This document shows positions 1-64,000 of a stretch of DNA of 64,000 bases, piece by piece. Each line of letters begins with the position of its first letter. Position 1 is the stretch's first letter. The notes beneath the pieces are model-generated. The model worked only from the letters and a program-made list of their open reading frames with translations. It did no database searches and was not told the origin of the DNA. The position numbers and the translations under genes were made by a program. This DNA is from a virus. The stretch spans positions 15,622 to 79,621 of the IMG/VR virus record IMGVR_UViG_3300023179_000073. One strand, given 5' to 3'.

Positions 1-133
1 TAAATCCAAGATCAGAATTTACTGTAGATCTTACTTCATCCGCATTAAGATGAATAGCATTAATACGTTCCTTAAGGGCTTTTGACAGTTCTGTTTTACC
101 AGAACCAGGTAGTCCAATTACTTGTATAATCAT
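1..133 (-). CDS. cysC: Adenylylsulfate (APS) kinase, 5' part (runs off window)
   Basis: Manual translation from ATG at 133 gives MIIQVIGLPGSGKTELSKALKERINAIHLNADEVR, with the P-loop GLPGSGKT and the LxADxVR motif of APS kinases; directly downstream of a sulfotransferase. Confidence 0.75.
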   Translation of the reverse strand, partial: MIIQVIGLPGSGKTELSKALKERINAIHLNADEVRSTVNSDLGF

Positions 134-149
134 TTTTTTCCCATAACCA

Positions 150-878
150 TTATATAGTATATCCAAAAAAGTCGGCTATTTCTCCAACACTTCTTACTAC
201 ATCGTCTATCTGACTACTATTTAGTTCTTTTTTCCACCTACCAGTACCGTCAAAAAGTGGTTGTTTTACTTGCCAAGATCTTCTTATTTCGTGATTACTA
301 ATACCATTTTTATAAACTTTGTCTTTTCCATCACTATCTTTTGGATTTTGTACTCCGTACCAGTTTGGAGCATATTTATGATACTCTAACATATTTTTAT
401 CAAAATCTATGTTTATATATTTACAAATATCAATAAAAGTATCTTCAAAGTCATTAACAATATTTTCATATTTAACTAAATGACCAAATGAATAAAACTT
501 TTTTATATATTCAAAGTCTTTTTTAAGCCTATCAATTGACTTATTCCAATTTTCAAACCTGCTATAAAGTGATGAGACTATATCTCTTGGGTCTCTTATA
601 TTTAATATAAACTTTGCATTTGGATATTCTTTTTTTATTTTATCTAAAACATATATATGATTTGGAGTTTTTTCTATGATCATGGTTTGTTTGTCTGAAT
701 AGTTATTAAAAATAAAATTATTAATATCATATGACTCATCAATAAACATTCTTGTTTCAGTTGGAATTAATAATAAATTTTTATGTGTACCTAAAACTGT
801 TGCTGTAAGTGTAGTTCCAGAATGTCCACAGCCAGAAATAGAAATTAAATTTAAATTATTTAATAGTTTATTTTCCAT
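150..878 (-). CDS. PAPS-dependent sulfotransferase family protein
   Basis: 5'-PSB loop SGCGHSGTT, EKTP, 3'-PB motif RDPRDIVSS, VKYE and C-terminal GRWK. Confidence 0.85.
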   Translation of the reverse strand: MENKLLNNLNLISISGCGHSGTTLTATVLGTHKNLLLIPTETRMFIDESYDINNFIFNNYSDKQTMIIEKTPNHIYVLDKIKKEYPNAKFILNIRDPRDIVSSLYSRFENWNKSIDRLKKDFEYIKKFYSFGHLVKYENIVNDFEDTFIDICKYINIDFDKNMLEYHKYAPNWYGVQNPKDSDGKDKVYKNGISNHEIRRSWQVKQPLFDGTGRWKKELNSSQIDDVVRSVGEIADFFGYTI

Positions 879-881
879 GCT

Positions 882-1163
882 TTATTCCATTGTTAGTGCT
901 TGCCAAGTATTTGACCAGTCTTGCTTAGTTTTATGCTTGTTAAATTCTCTTGAAACCTCTCCACCTTCTAAATAAACTCCACCCCAAACACCCCACTCCT
1001 TACCAGATACCCCATTAGCAAAACATATTTTTTTAACAGGACACTGTTTACAAAGCGCATCAACTGTATGCCTAGATTCTTCATTATCTTCATATTTATC
1101 AAAATAAATATTTGTATCAAGGCCTAAACAAGATGCCCTATCTTTCCATAAATGCTGTTTCAT
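882..1163 (-). CDS. whiB: WhiB family Fe-S transcription factor
   Basis: W..RASC, CxxCPV..C and GVWGG signature. Confidence 0.93.
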   Translation of the reverse strand: MKQHLWKDRASCLGLDTNIYFDKYEDNEESRHTVDALCKQCPVKKICFANGVSGKEWGVWGGVYLEGGEVSREFNKHKTKQDWSNTWQALTME

Positions 1164-1165
1164 AC

Positions 1166-1375
1166 TTAATCTCTATACTTATTTGGTATATCCCAACCAT
1201 CACGACCAGGTTTATATATTTTATGTAGATACCATTTATCTTTTACTCTAATACCATTTACAGCAGTTTTTGCTATGCTAGATTCTTTTAAATCAATAAC
1301 ATTCCAACCATGCCACATTAGATTTGTATTTTTATTTACAATTTTTTCCATAGTATTTAAACTTCTAATTTTCAT
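1166..1375 (-). CDS. Hypothetical protein
   Basis: 69 aa ORF tightly packed in operon. Confidence 0.75.
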   Translation of the reverse strand: MKIRSLNTMEKIVNKNTNLMWHGWNVIDLKESSIAKTAVNGIRVKDKWYLHKIYKPGRDGWDIPNKYRD

Positions 1376-1383
1376 ATTTATCC

Positions 1384-1734
1384 TTAATATTTAAAAATCC
1401 CAACTTCAATATTTTTTGATTCAGCAGCATAAACTAATTTAGATTTTGGATCACTAGGTTTACTTAAAAAAGCAAAATAGTTTAATTGATTTATATTTGT
1501 ATTTAACCAAGAAGGAGCAGTATTATAAAATTTAATTTTTTTGCCTCTTGCTTTCATGCCACGTTCTGATAAATTGCAAAACTCAGAAACAAAGTTATTT
1601 ACTTTTGCTGGACCAACTGAATAAATGATAAACTCGTTATCATTTTCTTTCATGCTAGATAGTGCAACGCTCATAGCACGAAGAAAAACGTTATAGTCAT
1701 TAAAACTAGACGTTCCCTGTACTCCCACTATCAT
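1384..1734 (-). CDS. Hypothetical protein (possible YspA/SLOG-like fold)
   Basis: N-terminal MIVGVQGTSSFNDY resembles SLOG-type starts; fold call is tentative. Confidence 0.6.
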   Translation of the reverse strand: MIVGVQGTSSFNDYNVFLRAMSVALSSMKENDNEFIIYSVGPAKVNNFVSEFCNLSERGMKARGKKIKFYNTAPSWLNTNINQLNYFAFLSKPSDPKSKLVYAAESKNIEVGIFKY

Positions 1735-2128
1735 TTTTTTCCATTCCTTGTCTTAAGTCATCAAGTATTGATAACATTTTATTTAATTCTTTTGTTGGCA
1801 TATTTTCAATATCTAAAGGCTTAATAGTATTTTCATCTACTCTGCCACCAATGGCATTGGCAGTATAAAAAACATTGTCCAATACCCAATATGCTTTTCC
1901 TTCAGTTATTACAACCTTTAACATATTTTTTTGAATATGTTTTTGAGACTGTGTTATAACTTTAGGTTTTTCAAACATTTTTTGTGGAATTATTTCTTTG
2001 GCCATTTCATAAATATTGCTTTGTCTATATTTAATTTTGGACAAAAATTTTATTCTTTTTTTGTTTGATATTTTAATTATAGACCATACGGTAAAAGATG
2101 TCAAGCCTATAATCAATAAATATTCCAT
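1706..2128 (-). CDS. Hypothetical protein with N-terminal membrane anchor
   Basis: Hydrophobic N-terminus followed by a basic stretch. Confidence 0.7.
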   Translation of the reverse strand: MEYLLIIGLTSFTVWSIIKISNKKRIKFLSKIKYRQSNIYEMAKEIIPQKMFEKPKVITQSQKHIQKNMLKVVITEGKAYWVLDNVFYTANAIGGRVDENTIKPLDIENMPTKELNKMLSILDDLRQGMEKNDSGSTGNV

Positions 2129-2129
2129 T

Positions 2130-2291
2130 TTATTTAGATTTTTTTGTTGTTTCTTTTGTCAAACCCAAAATCATAGAATTGAGTTTATTAATCTCAATTT
2201 GCAATTTTAATGATTCTAATTCTGTATCAGACAGTTTTTGTTTATAAAATGTTATTAACTGAATTAGTTCATTTTTTTCTAAATTTTCCAT
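2130..2291 (-). CDS. Small coiled-coil hypothetical protein (53 aa)
   Basis: Manual translation MENLEKNELIQLITFYKQKLSDTELESLKLQIEINKL; G-rich SD upstream; fills the gap exactly. Confidence 0.7.
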   Translation of the reverse strand: MENLEKNELIQLITFYKQKLSDTELESLKLQIEINKLNSMILGLTKETTKKSK

Positions 2292-2297
2292 TACCCC

Positions 2298-2666
2298 CTA
2301 CTTTCTTAGATCAAATGCGGTTCCTTGCCAAACCTTCTCTAATTTTTTCTTTTCTCTTTCCACAATTGCACGGCTCCATGAAAAACCTGCATCTCCACCC
2401 CAAGCATCCCACATAATTCTTCCATTAGATGGAAACTCTGGACCATCATAAAAGCCTTTGCCTTTTTTATCTACTTCATGACGAGAAAAAAATGAATACA
2501 TACGTTTAACAACTGAAAGAGACATTGATCTTCCAGCAACTATATCTGTTGCACGACCCCAACCGACTGGAGTACCTGCTCCTTTAGCCTTACCATCTGC
2601 TTTCCATTTTAAAGCACGACGAGCAGCAGCCTTCATACCAGATGTTGGTGTATATGTATCAGCCAT
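2298..2666 (-). CDS. Basic phage head-associated-type protein with C-terminal scaffold-like motif
   Basis: GTPVGWGRA, RMYSFFSRH and AWGGDAG module; ends EKVWQGTAFDLRK. Confidence 0.7.
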   Translation of the reverse strand: MADTYTPTSGMKAAARRALKWKADGKAKGAGTPVGWGRATDIVAGRSMSLSVVKRMYSFFSRHEVDKKGKGFYDGPEFPSNGRIMWDAWGGDAGFSWSRAIVEREKKKLEKVWQGTAFDLRK

Positions 2667-2766
2667 TTTCTTCTATCCTTTTTCTTTCATAAGATTTACC
2701 CCAAAAAAATGATCCAATCATTAATAATCCTATTACTAGTGAATGCCAGAAATAAAACATGCTCAT
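2659..2766 (-). CDS. Single-TM microprotein (35 aa)
   Basis: MSMFYFWHSLVIGLLMIGSFFWGKSYERKRIEENG; ATGA overlap with the upstream ORF. Confidence 0.55.
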   Translation of the reverse strand: MSMFYFWHSLVIGLLMIGSFFWGKSYERKRIEENG

Positions 2767-2870
2767 TTTCCACCCTTTTTCTTTTGTTGTTTAGCAACAC
2801 GCTTTTCTTTAAGAGTCATCTTTGGCTCTTTCTTTTTATTAACATTACCCTTTTGTTCTTTATTTGCCAC
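2763..2870 (-). CDS. Lys-rich microprotein (35 aa)
   Basis: GTG start, MANKEQKGNVNKKKEPKMTLKEKRVAKQQKKKGGK; G-rich SD; overlaps both neighbours. Confidence 0.55.
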   Translation of the reverse strand: MANKEQKGNVNKKKEPKMTLKEKRVAKQQKKKGGK

Positions 2871-3018
2871 TTACTGCCCCCTTTTTTATTTTTGGATATG
2901 GACCAAGATCTGCCTTAATTGTCCCGTCTTTTCTTAAACGAACAATTCTTCCATCTTTTATTTGTAATGGATTAAATGCATAGTTTTTAAAAAAAGATCC
3001 AGAAGATTTTTTAGACAT
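2860..3018 (-). CDS. Basic microprotein (52 aa)
   Basis: MSKKSSGSFFKNYAFNPLQIKDGRIVRLRKDGTIKADLGPYPK; TAATG overlap with the upstream gene. Confidence 0.6.
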   Translation of the reverse strand: MSKKSSGSFFKNYAFNPLQIKDGRIVRLRKDGTIKADLGPYPKIKKGAVSGK

Positions 3019-3872
3019 TATTTTTCCAATGTCAGAGGATTAAACGCTCCGCTCCAAATACTTTTTTCTGTAGTTTGAGATGCTGACTTATATGTTCCAC
3101 CACGGCGTTTGTATTCTTGAACTACCCAAGAATTAGCAACTGCAGACGGGTAAACATCAAACTTATCTTTTGCTGCTTGCACAACTCTTGCATAAAGTTT
3201 TGGATTTGCTGGCTCACTTCCACCACGTCTTGGTTTAATAAACTCATCATAGTTAGGAGTTTTTGCTTTATCAATTTCTTCTGATTTTTTAACTGGAACG
3301 CAATTAGGAACCATTCGTCCATTTTTTTCTTTCATTCCTTGTTGTTCATATCCTACCCAACATGCCTTTTCCATGTTATCCCATTTATCTTCTTCTTCAT
3401 TGTCTGAATAATAACTTTTGCTTATTATGTTTGTTTTTATTGTTTCTATAACTTTATCCATGCCAATATTTGATTCTAAAGATGGCATTGCCATTACTTC
3501 AGATGCTTTTATACCAACAAAATATTCTGTTTCTTCTAATCCGCCTTCTTCCATTTCAAAAAGTTGAATTAATAAAGCAGGTTCTTCTGCTGATGCAGCA
3601 AGCGCATATTCTGATCCAGGAAAACCAAGCATTCCTTCTGTCATTACATGGACAACACGACCAACATAAACTTCATCATCATTCGGCGCCATAACCATGT
3701 CGCCTTCTTTTACCATTGCCTTGCCAATATTTCCTTCGCTAATATTAATAGCATAAATTTGACGAGCAGCAGCGCCTTTAGTTTTATGGCAACCCATTAC
3801 TGTTCCATCGTCTTTTAAAGCAGGGTAGCCTGAGCATCCATATGACCCTTTAGCACCTACACGATATGGCAT
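3018..3872 (-). CDS. Multi-module putative internal head protein
   Basis: Short modules (GCHKTKGAAARQ; CWVGYEQQGMKEKNGRMVPNCVP; YPSAVANSWVVQEYKRRGGTY) separated by xxK-S/A sites; ends EKSIWSGAF; SD AGGAGG. Confidence 0.7.
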   Translation of the reverse strand: MPYRVGAKGSYGCSGYPALKDDGTVMGCHKTKGAAARQIYAINISEGNIGKAMVKEGDMVMAPNDDEVYVGRVVHVMTEGMLGFPGSEYALAASAEEPALLIQLFEMEEGGLEETEYFVGIKASEVMAMPSLESNIGMDKVIETIKTNIISKSYYSDNEEEDKWDNMEKACWVGYEQQGMKEKNGRMVPNCVPVKKSEEIDKAKTPNYDEFIKPRRGGSEPANPKLYARVVQAAKDKFDVYPSAVANSWVVQEYKRRGGTYKSASQTTEKSIWSGAFNPLTLEK

Positions 3873-3898
3873 AGCAAACCCTCCTAGTTTATATACTG

Positions 3899-3907
3899 AT
3901 TATATCA
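3899..3907 (-). promoter_or_regulatory. Extended -10 promoter TGATATAAT
   Basis: Intergenic, upstream of the SD of 3018..3872. Confidence 0.65.
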
Positions 3908-3911
3908 GAAT

Positions 3912-4298
3912 TTAGTTATTGGGATGTTGACCAGATAGCCTTTTTAGTTCTTCAATAGACCACTGCTCACGCTTAGTAAGTTTTGATATTGCATCTCTAT
4001 CATATGCTTTTGGCCCAAGGGTAACTATTGGATCCTTTGCTAAAAAATCTATATTTACATACCCTCTTTCCCATAAAGAAAGTATTTCAGTATTTACAGA
4101 GTTCATATGGTCATGATATAACTCTGGCATTACCTGCTGAATTTTGGGAGTAAATGAATATAAAAGTGATCCATCTTCAGAATCAATGCCAGCAACTTCT
4201 AATGCACCCTCAAGAATTAATTTTTCAATCATTTCATTTTCATCTGAACTCATATTTTTTCCATCAGGATTTAATATCCTTTTTAATAATTTTTTCAT
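3912..4298 (-). CDS. Hypothetical protein
   Basis: 128 aa ORF; true start may be the internal MSSDENE. Confidence 0.7.
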   Translation of the reverse strand: MKKLLKRILNPDGKNMSSDENEMIEKLILEGALEVAGIDSEDGSLLYSFTPKIQQVMPELYHDHMNSVNTEILSLWERGYVNIDFLAKDPIVTLGPKAYDRDAISKLTKREQWSIEELKRLSGQHPNN

Positions 4299-4761
4299 TT
4301 CTTAACTCCTTTGATTTTATTACATCGTTAATTGCGTTTTGTTTTAACTTTTTATATGTTCCAGTTTCAAAATCTAAATCCTGCAACTTTCTCATATGTG
4401 GGCAAAAAATGCGACCCTGCTTCATACATTCTAAATGAAATGGGTGAAGATCTGAATAAACCCATCGGTCGTTTTTATTTACTAAAATTAAATTGCAAGT
4501 ATACCACCTAACAACAATTTCTTTATCATTAATTTTTATACCACAATACGGGCACAAATTGTTTTTATATACAAGGTCTTCATTTTTTTCATTTAGACCA
4601 AGATGACCTAAAGATTGAAAACGATCTTCGGATTGCCAAGGAATTGGAACCTTTTTTGCTAAGTCTTTTCTGTTTGGTGTTGCAAATGGTCTTGGTAATC
4701 CCGTTGTGTGCACGTCTTTTTCTTGCCATTTACTAGCAGCAGCAAAATATTTATTTTTCAT
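4264..4761 (-). CDS. Hypothetical Zn-binding protein
   Basis: CPYC and HxxHxEC...CPH motifs. Confidence 0.65.
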   Translation of the reverse strand: MKNKYFAAASKWQEKDVHTTGLPRPFATPNRKDLAKKVPIPWQSEDRFQSLGHLGLNEKNEDLVYKNNLCPYCGIKINDKEIVVRWYTCNLILVNKNDRWVYSDLHPFHLECMKQGRIFCPHMRKLQDLDFETGTYKKLKQNAINDVIKSKELRNEKIIKKDIKS

Positions 4762-5002
4762 TAATAAAATTTTCTAATTCTTTTTTTGTTTTTGTTCCAG
4801 AAATACGGGAAATCTCTTTTTCATTTTCAATTAAAATAAATGTTGGAATTGACTTTACTTCAAAATTTTTAACAAGCAATTGCTCGTAATCAGCATCTAT
4901 TATTTGAAACTGAAAACCTTCTTTTTTCATTTCTTCAACAATTGGTCGTGTTTTTTTGCACGGAGCACACCAATCTGCTGTAAAATAAAAAACAGTTTTC
5001 AT
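4751..5002 (-). CDS. Thioredoxin
   Basis: FTADWCAPC active site and cis-Pro motif SIPTF. Confidence 0.92.
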   Translation of the reverse strand: MKTVFYFTADWCAPCKKTRPIVEEMKKEGFQFQIIDADYEQLLVKNFEVKSIPTFILIENEKEISRISGTKTKKELENFINEK

Positions 5003-5406
5003 TTTCCAGACTTTGCTCTAGCCTTTTTTAATACTTCAAAATCTTTAATTTTGGTTTCACCAAGGTATCCCCAAGCATAACCATCATTAATCATTTTATT
5101 ATTAATTGATTCTGATTCTCCATTTATATATACCCAGCCAAGAATGCGACCATATTTTTCGGATGAATCCATTTTTTCTGTACGAATAACAACTGTTTTA
5201 GCATCTTTTAATTTTTTCTTTAAATATTCTTTAGCCTCAAGACCAAGAGCCTTTTCAGCCTTATCTGTTGTGCGTGATTCTGGAGTATCAATACCAGCCA
5301 AACGAACACGGGATGAAAACAAAATATCAAACCCTAAATCAATAATTACATCAATAGTGTCTCCATCAACAACATTCTTTACTTCTTTAACAAAATACTC
5401 ATACAT
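4999..5406 (-). CDS. Thermonuclease (SNase-like) family nuclease
   Basis: VVDGDTI, RVRLAGIDTPE, KYGRILG. Confidence 0.9.
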   Translation of the reverse strand: MYEYFVKEVKNVVDGDTIDVIIDLGFDILFSSRVRLAGIDTPESRTTDKAEKALGLEAKEYLKKKLKDAKTVVIRTEKMDSSEKYGRILGWVYINGESESINNKMINDGYAWGYLGETKIKDFEVLKKARAKSGK

Positions 5407-5663
5407 TATATAGCCCCAATTGGTTTATTTTTTTCTAGTTTTTCACGCTCATCAATAACTTCAACAATAAAAGACATCATTTTTTCATAACCCTTTGGGT
5501 TATTTATTATTTTGTTATAATGATGACTACAAAAAAGTAGTTCTCCAGAATTACCCCTAACTTTTACTAGAGCCTGAGCCTGACATTTATCACAGCGATC
5601 ATTAGCGGTTAAGGTATAAGTTTTTGATACTACACTTGGATGATCTTTAACGGTTGAGGTCAT
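5406..5663 (-). CDS. Small actinobacterial-type Zn-finger protein
   Basis: LTANDRCDKCQAQA...LLFCSHH; ATG at 5663 lies 7 nt after a TATAAT (leaderless). Confidence 0.7.
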   Translation of the reverse strand: MTSTVKDHPSVVSKTYTLTANDRCDKCQAQALVKVRGNSGELLFCSHHYNKIINNPKGYEKMMSFIVEVIDEREKLEKNKPIGAI

Positions 5664-5671
5664 AGATCTCA

Positions 5672-6106
5672 TTATACTCTATTACTTTCTTTTACCTTTG
5701 TATCTCTATTTATAGAATCTACTTTTTGACTTTCTTTAAGTTCAAAAGATTTTTCTCTATCAAATAGTTGATATTCATATGATTTAAATTCAAAAAATCT
5801 ATCTAATTCTTTTAATACTTTTTGATGATCTAGCGTTGAGCAAGTATATAAATCAAATTGTAAAAGTGCTGGCTCTTCTTCGTCCCATACATGAAAAGCA
5901 ATGTGAGATGTTTCAATCATTACACTTGCAGTCATTCCACGATTACCCGTTTTATTTACATAAGCAGCATGTGGACCAGAAATAATTTTCATATCTATCT
6001 GTTCAGTTAAATAAGTCAAAAAGTCTTTTACTTTAACTGGATTTGTTGGATAATTCTTAATTTTTGCATTAACCAGTAAATGATTATGCTCTATTTTTTT
6101 TCCCAC
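5672..6106 (-). CDS. speD: S-adenosylmethionine decarboxylase proenzyme
   Basis: HLL N-terminus, IETSHIAFHVW self-cleavage/pyruvoyl motif, DLYTC. Confidence 0.85.
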   Translation of the reverse strand: MGKKIEHNHLLVNAKIKNYPTNPVKVKDFLTYLTEQIDMKIISGPHAAYVNKTGNRGMTASVMIETSHIAFHVWDEEEPALLQFDLYTCSTLDHQKVLKELDRFFEFKSYEYQLFDREKSFELKESQKVDSINRDTKVKESNRV

Positions 6107-6282
6107 TATTTTCTCCTATTATCTGTTGAATAAAACCCACTACCATTAAAAATAGCAGTAGGAGCACTCCAAAGTCTTTGCATAGATTCATTGCAACACA
6201 CTGGATATTTATCTTCTTCAATTCTTTTTTCAAACTCAATTTGAGAAGAGCATACCAAACACTTATAGTCATATATAGGCAT
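6106..6282 (-). CDS. FmdB-family zinc-ribbon protein
   Basis: MPIYDYKC..C...CC and FNGSGFYSTD; SD GGAG. Confidence 0.85.
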   Translation of the reverse strand: MPIYDYKCLVCSSQIEFEKRIEEDKYPVCCNESMQRLWSAPTAIFNGSGFYSTDNRRK

Positions 6283-6319
6283 AAACTCTCCTTGGCTTAT
6301 TGATATATTAAGTATATCA

Positions 6320-6595
6320 TTAAGCACTTCTGTGTGTCAACCTATTATATGTTCTTAATCTATGGCAATTTGCACATACAATTTCACATTTTTCAATTTC
6401 TTTTTTAATTGCTTTCCATGAAAAACCATCATGTATCATTCTTGATATGTTATATTTTTTTTCTTTAATATGATCAAAATCTAAAATAATATGATTATTA
6501 ATTCCACAGTCTACGCATCCACTAGCCTCTTTGATTTCTGCTAGTTTGCGTTTGAGATTTTGTTTATCTCTTTGTATCAACTGTTTTTCAGTCAT
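6320..6595 (-). CDS. HNH endonuclease
   Basis: CVDCG, LDFDH, CANCHRLRT. Confidence 0.85.
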   Translation of the reverse strand: MTEKQLIQRDKQNLKRKLAEIKEASGCVDCGINNHIILDFDHIKEKKYNISRMIHDGFSWKAIKKEIEKCEIVCANCHRLRTYNRLTHRSA

Positions 6596-6621
6596 CAACA
6601 ATAATTATATCAGCATGTAAA

Positions 6622-6706
6622 AAGCCCTACACAGGCAATTAAGGCACGATAGCCCAGATTATATTGATGGGTAACTAAACCATCTCTAAGGTCCTGTGTA
6701 GGGACT
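6622..6706 (-). ncRNA. Candidate structured small RNA (about 85 nt, unassigned)
   Basis: Perfect 11-bp terminal stem CCCTACACAGG/CCTGTGTAGGG enclosing GATGG/CCATC and GGC/GCC hairpins; TATAAT at 6713-6718 just upstream; T-run downstream; GC-richer than flanks. Confidence 0.6.
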
Positions 6707-6718
6707 ATTTATATTATA

Positions 6719-7138
6719 CTACTTGATCTTAATTGATTTAGGTTTTTTATCTTCAGGAACAATACGAACAATGTTTATTGTAAGCATACCGTCCTTAAGT
6801 TCAGCATTAGATACTTCCATATATTCACCAAGGGCAAATGTGCGGGTAAACTTACGACCAGCAATTCCTTTATGAACAACTTCAGCATCTACTGTTTCTG
6901 TTATTTCGCCTTTTACTATTAATGTTCCATTATCTACTGAAACATCAATGTCTGACTTTGAAAATCCAGCAACAGCCAAAGATAGTTTATATGTATCTTC
7001 GTCTAACTTTAAAATGTCATATGGCGGATATGCCTGACGAGTTGCTAGATTATGTACTGCATTTAAACGCTCCAATTCACGATTGAAGCCAATAAAAAAT
7101 GGATCTTTAAAAAGATCCAGTGCAAATGAACTTACCAT
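6719..7138 (-). CDS. Small heat shock protein Hsp20 (IbpA-like)
   Basis: YPPYDI, LAVAGF, HKGIAGRKFTRTF, LKDGML; SD AGGAG before ATG 7138. Confidence 0.95.
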   Translation of the reverse strand: MVSSFALDLFKDPFFIGFNRELERLNAVHNLATRQAYPPYDILKLDEDTYKLSLAVAGFSKSDIDVSVDNGTLIVKGEITETVDAEVVHKGIAGRKFTRTFALGEYMEVSNAELKDGMLTINIVRIVPEDKKPKSIKIK

Positions 7139-7194
7139 TTTTATATTCTCCTTTTCAGCGAGTTTCATTTATGTACCCCCGTTTGGCAGGCACC
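7139..7194 (-). promoter_or_regulatory. ROSE-like RNA thermometer in hsp20 5'UTR
   Basis: CUCGCU-GAAA-AGGAG hairpin masks the SD with a bulged G; preceded by a GUGCCU..GGGUAC hairpin; promoter TGCTATAAT at 7200-7208. Confidence 0.7.
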
Positions 7195-7290
7195 TATATA
7201 TTATAGCATTAGTATATATATTTATCAACCCATTTTTTATTTTTTTTATATTGTTTTCTATTAAAAACTTTAAAAATTATTGCTAATATT

Positions 7291-8091
7291 CTATATTTCA
7301 TGTTTAATCCTATTAAAAAATACAGTAGAAACTTGCTTGTGCCATTTTACTCCAAAATGAACACCATCTTTTGCACACTCCCAATATGGATCATTTTTTA
7401 AATTGTTTACAACAATAGAATTTATTTCTTTAATATCTATAAAATTATTAAAATTTAATTTTTTAAAAATATTGCAGTCATCTTCATTCCAAGATGTCCA
7501 AACCAGTTTTATACCTTTAGAGACACAGATAGATTCAAGCATATATAATAGTGTAGTTGCAAACAATAAATTATTTTCATGAACATATTCTTTGCTATAT
7601 TTTTTTTGTATTTCTATTGGTTGCATTAAATGCTTATTAATTAAAAATGCATTTACAAAACCATTTTGTTTTGAATAATAATAAAGATTTCTTGTTATGG
7701 GTGGAAAACAAATAAAAATATAATTTGGTGTGCCATAGTTATTTATAAAAGCATTTATATTTCTAATAATAGAATGTATAGATGCTCCAGAATAAGATAT
7801 GTCGTCTATATTTATATTATTTTTTAATAATTTAAAATCCTCATATAAATAATTAGACCACGTATTTTTTTTAAAAATTCCCCATCCCATAGAATTAGAA
7901 CATCCAGAAGTCAAAATATTTATATTTTTACTATCAAGCGTTAAAATTTCTTTTGATCTAAAACACAAAGAGTTCATATTGTATTTAATTTCTGGACCCT
8001 TTTGCCAATTATATACATGACCATTTTTTCCAGGTACGTCTCCGCCACCGCCAGAATATCGCCCTATGTAGGTTTTTTCTATTTCTTTCAT
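7291..8091 (-). CDS. SGNH/GDSL-like hydrolase or acyltransferase
   Basis: NSLCFRS..E, block I-like SGCSNSMG, SGAS and C-terminal DGVH. Confidence 0.6.
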   Translation of the reverse strand: MKEIEKTYIGRYSGGGGDVPGKNGHVYNWQKGPEIKYNMNSLCFRSKEILTLDSKNINILTSGCSNSMGWGIFKKNTWSNYLYEDFKLLKNNINIDDISYSGASIHSIIRNINAFINNYGTPNYIFICFPPITRNLYYYSKQNGFVNAFLINKHLMQPIEIQKKYSKEYVHENNLLFATTLLYMLESICVSKGIKLVWTSWNEDDCNIFKKLNFNNFIDIKEINSIVVNNLKNDPYWECAKDGVHFGVKWHKQVSTVFFNRIKHEI

Positions 8092-8127
8092 TGTATAATA
8101 ATTATAACATGCCTAAAAAAAATATAA

Positions 8128-9129
8128 TTAAATCAAATTTCTTCCAAGATTTGGTCCAGAACCTTTTTGTTTTACTGCACGAAAACAAGTCGTGCATATA
8201 GTGTTATATGCTTTTTTAATTGCCTCCTGTCTTTCTTGACTATACCAAATTTCTTTAATTGTTTTATCTTTAATGTTAATATATGCTGTTTCATAGTTAA
8301 AATCTGCACAACATATATAAACGTTGCCAGTTGCAGAAATATAGAGTTTGTCTGGGTTATCGTAACCACATCTAATTACTTTTCCAGTATTTTTTTGTTT
8401 AATTGCATTTTGATTTGAAATAATATCAAATGTTTCTAAAACTCCAACTCGGTCTCCAAGATTATCTCTTCCCCATATTTTTACTTTTGGTAAAATTTTT
8501 TTCATTTCTTTTACTATTTCTGCCAATGTTCCAGTGCTTAAATTTGGATCATATTTTGGTGCTTTATCTAAAACATCTATCCAACCACCATTTTTAAATA
8601 AAGAATTTTCGTTAATACCATTTGCCATGATATAAAATTCATCTGTTGAAAAAATTTCAAAAAACTCTTCTTGTGCGTATTTAAGATTGTTTAAAAGTTT
8701 TGGAAATATTTTAATGTTAAATCCAGTAAATTCAGACCATTGTTTTTCATTTAATGATGGAACATTTAATTGAACGGTACTAACAATATCTCTATATTCT
8801 TTAATTAGGTCTGTTTTTTCTTTTGTTAAATTAACGCCATTGCTAAATATATGCAATTTTATATTATACTTTCTATGAAGACCTAACATTTCTTTAAAAT
8901 ATGGATATAACAAAACTTCATTAAAATGAATTGGAAAATTTTCTATTTTTTCTTTTATCCAGACCCCCCTGCCTTCATTTAGTTGTTTAAATATATCTTC
9001 CATAGTTTCAATTGACATATTTGCTTTGTTTTCTTTTGAATTACCAACGTAGGCTACTGGACAAAACCAACACTTTGCATTGCAAAGTCCATTTGGATCT
9101 ATATTTATTGATAATATTTTGTTTGTCAT
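8128..9129 (-). CDS. Radical SAM protein with C-terminal SPASM/twitch-like domain
   Basis: CNAKCWFC (CxxxCxxC); C-terminal C..LYISATGNVYICC.D...CTTC. Confidence 0.85.
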   Translation of the reverse strand: MTNKILSINIDPNGLCNAKCWFCPVAYVGNSKENKANMSIETMEDIFKQLNEGRGVWIKEKIENFPIHFNEVLLYPYFKEMLGLHRKYNIKLHIFSNGVNLTKEKTDLIKEYRDIVSTVQLNVPSLNEKQWSEFTGFNIKIFPKLLNNLKYAQEEFFEIFSTDEFYIMANGINENSLFKNGGWIDVLDKAPKYDPNLSTGTLAEIVKEMKKILPKVKIWGRDNLGDRVGVLETFDIISNQNAIKQKNTGKVIRCGYDNPDKLYISATGNVYICCADFNYETAYINIKDKTIKEIWYSQERQEAIKKAYNTICTTCFRAVKQKGSGPNLGRNLI

Positions 9130-9167
9130 TTTATTTTTTTCATTATTTTTTTATTATATCAGATTTT

Positions 9168-9239
9168 TAGCCCTACAGAGAATTGAACTCTGCTCACCAA
9201 GATGAAAGCCTGGTATCCTGACCACTAGAAGATAGGGCC
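9168..9239 (-). tRNA. tRNA-Glu (TTC)
   Basis: Cloverleaf: acceptor GGCCCTA/TAGGGCT, anticodon arm CCAGG-CTTTCAT-CTTGG, T-arm CAGAG-TTCAATT-CTCTG; no encoded CCA. Confidence 0.9.
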
Positions 9240-9243
9240 TTAG

Positions 9244-9315
9244 AGCGAAAGACAAGATTTGAACTTGTAACATCTACCTTGGCAAGGTAGTACTCTACCA
9301 CTGAGTTACTTTCGC
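9244..9315 (-). tRNA. tRNA-Gly (GCC)
   Basis: Acceptor GCGAAAG/CTTTCGC, U73, anticodon arm CTACC-TTGCCAA-GGTAG, T-arm ACAAG-TTCAAAT-CTTGT; followed by CTA rather than CCA. Confidence 0.93.
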
Positions 9316-9325
9316 AACATCTATA

Positions 9326-10015
9326 TTATTTAATCCAAGATTTAAGTAAATCTATTAATATTTGAACTTTATTATTTAATAATAACAATCCAGAATCTTG
9401 TATTGTTTGTCTAACTTCTTCATTAGTTTTTCTTTTTCCTAAACTTAAAGATTCTGATTCATTATTATTTGTTGCAGAAATATCTGCTGTTGAATCCAAA
9501 CTCCAACCTTCTGTAACTCCAACCAATTGTCCATTAACTACAAATATATTCTCACTTACAAACGTTAAAACTTTATTTCCAAAAATAGTTGCAGAAGAAT
9601 TGTCTTGTTCTAGTGTTATTTCTGTTGGATTAGGATTTATGGCAGTAAAGGTTTTAGTTTCTCTGTCATAAGTAGTTGTTCCTGGACCAAACCAAACTCC
9701 AACATTGCTGTTTGGAACTTGAAGCACAGCCGTATCGCCTCCTGGACCAAAAGTTCCATTAGCACAAAAACTATGGCAAACAACTGTATTTGTTACAGTT
9801 CCATTTGAATCTACAATTGCATAGGAGCCTCCAGGTCCGCCAACTGTTCCACCATTTGACCCACCAACAGTTGGTCCAAAACTCGCAGGTGGGTTAAAGT
9901 TATTTATTAGTTCTGGGCCATGAATTCCCATTACAACTTCAAGACCTGCGTTTGCTGGTTGACTTATAAATATAGAAAATAGTAATACTGTTAAACTATA
10001 AATTATTTTTTTCAT
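9326..10015 (-). CDS. Secreted Gly-rich hypothetical protein
   Basis: Signal peptide ending ANA; GGPGG-rich segment; CHSFC. Confidence 0.7.
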   Translation of the reverse strand: MKKIIYSLTVLLFSIFISQPANAGLEVVMGIHGPELINNFNPPASFGPTVGGSNGGTVGGPGGSYAIVDSNGTVTNTVVCHSFCANGTFGPGGDTAVLQVPNSNVGVWFGPGTTTYDRETKTFTAINPNPTEITLEQDNSSATIFGNKVLTFVSENIFVVNGQLVGVTEGWSLDSTADISATNNNESESLSLGKRKTNEEVRQTIQDSGLLLLNNKVQILIDLLKSWIK

Positions 10016-10039
10016 TTTAATCTTTCTACTAGTTGTTTT

Positions 10040-10861
10040 TTATTTTATTTTTTTGGGAAGTTGATGATCTTTAAATTTATTTCCTTCTATATCTTCTCCA
10101 TTATAGTATACACGATCATAAACGGTAGGAGTTTTTTTGTTATTAATTTCTCTATGATTAGCATGTTTTTCTACAACTTGTATTTCTTGATTTACTACAT
10201 TTTCATTAAAAATTTCATAAGCATTTTTTAATTCAAAAGATTCACAAAAATATCTAGGAATTGGAATTAAACCAACTATTGGTGTGTTTTTTTGTATAAC
10301 TATTTCTACATTTTTTAAATCTACTTTTATGTTTAAAGTAAAAGTAAATCTAAGATTGTCAGACTCTACTACACCAGTCATTGGACTTAATCCTGGAGTT
10401 GGAAAATTTGGTGGAGCAATTGTCATTAAATTAATCCCTGGTGGAGTTTTTAGGGTCAACGGAAAATATATTGTTAAAATTCCATTTCCAAATGTTGAAG
10501 ACGGCATAATAATGTTTTTGCCTTCATAAATTTTAGCATCTTCTCCAAACTTAATAGACAAATCTTCTAAATTGTTATTTCCGTTCCAAAAAACACTAAA
10601 AGTGTATGGCAAACTAAAAACAAAGCCTTGCATATTACCAATTGCTAACGGCAAACATTTATAAAAATGAGAAGTAAACCAATCTCTTTTATGAGTATTT
10701 TTAAGTGGTTTTAAAAATAATTCAATATCTTTTAAATTAAAAGGCTCTATTCCTTTACTTGAAGCAACTGGGAAAAACGCAATGGTATTATCTGGAACAA
10801 CCAATCCATCTTTTTGATTAATTATCATTGTTTTTTTATCTAACATATATAAATCATACAC
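10040..10861 (-). CDS. DUF6065-like protein
   Basis: RDWF...YKCLPLAIGNMQGF, PPN, GVVESD, TFTLN pattern recalled for this family. Confidence 0.7.
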   Translation of the reverse strand: MYDLYMLDKKTMIINQKDGLVVPDNTIAFFPVASSKGIEPFNLKDIELFLKPLKNTHKRDWFTSHFYKCLPLAIGNMQGFVFSLPYTFSVFWNGNNNLEDLSIKFGEDAKIYEGKNIIMPSSTFGNGILTIYFPLTLKTPPGINLMTIAPPNFPTPGLSPMTGVVESDNLRFTFTLNIKVDLKNVEIVIQKNTPIVGLIPIPRYFCESFELKNAYEIFNENVVNQEIQVVEKHANHREINNKKTPTVYDRVYYNGEDIEGNKFKDHQLPKKIK

Positions 10862-10885
10862 CTTTTACCTTCTTTTGTCAAATAA

Positions 10886-12310
10886 CTATCTAATAATTTT
10901 AGTATTATATTGTTTTTCCCACAAAAAAATATCACTTTCATCATTTAATAATGGTTGCCCTTTAATATTTAAACTAGTATTAAGTAAAATAGGAACTCCA
11001 GATATTTTATAAAATTTTTTAAGAACACTCCAAAGTCCTAAATGTTGATTTTTATTTACAGTTTGAACCCTAGATGTTCCATCAACATGCACAACAGATG
11101 GTATTTTTTCTGGTTGTAAACACTTTACTGCGTATTGCATATATGAAGAATTAAAATTCATGTCAAACCATTTGTCGGCATATTCCTCCATAACAACTGG
11201 CGCAAATGGCCTAAATAATTCTCTTTGTTTAATTAAATTAACCTTGTCTTTAATATTTGGATCTCTTGGGTCTGCCAAAATGCTTCTATTTCCCAATGCT
11301 CTAGGTCCATATTCTGCTTTTCCAGTTGCTACCGCTGCAACTTTATTATTTAATAATTCTTTTATAATTTCTTCTACAGGATACTTTCCACCTAAATCAT
11401 ACCCAAGATATGGAGTTTGCCAATCCAAATGTTTTCCATAAAGGGCTGCTGCAGCACCAAGAGATGATCCAGCATCTCCTGGATTAGGCATAATCCAAAT
11501 ATCATCAAAAATATCCCACAACATTGTATTAGCAGAACAATTTAATGCACATCCACCCATAAAAACTAAATTTTTTTTATTAGTTATTTTGTATGCCATA
11601 TTCATAAAATCAATTAATCTTTGTTCATATATTAATTGAACAGATGCAGCAATATCAAAACGATCTTGTTCTGTAATTTGAACATTCCAATCAACTATTC
11701 CTTTATGAAAATTATATTTTTGTCTGTTATGTTTTGGAAAATATTCATTAATTTTTTTATAATATTTTGACCAGTCTCCGTATCCAGCCATTCCCATCAT
11801 AATATACTCTTCTTGGTTTGGCATAAGTCCAATCAATTGCGTAAAGGCTGAATAAAACAATCCAAAACTAACTGGATAATTTTTTTTATATTTTAATTTA
11901 ATCTTATTGTTTTCACCTATCCAAATTGTAGAGGTATTGTATTCTCCAATAGCATCTAGTACTACAATAACAGCATTATCAAATTTACTAGTGTAATACC
12001 CTGCTGCTGCGTGAGAATAGTGATGACTAAAAGATTTTCTTGGAATATTATCTATATTAAACCTTGGTTTCCATTCCCCAGATCCACCTCTTAAAATCAG
12101 TCTAGAAGCCTTTAGAAGGGGTTTTTCGTAGTAGGCTATGTAATCTGGTCTACCATACTGCAAAGCATCTTTTATTAAACTATCATTGATATACCAATCA
12201 TTTTTTTTCTTACTGTATCTTTCTGCATGCCCCGCAAAAAGAATTTTGTTATCTTTAATCAATGAAATTGATGCATCATGAGAAGTTTCATTTATGCCAA
12301 GAATTATCAT
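10886..12310 (-). CDS. Carbamoyltransferase (NodU/CmcH/TobZ family)
   Basis: HDAS, HHYSHAAAG, DAIGE, GGCALNC, EYGPRALGNRS, FRPFAP, HVDGTSRVQTV, LNTSLN. Confidence 0.95.
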   Translation of the reverse strand: MIILGINETSHDASISLIKDNKILFAGHAERYSKKKNDWYINDSLIKDALQYGRPDYIAYYEKPLLKASRLILRGGSGEWKPRFNIDNIPRKSFSHHYSHAAAGYYTSKFDNAVIVVLDAIGEYNTSTIWIGENNKIKLKYKKNYPVSFGLFYSAFTQLIGLMPNQEEYIMMGMAGYGDWSKYYKKINEYFPKHNRQKYNFHKGIVDWNVQITEQDRFDIAASVQLIYEQRLIDFMNMAYKITNKKNLVFMGGCALNCSANTMLWDIFDDIWIMPNPGDAGSSLGAAAALYGKHLDWQTPYLGYDLGGKYPVEEIIKELLNNKVAAVATGKAEYGPRALGNRSILADPRDPNIKDKVNLIKQRELFRPFAPVVMEEYADKWFDMNFNSSYMQYAVKCLQPEKIPSVVHVDGTSRVQTVNKNQHLGLWSVLKKFYKISGVPILLNTSLNIKGQPLLNDESDIFLWEKQYNTKIIR

Positions 12311-12335
12311 TTTTTAATTTTTGTTATTATTTTTT

Positions 12336-12860
12336 TCATATACTTACTACATCAACTGGACCCATGCATGATGGACTAAACTTAATAGCACAACTTACTG
12401 CCCCTACAACTCTTTTACGAAGATCCTTAGATTTTTCGGTAGCATGTAAATATCCATAGGCGTATTCAGCCCCTGATCCCATTGCTAAATAATCTAAATT
12501 ATATTTAGATAAAGACATATCAACAGCATTGTGCTCATATATTTGACCTTTAACACAAATTATTAAGCCAAGATCAGCCTCTTTGCCAGTATCAACCCAC
12601 CAGTCATTATAAAAATTTTTAAGTTGTTTAATAAATTTAGTTTGCATAAACTTATCTATGTCTTTTATATCTGGAACATATGGATTAAAGTTATATCTAA
12701 TTCTTTCTCCATCTAATGCCCCTGCGTATCCAAGTAAATATGGACCAAGTTTCCAAACCTTGGGTGCTATTAAAGATAAAATTGTATTATCATCAGATGC
12801 ACCACGGTCACCAGCCATATAAACCTTACCCTCGTGACGTGCTACAGCCAAAACAGTCAT
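12336..12860 (-). CDS. Ntn-hydrolase, HslV/proteasome-beta-like peptidase
   Basis: N-terminal M-T nucleophile, MAGD, K, GYAG and AMGSGAEYAYG. Confidence 0.85.
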   Translation of the reverse strand: MTVLAVARHEGKVYMAGDRGASDDNTILSLIAPKVWKLGPYLLGYAGALDGERIRYNFNPYVPDIKDIDKFMQTKFIKQLKNFYNDWWVDTGKEADLGLIICVKGQIYEHNAVDMSLSKYNLDYLAMGSGAEYAYGYLHATEKSKDLRKRVVGAVSCAIKFSPSCMGPVDVVSI

Positions 12861-12923
12861 ACTAGATCCCCTTAGAGTGCGTCTTTTAAGTATAGCAAAA
12901 GATTATTACTTAGTCAAACACCT

Positions 12924-13544
12924 TTATTTGGTGATTTTATATCCTTTTGAAGTTAAAAGGTCTATAGCAGCCTGTATTTTTGGATTTACCTTGTCAGATT
13001 TAGACGCTGATCCGCCAGACGGCTTTGAAGTAGTATTATTAGAATTGCCAAACTTTGGTCTACCAAACCCTACAATTGAAACCATAATATTTTTTTTATT
13101 TTTTTTAAAGGCACGAAGTTTTTTACAAACCTCTCCACCGTTACGTTGGCTACCTTTAGGATCTCCAGATGTATTTCCTTCAACACACCACACTGTACCG
13201 TCGCCATTATCAGCAATAACAATACCTACGTGGCTAATTCTATCTACCCCGTCAGAAGGAAAATCAAAATATGCTATATCTCCTGGCTCTGGATCTGCAA
13301 TATCTCCATCAATCCAATTACCTGCTTTTTTGAATGCTGCTGCACCACCTGGAGTATAAACAGTATTAGGAATCTTTACTCCTGCTTCATTTGCACACCA
13401 GTTAACAAAGGATCCACACCAAGGCTGAAAATCTGCTTTAGTAAACTTACCATATTTGGTTTCGTTATCTTTTGGACCTTCTACAGTTCCAATTTCTGCT
13501 TTTGCAACTTCAATTAAACGCTCTGCTGTACCTTGATCTGCCAT
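12924..13544 (-). CDS. Endolysin, CHAP domain
   Basis: PWCGSFV, PGDIAYFDF, SHVGIV, VEGNT. Confidence 0.9.
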   Translation of the reverse strand: MADQGTAERLIEVAKAEIGTVEGPKDNETKYGKFTKADFQPWCGSFVNWCANEAGVKIPNTVYTPGGAAAFKKAGNWIDGDIADPEPGDIAYFDFPSDGVDRISHVGIVIADNGDGTVWCVEGNTSGDPKGSQRNGGEVCKKLRAFKKNKKNIMVSIVGFGRPKFGNSNNTTSKPSGGSASKSDKVNPKIQAAIDLLTSKGYKITK

Positions 13545-13546
13545 TT

Positions 13547-13954
13547 TTATTTATCCCAATCAGTATCAACTGGTTGTTCTTCTGGCATTGCACCATCTGG
13601 TTTAGCAAGTCTACGTGCTTTTGCTTCATCAATTTCTGCTTCTAATTTTTTATCTGCTAAAGTATTTTTAGCATCAACCTCTTTGTTTGCAATCTGTGCT
13701 GCCATTACATCTTTAGCACCAGACTGACCAATTAATAATCCTGCTAATGTTCCTGTAATAAATGTTGCTACGCTTCCAAGAACATTGAAAAACATTTTAT
13801 CATTTTCTGATTGTCCAGTAATTGGTTGTGTAACAAATATTAAAGCATATAAGATTCCCAATGATGTACATAATAAAATTGTTCCAAGCGTAATTCCTAA
13901 AATAAATTTAAGTCTTGCATCTAAATCTTGAGGGGATAATCTTTCTTTAGCCAT
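13547..13954 (-). CDS. Two-TM membrane protein, holin candidate
   Basis: Two hydrophobic helices and a charged C-terminal tail; immediately upstream of the endolysin. Confidence 0.65.
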   Translation of the reverse strand: MAKERLSPQDLDARLKFILGITLGTILLCTSLGILYALIFVTQPITGQSENDKMFFNVLGSVATFITGTLAGLLIGQSGAKDVMAAQIANKEVDAKNTLADKKLEAEIDEAKARRLAKPDGAMPEEQPVDTDWDK

Positions 13955-14143
13955 TTATTTTTCTCCAATATCTATTAAGTCTTTTGGACATGCTCCATTA
14001 GCCGTACAAATTGGTGGTTTACATTCTGCTAACTCCCAGTTTGTTGGATCTTGACATTGATAACGATAATGTCCGTCATATCCACAGCCAGTTAGCAATA
14101 AGGCTAAAACAGTTGACAGTAAGAATATGCGTATTTTTGACAT
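13955..14143 (-). CDS. Small Cys-rich lipoprotein in lysis cassette
   Basis: Lipobox LLTGC plus four further Cys; leaderless start 6 nt after TGATATAAT (14150-14158). Confidence 0.75.
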   Translation of the reverse strand: MSKIRIFLLSTVLALLLTGCGYDGHYRYQCQDPTNWELAECKPPICTANGACPKDLIDIGEK

Positions 14144-14161
14144 ATTCCCATTATATCAAAC

Positions 14162-14338
14162 TTATTCGTCTTCTTTACGAATTCCAATGGTTGCAAACCA
14201 TATGGCTACTGAGGCTAGGGTTACATACCCAACCACTGTCTTTGCGCTACCCTCTAAAACCACCCATGCTACAAAGAAGCCAAGGAATGTAAAGTTTTCG
14301 TTTAGGGCTGCCATACCCCATTCTTTTAACTTTTTCAT
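14162..14338 (-). CDS. Small two-TM membrane protein
   Basis: 58 aa hydrophobic ORF; SD AAGGAG inside the end of the upstream gene. Confidence 0.75.
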   Translation of the reverse strand: MKKLKEWGMAALNENFTFLGFFVAWVVLEGSAKTVVGYVTLASVAIWFATIGIRKEDE

Positions 14339-14339
14339 T

Positions 14340-16832
14340 TTATCTCCTTCTTCTAGGTGCAGTAGCAACAATTAATTGACCAGCAATAATCGTTACAACC
14401 ACAATATCTTCTGCTTTTTCACGTTCTGGAATAGACATATCAGCACCTATGTTAAGTAAGGCTTTGCCCAACTCACATTTTTGCTCTTCTGTCAAACCTT
14501 CAATTGCTTCATCTGGATTAAAACAAGTAGCAATTGCTCCCAGCAATGCTGCTGGACTTTCTAATACAAGCAATGCAGATGCTACCTCTGCTGTAATGAC
14601 TACAGGATTGCCATTAGCATCTTCTCTAACTTCTACTGGTATTTGTGGTGGAAGATCACGATATTCAAGTCCCGCTGCTTCTATGGCTGATGCTTCAATT
14701 GGAGCACCTTCTGCAGACTCAACTAAAGCATCTGCAACTAAATCTTTTTCTGCCAAAGTTAATACTCCATCTTCAGACAAGGCTTCTGATAGATTTATTA
14801 CTTCGTCTGTAGTTATTTCTCCATCTGCAGATAACGCATCAAGAATTGCTTCAGCATCTGCAGCAGTTATATTTCCATCTTCAATTAATTCGCTAACCGC
14901 TTCTTGTATTTCTTCTACTGATAAGGTATCATTATCTTGTGAATCTTCTTGATCAGTACCCTCGTTTTCTTCAGGAGTATTATCTTGTTCGTCATTGGAT
15001 GAAGAGTCATCAGATTCAGGTGTATCCGTATCTTGAGATTCATCACCTTCAGAAGATTCATCACTCTCATCAGGAGATGGCTCTGGCTCTGTACTATCCC
15101 CTTCATCTGGAGTGGTCTCGTCTGGTTGAGTTTGTTCGTTGTTATCAACAGGGTCATAAGAAGGAGCAGAACCTCCACCAGTAGTTATATTTGAACTTTG
15201 TTGTGCGGGTATAGAAATAACAGTCTCAGTATATTGACTTACAGGTCCAGACCAGTTAGCAACTCTAATAGTATAGGTAGCACCTTCTGTCAAACCAGTT
15301 AACTGAATAAATTCTGGTGCACCATCAGTATTTAAAGTTTGACCTTCGTATGGATTCTCTGCATTTGGATCATCAGTTATTACTTGATAGAACCAAGTGT
15401 TTGCTGTATACCCTTCTGGTAACTCAGGAGCAATAGTTACTGTTGTTCCCTCAACAACTGGTTCTGCTAGTATTGGAGCGGGAGTAGGAATATTATTATT
15501 AATAACAGAAATTAATTGATTTGCTTTAGTGTTTAGTGTTGATTCAATAGATGTTTTTGTTGATACCGCTGAATTTATGGTATTAGTTAAAGATGTTGTG
15601 TTAATAGCATTTATATTAGATGTATTTGTTGCGTTCTGTGCAACTACTGGACTTAGACTTGCATTTAGTTGAAATATAGTTGCATTTGCAGCATCAACTG
15701 CTGCTTGAACTGAGGCATTATTTGGATCTACTATAGGAGTAAAATTTGGACCCTGACTTATTTGCCCATTAAATCCAGCACCGTTATTTGTATCAGTAAT
15801 ATTCGTTACTGAACCTCCTGCTGTTTCTCTATAATTAAATCTAGCGCCACCTGGAATTGGTCCAATTGCAGAAACATCTGCCATCCATGCACCATTGTTT
15901 GGATTTACATCAGCATTAAATCTAATTTGAACCATTTGTGTTGAAGCATCTTGTTGTGGAAATGGTCTAACATCCCATGCAATATCTAATGAAGAGCCTG
16001 TTGTTGCATATGTAATTCCAGTTCCTGTACTCCATGTTGTCCAGTCCCACCCTGCAATAGAAATTGACGGGGCATTTGGAGTTGAGTAGTAATTTGCACC
16101 TTCATTTACACCAAAAGTAATTGTTGCATTAGATCCAACATAAACATTGTTGTATAAAGTTCCACCCATTAATAAACCAAATGGTAAATTCATTTGAACG
16201 CCAGCATCATCTACGCCAGCCAAAACATTTGTGCTTGCTCCAATAGTTGCTTGTAAAGCATTTACTGCATTTTGTGCATTGTCAATTGCAATATTTGCTT
16301 GAGTTAATTCTGTTTGTGCATTTGCCTGTGCTGCTACCGCCTCTGCCTTAGCAAGTCCTGCTTCTGATACTGCTGTTTGAGCCTGAGTAATTTGTGTTCC
16401 TAAATTGGTTATGGCTGTGGTTGCAACAACTACGGTGTCTTTTGCATTTTGCACTACTTGAGAACTTTGATCTATTGGGGTAATCGCTAAATTAACGTTA
16501 TTAATGGTATTAATAGATGTCTGAACATCATTTACTGCTGAATTTGCAATTGATATTTTTGATGATATTTCTGCAACAATAGGCTGGGCTTGAGATAGTT
16601 CGGTTTGTGCTTGTGTTACCTCTACTGTAGCATTGTTTGTGGCTGTAATAGCCTGCTGAACCTCTGTGGTAGCCGTTGCAAGGGCACTATTGACTGCCTG
16701 TTGGGCAGGGCTAACCACTACCTGTTCTTGATTTTCTGTAGCCCCAGCGTGATCTGGAGCCATAATTCCAAAAATTGTTATGCATAAACCTACCCCAAAG
16801 GCTATTATCAGTTTACGTTTAAGATTCTTCAA
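14340..16832 (-). CDS. Large cell-surface protein (signal peptide, coiled coil, NIDO-like insert, FN3, acidic linker, C-terminal TM + RRRR)
   Basis: Signal ending AGA; Ala/Gln heptads; DDAGVQMNLPF..YVGSNATITF; LTGLTEGATYTIRVAN; D/E/P/S-rich linker; hydrophobic tail then RRRR. Confidence 0.8.
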   Translation of the reverse strand: MKNLKRKLIIAFGVGLCITIFGIMAPDHAGATENQEQVVVSPAQQAVNSALATATTEVQQAITATNNATVEVTQAQTELSQAQPIVAEISSKISIANSAVNDVQTSINTINNVNLAITPIDQSSQVVQNAKDTVVVATTAITNLGTQITQAQTAVSEAGLAKAEAVAAQANAQTELTQANIAIDNAQNAVNALQATIGASTNVLAGVDDAGVQMNLPFGLLMGGTLYNNVYVGSNATITFGVNEGANYYSTPNAPSISIAGWDWTTWSTGTGITYATTGSSLDIAWDVRPFPQQDASTQMVQIRFNADVNPNNGAWMADVSAIGPIPGGARFNYRETAGGSVTNITDTNNGAGFNGQISQGPNFTPIVDPNNASVQAAVDAANATIFQLNASLSPVVAQNATNTSNINAINTTSLTNTINSAVSTKTSIESTLNTKANQLISVINNNIPTPAPILAEPVVEGTTVTIAPELPEGYTANTWFYQVITDDPNAENPYEGQTLNTDGAPEFIQLTGLTEGATYTIRVANWSGPVSQYTETVISIPAQQSSNITTGGGSAPSYDPVDNNEQTQPDETTPDEGDSTEPEPSPDESDESSEGDESQDTDTPESDDSSSNDEQDNTPEENEGTDQEDSQDNDTLSVEEIQEAVSELIEDGNITAADAEAILDALSADGEITTDEVINLSEALSEDGVLTLAEKDLVADALVESAEGAPIEASAIEAAGLEYRDLPPQIPVEVREDANGNPVVITAEVASALLVLESPAALLGAIATCFNPDEAIEGLTEEQKCELGKALLNIGADMSIPEREKAEDIVVVTIIAGQLIVATAPRRRR

Positions 16833-16904
16833 TTAGGGGCTAACTCCGATGTGTAATTGTATAAGTAATTATACCATTTTTCTTAAATTACACAACAAAA
16901 ATGT

Positions 16905-16937
16905 ATAAAAAAGAGGGTAGAAATTAATCTACCCTCT
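16905..16937 (-). terminator. Rho-independent terminator
   Basis: 10-bp stem AGAGGGTAGA/TCTACCCTCT followed by a T-run. Confidence 0.85.
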
Positions 16938-16952
16938 AATTTTATTTAGAAA

Positions 16953-18569
16953 TTATTTCTTTGCAAGAATTAACTTCTGTAGTGCTTGAATTTGCTTGTT
17001 AATTTGAGCAATTAAAGCAACAATTGCTTTTAATACTTCTGCATTTGAAACTGCACCTGAAGCATCTACTACTGAATAAGATACTACCTTTGCGGAATCA
17101 GTTGCTACGTATGCTGGTAAATCTACAATTAAATTATATGATCCAGCAGTATTACCTACTGTAAATTTAATTGCTCTTGTTCCAGCAGTATCTAACAAAT
17201 CAGCAGATGTTGGAGCAGAAACTGCTGTCAACTGTCCACCTGAAATTGCTACGCCAGCACCAAGAGTTGCTCCACCGTGAACCTTAGCGCCATTAATATC
17301 TGTTGCTGAGATTGTAAGTGTTGCAATTTCTCCAGCCTTGTACTCTTTCTTATCAAGAGTCGCTGTGTACTTATCTACACCACCAGCACATGCTGCTACA
17401 AAATCATTTGAATAGATTGTTGTTGCATCTGAACGAGTGTGTGCAATACGAACTGTTGCTGAACCTGAAGTTGAAGCGCATGTCCATCCACCAGTCTGAA
17501 CTGCAGTAGCAGAAGAAGCACCACCTACAGAAACAGCAGTAACTTGAGAAGTATACTTTGTGGTATCAGCAGTTGGAGTAACTCCAGCCAATTGATTTCC
17601 AGCAGCATCCTTAACTACAAAGTCATAAGTTCCTGTACGTGCTCCACCTGATTGTGCAATATCTACTCCAGTTACTAGAATTGACTCTGCACGACCTGTA
17701 AATGTAATATTTTTAGTTGCAAGAACTGTTCCATTAAATGTAATTGTAACTGTTGTGCTTACTGGCTTGTTTTCATTTGCAGTTCCTTGAACTACATATA
17801 AAACTCCAGCAACACCAGTTTTGGCTGCTGCATTTACCTGTGTGCTTGGAGCAGCATCAAATGCCACTACTGCGCCACCAGTTGCGCTTGCCTGAATTAC
17901 ACCGTTGGTTGATAATTGTGCTGCATAAGCATCCATTGCACGAATGTTAATGTAGCCTGTGTTGCCATTAGTGACAGTTGTTGAACCAGCAACATCTACG
18001 CTAGATGTTAGAGTTCCTTGTGTTGATGTATCTTGTACACGAACATAGGAGTCTGCTACAGACAATACATTTGTCTTTGCAGTTGTTCCTGCGTAGATTG
18101 TTTTAATATCAATTGTAGAAGTGGTTGATCCAACCTTCTTCTTTTGAGTTACAGTTACAGTTCCTGCAGCATTAACAGTTAATTTAACATTTGTTGGTAA
18201 GTTTACTGCTGCTGTTGTAGTTGCTGTAAATGTAAATAACTTACCTAAACTGGTAAGTGTAACCCCTGTAGGGTTTGATCCTGCTGCTGTGTAATCAGTA
18301 AATGATGCAGGTCCAGAAATTTCCAATGTAACATTGTCATCTGCTGTTGCAGCCAAAGCCTCGCTTGTAGTTAATACAACAACTGCATTAACTCCAGCCT
18401 CTGCCTTAGTTGTGTCTGCTAATACTGTTACACCACGAGCACCATTAGCAAGACTATCAGATAATACATATCCGTTAGACACTGCTGCTTGCGCTTGTGG
18501 AATAGCAACAAAGAATGTGCTTGCTACTGCTGCAGCGGTAACAAGTGCGATCCTCTTTAATGAATTCAT
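16953..18569 (-). CDS. Secreted Ala/Thr/Val-rich S-layer-like / Ig-like surface protein
   Basis: Signal peptide ending AQA; beta-rich repeats such as LDKKEYKAGEIATLTISATD; amphipathic C-terminal helix NAEVLKAIVALIAQINKQIQALQKLI; SD AAGGAG. Confidence 0.75.
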   Translation of the reverse strand: MNSLKRIALVTAAAVASTFFVAIPQAQAAVSNGYVLSDSLANGARGVTVLADTTKAEAGVNAVVVLTTSEALAATADDNVTLEISGPASFTDYTAAGSNPTGVTLTSLGKLFTFTATTTAAVNLPTNVKLTVNAAGTVTVTQKKKVGSTTSTIDIKTIYAGTTAKTNVLSVADSYVRVQDTSTQGTLTSSVDVAGSTTVTNGNTGYINIRAMDAYAAQLSTNGVIQASATGGAVVAFDAAPSTQVNAAAKTGVAGVLYVVQGTANENKPVSTTVTITFNGTVLATKNITFTGRAESILVTGVDIAQSGGARTGTYDFVVKDAAGNQLAGVTPTADTTKYTSQVTAVSVGGASSATAVQTGGWTCASTSGSATVRIAHTRSDATTIYSNDFVAACAGGVDKYTATLDKKEYKAGEIATLTISATDINGAKVHGGATLGAGVAISGGQLTAVSAPTSADLLDTAGTRAIKFTVGNTAGSYNLIVDLPAYVATDSAKVVSYSVVDASGAVSNAEVLKAIVALIAQINKQIQALQKLILAKK

Positions 18570-18585
18570 TTTTCTCCTTGTTTGT

Positions 18586-20370
18586 TTATATTATGTTTAA
18601 TCTATCAAGAAAATCTCTAACATCGTCAGGCATTTTCCTGTTGTCTAATTCTACCATAGCCTTCTGCTTCTCTGCAAGTCGTGTAGAGGTAGACCAAGTA
18701 TGAATCTCAATCTCATGGTTAGAATCTTTTGGTGTATGTGATATTGCTCCAAAAACAGCGCCACATACAGCGTCTGCTAAGTCTTTAGATTTTTTACGTG
18801 GGTGGTCAACTCGTGTATTTTTCATAATTTTTAATTCTGACATTTCTTCTAATAATAATGGAATCATTGGAATTGCGACTCTTTCTTCATATATCATCAT
18901 TGCCAAGTCTTCATAATGTTTTTTAGCAACAGAAACAGTGTCAGTTTTTATTCCTACCGCTTTTAGTTCTTGTTGAATATCAAAAGATTGCCAACGATCA
19001 AATGAAACCATTCCAATATTAAATCCTTGTCTGCGTAAATTAATAATCCATTGTTTTACTTCTGATAAATTAACAGGGCCTTCTGCTTTTGGTTCCCACC
19101 AAGCAACCGCATCTACAATAACCATTGGCGCTACTTGTTCATAATCTTTAATAACTTGAATATTTACCCATTTATCTACGTGGGCAATTGCAACAGCACA
19201 CTTATCATGTTTTTGGGCAAGGTCAGCATGAATATAATAAACCTTGTCTGGATCTGGCTTAAATGATTCATCAAATCTTCTAAAGTTATCAATTGGATTT
19301 CTTAGTATCATGCATTTTTCTAACTTATCTTTTTGTTTAAAAAATGCATCTGATGCAAATGTTGGCATACATGCAAAACGCATCATTGCATCTCCAAGGT
19401 CTGTATAAAATGCTAACTTAAAATCATCTATTTTTCTTGTTGGGTTTACTTCCCATGTTGGTTTTTTAAGTGCCAAGACTTTTGGAACTTTATAAGAAAT
19501 AATAGTATCTTCTTCCCAACTAATCTCAAACTGATTTCCTGAGTCATCGTGTGGCAAACCTTCATTAATTATAAAATTATATTTTTTTTCAATAGTTTCT
19601 TTTTCTGCAATAACATCTTCATATCTTTTTGAAATAAAGTCACCCTGATAACGAGGGAATGAAAGAAGAACAACCTTACCTAAATCTGGAAAACGAGAAT
19701 CTACAGTACCACGAAATGCTTTATAAATATTTTCTGCAGTCTTACCCTGTTCATTGCCAGTTCCAACCTCAGATGCAAAACCAGAAATTTCATCAAGCAC
19801 TGCAAGCAACAAGTTCAAACCTTCATGTGATTCTCTTTCTGAGTGACCAGAATAAACCGTTACTGTTTTATCAAACTCAATTGAGTCTACTTTTGCATTA
19901 TATTTTCCTGCAAACCATGGTGATTTTTCTATTTTAGTTTTAAAGCCTTTAAAGAATACGTTCTTGGCTTGTTGTGCGTTAATGGCTACGTTGATAATAT
20001 CAATTGCATCCCCGCTTGGTTTTCCATAGTATCTAGCAGGATCTTTAAGACATAGCAATTTATATACAATATACGCACAGGCTACTGTTGATACAAAATC
20101 TTTTCCAGATCCCTTGCCTAATTGTAAAATAATTTCATTTTTAGTGTATTTGTCAAAATATTGAGCACCAACAACAGATCCAAATATTTCTTGTAATTCT
20201 TCTTTACGATAAACTTGACTCATCGCCTCCACAATTTCATATTGAATTGCAGATAATGGTGGTTGGCCAAGATAGTCTGCAGATTCAACAAATGTTTTTG
20301 CATCTACTGGAATTTCATCAAATTGATTTTCTTTTAAAACTTCTAGAAAATCATTGAACATCGTGGACAA
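18586..20370 (-). CDS. terL: Terminase large subunit
   Basis: Walker A GKGSGKD, Walker B AVLDE, nuclease HADLA..D, DHPRKKSKDLADAV. Confidence 0.95.
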   Translation of the reverse strand: MSTMFNDFLEVLKENQFDEIPVDAKTFVESADYLGQPPLSAIQYEIVEAMSQVYRKEELQEIFGSVVGAQYFDKYTKNEIILQLGKGSGKDFVSTVACAYIVYKLLCLKDPARYYGKPSGDAIDIINVAINAQQAKNVFFKGFKTKIEKSPWFAGKYNAKVDSIEFDKTVTVYSGHSERESHEGLNLLLAVLDEISGFASEVGTGNEQGKTAENIYKAFRGTVDSRFPDLGKVVLLSFPRYQGDFISKRYEDVIAEKETIEKKYNFIINEGLPHDDSGNQFEISWEEDTIISYKVPKVLALKKPTWEVNPTRKIDDFKLAFYTDLGDAMMRFACMPTFASDAFFKQKDKLEKCMILRNPIDNFRRFDESFKPDPDKVYYIHADLAQKHDKCAVAIAHVDKWVNIQVIKDYEQVAPMVIVDAVAWWEPKAEGPVNLSEVKQWIINLRRQGFNIGMVSFDRWQSFDIQQELKAVGIKTDTVSVAKKHYEDLAMMIYEERVAIPMIPLLLEEMSELKIMKNTRVDHPRKKSKDLADAVCGAVFGAISHTPKDSNHEIEIHTWSTSTRLAEKQKAMVELDNRKMPDDVRDFLDRLNII

Positions 20371-20887
20371 TTGTAATCACTTCTCCCTCTTTGGCAATTT
20401 GAGAAAGACGCTGCATAATTAAATCACGAACCTCTGGATGAGTTGAGGCAATTTCTCTTAATATTTCAACAAGCACTTCTTGTCGTCTTTCAATTTCAAC
20501 CATTTCTTCTGCAAGTTCTTTATTTTCTAATAGCCCTGCTTTTTGTAACATTTCAATTCTAGATTTTTCAATGTCCATAACTAATTTAATTGCTTGAGTT
20601 TTTGCACTAAGATTATTAGTTAAACTTGATTCATCAATAACCTCATAAGCCTTTGTAATAAGTTTGCTGTAATGAGTATCAGCCCCAGCAAGGGCTTCTT
20701 TAGCACGAGCACGAATGGCATCATTAGCAGAAGCCATGACTTTCCACTCATTAATTAATGAAACTACACGAGTACGAGGAATATCTAACTCTTTAGAAAT
20801 TTTTGTTGGATCTTGCCCTTTAAGATATTCTGTAACTACTTTATTGACTTCATCAAGATGTTCAATTAATTCTGTTTCAGTTGACAT
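20351..20887 (-). CDS. terS: Terminase small subunit (HTH + coiled coil)
   Basis: N-terminal HTH PTKISKELDIPRTRV; overlaps the terL start. Confidence 0.75.
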   Translation of the reverse strand: MSTETELIEHLDEVNKVVTEYLKGQDPTKISKELDIPRTRVVSLINEWKVMASANDAIRARAKEALAGADTHYSKLITKAYEVIDESSLTNNLSAKTQAIKLVMDIEKSRIEMLQKAGLLENKELAEEMVEIERRQEVLVEILREIASTHPEVRDLIMQRLSQIAKEGEVITIVHDVQ

Positions 20888-21212
20888 TTTTTTCCTTTGC
20901 TATTTTTAATAAAACTAAATATCCTATTAAATCATCAATGTCATTATCGCCAGGATAATCTGTGCCTTTCATAAGGCGACTTAATTTGTCATCAATTCTT
21001 ACTTTAAGTTGTTCTGCTGGATCTGATTTACTAAAAATTCTTACAGGATCAAGGGCAGAATCGCCATATGCTATGTTTTTATTTATAAGCATTTGTGCTA
21101 TGGAGTGACAAGTTTGCCAAATCTGTCTACCAGATGGTGCACTTATTGAATGAAGATAAAGATCATCACATTTAAAATCTTTAACATCTGAATAAACTGG
21201 TTTTAGTTTCAT
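20877..21212 (-). CDS. DUF1599 / nucleotide-modification-associated domain protein
   Basis: KNIAYGDS, RIDDKLSRL, DLIGYLVL. Confidence 0.75.
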   Translation of the reverse strand: MKLKPVYSDVKDFKCDDLYLHSISAPSGRQIWQTCHSIAQMLINKNIAYGDSALDPVRIFSKSDPAEQLKVRIDDKLSRLMKGTDYPGDNDIDDLIGYLVLLKIAKEKNVN

Positions 21213-21889
21213 TTATATTCCTCTGTTTGCCATGCAATATAATTTGATCCAAAAATTTTCTCTGCTTTGCCTGCTCTATAATGATGAATTGAATCATTGT
21301 GTATTTTTTTTGCATTTTCCCCTGAATAAATAATAAAATTATCTACATTGTAAGACATAATAGTTTTAAAAATTGAATTTGAAAACGTAACATATCCTGT
21401 TTGATATATTGAATAATCTATGACATTATCATATGTTTTGTTATTTTTTTTATTAGTATAATATATATTTTTAATTTCTTTTAATATGTTTTCTAAAAAT
21501 ATATTTTTTTCAGAAGATGCAAAAATCATCTGAGTAAGTCCAAGATTATGTGGTTCTTTTGATACTACAAAGTCTAAATCTAAATCAATCCAAAAATTTA
21601 GGGGTTTTTTACAAAATATATCAAGATCTGCATAAAGTCCACCATTAATATATAAACACATGTATCGCCAAAGTGTTGATCTTAAAACATTTACAGTATA
21701 AGAATTATAAATAGTAAACCATTCTTTACCAAAATTATTTAAAACAAATTCTGCTCTTTCTTTTCCAGATACATACTTGTATTCCCAATCTGGATTTTTT
21801 TCTTGCCAAGAGTTGGCACATTTTAATGCTAATGGTGGCAAATCTTTGTATTCTGATTCATATGTTTGCCAAATAATTTTAGGTATCAT
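21209..21889 (-). CDS. Glycosyltransferase family 32 (DXD, OCH1-like)
   Basis: MIPKIIWQT, W..KNPDWEY, RYMCLYINGGLYADLD. Confidence 0.88.
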   Translation of the reverse strand: MIPKIIWQTYESEYKDLPPLALKCANSWQEKNPDWEYKYVSGKERAEFVLNNFGKEWFTIYNSYTVNVLRSTLWRYMCLYINGGLYADLDIFCKKPLNFWIDLDLDFVVSKEPHNLGLTQMIFASSEKNIFLENILKEIKNIYYTNKKNNKTYDNVIDYSIYQTGYVTFSNSIFKTIMSYNVDNFIIYSGENAKKIHNDSIHHYRAGKAEKIFGSNYIAWQTEEYK

Positions 21890-22041
21890 CTTTTAGATTT
21901 CCTTAGTCCAAATTTTGCAAGGTACACATAAACAGTTTCAACACTGGTACCGCATTCCTTAGCAATTTCTTGTGGAGACTTTTTGTCCATAACAAACCTT
22001 TTACGGAGCCAAGCCTCGCTTGTATACAGTTTAGCAGTCAT
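21886..22041 (-). CDS. Small HTH DNA-binding protein
   Basis: SPQEIAKECGTSVETVYVYL. Confidence 0.8.
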   Translation of the reverse strand: MTAKLYTSEAWLRKRFVMDKKSPQEIAKECGTSVETVYVYLAKFGLRKSKR

Positions 22042-22045
22042 AGTA

Positions 22046-22690
22046 TTATTTGTCAACTTCTCTTTCAGAAATGTCATAGTTAAACCTATCAGAGTCTTCC
22101 AAGGTCCATTTATCTTGATTTTCTACATCCCACTTGTAATCATTAATTATTCTATCAATAACATAGTCCTTTTTTAAAGTAAAAGAAGGTTCATAAATAC
22201 GAACTCTATTGTTTGGCTGTATAGCAAAGTTACCGTCATCTCTTTGTATAACATGGCCACATTTATGTTCCGCTGGATTTTCTGAATAACCATCATCTAA
22301 AACATTAGAATCTGGATTGTGCCAGTCAAGCGTGAACAAATATGTTCCTTTGTTTATAGTTTTTGTTCTGTCAATATATGACATTCTAAGATTTGTAAGG
22401 TTTTCAAATTTAGTCACAGATATGTGATGGCTAAAGGCATTCCATAAAACTAAATTATATAAGTCTACTTCAGGAACTCCAGGCTTTGTACAAAATGCAC
22501 TAATTGGCAATCTCCACCACAGCCCACCATCTTCCATCATTATGTGAAACAAAGGACTTCTGCTTTTTATGCTAGCAACACCAAATATAACACATGGGAA
22601 ATATTTGTCATGACTATCTAATTGATTCCTTAAATAGTTACCACGAACATAGCACTCAATTGGCGGTATATTTGCATTTAATTCTGGCAT
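22046..22690 (-). CDS. Conserved-type phage hypothetical protein
   Basis: 214 aa; LNANIPP, YLFTLDW, EHKCGH, QPNNR. Confidence 0.75.
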   Translation of the reverse strand: MPELNANIPPIECYVRGNYLRNQLDSHDKYFPCVIFGVASIKSRSPLFHIMMEDGGLWWRLPISAFCTKPGVPEVDLYNLVLWNAFSHHISVTKFENLTNLRMSYIDRTKTINKGTYLFTLDWHNPDSNVLDDGYSENPAEHKCGHVIQRDDGNFAIQPNNRVRIYEPSFTLKKDYVIDRIINDYKWDVENQDKWTLEDSDRFNYDISEREVDK

Positions 22691-22692
22691 AA

Positions 22693-23271
22693 TTAATTAT
22701 ATCCTATTGCTTTATCCCAATTATTAATAGCCCAATGGCCGATACCGCAAGCGTCAGCAACGTCATTATCGTCAATAGTTTTATCATAGTTAATTTCAAT
22801 TAGTCTTATCGTCCTTTCTTTTCTAATTTGTCTTTCATAAGATTTATACCAAGAATCTGATTTCCCTGGATTTTTTAATCTAATTTCTACTTGTTCTTCT
22901 TTAGTTAATCTTTTATTTCCCAAATAATTTTGCCAAGTAATTGGTGCCACTGTTCCTATTTGTTTTGTTCCAGTTAATCCCGCTGCCCCCAATAATGCTC
23001 CCTGAACAAGTGCAAGATCAGCAGCAGTCTTAGGACTGTTCATAAATACTGTATGCTCTATTACAATTGCTTCAAAGCCACCAGAGTATTCAAAAAACGC
23101 TTTTGTTTTTGCACAAGCATCCATAACTTTTTTATAATTTGTATTACCTTCAAATTTTATTTTTCCAAATTTTACAAGTTTTTTATTGTCAAAAAGTGCA
23201 AAAGCAAGGCTGGTAGTGCTTGCATCAATTGCACAAATTTTTTTAGGTTCACCATTGTTGTTCATAATCAA
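22693..23271 (-). CDS. ruvC: RuvC-like Holliday junction resolvase
   Basis: AIDAST, IVIE, DDNDVADACGI. Confidence 0.8.
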   Translation of the reverse strand: MIMNNNGEPKKICAIDASTTSLAFALFDNKKLVKFGKIKFEGNTNYKKVMDACAKTKAFFEYSGGFEAIVIEHTVFMNSPKTAADLALVQGALLGAAGLTGTKQIGTVAPITWQNYLGNKRLTKEEQVEIRLKNPGKSDSWYKSYERQIRKERTIRLIEINYDKTIDDNDVADACGIGHWAINNWDKAIGYN

Positions 23272-23542
23272 TGAATCCTTTTATTTGCTTTAACATTTTA
23301 TCTACTTCTTTTTTATTTACATTACAATTAGAACAAAATCCAGAGTCGTTATAAATAGAAAGTTGTTCTCCACAACCTCCAAGACATTTTCTTTTTTTGC
23401 CAATTCTTCTTTGTCTACGAGTTATTTCGTATCTGTCTGCTATTTTTTGTTTAGTGGCAGCGTTTCTACAATCTTCACCACAGTAAATTTGATAACTTAC
23501 TTTTGGTTTAAATAAGGAGTCACATCTTTCACACATTTTCAC
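23249..23542 (-). CDS. Cys-rich Zn-finger protein
   Basis: CERC, YCGEDC, CLGGC, CSNC. Confidence 0.7.
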   Translation of the reverse strand: MKMCERCDSLFKPKVSYQIYCGEDCRNAATKQKIADRYEITRRQRRIGKKRKCLGGCGEQLSIYNDSGFCSNCNVNKKEVDKMLKQIKGFIDYEQQW

Positions 23543-23547
23543 ATTGA

Positions 23548-24408
23548 CTAATCCAGTTCATCCTTTAATAATTTCATTGGTTTAATTTTAATTGTTCCGT
23601 CTCCTGCTTCAGCACATGCTTTTTGAATTGGGCATACCTTACAAATTTTTGAATTTGAGCGATAAGGAATTTCTGGCAATTGTTTGTCTTGCCAGTTTTT
23701 GTAAACTATCTTCATCCATTCAAATACTTCTTCCGCCCAAGCACGATAATGTTCATTTAATACAACTGGTAAAGTAAGAAGTTCATGAGTGTTTTTATTT
23801 TCATAAATCATAACACCCTTACGCATTTTCCAAACCTTCATATACATTAGTAATTGCATTAAATGAGACATTTTAGGTCTTCTATTTATTTTCCTGTATT
23901 CAAATTCTTCATTTTTTATTGTTTTAATTTCACCAACAAGTCTTTCACCCTTATAGTCAATCATGACATCTCCATACCCGTCAAAAGGTGGATCATCAGT
24001 TTTAACTCTAAACTCCATTGCTGGATGAGTTTGTTTATTATATTTTCTTGGCTCTGGATCAAACTCTAAATCTTGTGCAAGTAAGCCAGAGGCCTCTATT
24101 GCTTCTTGAATTCTTCCATGTCCTAGACTTCCTTGTGTTCTATTTGCTACACCAATTGCATCTGAATTATCATAAAATATTTGACCATCAAACGCTAAGT
24201 GCCAATATCTTGGACATTCGCCTGCACCATAAGTTAAACCAGATGCTGAAAAGTTATTCTTTTTTTGAAACTTTGGCTTTGTTTGTACAAGATAACCAGC
24301 ATTTATAGCAGTTGGCAAACCTTCAACAAATTTTTCATCTTCTTCACTATTTGTTTTTTTCTTTTTAGTACTTTTGGTCATAATCTGTTCTAATAAGTTT
24401 TTAGCCAT
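23548..24408 (-). CDS. Cas4-like PD-(D/E)XK exonuclease
   Basis: CPR, GYGD, EIKT, QLLMYM and C-terminal CKVCPIQKAC Fe-S cysteines. Confidence 0.88.
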   Translation of the reverse strand: MAKNLLEQIMTKSTKKKKTNSEEDEKFVEGLPTAINAGYLVQTKPKFQKKNNFSASGLTYGAGECPRYWHLAFDGQIFYDNSDAIGVANRTQGSLGHGRIQEAIEASGLLAQDLEFDPEPRKYNKQTHPAMEFRVKTDDPPFDGYGDVMIDYKGERLVGEIKTIKNEEFEYRKINRRPKMSHLMQLLMYMKVWKMRKGVMIYENKNTHELLTLPVVLNEHYRAWAEEVFEWMKIVYKNWQDKQLPEIPYRSNSKICKVCPIQKACAEAGDGTIKIKPMKLLKDELD

Positions 24409-24440
24409 TTTTATCCCTTGTTTATATTAATTATATCAGG

Positions 24441-24755
24441 TTAGCGCATTATGTATTTAAGCGCTGATACCAAATCATTTATTGCCTGTGCTGCTGTAAA
24501 GTATATGTTTTTCTTTGCCCTGTCAGATTTGTCAACATTAGCCATCCATGTTGCCTTAAAAGACATTTTTGCTGCAATAGCCTGTAGTCTTACTATCTCA
24601 AGGCTGGCAGCCTGAAGAGGAATATCTGGCTTTATAATAATCTTTGCAATCATAGTTAAAGCAACTGTTAGTTCTTCATCTTGCATGTAGTCTGCAATTT
24701 CTGTTAAACCATTTACCATATCAAGCGTTGTTTTTTGTGGTCCTGTTTCAGACAT
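24441..24755 (-). CDS. Hypothetical helical protein
   Basis: 104 aa ORF in recombination cluster. Confidence 0.75.
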   Translation of the reverse strand: MSETGPQKTTLDMVNGLTEIADYMQDEELTVALTMIAKIIIKPDIPLQAASLEIVRLQAIAAKMSFKATWMANVDKSDRAKKNIYFTAAQAINDLVSALKYIMR

Positions 24756-25047
24756 TATCGTTTCCTTCTGTTAATTGTTCTAGCATATTCATTTCAATTA
24801 TAGCAAGTCTTACCTTTGTATTACCTTCTCCAAGAATTACTACAATGGCTGGAGACTTATCTTTACCCGCTTGAATAGAATCAGTAACAGCCTTAGCCCA
24901 CACATCTTTATTTAATGTAAAAGATTTATTGGCTTCTTTAAAGTCAACAACAAATCCTCTCCAAGTAGCATCACCTTTTTGAGTATTTCTACCTGAATTT
25001 TTATGTTGCTTTGCACCTATTCTTTTTGATTCATTTTTTTCACTCAT
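24748..25047 (-). CDS. PD-(D/E)XK resolvase-like protein
   Basis: NSGR...KGDA...VDFKE. Confidence 0.7.
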   Translation of the reverse strand: MSEKNESKRIGAKQHKNSGRNTQKGDATWRGFVVDFKEANKSFTLNKDVWAKAVTDSIQAGKDKSPAIVVILGEGNTKVRLAIIEMNMLEQLTEGNDNV

Positions 25048-25225
25048 TTATAAAATCTTTCTTTCTTTTTTTAGGTGGAATTAAACCAACTTTAGAAATA
25101 TGTTTTTGTGTACACATCCATGTTGCATCTCCAGTTTCTTTCCAATATCTTAAAGTTGTTACAATTTCTTGACAAGTTTTACATGGCCACTTCCCAGGAT
25201 ATACAGTAAATTTAGATTCAAGCAT
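25040..25225 (-). CDS. Small Zn-ribbon protein
   Basis: CKTC...WMCTQKH. Confidence 0.7.
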   Translation of the reverse strand: MLESKFTVYPGKWPCKTCQEIVTTLRYWKETGDATWMCTQKHISKVGLIPPKKRKKDFINE

Positions 25226-26231
25226 TAATTATTTTTGCCTTAAGTTGTTCTTGTAAATCTAAATCTTCTTTAACACGATTTATAAAACCATCACGACCTT
25301 GTAATTTTGTTCCGTCATCTAACTGATACCATGCACCAGTTCTGTTAACTAGCCCCATTGACTCTGCTGTATCAACCAAATCTCCTATTGCATCAACACC
25401 AAGATTGTCACCTCTAAAATAAAAATCATACTCACCAGATTGGAAACCTGGAGAAGTTTTAGAAAATTGTAATTCCCAACGAACTTTTCTACCAATTTTT
25501 TCTTCAATTAATTTATCTCCAATTTTAATTTTTCCTTTAATTGCTTGATTTTCTGATTCAGAAGAAAATAATTTAATAACGCAAGAAGAATAAAATTTAG
25601 TAGCCTGACCACCAGAAGGCTGCTGACTAGTGTACATTGCATTAATATTATTTCTTGATTGTGAAATAAGTACAAGTAATGTGGGCTTTACTTTATTATT
25701 AGCATAATTAAGCATTTTCCAAGCATTACTAAAGTCTCTAGATTCTGCACCAATTTGTTTTGTGTTTTCAAGTGCTTTCATCTCATCCGAATCTTTTTCA
25801 AAATATATTGCAGGAAGCATTGAAGTAATTGAGTCAACTACAATAAGATCAACACCAGCATTCATTAGTCCAACACCAACATCCACCATATCACTTATAG
25901 TACGTGCTTGTGAATAAATTAATTTTGTTGGATCTACACCAAGTTGCTTGGCCCAATCTTCTGAATAAGACATTTCAGAATCAATCCATGCACAAACCTT
26001 GCCTTCTTTTTGTGCTAAAGCAATCATTTGTAAACACATAGATGACTTAGCAGATGATTTACTACCCCATATAAGAACTTGTCTGCCATACGGTAATCCA
26101 CCACCTAGGGCACGATTAAGTCCAAAACTTGGAGTTGGTTGATACTCAAAAGTAACTCCTTCTCCTGTTCCAAGACGTTTCCTAATTCTTGGGTCTAATT
26201 GTGATAGTACATCTTCTACATTAACTGACAT
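25218..26231 (-). CDS. recA: RecA/UvsX-like recombinase
   Basis: LGGGLPYGR, GSKSSAKS, WIDSE, IVVDSI, SGGQATKFYSS, GAWY. Confidence 0.93.
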   Translation of the reverse strand: MSVNVEDVLSQLDPRIRKRLGTGEGVTFEYQPTPSFGLNRALGGGLPYGRQVLIWGSKSSAKSSMCLQMIALAQKEGKVCAWIDSEMSYSEDWAKQLGVDPTKLIYSQARTISDMVDVGVGLMNAGVDLIVVDSITSMLPAIYFEKDSDEMKALENTKQIGAESRDFSNAWKMLNYANNKVKPTLLVLISQSRNNINAMYTSQQPSGGQATKFYSSCVIKLFSSESENQAIKGKIKIGDKLIEEKIGRKVRWELQFSKTSPGFQSGEYDFYFRGDNLGVDAIGDLVDTAESMGLVNRTGAWYQLDDGTKLQGRDGFINRVKEDLDLQEQLKAKIINA

Positions 26232-29200
26232 TTACATCCTCCATAATTACCGTGCCATCTTTGGTTTTGCCAAAACTAAATTTATAAGATTTGCCTTCTT
26301 CAATATGCATATATGCTTTTGGAAATACAGTAGGAAATACTGTCACAGAGTGTAAGTCTCTTGCAGTATCTGCCAAAGTTAAAGAAGCCATTTTCTTTCC
26401 AGTTTTTGTCATTCTTGGTTTAAAAGAAACAACAAACATTTCATCTTCTGTATAAGGCAATTGTTTATAACTTAAAAACTTAACAAGTGCATTTGAAGAT
26501 CCTTTTATTTCATCAATAGAAACTGTAGATACAATCCTATTGTCATTAGCAAGAACCAAGTAAGTACGACCCGTCTCAATAGTTGTTGATTCTTCATCAA
26601 ATATACCAACACTCCCAGTTTTGTCCAAAATTTCAACTCTTGACCAACCTTTTCCTCTTTTAATTGACTTTACCATACCCATTAAAATAAACGATCCTTT
26701 TTCTTCAAAGTCTTCAATTGGTTGAATAAATGCATAATAGTGAGACGGGATAGAAATATTAAATTCTGGAAGATTTAAATATTCGTAAAGGTTTTCTTTT
26801 ATATCTTCATCATTACGAGGATTATCTGGAAATGTTGCTGCACCAGTTAACCTTAGAGCATTTAGTGCTCTACTATTTACCCCATTACCTTTTGTAAAAG
26901 TAAACTCTTCAAGTTGTTTGTAACTGGTAAATGGTCTTGCATCAATATATTTTTGTGCAATATTGTTTGAAATAAATTTAATTCCAGTTAGTCCAAAGCG
27001 AATACCTTTGCCTTCAATTTTAAAATCTAAATCAGAATCATTTATGTGTGGTAATTTAATTGGAATTCCCATGCGTTTTGCTTCAATTAAATATTCTGTA
27101 CGACCATCTTTATCTTTTTCATTTTTAAGAAGGGCAAACATAAATTCAAGAGGATAGTAATATTTTAACCACGCCGTCCAATACGAAAGAGTAGAGTAAG
27201 CAACCGCATGGCTTTTATTGAACGAGTATCCCGCATGCGCTTCAAAGTCGTGCCATAAATCAAGGGCTTGATTAGGAGAAATGAACTTACTCGCCCCAGC
27301 AACAAACCTATCTTGAAAAATACCGAACTCTTTTGCATCTTTCTTTTTACCAATAATCTTTCTTACTTTGTCTGCCTCTGCCATTGTCATACCGCCAAGG
27401 TACACGCAAGCCTGCATAACTTGTTCTTGGTATAGAATACACCCATATGTATCGTCAGTAAATTCTTTCATAATTTGATGAATATAAGAAACATTTTGTT
27501 TTCCATGCTTACGAGCAATATAATCTTTACCAATAGTATTCATTGCCCCTGGACGTACTAGTGCGTTAGATGCTGCTAGTTCATTAAAATTCTTTACCCC
27601 CATTTTTACTAAAAGGTTTGTATATGGTGTTGCTTCACATTGAAACACACCTTTTGTATATCCATCTGACAACATTTCGTATACTTTTGAATCTGCCATA
27701 TCAAGAGATAAAAGATCAATATCTTTATAATGATTTGTTTTAATTATGTCAATACAATCTTTAACTACACTTAAAGTTTTAAGACCAAGGGCATCAATCT
27801 TAATTAGCCCAATTTTTTCTGCTTCTTCCATGTCAATGCCAACAACTGGAATACGTTCATCAGATCCTGGAGATGAGCGAGTTTCTAAAGGTGCATATCT
27901 AAATATTGGGTTTTTGCTAGTAACAACTCCAGCAGCATGAATTCCAGTTCCCCTAATACGACCACGTAGTTGTTCTCCATAAACCTCTACTTCTGGATAT
28001 TTTTCTCTAAACCATAATGTATTTTTAGATGTACAAAATTCATCCCATGTATCAACAAGTTTTAAAACCTTGTTAACATCTGTAAGTGGAATATCTAAAA
28101 CTCTTGCGACATCTCGCACAACACCCTTATCTTTAAACTGAAGAAATGTTGCAATAGATGCTACGTGCCTATACTGTCTAACTAAATAATCTTTTACTTC
28201 ATCACGACGAGTATCTTGAATGTCTGTATCAATATCAGGAAAGTCATTACGTTCTGGATTAATAAAACGGAAAAACAATAAGCCATGCTCTAGTGGATCA
28301 ATGTCTGTAATTCCAAGAAGATAACAAACCAAAGAACCAGCAGAAGATCCACGACCTGGACCAACCAAGATTCCTTCTTTTTTTGCCCAAGAAATCATAT
28401 TTTGAACTACAAGAAAATATGGAGCAAATTTTTTATCTCTAATAACAGATAACTCTTCATCAAGCCTTTGCTCATATATATCGTTGCCAAGCCAATTAGA
28501 GTTTAACCTTTTTTCTTCTAAGGCAGCAATGGCTAGGTTTGCTAACTCTTGATCTGGATTTTTATACTGAACAGGAAGTAAGTCAAGACTATCTTTAATA
28601 TCGTAGTCTTCTACAGTATCTGCTAGTAATAGTGTGTTTGAGTATATGTCTTCTCTATCAATGCCCTGTTTTTCCATTGCTGCTTTAATCTCTTCATATG
28701 AAAGAAGATGAATGTCAAACTTATTAAATGTTATATCACGATCATGACCATACAAATAATCAAGTCTTTCCATCATACTTGCTTTCTTTTTAGACTTTTC
28801 ATATGTTGCTTCTTTATTAACTTTTCCATGCGTATTTAAAATTAGTTTAAATTCTTGAACTTCTTTTTGTGATTCATCAACATGATGACAGTCTGGAGTA
28901 ACTATAGTTTTAATATTAAATTCATCAGCAAGGTCAATAAGATATTTATTTATTTCTGGTGTATTGTGTGGCATAACTTCAATATAGTAATCGCTACCAA
29001 AATTATCCTTAAACCACTTGATATGTTTTTTAGCAAGAGCAAATTCTTGTTCTTCTAACGCCTTAACAATAACGCTGCTAGGGCAAGCAGATGTAACAAT
29101 AATGTCTTCTTTATATTTTTGAAGAATTTCAAAATCAAATCTTGGTTTTTTAAAGAAACCTTCTGTCCATGCTATTTCACTAATTTTATTAAGATTTTCT

Positions 29201-29508
29201 AAACCTTTTTGATTCTTGGCTAGAAGGATAATGTGATTATAAACAAGATCTTGTTGACCTTCTCTTTCAGACTTATCTCTTTTATCAGATATGTCTGCAC
29301 ACATATATCCTTCTAGACCTAGAATTGGCTTTACACCTTTTGCTTTTGCAATTCGGTACAGTTCCCTATGCCCAGATAAAGTTCCGTGATCTGTGATAGC
29401 CAATGCTGGCATACCAAGTTCAACTGCTCGGTCTATGTATTCTTCTGGAGTAGCAACACCGTCAAACAGTGAGTAATGAGTGTGTACGTGTAAGCCTACG
29501 TAACTCAT
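26221..29508 (-). CDS. dnaE: DNA polymerase III alpha subunit
   Basis: PHP domain HVHTHYSLFDG/TDHG; GPGRGSSAGS; PDIDTD; HAAGVV; FNKSHA. Confidence 0.97.
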   Translation of the reverse strand: MSYVGLHVHTHYSLFDGVATPEEYIDRAVELGMPALAITDHGTLSGHRELYRIAKAKGVKPILGLEGYMCADISDKRDKSEREGQQDLVYNHIILLAKNQKGLENLNKISEIAWTEGFFKKPRFDFEILQKYKEDIIVTSACPSSVIVKALEEQEFALAKKHIKWFKDNFGSDYYIEVMPHNTPEINKYLIDLADEFNIKTIVTPDCHHVDESQKEVQEFKLILNTHGKVNKEATYEKSKKKASMMERLDYLYGHDRDITFNKFDIHLLSYEEIKAAMEKQGIDREDIYSNTLLLADTVEDYDIKDSLDLLPVQYKNPDQELANLAIAALEEKRLNSNWLGNDIYEQRLDEELSVIRDKKFAPYFLVVQNMISWAKKEGILVGPGRGSSAGSLVCYLLGITDIDPLEHGLLFFRFINPERNDFPDIDTDIQDTRRDEVKDYLVRQYRHVASIATFLQFKDKGVVRDVARVLDIPLTDVNKVLKLVDTWDEFCTSKNTLWFREKYPEVEVYGEQLRGRIRGTGIHAAGVVTSKNPIFRYAPLETRSSPGSDERIPVVGIDMEEAEKIGLIKIDALGLKTLSVVKDCIDIIKTNHYKDIDLLSLDMADSKVYEMLSDGYTKGVFQCEATPYTNLLVKMGVKNFNELAASNALVRPGAMNTIGKDYIARKHGKQNVSYIHQIMKEFTDDTYGCILYQEQVMQACVYLGGMTMAEADKVRKIIGKKKDAKEFGIFQDRFVAGASKFISPNQALDLWHDFEAHAGYSFNKSHAVAYSTLSYWTAWLKYYYPLEFMFALLKNEKDKDGRTEYLIEAKRMGIPIKLPHINDSDLDFKIEGKGIRFGLTGIKFISNNIAQKYIDARPFTSYKQLEEFTFTKGNGVNSRALNALRLTGAATFPDNPRNDEDIKENLYEYLNLPEFNISIPSHYYAFIQPIEDFEEKGSFILMGMVKSIKRGKGWSRVEILDKTGSVGIFDEESTTIETGRTYLVLANDNRIVSTVSIDEIKGSSNALVKFLSYKQLPYTEDEMFVVSFKPRMTKTGKKMASLTLADTARDLHSVTVFPTVFPKAYMHIEEGKSYKFSFGKTKDGTVIMEDVNVS

Positions 29509-29509
29509 C

Positions 29510-30166
29510 TTACCAATCTGTGTTGGTTGATGATGTTACAGATGGGGTATCAAACCCCAAATAGAATGCTTCTTGTTCAGCATAAGGAATTTTCTTTAAT
29601 GCTAACTCAAGAGCGTATGGCTTATATGCTGACCAGTCAAATGGTTCTTTGTCTGGTGCAGATGGAATAAGTGTGTAACTTGTTTCAGTGCCTTGACCGT
29701 TACGCTTTAATTTCCATGAAATATTTGAGATGCTTCCTGTTTCAAGAGCATACTCACGAATAGTATTAAATGCAGATTGCTTGCTTACACCCATTGACCA
29801 AATGGCTATGTATGGCTCTTCAATGCCATCATCTACTAATACATTGCAATAAAAACGAAGACGTGCTCTCCAACCAGCCTTTGGATCTTTACGATGCATT
29901 TCTTCAGCCCAGTCACGGCCTTCTGTTTCCATAGTGTCTACAGCCTTGCGCTTATAATCTTTTGGATTTGTGTGTTCTTTAACAACAAGTGCTAAGCCAC
30001 GGTCTGCGCTATAGTTTGCAGAATCTTCGTCAAGTTCTTCAACGAATCTAATTTTTGCAGATTGTCCATCAGCAAGTTTTAACCATCTTACTTTTGGGGA
30101 GTTTTCATCATATTTTGGTTTATCAACTAGGGCATTAATATTTTTGAGTCCCTTTACAATAGTCAT
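29510..30166 (-). CDS. Single-stranded DNA-binding protein (gp32-like)
   Basis: KLADGQSAKIRF, KRNGQGTETSY, acidic/aromatic C-terminus; next to dnaE. Confidence 0.7.
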   Translation of the reverse strand: MTIVKGLKNINALVDKPKYDENSPKVRWLKLADGQSAKIRFVEELDEDSANYSADRGLALVVKEHTNPKDYKRKAVDTMETEGRDWAEEMHRKDPKAGWRARLRFYCNVLVDDGIEEPYIAIWSMGVSKQSAFNTIREYALETGSISNISWKLKRNGQGTETSYTLIPSAPDKEPFDWSAYKPYALELALKKIPYAEQEAFYLGFDTPSVTSSTNTDW

Positions 30167-30194
30167 ATTATTTTTTTCTCCTTGTTTTTATTAT

Positions 30195-30509
30195 TTATAA
30201 TACTATTCCAAAATGTTTTAAAATAAATATGATAGCAAGAATGCTCCACAATATATTAAACCATATTAAAGTTGGTATAGTTTTTACTGTTGATGACCAT
30301 ATTAAACCTAAACTTGATATCAAAGCAAAAATGTAAAACCACCATATACTGATATCAAATAAAAGACCTGGAATAATAATTACACCTTTTGCAACAAATG
30401 CAAAAAATTCAACTGTATTGGCTTTTGTCCAATACTTTTTGTGACCCATTGTTTTTAGTGCAATAAGCCATTCCATATGCCTTTTCTTTTTTTTATTTTT
30501 TATAGTCAT
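30195..30509 (-). CDS. Small multi-TM membrane protein (moron-like)
   Basis: Three hydrophobic segments; own TGTTAAAAT promoter with leaderless ATG. Confidence 0.7.
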   Translation of the reverse strand: MTIKNKKKKRHMEWLIALKTMGHKKYWTKANTVEFFAFVAKGVIIIPGLLFDISIWWFYIFALISSLGLIWSSTVKTIPTLIWFNILWSILAIIFILKHFGIVL

Positions 30510-30514
30510 CTTTT

Positions 30515-31438
30515 CTATTTTAACATACTGCTAATAGAATTGTCAAACTGGAACTCCAGTTTTTTAATTGCATCATCATCCATGTCGCCTATATCTTTAT
30601 ATTTTTTGTCTATATATACAGAAGTAACAATGGGTCCAAGTCTTTGAATTAACTTATCTCTCATTATTATTCCTGCATCATCGTTATCTGCAATCAAAAT
30701 AATATTATTAAAATACTTTTCTAATAGTTTTATTTGTGCTGCAGAAACATTAGCCCCTAGCGTAGCAACCGCAGGGAATCCTACTTGATCCAACCTAATT
30801 GCATCAAAAGAAGACTCTACTACATAGACAATACTTGATGTTTTTATTCTATGTAAATTGAATAATGTCTTGCCTTTTGGCAGGCCAGGAGTATTCTTAA
30901 ATTCTTTACCTTCAATTGTCCTGGCAACAAACCCTATACACATACCGTCTGGAGAGTGTATTGGAATTGTAACTGAATCTTGTTTTTCTGAATAGCCAAG
31001 GTTAAATTTAATTACTGAATCTTTGGTGATTTTTCTACCCTCGTAGTATCTGGTTGCCCTTGGAGATTCCAATGCTTGATTATTTAATCTTTTAATTAAT
31101 AATTCATCATACTGAACAAATTCTGGCTTACTTATTAATGCTTTGTTTACTGATGTTTCAATGCTAGTTTCTTGTTCTTTACTTTTAATATATCTTATTG
31201 CTTCAAAGTATGTCCTATTAGATATATACATTACAAACTCAACAAGAGTTTTTGTGGTTTGACATCCAAAACAAAAAAACAATCCATGTTCTTTTGATAC
31301 TTCTCCAGCAGGAGTTCTGTTGTTATTGTGATAAGGACAAAATATAATATAATCTGTTCCATACTCAGCCTCAATGTCAATACCAGCACCAGTTAGTACA
31401 CGATAAACTTGTTCTGCAGTATATGAATCTTTAACCAT
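30515..31438 (-). CDS. dnaG: DNA primase (CHC2 Zn finger + TOPRIM)
   Basis: CPYH..CFGC; VESSFDA; ADNDDAG; KDIGDM. Confidence 0.9.
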   Translation of the reverse strand: MVKDSYTAEQVYRVLTGAGIDIEAEYGTDYIIFCPYHNNNRTPAGEVSKEHGLFFCFGCQTTKTLVEFVMYISNRTYFEAIRYIKSKEQETSIETSVNKALISKPEFVQYDELLIKRLNNQALESPRATRYYEGRKITKDSVIKFNLGYSEKQDSVTIPIHSPDGMCIGFVARTIEGKEFKNTPGLPKGKTLFNLHRIKTSSIVYVVESSFDAIRLDQVGFPAVATLGANVSAAQIKLLEKYFNNIILIADNDDAGIIMRDKLIQRLGPIVTSVYIDKKYKDIGDMDDDAIKKLEFQFDNSISSMLK

Positions 31439-32657
31439 TCTTGTCCTCGTAATCCTTGTAGCGATAGTATCCTCTATCAAAATCTACCTGAACTAAAAAG
31501 TCTCCCATAAAACCATTTCTGTTTTTTCTAAATACGCATTCAATAATATCACTATTGGTTGCACGACCAAGGGCCATTACCCAGTCAGCATCATAAGCAA
31601 TTTGTCTAGACCAAGCAGTTTGTCCTAAAGTTGGCGGGGTAGAAAGATCTTTAACATCATCTGGAGTAGCAGATGAAATAGCAATAATAGGAACCTCTTC
31701 GCTAATAGACATTAGTTTAAGTTCTCGTGAAAGGTTTTTCATACGTACCGTTTCATTATCAGCCTTTTGGTTTGGTGACATTAATTGTAAATAATCAACA
31801 ATAACAAAATCTGGTTTGTATTGATCAATTTTTCCACGTATAACTGAAGGAGTTAGATCTCCACCATTGTCATTAGATATAATATGAAATTGTGGTTTAC
31901 CTGCTAGTTTATCTGCATGCCATTTTTTAAGCATTTCAATCTCTACTTCACCGTTGCTAAGTTTACGATGAGACCACAAACCTTCACCCATAATTGCAAA
32001 TACACGATTACGGACCTCTGTTTCAGACATTTCAAGGCTTATGATAAGTGGGCTACGACCCTGTTTCCAAGCCTGTACAGCGAAATACAGAGCCAACCAA
32101 GACTTTCCAATGCCTGGATATGCAAGAAAGACTCCTAGTTGTCCTGGCATTATTCCAGAAGGTAGGTAGTTATCAAACCCTGGTAATCCTGTTTTAATTC
32201 CAATATGTCCAAGATCTTGCATTTTCTTTACGTTCTCAAAATAGGCAATTGCTGATTCAAGGTCTGTTACTTCAATATCTCTAATTGCAGCAGTATTCTT
32301 TTTTAGTTCTGATGTTTTTGTAATAAGATGTTCAAGGGCATTTGTTCCATTACCGCCTTGAACTTCAGATGCTGCGTTACGTAAAATGTCTTTAAGGCTA
32401 TCATTTAAATATTCGGTTTGTAATTCTTCAAGATGATGTTTAGTTGCACCAACACCTTCTACTGGAACAAAGTCTCTAAACTTTTCTACAACTAATGATG
32501 CTGGTGGAACTGATTGATTATTTTCTGAATACAGCCTGATAAAATTCCAGACGTCATTATGAGTTCTTAAAAGGTTATCAACATTCGCTTGTAATAATAC
32601 GTGTATTTGTTTATCATTTAATACTGCAGTTATTAACTTTGCTTCCGTATTATTCAC
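31431..32657 (-). CDS. dnaB: Replicative DnaB-like helicase
   Basis: AYPGIGKS, SLEMS, VDYLQLM, KNRNG. Confidence 0.93.
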   Translation of the reverse strand: MNNTEAKLITAVLNDKQIHVLLQANVDNLLRTHNDVWNFIRLYSENNQSVPPASLVVEKFRDFVPVEGVGATKHHLEELQTEYLNDSLKDILRNAASEVQGGNGTNALEHLITKTSELKKNTAAIRDIEVTDLESAIAYFENVKKMQDLGHIGIKTGLPGFDNYLPSGIMPGQLGVFLAYPGIGKSWLALYFAVQAWKQGRSPLIISLEMSETEVRNRVFAIMGEGLWSHRKLSNGEVEIEMLKKWHADKLAGKPQFHIISNDNGGDLTPSVIRGKIDQYKPDFVIVDYLQLMSPNQKADNETVRMKNLSRELKLMSISEEVPIIAISSATPDDVKDLSTPPTLGQTAWSRQIAYDADWVMALGRATNSDIIECVFRKNRNGFMGDFLVQVDFDRGYYRYKDYEDKNG

Positions 32658-32958
32658 TAATCCACTTCCTTGCCAATTTTCTTCGTTCTTCTCGCTCTTT
32701 AATATCTTGCTCTACTTCTATTTTACCACTAAGAATTTTTTCTGCATTATAAGCAAAATAATTCCAAGTAGGATTTTCTGCTATTTTAAAGTAATAATCT
32801 AACAAATCATAGCATTGAGAAATACCGTAAGACTCAACAAGAGCATCAGAAGCCCATTGCTCAACGTTAAGATTTATGTTGCTTTTGGCTTCATATTTTT
32901 GTAGATGTAGTTTATTATACCTACTTAGCAAAGCCATACGGTCTTTGCGTTCTGCCAC
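32650..32958 (-). CDS. Hypothetical protein (possible helicase loader)
   Basis: Overlaps the dnaB start; function inferred from position only. Confidence 0.55.
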   Translation of the reverse strand: MAERKDRMALLSRYNKLHLQKYEAKSNINLNVEQWASDALVESYGISQCYDLLDYYFKIAENPTWNYFAYNAEKILSGKIEVEQDIKEREERRKLARKWISE

Positions 32959-33167
32959 TATTCGCCTTTAAATTCTTTTGCTTCGTTACTTTTCTCAATT
33001 AGTTTGTTTTCAACAAACTTATACACACGCTCAAATGCTTGATCTATATTTTCTTCATCACGCTTGTAGTCAACAATACCAAGGTCAAACCTTACTGATT
33101 GGAAATTGCCTAGATTATGTGTATATCCTAGTGTTACTGATACTTTTGTATTTTTATTTTCTTCCAT
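32958..33167 (-). CDS. Hypothetical protein
   Basis: LGYTHNLGNFQSVRFD motif. Confidence 0.75.
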   Translation of the reverse strand: MEENKNTKVSVTLGYTHNLGNFQSVRFDLGIVDYKRDEENIDQAFERVYKFVENKLIEKSNEAKEFKGE

Positions 33168-33185
33168 ACCCCACCTTTTCTATTA

Positions 33186-33728
33186 TTAAATATTCTCTGC
33201 CCAAACAGGAATAAATCTGCCATCCTCTGTCTTCGTATATGTAAGTATACCGTCACCCATGCGCCTTGTCAATTCTTGGCTTGTAGGTGTCATATTATTT
33301 GTTATAAGTCCATCTTTTCTTGGTTGTCCTATATGTATAGTAGCCAGTATAGCACGAATCTCTTTAACCATGCTTTCTGAATAATATGATCTAATTCTAA
33401 AACCACGCTCTCCATTTAACTTAGCCCCAACTGGTGGCGGGATCATTCCAGTCTTAATTAACTTAGGCATATATTTTCTATGACGATTAATTAATTTAGC
33501 AGTCTCTGCTACTGTATATGCACGTTCCCTGTTTTTTCTAAAATCAGCACGAAGACAAGTTTCAAGTCTATCTTTTGTAATATTATAAACAGAGACAAGT
33601 CCTGTGGATCTTGAACTATGATGAAGTCTAACTAAATCACCATTAAGAAACCATATTTTTTGATTACCCTTAATTACAGTGGCGTTATTGTATATTTCGC
33701 CCTGAATAATTCCTTTGCTAGTAACCAT
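33186..33728 (-). CDS. MerR-like HTH DNA-binding protein
   Basis: AYTVAETAKLINRH...RSYYSE. Confidence 0.7.
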   Translation of the reverse strand: MVTSKGIIQGEIYNNATVIKGNQKIWFLNGDLVRLHHSSRSTGLVSVYNITKDRLETCLRADFRKNRERAYTVAETAKLINRHRKYMPKLIKTGMIPPPVGAKLNGERGFRIRSYYSESMVKEIRAILATIHIGQPRKDGLITNNMTPTSQELTRRMGDGILTYTKTEDGRFIPVWAENI

Positions 33729-33865
33729 CTTCCCTGTTCACTTTCTGTCGGTGGATGAAAAAATGATCTTGATCCACAGACCATACAATAAGTTTCCATA
33801 TGTTGCAAACTACTATATTGTCTATCAATAAAGAGTCTGCCATTGCATTTTTTGCAATAAAGCAT
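33674..33865 (-). CDS. Zn-ribbon protein
   Basis: CKKCNG...CMVCG. Confidence 0.7.
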   Translation of the reverse strand: MLYCKKCNGRLFIDRQYSSLQHMETYCMVCGSRSFFHPPTESEQGRWLLAKELFRAKYTITPL

Positions 33866-33881
33866 TTTTTAATTTTTATCC

Positions 33882-34322
33882 TTAGTTTGGAATTCCAACA
33901 ATAATTAAATTTACTGCTAGAGATAAATTACCAGATGCTCCAAATCTTACAGCACCTTCAATTCTAGATGTAGTTACAGTATTTAAAACAACGCTAATAT
34001 TTTGTCCCGCTGGCGTTTGTCCAATATTAACTGGTGTTGCTGTAACAATTGGAGGGTATTTAAAGTCGCTAAGATCATATGTAAAAGTTTTTTCGTTTCC
34101 AGCAGTAACAGTTGCATCACTGTAAATAGGAACATATGCACCAATTATTCTGGTTTCTGATGTTTTTGTATTTTGTTTACCTGCAGTTACAGTATCTATA
34201 GTTGTATAGTTATATGTTGCAGATGATACTTGTGTAGATAAATCATTTACAGCATCAACAAGTGAATATAAATATGTAACATCAAGGGGTTGCCCTCTTT
34301 CTGGTAGCGGTACTTTAGCCAT
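33882..34322 (-). CDS. Minor tail protein
   Basis: Beta-rich, FKYPPIVTAT; last gene of the tail block. Confidence 0.65.
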   Translation of the reverse strand: MAKVPLPERGQPLDVTYLYSLVDAVNDLSTQVSSATYNYTTIDTVTAGKQNTKTSETRIIGAYVPIYSDATVTAGNEKTFTYDLSDFKYPPIVTATPVNIGQTPAGQNISVVLNTVTTSRIEGAVRFGASGNLSLAVNLIIVGIPN

Positions 34323-34339
34323 TATTTCCTCCTATTTGA

Positions 34340-34765
34340 TTATACCAAAACTTCAATGCCTGAATCATATATTTCAAGACCTGCATTTAATACTTTACTT
34401 GATGATTCAACTTGAATAATAACACGAACATTTGTTACTCCAGTATTAATAAAAGAGTATGTGTGTATTGGAGATGTTCCATGATAGATTGGGGTAGTAT
34501 TATCAAATCCAACAAAAATATCATATTTTGGTCTATTTAATTCATCATCCCATACAACAGTAGTAATTGTTTCCGTAATTTGCAATGCTCCAGTAACTGA
34601 TGCAATAGAATCATCTTCAACAATATTTATTGGAGACCATTGAGAAGTTCTGTTTTTATCATCAGAAACAATCCTATATCTAAAGATATACCCAACACTA
34701 TCAGAGTTTATTGCTGGTAATAATGCCTTTTTAATAATTACTTTTTTAATACCTGAATCAGCCAT
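34340..34765 (-). CDS. Minor tail protein (FN3-like)
   Basis: YRIVSDDKNRTSQWSP; tail block. Confidence 0.6.
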   Translation of the reverse strand: MADSGIKKVIIKKALLPAINSDSVGYIFRYRIVSDDKNRTSQWSPINIVEDDSIASVTGALQITETITTVVWDDELNRPKYDIFVGFDNTTPIYHGTSPIHTYSFINTGVTNVRVIIQVESSSKVLNAGLEIYDSGIEVLV

Positions 34766-35934
34766 TATGATTGTATTCCGCCAGAAACGTCTACAGAAAA
34801 TCTAAATTCAATATAATTATTTGTGTTAGGATTTTTAATGATTGGCGATGCATCTGCGTTCTGAATAACTGAATATCCTGTTAGTCCATATAATGGATTT
34901 ACTGTTGCAATGTTTTCTAATCTTAATGAATCTAAAGCAACATAATAATCTGGCGATGGAACTAATGATGGGCCACTATCTTCTTCAAGGACACATGCGT
35001 ATATTTTAATGTTTGTTACTGCATCCCATGTAAAGTTTGCACTTCTATATAATTCTTGAAGTTGTTTAGTTACAACAAAATATCTTTCAGTGGAAAAGTC
35101 ATACGCTCCACCACTACTATCATCTAAAACTTCCGCTTCAAGTCTTGCAAATTCATTTCCATTTGTAGATGCAAACTCAACAAGAACTCTTACTGTATGT
35201 GGAACTAAGGCTGAGTCTCCATCTTTATTTATTAAAGAAAATGCTAAACGCAATTCATCTGTAGGAGAGTTTTTGTTAAAATCAATTGCAGTTCCAGTTA
35301 AGCGTATATAGTTAGAATCTTCTTCAACTACAAAATGATCTAGTGTTGGACCGCTATCTTCGCTAATTGTAAGATGTGCTTCGTCACCTTGAATCATAAT
35401 AATATTATTTAAAAATCTTGGCCTTTCATATCTTTCGGCTCTGTTTGTTTTAAAAAATATTGGATTATCAGATGCGGTTTGAAACACAGGATCTTCAATT
35501 GCAATAATATTATTATTTTCTGGTTGATCAAGTGCTGATAAAAATGTATCAATTTCTACTGCTGCGCCTATAGATTGATATTCCCAATTTTCTGTTTGTG
35601 TAAAAGCAAATACAGTTTTACTATCATATGCACCAGCAGCGGGATTAAAGCCTGCTGAATAAATTCCTACTTCTGTTATTTCATATCTTTCTTCTGTAGG
35701 TAATTCTGCAGTTAATACAATTTTATCTATACCGCCTTCATTTACAAAACCTCTTGAAGAAATTGGTACACGAAACATTTCAAAATCTAAATTATTTTTT
35801 GTTGAGTAATCGCCTAATTCATCTCCTGTTGCCAACGGGGTAGCACCACAACCAACAGCCAAATATGAAGCATACGCTGGAGCCTGTCCAAGCAGGTATT
35901 TAGCAATAATATTTTTACCAGTATTAGTTATCAT
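34765..35934 (-). CDS. Minor tail / baseplate protein
   Basis: MITNTGKNIIAKYL..YLAVGCG and EITEVGIY tail-fibre-adaptor-like N-terminus. Confidence 0.75.
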   Translation of the reverse strand: MITNTGKNIIAKYLLGQAPAYASYLAVGCGATPLATGDELGDYSTKNNLDFEMFRVPISSRGFVNEGGIDKIVLTAELPTEERYEITEVGIYSAGFNPAAGAYDSKTVFAFTQTENWEYQSIGAAVEIDTFLSALDQPENNNIIAIEDPVFQTASDNPIFFKTNRAERYERPRFLNNIIMIQGDEAHLTISEDSGPTLDHFVVEEDSNYIRLTGTAIDFNKNSPTDELRLAFSLINKDGDSALVPHTVRVLVEFASTNGNEFARLEAEVLDDSSGGAYDFSTERYFVVTKQLQELYRSANFTWDAVTNIKIYACVLEEDSGPSLVPSPDYYVALDSLRLENIATVNPLYGLTGYSVIQNADASPIIKNPNTNNYIEFRFSVDVSGGIQS

Positions 35935-36782
35935 GATGCATATTCTCCAAGGTCTGCCTCATATATTGTACCACTTGTAGTTATTTGTGTTTCTACTTGT
36001 TCATCATTGTTTAAATTAATAAACTCAATAACCAAGTCTCCTAATTCATTTAAATAAACATTACTACCGTTTGCCCCATTGCCCTCTTCTGGAATTTTAT
36101 TTTCTAATTTTATAGCAAATCCAGCAAAAAATTTATCAGAAGTTTTTTGTAGTCCAAGAATATTGTTTGGGTTGTACTGTTGTTGTATTGCAGATAAATT
36201 TTTAATTGGCTGATATGATATTTTTTGTCCATTAACAATGTCAGATCTTGTTATACTTAACAATTCTTGACCACCAATATCTTCAAATATTAAATCAGCC
36301 ATTACCTCTATTGGCACTGCTTCTTCGTCAAACAAAACGGTATCTATTGGTGCTGTTTTAACTGGAGCAGTTTCTACAGAAAACATTCTCATTGCTGGTG
36401 TTATTTCTGGTACTGCTGGGGTTGCAGTAATATTTGCAGATTCAGGTGCTGGAGCCTTTATTACTCCAGAATCTAGTGATCTTCCAAAATACTCTGCTTC
36501 TTTTTTATTTAAAATTGCAAGCATTGCCATAGAATCTATATGACCATTTGAAAGTGTTACTGATGCTCTTTCATTTGCTGTTAACTGTTGATATGCAGGT
36601 ACATCATTAAAATATCCTTGAGCATTTACTCCACCTCTACGCTCAACTTCTGCTGCTCCAACAATTCCTATTGCTTCTGCTGTTTTAGCAGCATCAATTG
36701 CATTACTAACTACATTGCCTGCTTCATTTGCTAAGTTCCTACCCATTTCTTTTGCCCAGTTTTGGCTATCTGCATAACCCAT
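35931..36782 (-). CDS. Putative minor tail protein
   Basis: Position in tail block; FEDIGGQELL. Confidence 0.6.
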   Translation of the reverse strand: MGYADSQNWAKEMGRNLANEAGNVVSNAIDAAKTAEAIGIVGAAEVERRGGVNAQGYFNDVPAYQQLTANERASVTLSNGHIDSMAMLAILNKKEAEYFGRSLDSGVIKAPAPESANITATPAVPEITPAMRMFSVETAPVKTAPIDTVLFDEEAVPIEVMADLIFEDIGGQELLSITRSDIVNGQKISYQPIKNLSAIQQQYNPNNILGLQKTSDKFFAGFAIKLENKIPEEGNGANGSNVYLNELGDLVIEFINLNNDEQVETQITTSGTIYEADLGEYAS

Positions 36783-36783
36783 T

Positions 36784-39700
36784 TTATACCTCCGCCAAAT
36801 AAACTGTCATGTCTGGACCATTTATTTTTCTTGTATAATCAATATTATATACTACAAACTTAGAATCTGTAGATGTTACTAAATCTATGTTATTGGAATC
36901 TTTATAATTAATATTTACCATATCGCCTAACTGAATTGTTGGAGTTGCAAATATTTTAATACCAATAGATTTTTTAGGTTCCATTAATTTATCAATTAAC
37001 CAACCCATTAAACTTTCTGCATCGTCTTGTGTTTGAATATATGGACTTTCTAAAGTAAATTCATTATTTCCATAAATCATTCTACTTAATTTAATATTAT
37101 CAAACTTTTGTTTTTGTACTAATGTAGATGTAATTAATGAAGATCCAGTTAGTTCAGGATTAGCAAAATTGCTTTTCTTTTTAAAATAATTATCAACAGT
37201 AAGTTCATGTGTTGTGTCTTGTGTAAATGTTATACCTTGAATTTTTAAATAGTTTCCCGTAGTTTCGTCAAGGTTTAATGCTGTATCTGTAGAGTTAAAT
37301 ATTAAAAATTCTGCCCCATAGGAGTCTGCATAAAATCCAGATGTGGTATATGTTTTAATTCTATTAAAAGTTGGAGATAATTGAGCATAAAGAGCGGGGT
37401 ATGCACGATCATATTTTATATCAAAATAAGCACACTCTCTCATAATAGAGCCAAACTCTTCAAAATACATATTGTATTTAGGTGGTTGTTGAGAACTTAT
37501 GCCAGATAGGTAAGTTGATTGAACTACTCCGCTCATTGCATATTTTCTAAATGATTCATTAATGTTTATTACATTATCTCCAAAAAGATTTGTCTTGGTA
37601 TTAAAGGTTCCAGACTCTTCTGTTTGTCCAAAAGTTTTAGGAATTATTTCAGACAATGTTGACACTGTATTTTGTGAATAATTTGCAGACAGGGCATAAA
37701 TGTTTTCAAACATACATCTAGAAGATCCACGAACAAATGGAGCCATGTTGTTGTAGGTTGGAAGTGGATCTGGGTCGTCAACTATTTTAATTAACTTATT
37801 ATTAATATATAAATAAAATCTTCTTATCTTTCCAATATCTTCATACTCTACTGCTAAATCATATACTGTTGGATTTTCTTCTGCAGTAGTTCTATACTGT
37901 CCAGTAAATCTTCCGTCATCAACAATAATTTTTGATAACCCGCCCCAAAGTTTTATTGGAATTGCTTCATTGTTAGATGCATTTTTTTTAATTTTATAAA
38001 ACACAATATTGTTAATAGATATATTAGATTCGCCTTGATTGTTTAAATTTAAATAAGAATTTATATTTTCTTCTGTTAATGCAACAATTTCAAAATAATA
38101 TCCATTGTTTGTTTCTGGATTAAGAAGAACTGCTAAACCTCCAGATCCACCACCAATGGATACTGGTTTGTCTGGTTGTGCTCCAGAAACCTGATAGTAT
38201 GTTGTACTTCCAGTTGGTGTCTGAGTACGGTTTTCATTGTTTTCAATTTTACCAATAATTCTTATTCTTGTTCCAAAATGCCTATATGCATTGTCTAATT
38301 CTTTGTATACATAAGAAACTAGTTTTATTGCTGTTTCTGTTGTTGTAAATGATGGACCACTCATTACTAAAGCAGAAGACTGAATTGTTCCAGACTGAGT
38401 TGATAGTGTGCTGTTGGTTGGAGTTTCTGTTAAATGACTTGATGACATAAAATTCTTTATTGTTCCACCTCTAGATGTTTGCTGTGCTTTGTCATTATTT
38501 TCTCCAGCAACGCCCAAAGTTGTTTCTGGTAATGAAATATCTTCTAGTAAGGCTGTTGTAAATAAATATTGATCTTCCATTTCACAACCTCTTACATAGT
38601 CATTATTTGACCAATAAGGATTAATGACTGCAGTATGCTCTGTAATTGTTGTTCCAAATTGTCCACGACCGTGTTCAGATACCGCTCCATTTTCTAAAAG
38701 AGTTGTACCATCAACTGTTTCAAGTTTTGGAACTGAATATATTCTTATTAAGCCTGTTGGGTATATTTTTCCATTAAAAGGAAGAGATTTAAAATAATTT
38801 TGATATTCTTGATTGCTTGTAATCCAAACATTTCCTACACCAGTAACGTTAAACTGTGCTGCATCATATTTAATAATTTCACCGTTAGAATAAAAATATC
38901 CTTGATATCTTGTAAGCCAATAAACATTTTCTCCTAAGTCTAAAACATTATTTACAACTACACGATTTACAACAGTTGGAGCCACGGCAGGTAAGTCTGA
39001 ATTAAGTGGCATTGCGCCTAAAACATATTTACCTTGTTTTGATGCAACCTCATTTATTGTTTTAGTTGAATCAGTTCCTGAAACTTCCCACAATAAGGCA
39101 GGTTTATAAATCCAAGTTTTTTCTTTATCTATCATACTTGATTGACGAATAGATCCATAAGATCTTTGTATATATCTAGACGTATAGTTTATTTTTCCAT
39201 TATTATAAACTTTTTTATCTTCTGATGCTATAGAAATAATATTAGGAACTGTACCAGATGTTTGATTTTCAATAATTCCATCTTGTGTTTGATTGTTGGA
39301 TCCAGATAAAGTCATATTTATTGTTCTTGATGTTGATAGCATATAGTTTTTGCTCATTACAATAAAATTATTATATTCATCAAAAAACATTGCACTTTGT
39401 GTTGCTACTGCTAATTGATTTAAAACTTCTGCAACAGTTTGGTCTGGAGCAATAAAGAAAAACGGAATAATTGGTTCTGATTCATCGGTTTCTCTATAAA
39501 ATGCATAATTGCTAAAACCAATATAATCAAGCAATAAACTAATTGCGTAACTAAGTGATACCTCTGTTACCAGCATTCTTGGTGCTGGATTTGATTCTAA
39601 GAAAAAATAAAAATCTCTTAATTGAAGTTGCAATGATCCAGCAGTAACATCTGCTTGTGGAAAACCATCTGAGTATAAAGTTTTAATAGGAACCCAATAG

Positions 39701-41145
39701 TCAAACCTTTCTACATTCAGTATTTTTTCATAGAAATTAAATTTAATGTTTTTGCGAATGTAGTCTTTTACGATGCTTGAAGAGTTATTATCATTAAAGG
39801 CTTGATCATCATCAAACAAAGATAGCGAGCCAGTTGATGCAAGCAATTGACCTACTGGCAAGGCAGAACTGCCAAGGTCTGAAAGAATCTTTTTAACATT
39901 GTATTCAACAACCTTGTCTGATATATCTACCACTAGCCTTGGAGACATTTCAATTAAATCAAAGGTAGAATCAAACTTATTCATTCTTTCTACCGCCACT
40001 CTTATGCCACGGATATTTTGAAACTCTCTGTATACCGTGCTGCCATTAGTTCCTTCTTTAAAATATGCGGGATTAGTTAAATCTTTTACAAAAGTTGTTT
40101 TATTATTTATTTCTTCATTGCCAAGTATCCAGCCATATGAAGGGGTAAAGGTTTCATATTCATTTGTTGTCCCATTCCAAATACTAAATTCTCCAACTTC
40201 TTCATCATTTTCAACAACTAAATAAGAATAGCCATTTATTGATTCTTCTGGTAGTAAAGTTGTTGAAGAAAGTGTTTCTACAAAAATAAAACTGTCTTTA
40301 AATTTATCTGGTATATTTGTTATTCCATATTGTAATTCAACATATCCATCATGCTTAACGATTTGTGTTCCATCTTCACGTAAATCATTTTCATTAAATA
40401 CATAGGCATCTGTCCAGTTATTTCCATCTAAATATTGAATTCTCCATCTTGTTGGAGTTGTTCTATTGCTATTTCCAAAAAATGGATCTGCAAATGTGGT
40501 TGTAAGGTTTGTAAAAGTACCAAGATCAATGTCTCCCACGTTTGTTTGCATTTTAACTACAATCCTATTTGCTGGTACATTTTGTTTATAAACCACAAAA
40601 GGAACTGCATCGTCTATATAGTAATTTCCATTAACAGTTATATTTGCAATACCTCTTTCAGTACCATTTTCTGTTCTATAAGATGTAAAATATTTAAATT
40701 GATCATATCTTGAAGCCATGTAATATCTTGGTCTTCTTGCAAGTTCTCTACCAGAGTTGGATAAAAACTTACCTTTAAATGCTGTTGCTTTGTTAATTCC
40801 TGATCTTGGTCTAAATGGTTTGACGCAATCCTCAAGAGAATATAATAATTTTAGTTTTTCTTTAGTAGATGTAAAGGTTTGTGGCGTTCCATCATTTTCA
40901 AACCCTCCATCAATAACAACATCTGCATCCGTTGCTCCTGTATAAAATAGACCAGTATCTGCTGGGTCAAATGTATTTAATAATGTTAAGAATTGAGAGT
41001 TTTGTTCTTGTGATCTGTATCTATAGTTGCCAAGTTTAAATATATTATCTGGCATATTCATATTCCACTCAGCAAGAACTAGTGACTGAGTTTGTATTGT
41101 TCCAGATGTTTCAAAGTGGTTTTTTAATTCGGTACTTTCAAACAT
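36784..41145 (-). CDS. Large minor tail (hub / central fibre) protein
   Basis: 1453 aa, two genes after the tape measure; hub-like C-terminus ESPYIQT...PTIQLGDMV. Confidence 0.8.
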   Translation of the reverse strand: MFESTELKNHFETSGTIQTQSLVLAEWNMNMPDNIFKLGNYRYRSQEQNSQFLTLLNTFDPADTGLFYTGATDADVVIDGGFENDGTPQTFTSTKEKLKLLYSLEDCVKPFRPRSGINKATAFKGKFLSNSGRELARRPRYYMASRYDQFKYFTSYRTENGTERGIANITVNGNYYIDDAVPFVVYKQNVPANRIVVKMQTNVGDIDLGTFTNLTTTFADPFFGNSNRTTPTRWRIQYLDGNNWTDAYVFNENDLREDGTQIVKHDGYVELQYGITNIPDKFKDSFIFVETLSSTTLLPEESINGYSYLVVENDEEVGEFSIWNGTTNEYETFTPSYGWILGNEEINNKTTFVKDLTNPAYFKEGTNGSTVYREFQNIRGIRVAVERMNKFDSTFDLIEMSPRLVVDISDKVVEYNVKKILSDLGSSALPVGQLLASTGSLSLFDDDQAFNDNNSSSIVKDYIRKNIKFNFYEKILNVERFDYWVPIKTLYSDGFPQADVTAGSLQLQLRDFYFFLESNPAPRMLVTEVSLSYAISLLLDYIGFSNYAFYRETDESEPIIPFFFIAPDQTVAEVLNQLAVATQSAMFFDEYNNFIVMSKNYMLSTSRTINMTLSGSNNQTQDGIIENQTSGTVPNIISIASEDKKVYNNGKINYTSRYIQRSYGSIRQSSMIDKEKTWIYKPALLWEVSGTDSTKTINEVASKQGKYVLGAMPLNSDLPAVAPTVVNRVVVNNVLDLGENVYWLTRYQGYFYSNGEIIKYDAAQFNVTGVGNVWITSNQEYQNYFKSLPFNGKIYPTGLIRIYSVPKLETVDGTTLLENGAVSEHGRGQFGTTITEHTAVINPYWSNNDYVRGCEMEDQYLFTTALLEDISLPETTLGVAGENNDKAQQTSRGGTIKNFMSSSHLTETPTNSTLSTQSGTIQSSALVMSGPSFTTTETAIKLVSYVYKELDNAYRHFGTRIRIIGKIENNENRTQTPTGSTTYYQVSGAQPDKPVSIGGGSGGLAVLLNPETNNGYYFEIVALTEENINSYLNLNNQGESNISINNIVFYKIKKNASNNEAIPIKLWGGLSKIIVDDGRFTGQYRTTAEENPTVYDLAVEYEDIGKIRRFYLYINNKLIKIVDDPDPLPTYNNMAPFVRGSSRCMFENIYALSANYSQNTVSTLSEIIPKTFGQTEESGTFNTKTNLFGDNVININESFRKYAMSGVVQSTYLSGISSQQPPKYNMYFEEFGSIMRECAYFDIKYDRAYPALYAQLSPTFNRIKTYTTSGFYADSYGAEFLIFNSTDTALNLDETTGNYLKIQGITFTQDTTHELTVDNYFKKKSNFANPELTGSSLITSTLVQKQKFDNIKLSRMIYGNNEFTLESPYIQTQDDAESLMGWLIDKLMEPKKSIGIKIFATPTIQLGDMVNINYKDSNNIDLVTSTDSKFVVYNIDYTRKINGPDMTVYLAEV

Positions 41146-41781
41146 TTAGACTTCTTCCAGTGTTACCGATATATTCCAAAGGTCATGATTTGTTCCACCA
41201 CGTTTTACGACGGAATAACTAAAGTCTGCAAAATATACTTGAATAATTTGATTATATCTATTTAAAGCATTATACTGATAATTCTGTCCTTCAAAATTTG
41301 TATATTTATCATAAGCCAAATACATCCAGAAGGGGCCTTGATGGTTTTCATACCAGTCAAGTAGTTCTACGCCACCTGCACCACCATCTGCCGTATATTC
41401 ATCTGTTGTTCTTATATCTGGTGATAGTCCTGTTGTTTCATTATATTCCGCCAAACCTGCGTACCCTCTTGATGGAAGCATGTTCCAGGATACTGACATG
41501 CTTAACTTATCTGCAATGTGATATGAGCGCATACGACCATTAATAGTTCTTTGACGTTGCTCAATTCGCTGGGTATTGAATTGCATATCCCCTCTATTAT
41601 GATCAGATAAAATAATAAATTGATCTAATAGGTCTGGATCTGTTTCTGCTGTATCTGCTCCAACCTCAATGCCAGTAGGCACGTAGAAACCATTGCTAAG
41701 CGTTCCAGCATTGTTTGCCCACAAAATTCCTTGTGGCCTACTAAATCTACGTCGTCCAGTTAAATATGCGCTGGTAGCCAT
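41146..41781 (-). CDS. Distal tail-like protein
   Basis: Directly after the tape measure; RTINGRMR..K, WNISVTLEEV. Confidence 0.7.
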   Translation of the reverse strand: MATSAYLTGRRRFSRPQGILWANNAGTLSNGFYVPTGIEVGADTAETDPDLLDQFIILSDHNRGDMQFNTQRIEQRQRTINGRMRSYHIADKLSMSVSWNMLPSRGYAGLAEYNETTGLSPDIRTTDEYTADGGAGGVELLDWYENHQGPFWMYLAYDKYTNFEGQNYQYNALNRYNQIIQVYFADFSYSVVKRGGTNHDLWNISVTLEEV

Positions 41782-44700
41782 TATTGTCTTTGTCCTCTAA
41801 TTCTTTGAGCATCAACATTTTTAACTTCTCTCATAACTGCCCGTGCAATTTCGTTAGCATTTGCAGTATTTCCATTAATGTTAAAGCCTAGATTATAATT
41901 ATACACTGCCGTTGAATTATCATTCATAGATGTAGAAATATTGTTTATTGGAACTACCGTCGTTCCACCCATACCATTAAGCATTGATGGATATTTAGAA
42001 TCATTAATGGTTTTGAGCATTGGACCAAAGCGTTGTGCTGCTGCTTTATTTACAACAAATTCTCCAGGAGTAAGCATTGCTGGGATGGTATCTGCACCAA
42101 CTGCTTTTCCTCCAAATGCCATATATTTTGTAATTCGTCCACCAAGATTTTTACCAGTTATTGAGTTTATTTTTGTAATTGTACTAGCAATCTTTGCATT
42201 TAAATCTTTAATTCCTTGAAGAACTGTTGCTCTTTGTGCATCTGTAATTGTTTGTGGAGTTATTGTTGGATTTGGTCCTGATGCCCCTGCTTTAATTTCT
42301 GCAAATGTGGTTGCGCCAGATCCTAATTGTTGTTGTGCTTTAAGCGCTCTTTCCAAGGCTGCTGCAAGTGAGTTGGCATTTCCTGCTTGACTTAAAAGAA
42401 CGGCATCAAATTTAATTCCTGCTGCTTCTGCTGCTGCAATTAATGAATCAAGATTATCCATTTCTTCTTTTGTACCTTTGGCATAACCATATCCTTCTTT
42501 TGTAACTCTTACTTGTTCATTAAGTGCTGTTATATTTGAATTAATTGAAGCAATTGTATCTTCAATTGTTTGTTTTTGTGATTGTAAGGTTTTTAATTGT
42601 GTTGCTTCAATAATATTAATTTGAAGTTGAAGTTCTTTATTTTGTTTTTCAATTGCATTTCTTCCAAGTGCTGCAATGGCTGCATCACGAGTAGCCGTTA
42701 GCGCTTCTTTTTGTCCAGTTACCGCTGATTGCGCTTGCTCTGCTCTTGCATCTTGCATTAACTGTGCTGCTGAAGAAATATCTCCACGAGTTAAAGCATC
42801 TGCAATTGACAATCTTTGTCTTTGAATATTTGCAATATCTTGATTGACTGATGCAATTTTTTCTAATGCATCTATTTGTTTATTATATTTTTCATTAACA
42901 GCATCTTCCTGTAATGCTATTTTTTCAAGAGCAAGATTGTTACTATCAATAACTGCTTGAATAGGTTCAATTTGTGATCTTGTAACTTTTTCAATTTGTG
43001 CATTAATATCTGCTAATTTTCTTTCTTGAGCAGCCAAAGCATCATTTTCTTTTTTAATTTGTGGTGCAAACTGCATATCAATAAGTTTTTCACGAAGTGC
43101 TGCCTGAGCCTGTGCTCTCTCTAATTGTGCTTTAAATAGATTTGGTCCAGACATGTACTGGAACTCTGCTTTTGTTTGATCAGCCAATGCCTTTTTATAT
43201 TTATTTACTAATTCAATAATTTGTTTTAATGATTTACCGTTACTATTTTTAACAATTAATGATGCTATTTCTGCATCATTAGATAACTCTGTTGCAGTTG
43301 CTTCATCAATTTTTGCTTTACGTAAAATCTTAAATGCGTTTGTTTGATTTTGAATACCTTTAATTCTTTCTTCTAAGGCATTTGGTTTTCCTGGTGCATT
43401 TGGTCCATCTGGATTATTTGGATCTAAAAGACCAGTTGTTTTATTAATTTTTTTAAGTGCTTCTCCATAAATTTTGTCTATTTGTTTCCAAGATTCTGCA
43501 AGAACCTGAAGATCTGTTGATTGAAGTCCTTTTATAACTGGACTATCTTTATCTAAAAGCCCAAGGTTTAATAAAGCAATAACTTTCATCTTTGAAGCAA
43601 CATTACCTAATACTGGTACTAATTTTGATCCTTCTATTCCCATTGCTTTAAATGTTTCTAGTAATGCAATTTTTTCTGCTTCTTTTCCAAGACGGCTATA
43701 TCCATCTAAAACTAAATTAAGACTATTTTTAAATTGCTCTTCATCAATAAGTTTAAGCCTAAATTGTCCAGCAGCAGAACTCATAATAGTATTATTAAAT
43801 GTTACAAGTTCTGATATTGCTTTTTTGGCATCGTTAGTTTGAGTTGTATATGTTCTAACTCCAGCCTTACCTCCACCAATAGTAACTGTTCTTGTTAAAC
43901 CTTTGTCTATTTGTTTTTGAAAGTTTACAAGTAATGGAATTATTTGATTTTGTAAATCTTTAATAGAATCTGCTGAAAAATTTAATGATTTAACATCTAG
44001 TTTTACGCTAGTCTTTCCAGCCTCTTCACGAAGGGCATCAATAATTGTTTGTATTTGTTCATTAGCAAATCCTCTTGCCCTAAGATCAATAGCAATAGAT
44101 GTAAATGCAAGTCTTGCTTGTTCTGCTGTAGATTTAGATAATGTCTTAATTGTTGATCCATATTCTTTTTTAAATCCTTCACTCTCTCTTAATCTATCCC
44201 TTGCACTTCTTGTTGGTTGATTAACAATTTCTCTATTTTTCATTTCTATAGGAAGTTTTGATGGAATAATATTAAAGAAATCTCCAAGTGTTTTAACTTG
44301 TCCAGTTGTTGTTTTCATGGCATTTGATAAGCCATATATTGCTTCTTGTTCTTTTGCTCTAGCATTATTTACTAATTTAATAATTCCTATTCCTGCGAGT
44401 AATGCTACAGATGCAAGTCCAAACCCAACCTTAAATCTAGATATAAGTTTAATTATTTTTTCTCCAGTAAGTAGTTGTATTACTGATGATAAAGCAAATA
44501 ATGGGCCACTTATTTGAAATAATATTTCAGAAAACTTTCCTAGGTTACCTCCAGCCATTGAGGCCACACCTGATAAAGCAGATAAAGCAAATGTACCAGA
44601 CATAAATGCTTTATTTAATGTATTCATTCTTGCATTCATTGCTGCTGTTCGTCTTTGTTGTTGTGTTGCAAGAAGTTGTTCTCTGTTACGTCTTGCATTT

Positions 44701-47700
44701 TCTGTTATTACTGATAGCGGAACTCCTGGTGTTCTAGGTGTACCGCCACCAGTTCCAGCAGCACCTCCTGGTATAAATAATCCAGATGGTGTTTGAACCA
44801 TCCCTGCTCCAAGTTTGCTTCCTACTGCCTTAGCATCATCAATATATCCTTCTGCACCAACAATAAATCCTTGAGCAATACTTGCTCCAACCATCTCTGT
44901 TTCTCTTGATGGAGATGCAACTTGTGCTTCTTTTGCTGCTCCTACTGCAATCTTTTTTGTTACCGCTTGTGTTACTTTTGCACCAACATTTCCAAGATAT
45001 GGAGTCATTTGTTTTGTTAAATCTTCAACGCTTGCTGTTACAGAATTTGTAATGTGGGACATTGTTGCAACTTCCCAATTATTTAACATTGGGTTAAGTG
45101 TTTGGAAAGATTTTACAGTTTTTCCTCTACTTTGTGAAAAACGTTCTGTTCTTCTAAATGCTTCTGGATTTTCTCCCATAGCAAAAGTTTGTGCTGCTGA
45201 TCTTGCACCTCTATATGATCCTGCAAAAGTAGTTCTTCCAATTCCGCCCATAGATCCAGAGCCAACACCAACTGGTCCAACAGTTCTAATTTGATTGATA
45301 GCATTTTCAAGTGCAACATCAATATCTTTACCAGCAATTTGTATTCCTTTTGCTGCATCACGAAGTGCTGGAACAATTATTTCTTCAAGGTCTGCATCTT
45401 TAATAAATTCTCTTCCAGATTGATTTAAAGCATCTGTTGCTGTTTTTGCAAAAAGATCTGCTACTGTAGCAAACTCTGTCCTAAACTTAGGGTTATTAAT
45501 TCCAATCTTAATATCTCTTGCGATAACTGCAAGTAGTGGTGCCATAATTCCTCCACCTGCACCACCCATATATTGTGTAACAGAAGAAGTTGCAACTCCT
45601 TTTCCACCAAGTTGACCCATAAGTGTATTAATTGATTCTGGTAAAAACATTGTTGCATTTCTAAAACCCTTACCCATTTGATATCCAGGAATATTATCTG
45701 CAATCATTCCTTGAATTAATGGAGCATATTTCTTTGCCATTGCCGTTGGAATAACCGCTTCTCCTGGAGATAGCATTGCTGGCACTACATCCCCTGCTCC
45801 TTTTGGTCCAGGAACTGAAACAATACCACTTGCCAATCTTCTAGCACCTCTACCTGGTAACATCATTCCAGGATTATTCATTGCAAAGTTTCTTGATGCC
45901 CCTGCTGCAGAATTATATGCTGCTATAAGTTTGTTAATTGCAGTCGCTTCAGCAGTAAATGTTTGTGTTAAATTTGCGTGTGTTTGGTTAAGAGAGTGTG
46001 CTGCTGCTGCTGCATCAACTTGCTCCATCGTCATATACTGGGTTTGTTCTCCTAGTATTTGTGATTGACCAGTTAATCTTTGATACCCGCCACGTAATGT
46101 TAAAAATAATTTAATAATATTTGCAATACCGTTTGCAAGCAAACCAAATGTCATAAGCAATACAGGTCCAACTGCACCAATACCTACTGTTAATAGTGTA
46201 ATTAATTTTTTAGTTCCATCTGAAAGGTTAGAGAATTTTTCAAGTATTCCACCAACAAAATCAATAATTGGAGTAACTGCCTGCAAAAATGCTTCTCCAA
46301 CTGGAATTAAGGCTACCTTAAGATCTTCAACACTCTTTTTAAATTTGTTCATAGAAGACTCTGCAGTCATTCCTAATTCTTTTTCAGATAAAGCAGAAAG
46401 TTCTTCTACTGAAGAGTTTGCTAAATCAAGAACACGAGCAGCCTGATTTCCATCTTTTGCTACGTTAGCAAATAAGGTTGATAGACGTGCAAATTGGAAT
46501 TTACCAAACATTTGCTCAATTGCTCTTGCTCTTGCCAATGGATCTAATTGATTTAATGCTTGAGCAAATCCAAGTACAGTTGCCTTTAAATCTCCTTTAT
46601 TTTTTTCAACAATTGCAGTTGCATTAATTCCATAAGAAGCAAGCATATCTGATGCTTTTTTAGTTGGATTAATTAATGCTGCAAGACCAGACTTAAGTGC
46701 GTTAGCACCTTCTGACGCATTAATTCCACCCTCTTTCATTGCTGCTAAAAAGAATGCTAGATCTTTTACATCTCCGCCAAGTTGTTGGATTACTGGTGCA
46801 ACTTTTGGAATTGCAGTAGTAATATCATCAAGAGATACTACTGTTTGGTTTTCTACTGCGTTTAAAAAATTAATAGAATCTGCAAGTGATTCAGATGACA
46901 TACCAAAAGCATTTTGTAATGAAATAGTTGTTTCAAGCGCTTTTTGACTATCAACCTGACCAAGAATAGAAAGACGTGTTGCTTCTGTCGTTTGGCGTTG
47001 AAGATCTAAACCTTGAAAACCTGCTGCTGCAGCATCTGCTGCTAAGCCAACTGTTGTAGAAACTGCTACACCATATTTTGTAAATTGTTTTCCAAGTTCT
47101 GTAATATTATCTAAGGCTTGCTGAGTTTCTTCTTGTGGTGTAAATAAATCTCCATAAACCTTTTTAAATCTAATTGCTTGGGCTTCCATTTCCATAAAAG
47201 TTCTAGTTGCTGCAGTTCCAACAGCCATTAATGGAAGGGTAAAACCAACCATCAACTGACGACCAGCCCATTGAGTATTCTTACCAAAGTTTAAAAGATT
47301 GGTAGAGCCTTGTCTCATTAATTGATTAAATAGTGCCTGTTTTTGTGCTGCTAATTGAAGACTTGTTTGATAGTCTTTTAGATTCAGTTCTGTTGGCATT
47401 ACGGCAATTGCTCTCATTGCCCCGTTTGTATCACGACCCATCTTAATAAACTGGGTTTGTAATCTTTTTACACGCTCTTCTGCTACCTTGCCAATTGTGT
47501 CATACTCAGATTTAAATAATTTTCCAAATGTTTTTGTAGATGCTCCCGCATAGCGGAAGTACTCACGCATTGAAAATTTATTTTTTTCTAATGAATCAGT
47601 AAATGATTCTGCAGATGTTTTAACTGTACGCATTTCGGCAGTAAATGCACCGATAGCGTTTATACTATTTAAAAGATTTTTTTGTAAACCCTTTTGAGCA

Positions 47701-47831
47701 AGGGCTGCTGCTTCACTTGATCTGGCTATTGAGGTGTGAAACTGAGATATCTGACGTTGTAATGATTTTAGTTGTGCTAATGCATTAGACGAATCAATAT
47801 TAATGTCAATATTAGCATTAACATCAGCCAT
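41781..47831 (-). CDS. Tape measure protein
   Basis: 2016 aa, Ala/Gln-rich helical; TP901-type core; hydrophobic segments; two DxxPAMLxPGE motifs. Confidence 0.95.
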   Translation of the reverse strand: MADVNANIDINIDSSNALAQLKSLQRQISQFHTSIARSSEAAALAQKGLQKNLLNSINAIGAFTAEMRTVKTSAESFTDSLEKNKFSMREYFRYAGASTKTFGKLFKSEYDTIGKVAEERVKRLQTQFIKMGRDTNGAMRAIAVMPTELNLKDYQTSLQLAAQKQALFNQLMRQGSTNLLNFGKNTQWAGRQLMVGFTLPLMAVGTAATRTFMEMEAQAIRFKKVYGDLFTPQEETQQALDNITELGKQFTKYGVAVSTTVGLAADAAAAGFQGLDLQRQTTEATRLSILGQVDSQKALETTISLQNAFGMSSESLADSINFLNAVENQTVVSLDDITTAIPKVAPVIQQLGGDVKDLAFFLAAMKEGGINASEGANALKSGLAALINPTKKASDMLASYGINATAIVEKNKGDLKATVLGFAQALNQLDPLARARAIEQMFGKFQFARLSTLFANVAKDGNQAARVLDLANSSVEELSALSEKELGMTAESSMNKFKKSVEDLKVALIPVGEAFLQAVTPIIDFVGGILEKFSNLSDGTKKLITLLTVGIGAVGPVLLMTFGLLANGIANIIKLFLTLRGGYQRLTGQSQILGEQTQYMTMEQVDAAAAAHSLNQTHANLTQTFTAEATAINKLIAAYNSAAGASRNFAMNNPGMMLPGRGARRLASGIVSVPGPKGAGDVVPAMLSPGEAVIPTAMAKKYAPLIQGMIADNIPGYQMGKGFRNATMFLPESINTLMGQLGGKGVATSSVTQYMGGAGGGIMAPLLAVIARDIKIGINNPKFRTEFATVADLFAKTATDALNQSGREFIKDADLEEIIVPALRDAAKGIQIAGKDIDVALENAINQIRTVGPVGVGSGSMGGIGRTTFAGSYRGARSAAQTFAMGENPEAFRRTERFSQSRGKTVKSFQTLNPMLNNWEVATMSHITNSVTASVEDLTKQMTPYLGNVGAKVTQAVTKKIAVGAAKEAQVASPSRETEMVGASIAQGFIVGAEGYIDDAKAVGSKLGAGMVQTPSGLFIPGGAAGTGGGTPRTPGVPLSVITENARRNREQLLATQQQRRTAAMNARMNTLNKAFMSGTFALSALSGVASMAGGNLGKFSEILFQISGPLFALSSVIQLLTGEKIIKLISRFKVGFGLASVALLAGIGIIKLVNNARAKEQEAIYGLSNAMKTTTGQVKTLGDFFNIIPSKLPIEMKNREIVNQPTRSARDRLRESEGFKKEYGSTIKTLSKSTAEQARLAFTSIAIDLRARGFANEQIQTIIDALREEAGKTSVKLDVKSLNFSADSIKDLQNQIIPLLVNFQKQIDKGLTRTVTIGGGKAGVRTYTTQTNDAKKAISELVTFNNTIMSSAAGQFRLKLIDEEQFKNSLNLVLDGYSRLGKEAEKIALLETFKAMGIEGSKLVPVLGNVASKMKVIALLNLGLLDKDSPVIKGLQSTDLQVLAESWKQIDKIYGEALKKINKTTGLLDPNNPDGPNAPGKPNALEERIKGIQNQTNAFKILRKAKIDEATATELSNDAEIASLIVKNSNGKSLKQIIELVNKYKKALADQTKAEFQYMSGPNLFKAQLERAQAQAALREKLIDMQFAPQIKKENDALAAQERKLADINAQIEKVTRSQIEPIQAVIDSNNLALEKIALQEDAVNEKYNKQIDALEKIASVNQDIANIQRQRLSIADALTRGDISSAAQLMQDARAEQAQSAVTGQKEALTATRDAAIAALGRNAIEKQNKELQLQINIIEATQLKTLQSQKQTIEDTIASINSNITALNEQVRVTKEGYGYAKGTKEEMDNLDSLIAAAEAAGIKFDAVLLSQAGNANSLAAALERALKAQQQLGSGATTFAEIKAGASGPNPTITPQTITDAQRATVLQGIKDLNAKIASTITKINSITGKNLGGRITKYMAFGGKAVGADTIPAMLTPGEFVVNKAAAQRFGPMLKTINDSKYPSMLNGMGGTTVVPINNISTSMNDNSTAVYNYNLGFNINGNTANANEIARAVMREVKNVDAQRIRGQRQ

Positions 47832-47853
47832 TTAGTTTCACACCTCTTTTAAA

Positions 47854-48183
47854 TTATTCAGCCATAGTTACGCCAAGAACGTCTGAAACTTCAGCAAGTT
47901 TAATACCTGATGCTGCTTCTACGATCTTGTAAACAGTTGGGAGATCAATATTCTCCTCTAGTTTTTTTACGTCTTCAGAGAGTTCTGGCTTGTACTGCTT
48001 CATTGCAATCTGTACACACTCCATGAGAATGTCCATAGATTTTGCATTATCTTCCGCCACTGCTCCCACACCCTCAAACTTCTTCATGAATGGACGAAGT
48101 AGAGAGATTTTTAGAGGACGTACTGTAACTTTTGTGCCATCAATTAGCGTAAGGGTTTGTTCCTCATACGTAGTTGTTGCCAT
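47854..48183 (-). CDS. Tail assembly chaperone, short form (G-like)
   Basis: Upstream of the TMP; paralog of the N-half of 48241..48936; SD AGGAGG and promoter TGCTATAAT at 48208-48216. Confidence 0.8.
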   Translation of the reverse strand: MATTTYEEQTLTLIDGTKVTVRPLKISLLRPFMKKFEGVGAVAEDNAKSMDILMECVQIAMKQYKPELSEDVKKLEENIDLPTVYKIVEAASGIKLAEVSDVLGVTMAE

Positions 48184-48240
48184 TATTTCCTCCTATAGGT
48201 TATGTCAATTATAGCATGGTGATGCTTATTTTTTATTATT

Positions 48241-48936
48241 TTATTTTGTTAAGTCTTCATATTCTAGACCCATGCCAATACCAAACCCTGCTTTCTTGGC
48301 ATTCTGTCCTTGAAGGGCCAATATGTCTCTACTATCTTTTGTTGCACCTCTACTAAATACTCTAGCCTTCATGTCTTCCCATTCTTTTTGTCCCCTGCTA
48401 GATCCAGACTGTTTATCTAAGTCTACCCCCTGAATTGCAGCCAAAAACTTTTTTTCTTGGTAATCAAGTTCTCTGCTACTTGAAAGTGTTGCTATTAGTT
48501 CTGGCATAGATAGTGATTCTTCTAATTCTTTATAATCTTTCCATATTCCCAGCAAAAATACCTCAGATTCAATCTTTGCTAAATCTAATTCTGACCAACT
48601 AGCGCCACTATCTGTTGCTTGATCTTTTACTGTTTCTTCAGATTTTTGATTTATTTTTATACCCGCCGAAATATCTAATACTGTATATATTGTTGGCATA
48701 TCAAGACTATCTTCTATATCATATTTTGTAAATTGTATACCTGGATAATATTGTTTCATTGCTATTCTTACACACTCAACTAAAAAATCTATAGCCTCAT
48801 CATCATTTTTAGCAGTTTTAACATATTCAAATGCTTCCATAAAATCACGCAAATATTTTATTTTTAATGGAACAATCTCTAATTCTGTGCCATCAACAAG
48901 TTTTATTATTTTATTTTTGTAAATAGTTGTTGCCAT
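48241..48936 (-). CDS. Tail assembly chaperone, long form (GT-like fusion)
   Basis: G-like N-half plus T-like C-half (WKDYKELEESLSMPEL) in one frame. Confidence 0.8.
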   Translation of the reverse strand: MATTIYKNKIIKLVDGTELEIVPLKIKYLRDFMEAFEYVKTAKNDDEAIDFLVECVRIAMKQYYPGIQFTKYDIEDSLDMPTIYTVLDISAGIKINQKSEETVKDQATDSGASWSELDLAKIESEVFLLGIWKDYKELEESLSMPELIATLSSSRELDYQEKKFLAAIQGVDLDKQSGSSRGQKEWEDMKARVFSRGATKDSRDILALQGQNAKKAGFGIGMGLEYEDLTK

Positions 48937-48960
48937 AATCTTTCTATTCTATCATAGGCA

Positions 48961-48991
48961 AAACAAAAAACCCACCTAATTAAAGGTGGGT
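48961..48991 (-). terminator. Rho-independent terminator after major tail gene
   Basis: Stem ACCCACCT/AGGTGGGT followed by a T-run. Confidence 0.8.
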
Positions 48992-49013
48992 CTAGTGTTA
49001 ATCCAAAGTTAGA

Positions 49014-49646
49014 TTATGATTGTCCCCAAGTACGATCTACGATCTTACCATAGGATCCTGATGCATCTTCTGGAAGAAGACGGAATGAAACTTCAAACAT
49101 TGATGCCTCGTCACGCTTTGCGGATACAGTTACGTTTTCAATTGATAGAGCACGATATGCTGTATAAACACGCTCAACAGAGTCAGAGTCATCACAATCT
49201 CCAGTTCCTGGTCCAACTGCAACGATTCCTCGTTCTACTGGACACTCTCCAAGTTCACCTGCTGATAGATTTAATGCTCTACCTGTAGATGCTGCCTTGT
49301 TTCCTGTAAGTTGTGCATCAGAGAATGCTAATGCAAGAAGCAAGTTTTCTAATGTTGCTTCAGCAAAAGCGGTAGCAAGATTAACTTGCATACCTTGCTT
49401 ATATAGTTTTGCAACGTCAAGAATTTGGTCTACCTGAACTTCACCGAAGTCTGGTTGGAACTGTAATTCTAAACCGTTCATGGTATAACCAATGTTAGTG
49501 TAATCTGCTTCGTCTGATAGTGTATCCTTAAAAGATTCGCTTGCATCAAAAGCCTCCAGTGTGCCTGGAGTTAAAGTAGTATCAGCAATAAAAAGTGCTG
49601 CTGCACCAACAATAATGTTGTTTGACGTACCACGGCTATATGGCAT
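49014..49646 (-). CDS. Major tail (tube) protein
   Basis: NIIVGAA, GYTMNGLEL, VDQILD, AEATLENL; SD GAGGTG; terminator downstream. Confidence 0.9.
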   Translation of the reverse strand: MPYSRGTSNNIIVGAAALFIADTTLTPGTLEAFDASESFKDTLSDEADYTNIGYTMNGLELQFQPDFGEVQVDQILDVAKLYKQGMQVNLATAFAEATLENLLLALAFSDAQLTGNKAASTGRALNLSAGELGECPVERGIVAVGPGTGDCDDSDSVERVYTAYRALSIENVTVSAKRDEASMFEVSFRLLPEDASGSYGKIVDRTWGQS

Positions 49647-49716
49647 ATGTATTCACCTCTTTCTTAAGTGTATTAAGTTGTATGGCGTGTTTCCTCAAAA
49701 CCAATTATACCGCCAT

Positions 49717-50289
49717 TTATGTGTATCTAGAGTCAGACTCAGTCTTTATATGGTAGTCATACTCTATAATTAGTTTATTTACAAACAGGGTTCTTGCAGA
49801 AGCCAGTTCTGCTACATCTCTGCTTTCGTCTGCTTGATATACCCTTGTATTATGAAAAAATATATTATATGGTATTGAAACGTTGCCCTGATTATTTAAT
49901 ATTGGGTTTGCAAGGCTATAAGAATTTATATCTTGGGCTGATGCGTCCTCACGATCAAGGGCATTTGATATAACACGAACTGAGTCTATTAATTTGCCTA
50001 CATCTGTAGAATATATAAAGTATATAAGTTGTTCTCTTTTATGAGCATAAAATGGGGTAGGTCTAAATCTCATGAGTCTGTCATAAACAATTAAGACTGG
50101 ACTTTCTGTTTGTCTTATTTGAATGCTGTCATTATAAAGGTCTTCAATATTAGTTGGAAATTGTGCTGGAACCATGGGAGTTGGGTTTACCAAGTCAGAG
50201 TCTGCAATAAGATTATAAAATGCTAACTCAGATAAAACATATCTATTTAAAAATGTTGGCGGGAATCCAGTATCAGTTAGTATAGTCAT
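49717..50289 (-). CDS. Putative tail terminator
   Basis: Position directly upstream of the tail tube gene. Confidence 0.6.
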   Translation of the reverse strand: MTILTDTGFPPTFLNRYVLSELAFYNLIADSDLVNPTPMVPAQFPTNIEDLYNDSIQIRQTESPVLIVYDRLMRFRPTPFYAHKREQLIYFIYSTDVGKLIDSVRVISNALDREDASAQDINSYSLANPILNNQGNVSIPYNIFFHNTRVYQADESRDVAELASARTLFVNKLIIEYDYHIKTESDSRYT

Positions 50290-50293
50290 AGAT

Positions 50294-50971
50294 CTATTCT
50301 ACCCCAATTGTTGCATTAGTAATCCACTTAAAGCCTGTATCAACACCTTTGCTTTTACCCATTTTTGATCCAGCCTTAAGATTCTTTTTGTATAGTGTTG
50401 GCTTTTTAATATAATCATATAGTCCTGATGCCCTTAAAAAAGATTGTTTAAAATATCTAATCATAAATTCGTCAAACACAGACTCAAAACCTCTATATAC
50501 TTCATCTCCACCTGGATTTTCAACTTTAATTGGTTTACTTGTAAAAACTTCTCCGCTTGGTCCATTAAACTTTAAAACTTTTGATTTTGTTGGTGCAATT
50601 GTAACTGGAATTCCATTTTCCATAATTCTTGCTTTATCATAAAATGGAGCAGTCATATTTTCAGAAATTGTTCTTGATTGTTTAAAAGTAGAATTTAAAG
50701 ATAGGCCTAAATTACTAACGGTATACTTTAAATCAAATAATCTTGCACTAGGACTACCTGTTTGATTCCATTCATAAACATGGTGAAGTGCTTTTGGATT
50801 AGATCTTGCTTGTACGTCAATATATTGAGATAGAGATTGAATTACTCCATGACCTAATTTATCAAGAAATATTTTTTTACCACGCTTTACGCCTTCTAAA
50901 AAACCAAAAGAATAGTTTACAATATTGTTCATTTGCTTAGTAAAAGAAACGGTGTTAGTATTAACAATCAT
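50294..50971 (-). CDS. Neck / tail completion protein
   Basis: Position; LHHVYEW. Confidence 0.6.
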   Translation of the reverse strand: MIVNTNTVSFTKQMNNIVNYSFGFLEGVKRGKKIFLDKLGHGVIQSLSQYIDVQARSNPKALHHVYEWNQTGSPSARLFDLKYTVSNLGLSLNSTFKQSRTISENMTAPFYDKARIMENGIPVTIAPTKSKVLKFNGPSGEVFTSKPIKVENPGGDEVYRGFESVFDEFMIRYFKQSFLRASGLYDYIKKPTLYKKNLKAGSKMGKSKGVDTGFKWITNATIGVE

Positions 50972-51420
50972 TAGTCACCTACCGTTTGATTTTCAGTTCT
51001 ACGCCATAACATTTTATAATATTCTGTAGATCCAAATGGACCAGTAAATGGCTCAACTGTTGCTATTTCATATATAGTTCCTCTACCAGATCTTGGTCCA
51101 GCAGTTTCTTTATAAATAATGTTATCATTGGCATCTCTTACATTTGTAACAAGTATGTTTGTTGTTGCGTTATTTGCATTATTTGAAGAAAGTCTTGGAT
51201 CATTTTTGGTTCTTGCAATAAGTTTATTTTCATATTGTAGAAATGCTTCTGGCTTTATATCTTCTGTTCCCAAACCACCAACTGGGGTAGCATTACAAAT
51301 TATTGTTCTATCGTAAACCCAATCTTTTTTAGGCTGACCATAATCACCTTGTTCAAGAATTGGAAAATATATATCAGCCTTCATTGGAAACATAAAGTCT
51401 GTAACTTCACATGAATCCAT
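50971..51420 (-). CDS. Head-to-tail stopper
   Basis: Position and beta-rich sequence. Confidence 0.6.
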   Translation of the reverse strand: MDSCEVTDFMFPMKADIYFPILEQGDYGQPKKDWVYDRTIICNATPVGGLGTEDIKPEAFLQYENKLIARTKNDPRLSSNNANNATTNILVTNVRDANDNIIYKETAGPRSGRGTIYEIATVEPFTGPFGSTEYYKMLWRRTENQTVGD

Positions 51421-52406
51421 TATAATACTCCAGGACGAACAATATTATCAACATATTTAGACAAAATTTTGTCTACAATAATATTTCCAGTACCCTCAAT
51501 CATTCTCTTATCGTATTCAATCTTAAATTGATCAGTGCTGTAATTCTTTACGTATCTCTTATAATAATCTAATTTGCCACACTTAATGTCTTCAATAAGT
51601 AGATTTGTTGCATCTTGAATGTCAATTGGTACAACTTTATACCCTGTTTCTAATAAAAAGATATAGTCTACTCCAGTAGGAAATGCTACTCCTCCAGTAA
51701 TGGTTTGAGTATTTCCGCTATCTTCTGTATCAAATATTGCAAAAGAATCTGAAGAGCCTAAAGGAATTCTTGCTGGACGTCTTTCTGCTCTGTCTACTGA
51801 GTCTACCGCTACTATTGGGTCTTTTGTGATTGCAGTTTTATCTTTAGTAATAAGATAATTAAAATCTCCTAATGCTGGACCATTTTCATCACTTGTGTCA
51901 TACATCAATTGTGTATTTTCATATGCCTTTAAAATTTTATGTGTTCTGTCCCAAAGAGGAATGTAGTCTGTTCCCTGTCCAACAACTTCTAAAAATTTAC
52001 GTCTATAGTAAAATCCATCAACTATTGAATCAATAATTGCTCTAGCAAGAGATTCATGTTTTTTATATTCTGCAATCTCTGTTGCAGTTGTTCCTAATGT
52101 ATTTGGATCTACATAAGGTCTTTCAATTTGCAAGTTATCTTCTACAACAATATCTCCACGATCTTCTACAACGTCTCCACTTTCGCCCAAGTCTTCATGT
52201 ATTTTTACAGTATAAGACTTATCGTATAAAACAAAATCATCTGTTAATGAATAGGTTATTTGAGAATCTGCATCTGATGTAACATACTCAACAATTTCTC
52301 TTTGTTCTGGAGTATCTTCAATTACTAAAACATAATCTGTATTTGCATCTGGAACTGTATAAGTTACAGAAAGCGGGTATGGGGGAAGACGAAGAACTAC
52401 TGACAT
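51420..52406 (-). CDS. Head-to-tail adaptor
   Basis: ARAIIDS, GYKVVPIDIQDA, GNIIVDKILSKY. Confidence 0.7.
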   Translation of the reverse strand: MSVVLRLPPYPLSVTYTVPDANTDYVLVIEDTPEQREIVEYVTSDADSQITYSLTDDFVLYDKSYTVKIHEDLGESGDVVEDRGDIVVEDNLQIERPYVDPNTLGTTATEIAEYKKHESLARAIIDSIVDGFYYRRKFLEVVGQGTDYIPLWDRTHKILKAYENTQLMYDTSDENGPALGDFNYLITKDKTAITKDPIVAVDSVDRAERRPARIPLGSSDSFAIFDTEDSGNTQTITGGVAFPTGVDYIFLLETGYKVVPIDIQDATNLLIEDIKCGKLDYYKRYVKNYSTDQFKIEYDKRMIEGTGNIIVDKILSKYVDNIVRPGVL

Positions 52407-52744
52407 TATGCTTTACCGTAATATGATGCTACCTCTTCAGGTGATGCTATTCGCACTGCCTTATGATTTAGCCACTTTTCGGATGCCTCCTTGGTTACTA
52501 TGTTATACCCCACTGAAATTGGTTTAAGATTATCCATATGTAAATTCTTTTGTGAGTAAATTGCTACCTTTTCTTTTACTTCTTTAACTTCTTGTTTTTG
52601 TTCTTCAGATGGCATCCAACTAGCAATAATCTCTAATATTTCAAGTTTAGTATTTGAATCAAATAACTCTATATTATTTTTTTTAGCATATGCTTTTAGT
52701 GCCATAACAGTCTTTTTTGATAATTCTTCCATTGTAATTGTCAT
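52406..52744 (-). CDS. Head-associated protein with Rho-N/HeH-like N-terminus
   Basis: EELSKKTVMALKAYAK...TKLEIL. Confidence 0.6.
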   Translation of the reverse strand: MTITMEELSKKTVMALKAYAKKNNIELFDSNTKLEILEIIASWMPSEEQKQEVKEVKEKVAIYSQKNLHMDNLKPISVGYNIVTKEASEKWLNHKAVRIASPEEVASYYGKA

Positions 52745-52783
52745 ATTTTATCTCCTACACTCATTTGTAATTATACCATTATA

Positions 52784-52818
52784 ACAAAATAAGGAGGGCA
52801 GTTTTATACCGCCCTCCC
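52784..52818 (-). terminator. Rho-independent terminator after major capsid gene
   Basis: GGAGGGCGGT-ATAAA-ACTGCCCTCC then TTATTTT. Confidence 0.8.
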
Positions 52819-52841
52819 TTTTGTATCTAAAGAATTAGATA

Positions 52842-53987
52842 TTATGAATCAGCGCTATCTGAGTCAACATAAGCAACTGCATCTAGTTCTTCCCATGCAA
52901 TACCAAAGCGTACGAATACTGTATATTCTACAGTGTCCTTCTTTGGCTTGTATTCACGGTTTACAGTGATGTCTCTCTGGAAGCCCCATACACGGTTCTG
53001 AGGGAATGTTAAATCAACATAACCTGCAGGATAGTAAGGAACTTCTAGAACGTCCACTCCAAGAACACGAGTTGTACGTGCATCTCCGAATGTTTGTGCG
53101 CCACCGTCTAGGTATGCTTGACGGTTTGCTTGAGTGCTACCAATGCGATCTGAGAACGCTGATGAAATAGCATCTGCAAGTGTACCGTTGTTGCGAACAA
53201 TGCCAGCAAATGCATCAGTACCTGCGTAGAACTTAAGGTTTGACTTAAGTGCACGGTACTTACGAGGCATTGCTAATAGCAAGCCTTGCATTACTGAAGT
53301 TGTATAGTTGTTGTCTGCTACTGTTGCAGCATATTCGTGAGCATCGTTTCCGACTGTTCCACGAGTTTGCTTTACGAAGCCTGACATAATAGATAAGAAG
53401 TCTCCAGTTGCGCCATCGCCGTTAATAGCAAGGTCTTCAATATCGTTACCGAATGCATTTGTCATCAATCGTACTAAACGATCTTCTAATGCACCGCCTT
53501 CAATATTATCTTCTAGTGACTCTGTGCTTACTTCCCAATCAAGACGAATCTTCTTAGTTGTAAGTTCTACTTTAGTAAATGTTGCGCCAGTGTTGGTGTA
53601 GTTTGGGCTACCCTGTGCTGCTGCACGAATAACACGCTCTCCAACGTTGACCTTCTCAATTTCCATGGTGTTTGCTCTCATGGTAACTCTACGGCCATCC
53701 TTAGCGAGAACTGTTGCATCCCACACGTAGTCAATAAAACGACGTGCTTGTTCAGGATTTAGGATACCACCAGCGGCTCCTGTTGGATTTACAGCGTTGG
53801 CACCAGTTGTTACACCAAAGCCTGCTGTTGCTGTGTTACCAAGTTGTGATCCTACAGACGCTCCTGCAGAGTCTAAACCTGTTGCACTTCCAACACCACC
53901 AGATACCAATGCACCTGCTGAGTTAATTTCAGCGCCTGCACTTGCTCCTGGATAGTTTTTTTCTAGATTTGTGTTTTGTTCCGACAT
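52842..53987 (-). CDS. Major capsid protein (HK97 fold)
   Basis: GGILNPEQARRFID, LEDNIEG, EDLAINGD; SD GGAGGTG; follows protease/scaffold. Confidence 0.93.
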   Translation of the reverse strand: MSEQNTNLEKNYPGASAGAEINSAGALVSGGVGSATGLDSAGASVGSQLGNTATAGFGVTTGANAVNPTGAAGGILNPEQARRFIDYVWDATVLAKDGRRVTMRANTMEIEKVNVGERVIRAAAQGSPNYTNTGATFTKVELTTKKIRLDWEVSTESLEDNIEGGALEDRLVRLMTNAFGNDIEDLAINGDGATGDFLSIMSGFVKQTRGTVGNDAHEYAATVADNNYTTSVMQGLLLAMPRKYRALKSNLKFYAGTDAFAGIVRNNGTLADAISSAFSDRIGSTQANRQAYLDGGAQTFGDARTTRVLGVDVLEVPYYPAGYVDLTFPQNRVWGFQRDITVNREYKPKKDTVEYTVFVRFGIAWEELDAVAYVDSDSADS

Positions 53988-54014
53988 ATTGTTCACCTCC
54001 TAGTGATATATACC

Positions 54015-54599
54015 TTAGTTAAATAGGTCGGTTGATGTGAGGAAACGACCGCCCCATAGGGATTTCTGAACCACTTGTGGTGATTCCTGCACGATCTCGC
54101 CTAGATCGCCAGACTTGCGGAAAGCGGTGTCTTTTTCTACAAGATCTACTCGCTTGCCAAACTCATTAAAGTTACCCTTGATATTGTTAACATCTGCTGT
54201 TACTGCATCAAGAGACTTTGTTACTGCTGCTACCTGCTCATTTAGAGTCTTAATAGTTGCAGCAAGATCGCCAAAGGCATTAGTAAGAGAAGTATTAATT
54301 TCTGAAACTGCTTTAGCAACTTCTTCTTTAACCTCTGCAACTGGATCAACCACTGCAGTTTGTACTTTCTCTACTTCTACTGCTGCTTCTGCAACAGAAG
54401 AATTTGCACTAGCATCATCTGATTTAGCAACAGCAAGTTCTTCAACTACTGGTGCTTCTTCAGCGACTGCAGCGGTTTCTGTTGCTTCTGCAACAACTTC
54501 TGTTGCTGCTTCTGCATTTACCTCTGCTGACTGTGCCTCTGGAGCAACCTCTGCATTTTCAACTACAGCGTCTACGGCTGTTTCTGTTGATTCTGTCAT
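54015..54599 (-). CDS. Nested in-frame scaffold protein
   Basis: Internal SD AAGGAGGT (54607-54614) before in-frame ATG 54599. Confidence 0.7.
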   Translation of the reverse strand: MTESTETAVDAVVENAEVAPEAQSAEVNAEAATEVVAEATETAAVAEEAPVVEELAVAKSDDASANSSVAEAAVEVEKVQTAVVDPVAEVKEEVAKAVSEINTSLTNAFGDLAATIKTLNEQVAAVTKSLDAVTADVNNIKGNFNEFGKRVDLVEKDTAFRKSGDLGEIVQESPQVVQKSLWGGRFLTSTDLFN

Positions 54600-55358
54600 T
54601 GGATTTACCTCCTTAGTAATCTTAATTGTACTAATGCCTTTAGCACTATCAACTAAGAATTTTATCATTTCTACGTTATTCTTATCGCTTTTTTCTACGA
54701 AACCTATATTTTGCATTTTGTTACCATTAATTGGACTAATTGCTGACTCTGAATCAGATAGTGTTACGATACCACTTTCTGCATCCCAGAATACATTTTC
54801 AATTTCTGCTTTTGACAAATATCCGCTTACAACATTTTGTCCATTTACTTTTTCAATAGAAAGAATATTTGCAAATTGATTTGCTGGATTATCAACTAAA
54901 GATAACTCATGTAATTCGTAATTCTTAATTACACGAACTGTTTTATCCATTTTCTCATCATAAGCATCATCCCAAGTTTTAATGCTTCCACCAATTGAAA
55001 AACCAGTATATGTTCCATCTAAAACCTTTTCCCATGCATCTTGTGCACCTTTAGAAACATATGCAGAAACATAAACTCCGCTATAAAATTTTTTGTCATT
55101 TGGGTCAAAATATTTGTCTTCTTTAAAAGAAACAATCTTTCCTACTGCTGAAGGCTGATGCATTTCACGAAGATTGCCACGGAAATTCTTAAATGCCTCT
55201 ATACTTGACTCTGTGGTCACGATATCATTTTGACGATCAACGTTATCAAGCGTTGCAAATCCTGACACCATACGGCGTTCAACGTCTATTTTTCCGATAG
55301 GCATTGATAGGCGAACATTGTCACCTTCAGTTACCCAATGAGCCTTGTTTGTTAACAT
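54015..55358 (-). CDS. Prohead protease fused to scaffold
   Basis: GFATLDNVD, REMH, GFSIGG, ELSLVDNPAN, followed by an acidic Ala/Glu-rich coiled coil. Confidence 0.92.
   Translation of the reverse strand: MLTNKAHWVTEGDNVRLSMPIGKIDVERRMVSGFATLDNVDRQNDIVTTESSIEAFKNFRGNLREMHQPSAVGKIVSFKEDKYFDPNDKKFYSGVYVSAYVSKGAQDAWEKVLDGTYTGFSIGGSIKTWDDAYDEKMDKTVRVIKNYELHELSLVDNPANQFANILSIEKVNGQNVVSGYLSKAEIENVFWDAESGIVTLSDSESAISPINGNKMQNIGFVEKSDKNNVEMIKFLVDSAKGISTIKITKEVNPMTESTETAVDAVVENAEVAPEAQSAEVNAEAATEVVAEATETAAVAEEAPVVEELAVAKSDDASANSSVAEAAVEVEKVQTAVVDPVAEVKEEVAKAVSEINTSLTNAFGDLAATIKTLNEQVAAVTKSLDAVTADVNNIKGNFNEFGKRVDLVEKDTAFRKSGDLGEIVQESPQVVQKSLWGGRFLTSTDLFN
54625..54652 (-). promoter_or_regulatory. Candidate internal promoter TTGATA-N16-TACAAT for scaffold and capsid
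   Basis: Lies inside the protease gene just upstream of the internal SD. Confidence 0.5.
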
Positions 55359-55398
55359 AACTGTTATATTATAGCATTGCTTTATAACAATTTCTCAA

Positions 55399-57003
55399 CT
55401 ATTGAGACGCTCTACCCTCACCTTGTGGATTACGTCCAGATATTGTTGTAGTTGAGTCAGAGTTATTATTTGTTCTTTCTGAATCTCTTTGACGAGTCCC
55501 TGCCAAATTTGCCCTAGCATCTGTTGCTTGTCTTGGAGACATAATAAATGGATCATCTCCATCTGCTCTTTGTGGCAAGTCTAATTTTTCACGAGCCTCA
55601 TTTGGCGTCATTACTTGTGTTTTTACATAACGTTCAAGGATTTGAGACTGAGCAATTTCATCTGTTAATGTTAATTCATTAAACCTTAACTCAAGAATAT
55701 CTGTTTTTTCTTTAATAATTTTATTGACAATTTTCTCAAGATGTCTCTGGGCTGGGCGAGAAACCTGCTCTTTAAAGGTTCTATCTTGTGATAATGCTGC
55801 TGCAATACCTCCAGAATCAGCCCCTCCAAGTTTAGACATAGGAACTTGATGAGCAATTAAAATATCATCACGATTTTGTTTACGATACTCCTTAAATGAT
55901 CCATCCTGTATGCCATTTTCAATTGGCTCCATCTTAAATTCAACCTTGTTTGAATCTGTATCTCCAGGAAGTGGGATATACAGAGTTCTGTGAGATTGAG
56001 CCTTAAGGCCAGTTTGTAAAAATCTAAACATCTTATCTTCGGCATCCCCTGATAGTTTTGCACCCTTTAAGGTAACTACATATCGTGGAACAGCCTTATT
56101 TTCAAAATAGTCAATATTATATTGTGAAGCAAGTTGATCTCCAATAAGAGATGGCATTGCTGCAATAATATCTGGAATACCATAAAAAGTATTTAATGGT
56201 GAGTATTCTTTAAGATGAATAATCTCATTTGGTCTTGGATCTGTTCCAATTGGGTTTGGGTTCTTAGCCCCAAAGTTTCTAAAGTAAACTAACTTTTGAC
56301 CAATAATTTGAACAAAACCATCACGAAGACGACGAACACGAACTGTAGTTGCTGGGATATGACCCACATACCCAATATCTCCAGATACTGTCCTACCTAC
56401 TTCAATAAATCCATTGCCTGTTGCTTGAAGGTCTGTATAAACCTTTTCCATTGTTTTTGTAAAACTATCATCATCATTAAGGCCTTCTAGCCAGTCACGC
56501 AACTCAATCTTTGCTCTTTCAATACGACGACGTGCACGACCAACGGCTTCTTGATCTTCACTTGTTTCAAACCTTAACATTGTTCTATCTGTTACATCAA
56601 AACGATAGCCAAGCCCAACTACGTTTTCTACTTTGGCATCAATAGCAGCATGATTGGCAAATGATGTGTCATAAAAGTTTGCTAATTCATACATATTATA
56701 TGGAGGAGTAATTACGTCAAATAGCCCGTAACCATTTCTGTATACCGTGCCAGGATTGATTTGTTTTGATCCCGCATCTACGCCAGACGGAGTTGTGTTT
56801 GCTGCATTTAAATATGCTTGATTTGTTTCTAATCCTGTTGATTTTGTAATATTGCGACTTGTTCTACGACGAAAATTTTGATCAAGTCCAAAATAATCCT
56901 TTAATTGATCCCAAGATTTATTAAAAGGATCTTGAGATTTAAATATACTCTCTTCACGCTCTTGTGTATTGAGTCCTATGCGAACATATTCTTCATCAGC
57001 CAT
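55399..57003 (-). CDS. Portal protein
   Basis: TGNGFIEV, NEIIH, FYGIP, YFENKAVP, MTPNEAREKL. Confidence 0.93.
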   Translation of the reverse strand: MADEEYVRIGLNTQEREESIFKSQDPFNKSWDQLKDYFGLDQNFRRRTSRNITKSTGLETNQAYLNAANTTPSGVDAGSKQINPGTVYRNGYGLFDVITPPYNMYELANFYDTSFANHAAIDAKVENVVGLGYRFDVTDRTMLRFETSEDQEAVGRARRRIERAKIELRDWLEGLNDDDSFTKTMEKVYTDLQATGNGFIEVGRTVSGDIGYVGHIPATTVRVRRLRDGFVQIIGQKLVYFRNFGAKNPNPIGTDPRPNEIIHLKEYSPLNTFYGIPDIIAAMPSLIGDQLASQYNIDYFENKAVPRYVVTLKGAKLSGDAEDKMFRFLQTGLKAQSHRTLYIPLPGDTDSNKVEFKMEPIENGIQDGSFKEYRKQNRDDILIAHQVPMSKLGGADSGGIAAALSQDRTFKEQVSRPAQRHLEKIVNKIIKEKTDILELRFNELTLTDEIAQSQILERYVKTQVMTPNEAREKLDLPQRADGDDPFIMSPRQATDARANLAGTRQRDSERTNNNSDSTTTISGRNPQGEGRASQ

Positions 57004-57394
57004 TTTCGTATGCATCTCTTCCGTGTGTATTTAATGTTTGCTGAGCAGCATGCCAAGCACCCAAATCGTTCATTGAAGGAATTAAACCTTCTTTTAATCT
57101 TTCTTTTTGTTCAGAATATTCCTCTTCGCTAACTCTGGTTAGTCCAGGAACAAAAACAGCCTCACCTAAACCATCATCTCCATAATAAACAGCCATTTTT
57201 TTTAATTCAGAAATCTTTGAAATATCTCCACGATCTGATGGAATATTCAGAACTGAGCCATTTCCGTCAGAAAACCACTTGCCATTTGATTTCTTATATA
57301 CGTACAAACCCCAGTCATACTGCTTATCTATTACTTTACGACGCACATTTTGTACATAAGGTTTACCAGTTTTTGGATTTATTAGTGATTCCAT
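56996..57394 (-). CDS. Hypothetical protein upstream of portal
   Basis: Leaderless ATG 7 nt after TGCTATACT (57402-57410). Confidence 0.75.
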   Translation of the reverse strand: MESLINPKTGKPYVQNVRRKVIDKQYDWGLYVYKKSNGKWFSDGNGSVLNIPSDRGDISKISELKKMAVYYGDDGLGEAVFVPGLTRVSEEEYSEQKERLKEGLIPSMNDLGAWHAAQQTLNTHGRDAYENG

Positions 57395-57412
57395 AACCAT
57401 AAGTATAGCAGA

Positions 57413-60400
57413 TTATACTGGTGTTGAAACAGTCGTTGACCATTCTGTTTCTGTATATACCTTCAATTTTTCGGGCTGATAGATAAGACCTTCGCCATCA
57501 TCAATAATTATCTTATTAGTTCCAATGTAGGTTTTATAAATATCAGATGGATTAATGCCATAAAATTGTGATGACCCAACGACAAGCATTCCATCCCAAG
57601 TAAAGTTGTTGAGCCAAAACTGCCAATCAAACGTAGTAATTCCATCGGTCAATACTTTAAACCAAGGTCTTTTTGTAGTACTTTCAATTTCTTGTAAACT
57701 GCTTGCTTGATAGTAAGCAATATTATTAAACAATGCTGGGCCTGTAATATTAATGTTTCCAAGATATGAGTTAAAAGAAAGAGGGGTCAAAAATGAAATA
57801 CCAATTGACGACCATTCTTTAAGTGATAATACTGGTTCACGAACAAGAGTACCATTTAAATAAAATGAAAGACCATTATATTCAATTCCGTTTTGATTTA
57901 AAGCAAAAACTTTACCTCTATTTGCATCTGCACTATTTGCCTGAATATAAAACTTAATGCTTCCATCTTTATGATTAATTTCAAATAATTCAGTTGCTGC
58001 TGCTGGGAAGGTATTTTGATCATATCTTGCCCATAATTGCATAGCGCTTACTCTATAAAATGTAGAAAGTTCTTTATTAATTGGCAAGGATAGGCCACGA
58101 TTTTCCAATATATTTAATTCTCCACGAACCTCTATGCCAGAATTTTTTGTTAAATATAAGTATGGAGTGCTTTCTTTATAAATACTAAATGGATTTTTGG
58201 TTTTATAACTATAATAGACACCATTTCTTTTATATGGTATTAGGTCTACTCCAAACCTTGTTCCAATAGGATTGTTAGAGTTATCATTTAATGCTTGGGA
58301 TGTTAACTGCAATCTATTTAGTAAAATTGGTTTACTTAAAATACCACGGCTATTAAATTCAAGGCTATATACAATGGCTAATCTATTAAAGTCTACATCT
58401 TTAACTGGATAAATAAGTGTATTATTTAATATTTCAAACCTTGTTGTTTCCCAATCTGGATAATTAGATAAATCAACAATCTTATATTCATTTGGAGTTT
58501 CTTGATTTTCAAAATCTGTTGGAATATTTGCACCATCAATTAGATACTGAAAAGTAACATAACTTTTTATTTGTGCCCCAGTTGTATCATAATACATCTC
58601 TAAAGATCCTGAGTCCTCTAGTAAGGATGTAGTTGTTGGATACCCAATATTAAATTGTAAAAAATCTAAATCGTAAAACTTTTCACCTTGGGCATTTTCT
58701 ACGAACTGACCAAAATATGATAGTGGAAGATAGTCTTCCCAATATCCCGCAACTCCAATATCAAGAAAATATTTTTCATATGCCTCTGAAGGTAAAAGTG
58801 TGTAACTTGCAGTATGATCAATTAACAACTGTCCATCTTCAATTACTACTATACCATCTGCATCAAAACTATTACATATATCTAAAGAATTTTGAGCAGT
58901 AGAAATTCCAATTGAATAAAGTCTTCCTGTAAAAGTATAATTTCCAGACTCATCTCCACAAGCATACATTCTTAGAGCATTTTGATTTCCAAAAAATGCT
59001 GGAACATTATTTCCAAATTCATTAACAAGAGTCGTTAGATTAAAGCCAACTGCAAAAAGTTGATTTGATGTGATTGGGTCAGACGTAAATAATAGTTCTG
59101 TTGTTCCATTATAAGTCAAAGAGTATTTAATTTCATCTGCATCCTTTATAATTGTAAAATAGTCTCCAGTTAGCGGATTGTATAGTTTAAATAACATTTC
59201 TTCTGAAGCAAGATTGTGAGAACTAAATACACCATAAAAACTTTCTACTTGGGTAGATAATAAATTAAATCTAGGAAAATTAATATATGAGTTTATTGAG
59301 TTCCAGGTGTTATTTGGTTTAAAAGATAAGAATTTATCACTAATTACTGGACCAGACTCGTTATCCTGTATATCTTTATTATCATCATAAAGTTCTTGTA
59401 ATGTTTTTGTTCCAATAAATATTTCTGGTAAAACATACTGTGGAGTTCTTAAACTTGTTGGAGTTGTAGCAAGGTTATCAAAAGTTCCTTGGTCCCACTT
59501 TGCAAAGTCTGGATAATTATAATTTGCCGTATAGTTAGCAAATGGATAGTCTATAAAAGCGGTTGTTCCACTATAAGATGAGTTAATGTTTTCTGGAGAA
59601 GCAACTCCCTGACCATAAACCCACCTGCGTTTTGCAACAGTAATTGGAACCTGATAAGAATATATAGCAACACAATCAATTTCAAATGGATAAACGTCTG
59701 CGTATGCGTAAAATCCTAGCCAGTCCTGATTATCTCCATAGGCGTCTAGTTCTTCTGGTAAAACAAGATTTTCTGTATTTATTGATAGTGAAAGAACTTC
59801 TTCACCATTTATAAGTAAAGATGCTGCATTTTTAATTAAACGTATATGAATAAGCATTGGTCTAAACCATTCACCAACGAAATGAGAAGCAAATTGATCC
59901 CCAATGACTAAAGTTAAAAATCCACTTTCAACATATAGACCATCTTCTGATGCAATTGGTCCAAAAATTTTTTTAGGAGTTAAAGTATTGGCATTTATTC
60001 TTGCCCAAAACTCTACTGTATAGTCATTGTATTGTCCCTTTTGATTTAAAAATCCTTTGCCAGGAACAATTAGTGAAGCATCTGTATCTGGTTCTAATCT
60101 TGTTACACCACTTGCACCATAAACTAAAGGAATTCCAGAATTTTTACATTTAAGTCCACCCTCTGTAATATAATATCCAGAGTCTTCTGCAATACCATAT
60201 GCTTGAGCCTCTACGGCTTCTAAACCACCATATATACTAACATCAGAAGGTACGGTAACTGCGCTAATTCCATAAGAACTTGTGTTAAATTCTTCATTCC
60301 ACTGACCAAGAGTTATTCCATTAAAATAAAATTGATTGTCTGCCGTTTCGTTTGATCCTTCAAACACCTTTATTTTAATGACTATTCTTAAATCTGCACT

Positions 60401-60877
60401 TACGTTTGGTGTTTCAAAAGTCTCAGATATAAAACCCCACTTTTGATAAAGAGAACTTGTAAAAGTTTTAAGATTTTGAACTATATTTGAAGTGTCTGGG
60501 TCTGTGTATTCATAACCAATTGACACTGTTTGTAAAAATATACTATTTGAATAAAAATATGACCCTATGGTAAATGTATCAAATGATGGTTCTAAATCAT
60601 CAAAATTTAATATTGCATCACTAACCAAAGATGCTTCTAAGGTTTCTCCTACTGGAACATCAACCTCAATAAGATTTAAAACGCTATCTGCAAAAGGTTC
60701 TTCTAAGTAACTAGCCTCAACTGTTGCCGTACCATCTGTTACTGTCCAACTGTCTGCTATATCTCTTTGTGCTTCAGATATTAATCCTATATAGTCAAGT
60801 TGATCATCTAATGCCCACAAAACTAGCGGATGCTCAGAATAAATCTTTTCTGCGTATAAATTTGATGGGTTAGACAT
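57413..60877 (-). CDS. Large acidic virion protein with LamG/ConA-like domain
   Basis: P.VLWALDD, YTVEFW, beta-sandwich character; SD AGGAG. Confidence 0.7.
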   Translation of the reverse strand: MSNPSNLYAEKIYSEHPLVLWALDDQLDYIGLISEAQRDIADSWTVTDGTATVEASYLEEPFADSVLNLIEVDVPVGETLEASLVSDAILNFDDLEPSFDTFTIGSYFYSNSIFLQTVSIGYEYTDPDTSNIVQNLKTFTSSLYQKWGFISETFETPNVSADLRIVIKIKVFEGSNETADNQFYFNGITLGQWNEEFNTSSYGISAVTVPSDVSIYGGLEAVEAQAYGIAEDSGYYITEGGLKCKNSGIPLVYGASGVTRLEPDTDASLIVPGKGFLNQKGQYNDYTVEFWARINANTLTPKKIFGPIASEDGLYVESGFLTLVIGDQFASHFVGEWFRPMLIHIRLIKNAASLLINGEEVLSLSINTENLVLPEELDAYGDNQDWLGFYAYADVYPFEIDCVAIYSYQVPITVAKRRWVYGQGVASPENINSSYSGTTAFIDYPFANYTANYNYPDFAKWDQGTFDNLATTPTSLRTPQYVLPEIFIGTKTLQELYDDNKDIQDNESGPVISDKFLSFKPNNTWNSINSYINFPRFNLLSTQVESFYGVFSSHNLASEEMLFKLYNPLTGDYFTIIKDADEIKYSLTYNGTTELLFTSDPITSNQLFAVGFNLTTLVNEFGNNVPAFFGNQNALRMYACGDESGNYTFTGRLYSIGISTAQNSLDICNSFDADGIVVIEDGQLLIDHTASYTLLPSEAYEKYFLDIGVAGYWEDYLPLSYFGQFVENAQGEKFYDLDFLQFNIGYPTTTSLLEDSGSLEMYYDTTGAQIKSYVTFQYLIDGANIPTDFENQETPNEYKIVDLSNYPDWETTRFEILNNTLIYPVKDVDFNRLAIVYSLEFNSRGILSKPILLNRLQLTSQALNDNSNNPIGTRFGVDLIPYKRNGVYYSYKTKNPFSIYKESTPYLYLTKNSGIEVRGELNILENRGLSLPINKELSTFYRVSAMQLWARYDQNTFPAAATELFEINHKDGSIKFYIQANSADANRGKVFALNQNGIEYNGLSFYLNGTLVREPVLSLKEWSSIGISFLTPLSFNSYLGNINITGPALFNNIAYYQASSLQEIESTTKRPWFKVLTDGITTFDWQFWLNNFTWDGMLVVGSSQFYGINPSDIYKTYIGTNKIIIDDGEGLIYQPEKLKVYTETEWSTTVSTPV

Positions 60878-60912
60878 TTTTCTCCTATACCCTTATTATA
60901 GCAGGGTAGAGA

Positions 60913-61407
60913 TTAATTTCTAGGAATCCACAACTTTTCATTACCCTTATTGTGATACCTTGCCATTACAAAAAGTAAATCTGATAGCCTATTTAAATAT
61001 TTTGCAATGTTTAGATTTAGCCCTTCTACCTTCCAAACCTCACGCTCTGCTCTTCTTACAATGGTTCTTGCATTGTGCAAAGGACCCGTAGGTAAAACAA
61101 AAGAATGCAATGGCTCTAAATATTCATTATAGTCATCAATCACATTCTCTAAATATATAATTCTTTCTTCTGATATTGTTATGGTTGGAGCACCAGAAAG
61201 TTCTGCACCAAGATCAAATAAATCACTTTGGATTCTGTCTATGATGTCATTATGATATTCCGTCGCCATTCCAATAGCAGAGTTGGCTTCATCTACTGCA
61301 CCTATTGCTTCAATTAAAGAACTGCTTTTATCTATTCTTTCATTTGTAGCGGTAGAAGTTTTTCCATCATCACCAGTTTTTGTATAAATACGTGTTAGAT
61401 GAACCAT
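60913..61407 (-). CDS. pduO: ATP:cob(I)alamin adenosyltransferase, PduO type
   Basis: IYTKTGDDGKT, GAVDEANSAIG, QSDLFDLGA, ARTIVRRAER, YLNRLSDLLF. Confidence 0.95.
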   Translation of the reverse strand: MVHLTRIYTKTGDDGKTSTATNERIDKSSSLIEAIGAVDEANSAIGMATEYHNDIIDRIQSDLFDLGAELSGAPTITISEERIIYLENVIDDYNEYLEPLHSFVLPTGPLHNARTIVRRAEREVWKVEGLNLNIAKYLNRLSDLLFVMARYHNKGNEKLWIPRN

Positions 61408-61571
61408 TAGTGTCCTGTCAAAGAACGCCAAATATCAACTGTAATACTGTTGGCTATATAAAGTCCAACCAAATTTATAACCAATTGAAGTGCGTACTCA
61501 ATTTTAGTAGGTTTCTTTTTTTGTAACGGAAACTCTATAACATTATCTAATTCTTTATAGGCCAATCTCAT
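61407..61571 (-). CDS. Small single-TM membrane protein (54 aa)
   Basis: Manual translation MRLAYKELDNVIEFPLQKKKPTKIEYALQLVINLVGLYIANSITVDIWRSLTGH; ATGA and TAATG overlaps with neighbours. Confidence 0.7.
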   Translation of the reverse strand: MRLAYKELDNVIEFPLQKKKPTKIEYALQLVINLVGLYIANSITVDIWRSLTGH

Positions 61572-62023
61572 GGAAATATTAACTCTCCTTTAGGACCAGT
61601 CCAAACCAATCCAACTGAGTCTCCTATATTTAAATATTGTTGATCTATGGCAAGTTGTCCCCAACCCCACTCATTACGTGGAAATGGAATAACTTGTTTT
61701 TCTTTAATAATAATTGCCCAATACGCTTCTGCGGGTGGCATAACTTCACAAGACTCTGCCTTTTCATCTGGCAAACCATTAACTCTACAAACCACACCAA
61801 GTCCATACTTTTTAGTACCTTCTATTTTAAGGTTGGCTTGTTTTAAAACATCTAAAGCAAGAATGCTGCTAGATGATTCTACACATTTTTCTAACTTTGT
61901 TTGATTATCTAAAACTCCATAATCAACATAAAGATTTATACAGTTGTCATCTGGTTTGTTTATAACAAACAGTGTTGCTCCAACTGCTATAAAAATTCCT
62001 AATGATGCTAGTATTTTTTTCAT
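61568..62023 (-). CDS. Membrane-anchored SCO2322/DUF4430-like (transcobalamin beta-domain-like) putative B12-binding protein
   Basis: N-terminal anchor; LYVDYG, ALDVLKQA, GTKKYGLGVVCRVNGLP, C..MPPAEAYW, W.WGQ, GDSVGLVW. Confidence 0.7.
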   Translation of the reverse strand: MKKILASLGIFIAVGATLFVINKPDDNCINLYVDYGVLDNQTKLEKCVESSSSILALDVLKQANLKIEGTKKYGLGVVCRVNGLPDEKAESCEVMPPAEAYWAIIIKEKQVIPFPRNEWGWGQLAIDQQYLNIGDSVGLVWTGPKGELIFP

Positions 62024-62034
62024 TTTATCCCCCC

Positions 62035-64000
62035 TTAGTATAATTTTATCTCACAAGCGTCTGTACTGCAATAGGCTTCACCTTGTGCTTCTAGATTTTC
62101 TATTCCATCATAGATAGCAGACCAGTCAATCTTTGCAATTTTGCCTACGTAAGAATTGTATTCTTCTTTTGTAATATTGTTATATGGTTGTTGTGGAAAT
62201 GTTTCATTACCCATTGGTAAGAATGAAACAGCCTTCAATTCACCCTCATAAAGATGAAGTGCTGGAGCCACATGTTTTTTCTCTGTCTCTTTATCAAATG
62301 ATAGAGTTACAGATACTCCATTATCAGACCAGTATTTTTGAGCGGTAGCAGCCAAACCAATCTTTTCAAAAAGACTTACATCCTTTTCAGAGCGGGGATG
62401 TCCAGATGCTACTGGGAAATATACTACTGAAGTATTAGCAGATACTAGGTCTGCTTCTACTTTATACCCCGCTGCTTTAAATAAATGAAGCATTGGATCT
62501 GTATTGCCAAACCTTATAGCCCGTAGATAAAATGCTCCTCCTGGACCCCAATGAACTCCAGGGGTAGCACCAGATAATAGTGATACAGAGCCTGAAGGTT
62601 TGACGGTAGTTACACGAATTGACTCACGTACACATAGCCATTCAGAGTATGAATGATCGTATGATTTAATTTTTTTATACCCTTCGTCCATCCACTCACG
62701 AACGGCTGGCATACCCTTTGTATCTGCAAAAGATGCAATACCAGTTAAAGATGTTCCAATACGACGATTACGTTGCATAATACCATTTGTGGTTTGCCAA
62801 TGTGTTGGCATAAGTGTTACAGTTTTTCCATATAGATATGCAAACTTTAATGTACGAAGAAAATCTTCTTTATCTTCATGACGATTTAAATGAACTTCTA
62901 CTAATGTACACAGTTCATATGATTCTAATGGTTGTTCTGCACATGGATTAAAGCCCATTACACGATAATCTTTTCCATCTGGTGCATCTGCAAGTCTTCC
63001 ATAATTACGAGCAACATCAAGCCAAATAAAACCTGGCTCTCCATTATCTGCAATTAGATCAACATAATCTTCATAGTTTGTTCCAACTTCTGCAGCGATA
63101 GAGTTATTAGACATCCATGCCCATCCTGGATTTTTTGGATCATAGGAGTTGCGCTCTGGAAAAACCTCTGCATTTTTTAAATTACTAAAATCTTTGTCAT
63201 CTGCATCTCCTAAAGCAAGAGTGGCAGAACGACGAACATTACCAGAAACTACGCAGGTACCAATAAGATTAACAATATCTACAATTGCACGGGAATCAAA
63301 TTTATCCCCCGCTCTAGATCCCACAATTTTGGTAATGCGGTTATGTAAATCTATTAATGGTTCTGGACCACTGGCTACCCCGCCAAATCCCTTAATAGGT
63401 GCCCCCAAAGGCCTTATAAGGTCATATGTAAACTGTTGTATAGGTTGGTTTGAACGAAGGTATGAGTTTATTAATAATCTTACAGACTCAACCCAGCCCT
63501 CTCTAGTATCAGGAATTTCATATACTGAAGGTGGCTCTGTTGGAGCATAAATTAACATTTCTTTCTCTTGTCCAAGGGTATCAAACCCTACACCTATGCC
63601 TAACATTAATGCATCCATTACCCAAGCAAATAATGCTCCTGGATCATTACGATCAATATCACGAGTAGAGACCATTGCACAATTTTGTAGGGCAGCAGAG
63701 TTACGCTTTTCCATAGTCATTGGGGTTCCAAAAGCCCAAAGGCCACGTCCTGGTGGAGTCCACTTTAATTCAAACATTCTTTGAAATGCTTCTTGGGCAG
63801 ATTTTTGAGCCTTATTATCATTCCATGGTAAACGATTTTCCTTAGCATGATTCTTTTGAACTGAGTACATGCCCTCAATTACACGTTTACAGACTTCATA
63901 CCATCTTTCTTTTGTTCCGTCTTCTTTCATACGAGAATAAGTACGTATAAAAGTAATCTCTCCTAGAGAGTTTGAACCAGCATCTGAGAATCCGAATGGG
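62035..64000 (-). CDS. nrdJ: Class II (AdoCbl-dependent) ribonucleotide reductase, monomeric RTPR type; 5' end outside window
   Basis: PPGRGLW, LQNC, GNVRRSA, GFNPCAEQ, TVKPSGS, C-terminal CSTDAC; frame open to the window end. Confidence 0.96.
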   Translation of the reverse strand, partial: PFGFSDAGSNSLGEITFIRTYSRMKEDGTKERWYEVCKRVIEGMYSVQKNHAKENRLPWNDNKAQKSAQEAFQRMFELKWTPPGRGLWAFGTPMTMEKRNSAALQNCAMVSTRDIDRNDPGALFAWVMDALMLGIGVGFDTLGQEKEMLIYAPTEPPSVYEIPDTREGWVESVRLLINSYLRSNQPIQQFTYDLIRPLGAPIKGFGGVASGPEPLIDLHNRITKIVGSRAGDKFDSRAIVDIVNLIGTCVVSGNVRRSATLALGDADDKDFSNLKNAEVFPERNSYDPKNPGWAWMSNNSIAAEVGTNYEDYVDLIADNGEPGFIWLDVARNYGRLADAPDGKDYRVMGFNPCAEQPLESYELCTLVEVHLNRHEDKEDFLRTLKFAYLYGKTVTLMPTHWQTTNGIMQRNRRIGTSLTGIASFADTKGMPAVREWMDEGYKKIKSYDHSYSEWLCVRESIRVTTVKPSGSVSLLSGATPGVHWGPGGAFYLRAIRFGNTDPMLHLFKAAGYKVEADLVSANTSVVYFPVASGHPRSEKDVSLFEKIGLAATAQKYWSDNGVSVTLSFDKETEKKHVAPALHLYEGELKAVSFLPMGNETFPQQPYNNITKEEYNSYVGKIAKIDWSAIYDGIENLEAQGEAYCSTDACEIKLY

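Follow-up and report, generated by a model that had tools for sequence, protein, structure and literature searches.

Very few natural signals for the entry of proteins into phage heads have, to our knowledge, been defined. In HK97 there is no separate scaffold, and the delta domain of the capsid protein serves instead. Duda, Oh and Hendrix reportedly found in 2013 that the C-terminal part of the S78-type HK97 protease gets this enzyme into the prohead; we know of no report of other phage proteins that carry the enclosure signal of the protease. Encapsulin cargo-loading peptides, which are short, flexible and usually C-terminal, dock cargo inside an HK97-fold shell.

The scaffold of Staphylococcus phage 80alpha and CpmB from SaPI1 have a motif in common within their last 16 to 21 residues, which in both proteins bind the N-arm of the coat protein in like manner; the two form a "helix-and-hook" with an RIIK motif, and their C-terminal domains are swappable (PMC5644958). 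The capsid targeting sequence of the T4 internal proteins and the N-terminal signal of P1 DarB are short portable peptides that lead to the prohead interior, and the T4 signal, which is removed by the prohead protease, can load foreign proteins (PMC9024508). In the MuF-family polymorphic toxins and ejection proteins of temperate phages, variable effector modules get into the capsid because they are attached to a head-assembly module (PMC5576092). The parallel between encapsulin cargo and scaffolds has also been discussed (PMC13669383).

A C-terminal motif common to the protease-scaffold and two accessory proteins

The stretch of DNA analyzed here (64,000 nucleotides, hereafter the window) belongs to the genome of an uncultured lake phage, the full length of which is 79,621 bases (79.6 kb). 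All coordinates are those of the window, and all of the features described lie on its minus strand. The head genes include the portal protein (538 aa, 55399..57015; Pfam Phage_portal, E 3e-29; phrog_12), a prohead protease-scaffold fusion (447 aa, 54015..55358) and, directly downstream of the latter gene, the major capsid protein (MCP; 384 aa, 52842..53996), which matches phrog_1623 (virion structural, E 2e-72) and phrog_10 (major head protein). The fusion protein comprises an N-terminal S78 protease, an Ala/Glu/Val-rich coiled-coil scaffold part and a conserved C-terminal island. Both Peptidase_S78_2 and Peptidase_S78 (PF14550 and PF04586) scored above the Pfam cutoff, phrog_9427 (head maturation protease) was matched with an E value of 3e-115, and the gene order portal, protease-scaffold, MCP is that of an S78 protease-scaffold fusion.

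The motif K-x(0,1)-[LIVM]-W-x-G-x(1,2)-F (searched as the regular expression K.?[LIVM]W.G.{1,2}F) had exactly three matches in the six frames of the window and of the whole genome. These occur in the S78 protease-scaffold (54042-54065), in protein A (284 aa, 3018..3872; motif at 3042-3065) and in protein B (122 aa, 2298..2666; motif at 2313-2336), at distances of 8, 7 and 4 residues, respectively, before the stop codon. The genes for A and B are located about 50 kb away from the head module and are surrounded by accessory genes. The three ORFs and their C-termini are thus as the original prediction had given them, and its claim that the motif is confined to these proteins, C-terminally in each, is confirmed. 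The looser core [LIVM]W.G.{1,2}F was present in no further plausible gene in the six-frame scans of window and genome. Loose patterns were matched by zinc-ribbon (FmdB-like), WhiB and holin-like proteins, the motifs of which are unrelated. A 152-aa fibre-like protein of relatives, ending in ...W-D-G-G-I-A-x-D-N-F-N, was rejected as a third bearer because its orthologs have Y or F in place of the W, its end resembles those common in fibres and this genome does not encode it.

The frequency of such matches was assessed with 20,000 composition-matched draws of C-terminal 25-mers for the 104 putative genes. No match was obtained in 19,897 draws, one in 103 and two or more in none, versus the three observed; the chance expectation is about 0.005 motif-bearing proteins per genome. 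The W-type motif was drawn up after the three sequences had been seen, an objection that is answered by the conservation of the tail in orthologs. The tails of A, B and the scaffold have only 8-13 of 27 bases in common and differ in their Ser codon families; their likeness therefore resides at the protein level, and a recent DNA duplication is ruled out as its source.

Conservation of the tails

Among the relatives in IMG/VR, the motif was retained in all 33 distinct scaffold C-termini, in 91 of 92 from the A family and in 93 of 99 from the B family, in agreement with the conservation that had been expected. The scaffold tail, which would be the template of the tag, reads Q-K-S-L-W-G-G-R-F-L-T-S-T-D-L-F-N (54018..54068). 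Its K-S-L-W-G-G-R-F-L and D-L-F segments are invariant or nearly so in the 33 distinct C-termini, the parent proteins of which have 56-96% overall identity. The scaffolds of the Streptomyces phages Blueeyedbeauty and Jay2Jay retain W-G-G-[RH]-F-L, and their central scaffold region has diverged. A second convincing tail bearer was not found in the whole genomes of these two phages; the candidates, an alternate-frame ORF inside the portal gene and a small hydrophobic ORF, were dismissed.

The tail of protein A reads E-K-S-I-W-S-G-A-F-N-P-L-T-L-E-K (3021..3068). In 44 aligned orthologs its W is invariant, and the G at +2 and the terminal K are present in at least 90%. In 82 of the 91 W-bearing A tails, 11 or 12 residues follow the W (12 in the scaffold tail), and the A and scaffold tails also match at the hydrophobic positions +4/+5 and +10/+11. 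For the tail of protein B, E-K-V-W-Q-G-T-A-F-D-L-R-K (2301..2339), the profile of 93 distinct orthologs gives K(-2) in 97%, W in 100%, G(+2) in 89%, [ST](+3) in 99% and F(+5) in 99%. Two relatives (L207 and L217) carry a tandem double tail on B.

Modular organization of proteins A and B

Protein A is a mosaic of four small folded modules connected by disordered linkers: an N-terminal Cys/His module, a beta-barrel, a CW-x-GY...VPNCVP hairpin and a two-helix DUF5872, the last with a Pfam score of 27.0 bits, just below the cutoff of 27.5. The folded blocks of the AlphaFold2 model extend over residues ~7-50, 55-130, 170-195 and 220-260, and pLDDT is below 50 at residues 133-168, 196-218 and 265-284, the last of which include the tail. 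Whole modules are gained or lost among the A orthologs, and the tail remains last. It is still terminal where A lacks DUF5872 (G002, L160) and where A has gained a Cys-rich or "PDGSFPI" module, and it is also retained at the end of a DUF5824 protein that is found at the A locus in two relatives (L164, L166).

Protein B consists of a single all-helical domain (phrog_2859, E 5e-33), followed by the tail. Five helices were modeled with a pLDDT of 90.4, and the mean pLDDT is 57 at residues 111-120 and 45 at residues 121-122 (AlphaFold2). Searches for a solved fold relative gave none (Foldseek, best E 2.9; VIA-align, best Z 4.9), a result that shows neither a new fold nor a function. The B domain is present in 3,432 cluster representatives. 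The tail ends about 22 of 150 B-domain cluster representatives (50% identity clusters), which have quite different architectures. It is missing from the B homologs of PaBG, S-CBS4 and Vibrio 1.112.O, which have other head systems. The tails of the B-domain proteins in these three and in DSL-LC01 are unlike the W motif, and in Vibrio 1.112.O, S-CBS4 and DSL-LC01 they are also unlike the end of the phage's own head-scaffold/protease candidate. Searches of the phage collection turned up no cultured relative that encodes A or B.

The two proteins had been described as otherwise unrelated, which is not so in a deep sense, since they are neighbors that take their small, shuffled modules from a single pool. 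Two small ORFs accompany them. The start codon of a conserved 52-aa ORF (2860..3018) overlaps the stop codon of A, and the ORF is, as judged from the sequence, translationally coupled to A. Its counterparts, of 44-55 aa and with the core ...F-N-P-x-Q-I-K-[ND]-G-R-I-V-R-L-R-K-D-G..., are at offset 0 from the A stop in most of 130 relatives with an A-B pair. A 53-aa coiled-coil ORF (2130..2291) is located just downstream of B and is fused to it in frame in some relatives, such that in four of them (P0002, P0073, P0079 and P0095) a single protein consists of B, then the tail, then the coiled coil.

In several relatives the motif is internal, followed by the coiled coil, a Tudor-like module or DUF5872, and strictly C-terminal docking would not fit all cases. 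The proposal of a portable tag is supported by the conservation of the tail, its last position during module swaps and its low pLDDT in A and B, and is weakened by these internal copies. The proposed covariation of scaffold and cargo tails failed as a check: the scaffold tail is invariant in all of the relatives fetched and, as it does not vary, no covariation is measurable. In three relatives (G011, G013 and G014), an F-type motif (...L-F-x-[DN]-F-G...[LI]-F-K) occurs on the B proteins together with an unchanged W-type scaffold tail. The covariation predicted by a lock-and-key model is therefore not seen. Contigs that encode the B variant with a terminal F-type tail, all of them short fragments, yielded no scaffolds, and locus L372, fetched for the context of the distant tagged representatives, contained no head genes.

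Candidate cleavage sites in the scaffold and protein A

The motif [ILVM]-x-K-[SA], which was defined after the fact, occurs at six sites in the scaffold (1.1 expected) and at five sites in protein A (0.7 expected), the latter at module borders. For 61 scaffolds its density per 100 aa is 1.41, for 52 A orthologs 1.02 and for 694 other ORFs 0.22, which makes it 5-6-fold enriched in the first two groups, and among the 104 proteins of this genome A ranks first and the scaffold second. The capsid protein contains no such site. Right before the tail, candidate sites are found in the scaffold (V-Q-K|S) and in A (T-E-K|S); in B, this position is occupied by L-E-K-V instead.

Fusion of cargo modules to head proteins

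Modules from the A/B pool (the B domain, DUF5824 and "PDGSFPI") are fused elsewhere to protease-scaffold-capsid polyproteins or to portal-MuF proteins. CRP-821 and S-CBS3 encode a polyprotein of the order [B]-[DUF5824-like]-[S78]-[MCP], in which the B domain comes first. The portal-MuF protein gp30 of HRTV-4 contains a B domain, and an 851-aa S78 protein of phage DSL-LC01 contains "PDGSFPI", an optional module of A. Among 47 long B-domain representatives, S78 was detected in 7, MuF in 7, portal in 3 and capsid domains in 2, and about one-third carry at least one of these. Distant relatives combine the B domain with Phage_Mu_F, ADP-ribosyltransferase and Zeta-toxin domains. Neither A nor B has a MuF domain according to Pfam, and the combination of MuF with the B domain was observed only in the distant representatives (7 of 47). 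Such "Rosetta-stone" fusions support, independently of the evidence from the tails, a location of the cargo modules inside heads.

Relation to described systems

In both the 80alpha/CpmB system and the phage described here, the short peptide at the extreme C-terminus of a scaffold recurs at the end of another protein that is otherwise unlike it. In contrast to CpmB, which is a satellite's rival scaffold that alters capsid size, A and B are cargo-like modular proteins of the phage itself. The motif is W-x-G-x-F and not RIIK (the tails read K-S-L-W-G-G-R-F..., and homology to the RIIK helix-and-hook is absent), and the scaffold forms one polypeptide with an S78 protease. The two cases thus appear to represent the same kind of mechanism, and not the same family.

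The T4 and P1 signals are N-terminal and are not described as copies of the coat-binding end of a scaffold (PMC9024508). Unlike the N-terminal leader of ~10 residues in T4, the tag described here is at the C-terminus of the scaffold, of A and of most of the B proteins; it is like the scaffold tail and is part of an actinophage S78 protease-scaffold system of the HK97 type. As in encapsulin cargo, a short C-terminal peptide, predicted to be disordered, follows the folded domains of A and B. Encapsulins, however, have no portal, scaffold, protease or DNA, and their peptide has another consensus. Here, the tag is common to A, B and the scaffold, and the genome includes tail genes besides those for the portal, protease-scaffold and MCP, as is characteristic of a genuine phage prohead and not of an encapsulin shell. 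Whereas MuF toxins are covalent MuF fusions, A and B are separate proteins with no more than a tail of 13-17 residues.

Interpretation of the tail

The explanation that we favor, and that we regard as reasonably probable, is that the tail represents a scaffold-mimicking capsid-loading tag, and that the [ILVM]-x-K-[SA] sites are probably cleaved afterward. As an address tag, the peptide K-[S]-[LIV]-W-x-G-x-F(...) at the C-terminus would copy the very end of the protease-scaffold of this phage, the part of a scaffold that docks at the inner coat surface in other phages. With the tail on a flexible end, A and B would occupy some of the scaffold docking sites during prohead assembly and would thereby be enclosed; the docking partner is presumed to be the major capsid protein, with the portal as an alternative candidate. 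Inside, the S78 prohead protease would cut A at [ILVM]-x-K|[SA], between the modules and just before the tail, and would cut the scaffold likewise. The small modules thus freed would stay as internal head proteins and may be ejected with the DNA. Arguments against this explanation are the missing covariation, the internal copies of the motif, the Streptomyces phages with their like scaffold tail but no other tagged protein, the distance of A and B from the head genes, and the capsid protein, in which the [ILVM]-x-K-[SA] motif does not occur.

A head-directed tag could also have a receptor other than the capsid protein, namely the portal, the protease domain (through substrate recognition or an exosite) or the coiled coil of the scaffold. 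We consider this unlikely, even with the fusions of the B domain to portal and MuF in other viruses, the candidate site that directly precedes the tail in the two site-enriched proteins, scaffold and A, and the internal copies of the motif, which are easier to reconcile with a signal for the protease or a linker than with a hook that is strictly C-terminal. In such a case, A and B would ride in on another partner or would merely be marked as protease substrates. In the studied phages with separate scaffolds (80alpha and P22), however, it is the coat that the extreme scaffold C-terminus binds; moreover, the capsid protein lacks the W motif, which is present once per bearer and is thus not a general cleavage site.

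Quite improbable, in our view, is a short linear motif with a function outside the virion, such as host-factor binding, localization or turnover, or cytoplasmic self-association of the three proteins. The surroundings of A and B, early- or accessory-looking genes (WhiB, thioredoxin, nuclease) remote from the head module, would fit such a function, as would the PaBG homolog of B, which has replication genes as neighbors and a putative DNA-binding protein as its annotation, and the failure of the F-type variant to track the scaffold. It would nevertheless leave unexplained that the only other bearer is the scaffold, at an end conserved as far as the Streptomyces phages, and that in other phages these modules are covalent parts of head polyproteins. 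The reading of the likeness as chance, or as an artefact of the composition of short C-termini, draws on the post hoc definition of the motif and on the many spurious ORFs that its loose versions match. No null draw reached two matches, however, the key positions are conserved in ~90 distinct orthologs per family, across domain swaps, and the tail recurs on the distant B-domain representatives; at the level of sequence, the conservation data effectively refute this reading, to which we attach hardly any probability.

Implications

A broader form of the capsid-loading explanation is more tentative, and we hold it to be possible, with somewhat less than even chances: in lake actinophages, a 13-17-residue copy of the scaffold tail and a Lys-specific protease code would load and release shuffled modules, which would be injected with the DNA. 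The module pool would then include the B domain, DUF5824, DUF5872, Tudor-like and Cys-rich modules, as host-takeover or anti-defence factors, and tag- and fusion-mediated loading would be interchangeable evolutionary solutions.

If the tail is indeed a capsid-loading tag, internal or ejected proteins of uncultured phages could be predicted directly from sequence, in an abundant group of freshwater actinophages and for thousands of B-domain proteins. It would account for the occurrence of the same small modules now fused to head proteins, now free, and would provide a compact means of bringing foreign proteins into capsids of the HK97 type. It would also constitute a concrete natural link between phage scaffolds and encapsulin-style cargo loading.

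Genomic context

The source record is a single virus sequence of 79,621 bases with 33% G+C, of which the window covers bases 15,622-79,621. Nearly all genes in the window lie on the minus strand, and their products include a portal, an S78 protease-scaffold, an HK97-type major capsid protein, tail proteins, a terminase, a Pol III alpha-like polymerase, NrdJ and WhiB. Hundreds of relatives of the protease-scaffold and hundreds of related contigs were found in IMG/VR. Since the closest cultured relatives of the protease-scaffold belong to Streptomyces phages of the Stanwilliamsviridae (~55% identity across the protease domain), the source is an uncultured actinophage. The window also encodes a WhiB-like protein (882-1163), a thioredoxin (4751-5002) and a small proteasome/HslV-like Ntn-hydrolase look-alike (12336-12860), all on the minus strand; the same trio occurs near a tail-bearing protein in the distant relative L372. 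The capsid protein (52842-53996, minus strand) has an unusual Gly/Ala/Ser/Thr-rich N-terminal extension of ~70 residues before the region matching the capsid profile.

A C-terminal peptide common to three proteins

According to the original prediction, two accessory proteins, A (3018-3872, minus strand, 284 aa) and B (2298-2666, minus strand, 122 aa), copy the C-terminus of the scaffold (54015-55358, minus strand, 447 aa) as a capsid cargo-loading tag. The C-terminal ends from which it started were borne out on checking all three ORFs. In a six-frame scan of the window and the whole genome, the strict motif K-x(0,1)-[LIVM]-W-x-G-x(1,2)-F occurred exactly three times, in each case 4-8 residues before the stop codon of a real gene, while none of 20,000 composition-matched draws (104 putative genes) gave two or more matches. 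At the DNA level the three tails have just 8-13 of 27 bases in common.

Conservation in orthologs, on which the prediction had been staked, held in all three families. Across 33 distinct relatives of the scaffold (56-96% overall identity) the tail was nearly unchanged, as K-S-[LI]-W-G-G-[RS]-F-L-x3-D-L-[FLY]-[NKA]. The scaffolds of Streptomyces phages retained ...K-W-G-G-[RH]-F-L...D-[LI]-x despite a diverged middle region, and the end of a Rhodococcus phage scaffold differed. Of the 92 distinct C-termini of A-family proteins, 91 kept the W, the G at +2 from it, hydrophobic residues at both +4 and +5 and another near +10, and K as the last residue; 11 or 12 residues followed the W in 82 of the 91, compared with 12 in the scaffold. 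The B family retained K(-2)-x-W-x-G-[ST]-[AP]-F-x-x-[RK]-K in 93 of 99 cases, with a tandem double tail in two relatives. Among 150 representatives (50% identity clusters) of proteins with the all-helical phrog_2859 domain of B, a regular expression flagged a W-type tail end in 26, of which ~22 were convincing by eye; these had unrelated architectures of 120-600 aa. The tail was absent from the B homologs of PaBG and S-CBS4.

Modularity and predicted structure of A and B

Among relatives of A, the tail keeps the last position while the body of the protein varies. Some orthologs have gained an insert rich in Cys, or else a 'PDGSFPI...RRA..L....PEDW' module, others (G002, G003 and L160) lack the CW-x-GY module or DUF5872, and in L164 and L166 a DUF5824 protein with the same tail is encoded at the position of A. 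The model of A comprises four small folded units joined by disordered linkers, with pLDDT below 50 over the last 20 residues. B was modelled as a confident five-helix domain (pLDDT 90.4) with no convincing match among solved structures, followed by a tail region of mean pLDDT 57 (residues 111-120) and 45 (residues 121-122). Given these low values over the tails of both proteins, the tails behave as exposed linear peptides.

Two small minus-strand ORFs adjoin these genes. A conserved ORF of 44-55 aa (2860-3018) starts exactly at the stop codon of A in most relatives; its N-terminus, ...A-F-N-P-L-Q-I-K, recalls the end of the A tail and precedes a basic conserved core. Downstream of B lies a 53-aa coiled-coil ORF (2130-2291), and in several metagenomic relatives (P0073, P0079, P0095) B continues in frame past its W-type tail into this coiled coil, which the present phage encodes as a separate protein.

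Candidate processing sites

The pattern [ILVM]-x-K-[SA], taken as a candidate S78 cleavage code, was counted across 104 proteins. A ranked first (5 sites versus 0.7 expected) and the scaffold second (6 versus 1.1), an enrichment of 5-6-fold; third was a 230-aa protein at genome positions 10542-11234. Among relatives, scaffolds carried 1.41 and A proteins 1.02 sites per 100 aa, versus 0.22 in a roughly filtered control of 694 other ORFs. When the site list was read against the model, the sites in A fell at or near predicted module borders or in linkers, and one site immediately precedes the tail in both A and the scaffold. No sites were present in B or in the capsid protein. These sequence patterns support, without proving, a shared proteolytic processing of A and the scaffold at the candidate sites.

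Related modules fused to head proteins

Fusions in other viruses give a separate line of evidence for placing the cargo modules in the head. In Roseobacter phage CRP-821 and Synechococcus phage S-CBS3, the 'major capsid proteins' (974 aa and 836 aa, respectively) begin with the B domain; they are polyproteins encoded directly after the portal gene and arranged as B domain, DUF5824-like module (in CRP-821), S78 protease and HK97 capsid. The B domain also lies within the portal-MuF fusion gp30 of the haloarchaeal virus HRTV-4, and at the start of a 444-aa coiled-coil protein adjoining a putative portal gene in Vibrio phage 1.112.O. Actinomycetia phage DSL-LC01 has the optional module of A, as 'PDGS[FY]PI...RR.IIRRAR.LG....PE.W', in an S78 protease protein of 851 aa (L263 5500-8055); in some A orthologs this module stands directly before the tail. 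Among the 47 B-domain representatives of at least 450 aa, Peptidase_S78 was found in 7, Phage_Mu_F in 7, Phage_portal in 3 and Phage_capsid in 2; others carried ADP-ribosyltransferase or Zeta-toxin domains, a pattern shown by MuF polymorphic toxins (PMC5576092). If fusion and a tail resembling that of the scaffold are both routes of entry into the prohead, one lineage would be expected to use the first and another the second, as is seen here.

Comparison with known systems and interpretation

The nearest mechanistic precedent is provided by the 80alpha scaffold SP and SaPI1 CpmB, which have in common an exchangeable C-terminal helix-and-hook that binds the coat N-arm (PMC5644958); in that system, however, the motif is another one and the copy belongs to the satellite's rival scaffold. 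The targeting signals of T4 and P1 DarB are portable, and foreign cargo can be loaded with them (PMC9024508), but unlike the tails described here they are N-terminal. Closest in form are the encapsulin cargo peptides, and a continuum between cargo and scaffold has been argued for HK97-fold shells (PMC13669383). No published phage that places the C-terminal tail of its scaffold on its own accessory proteins was found in an incomplete coverage of the literature, which is weak evidence.

Several observations do not fit the proposed tag. In some relatives B bears, in place of the W-type tail, a second, F-type motif (...[LIM]-F-x-[DNG]-F-G-x-D-[HY]-[TS]...[LIV]-F-[KR]), which closes some mosaic B-domain proteins and links modules within many others; loci with the form L-F-x-[DN]-F-G-x-D-[HY]-T...[LI]-F-K include L287-L292, L327-L344, L340 and G014:C1:82016-82462. 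At its two ends the F-type motif resembles the start and the finish of the scaffold tail (K-[SA]-L-aromatic ... D-L-F-K). The scaffold tails of genomes with the F-type motif are unchanged, so the predicted covariation of accessory tails with the scaffold tail was not seen. Moreover, the Streptomyces phages encode no protein besides the scaffold with the tail. Taken together, the F-type variant, the lack of covariation, the internal W-type tails and the untagged Streptomyces phage proteins point to a short linear motif, in most cases but not necessarily terminal. Its receptor could be the capsid protein, the portal (55399-57015, minus strand), the protease or the scaffold. The likeness to the scaffold tail of a 152-aa fibre-like protein of relatives (L003 26-484; G001:C1:28720-29181), which starts M-A-T-x-x-K-D-F-x-V-K-x-G and ends [WYF]-D-G-G-x-x-x-D-N-F-N, is probably coincidental, and the gene is absent from this genome.

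The capsid-tag interpretation thus stands in part: the conserved, modular and disordered tail and the head-fused cargo modules speak for it, and the missing covariation speaks against it. The best explanation, which we favour with moderate confidence, is that the tail mimics the scaffold and serves as a tag for capsid loading, with probable processing at Lys sites. A and B would be loaded into the prohead by means of their scaffold-like tails, and A would then probably be cleaved at [ILVM]-x-K-[SA].
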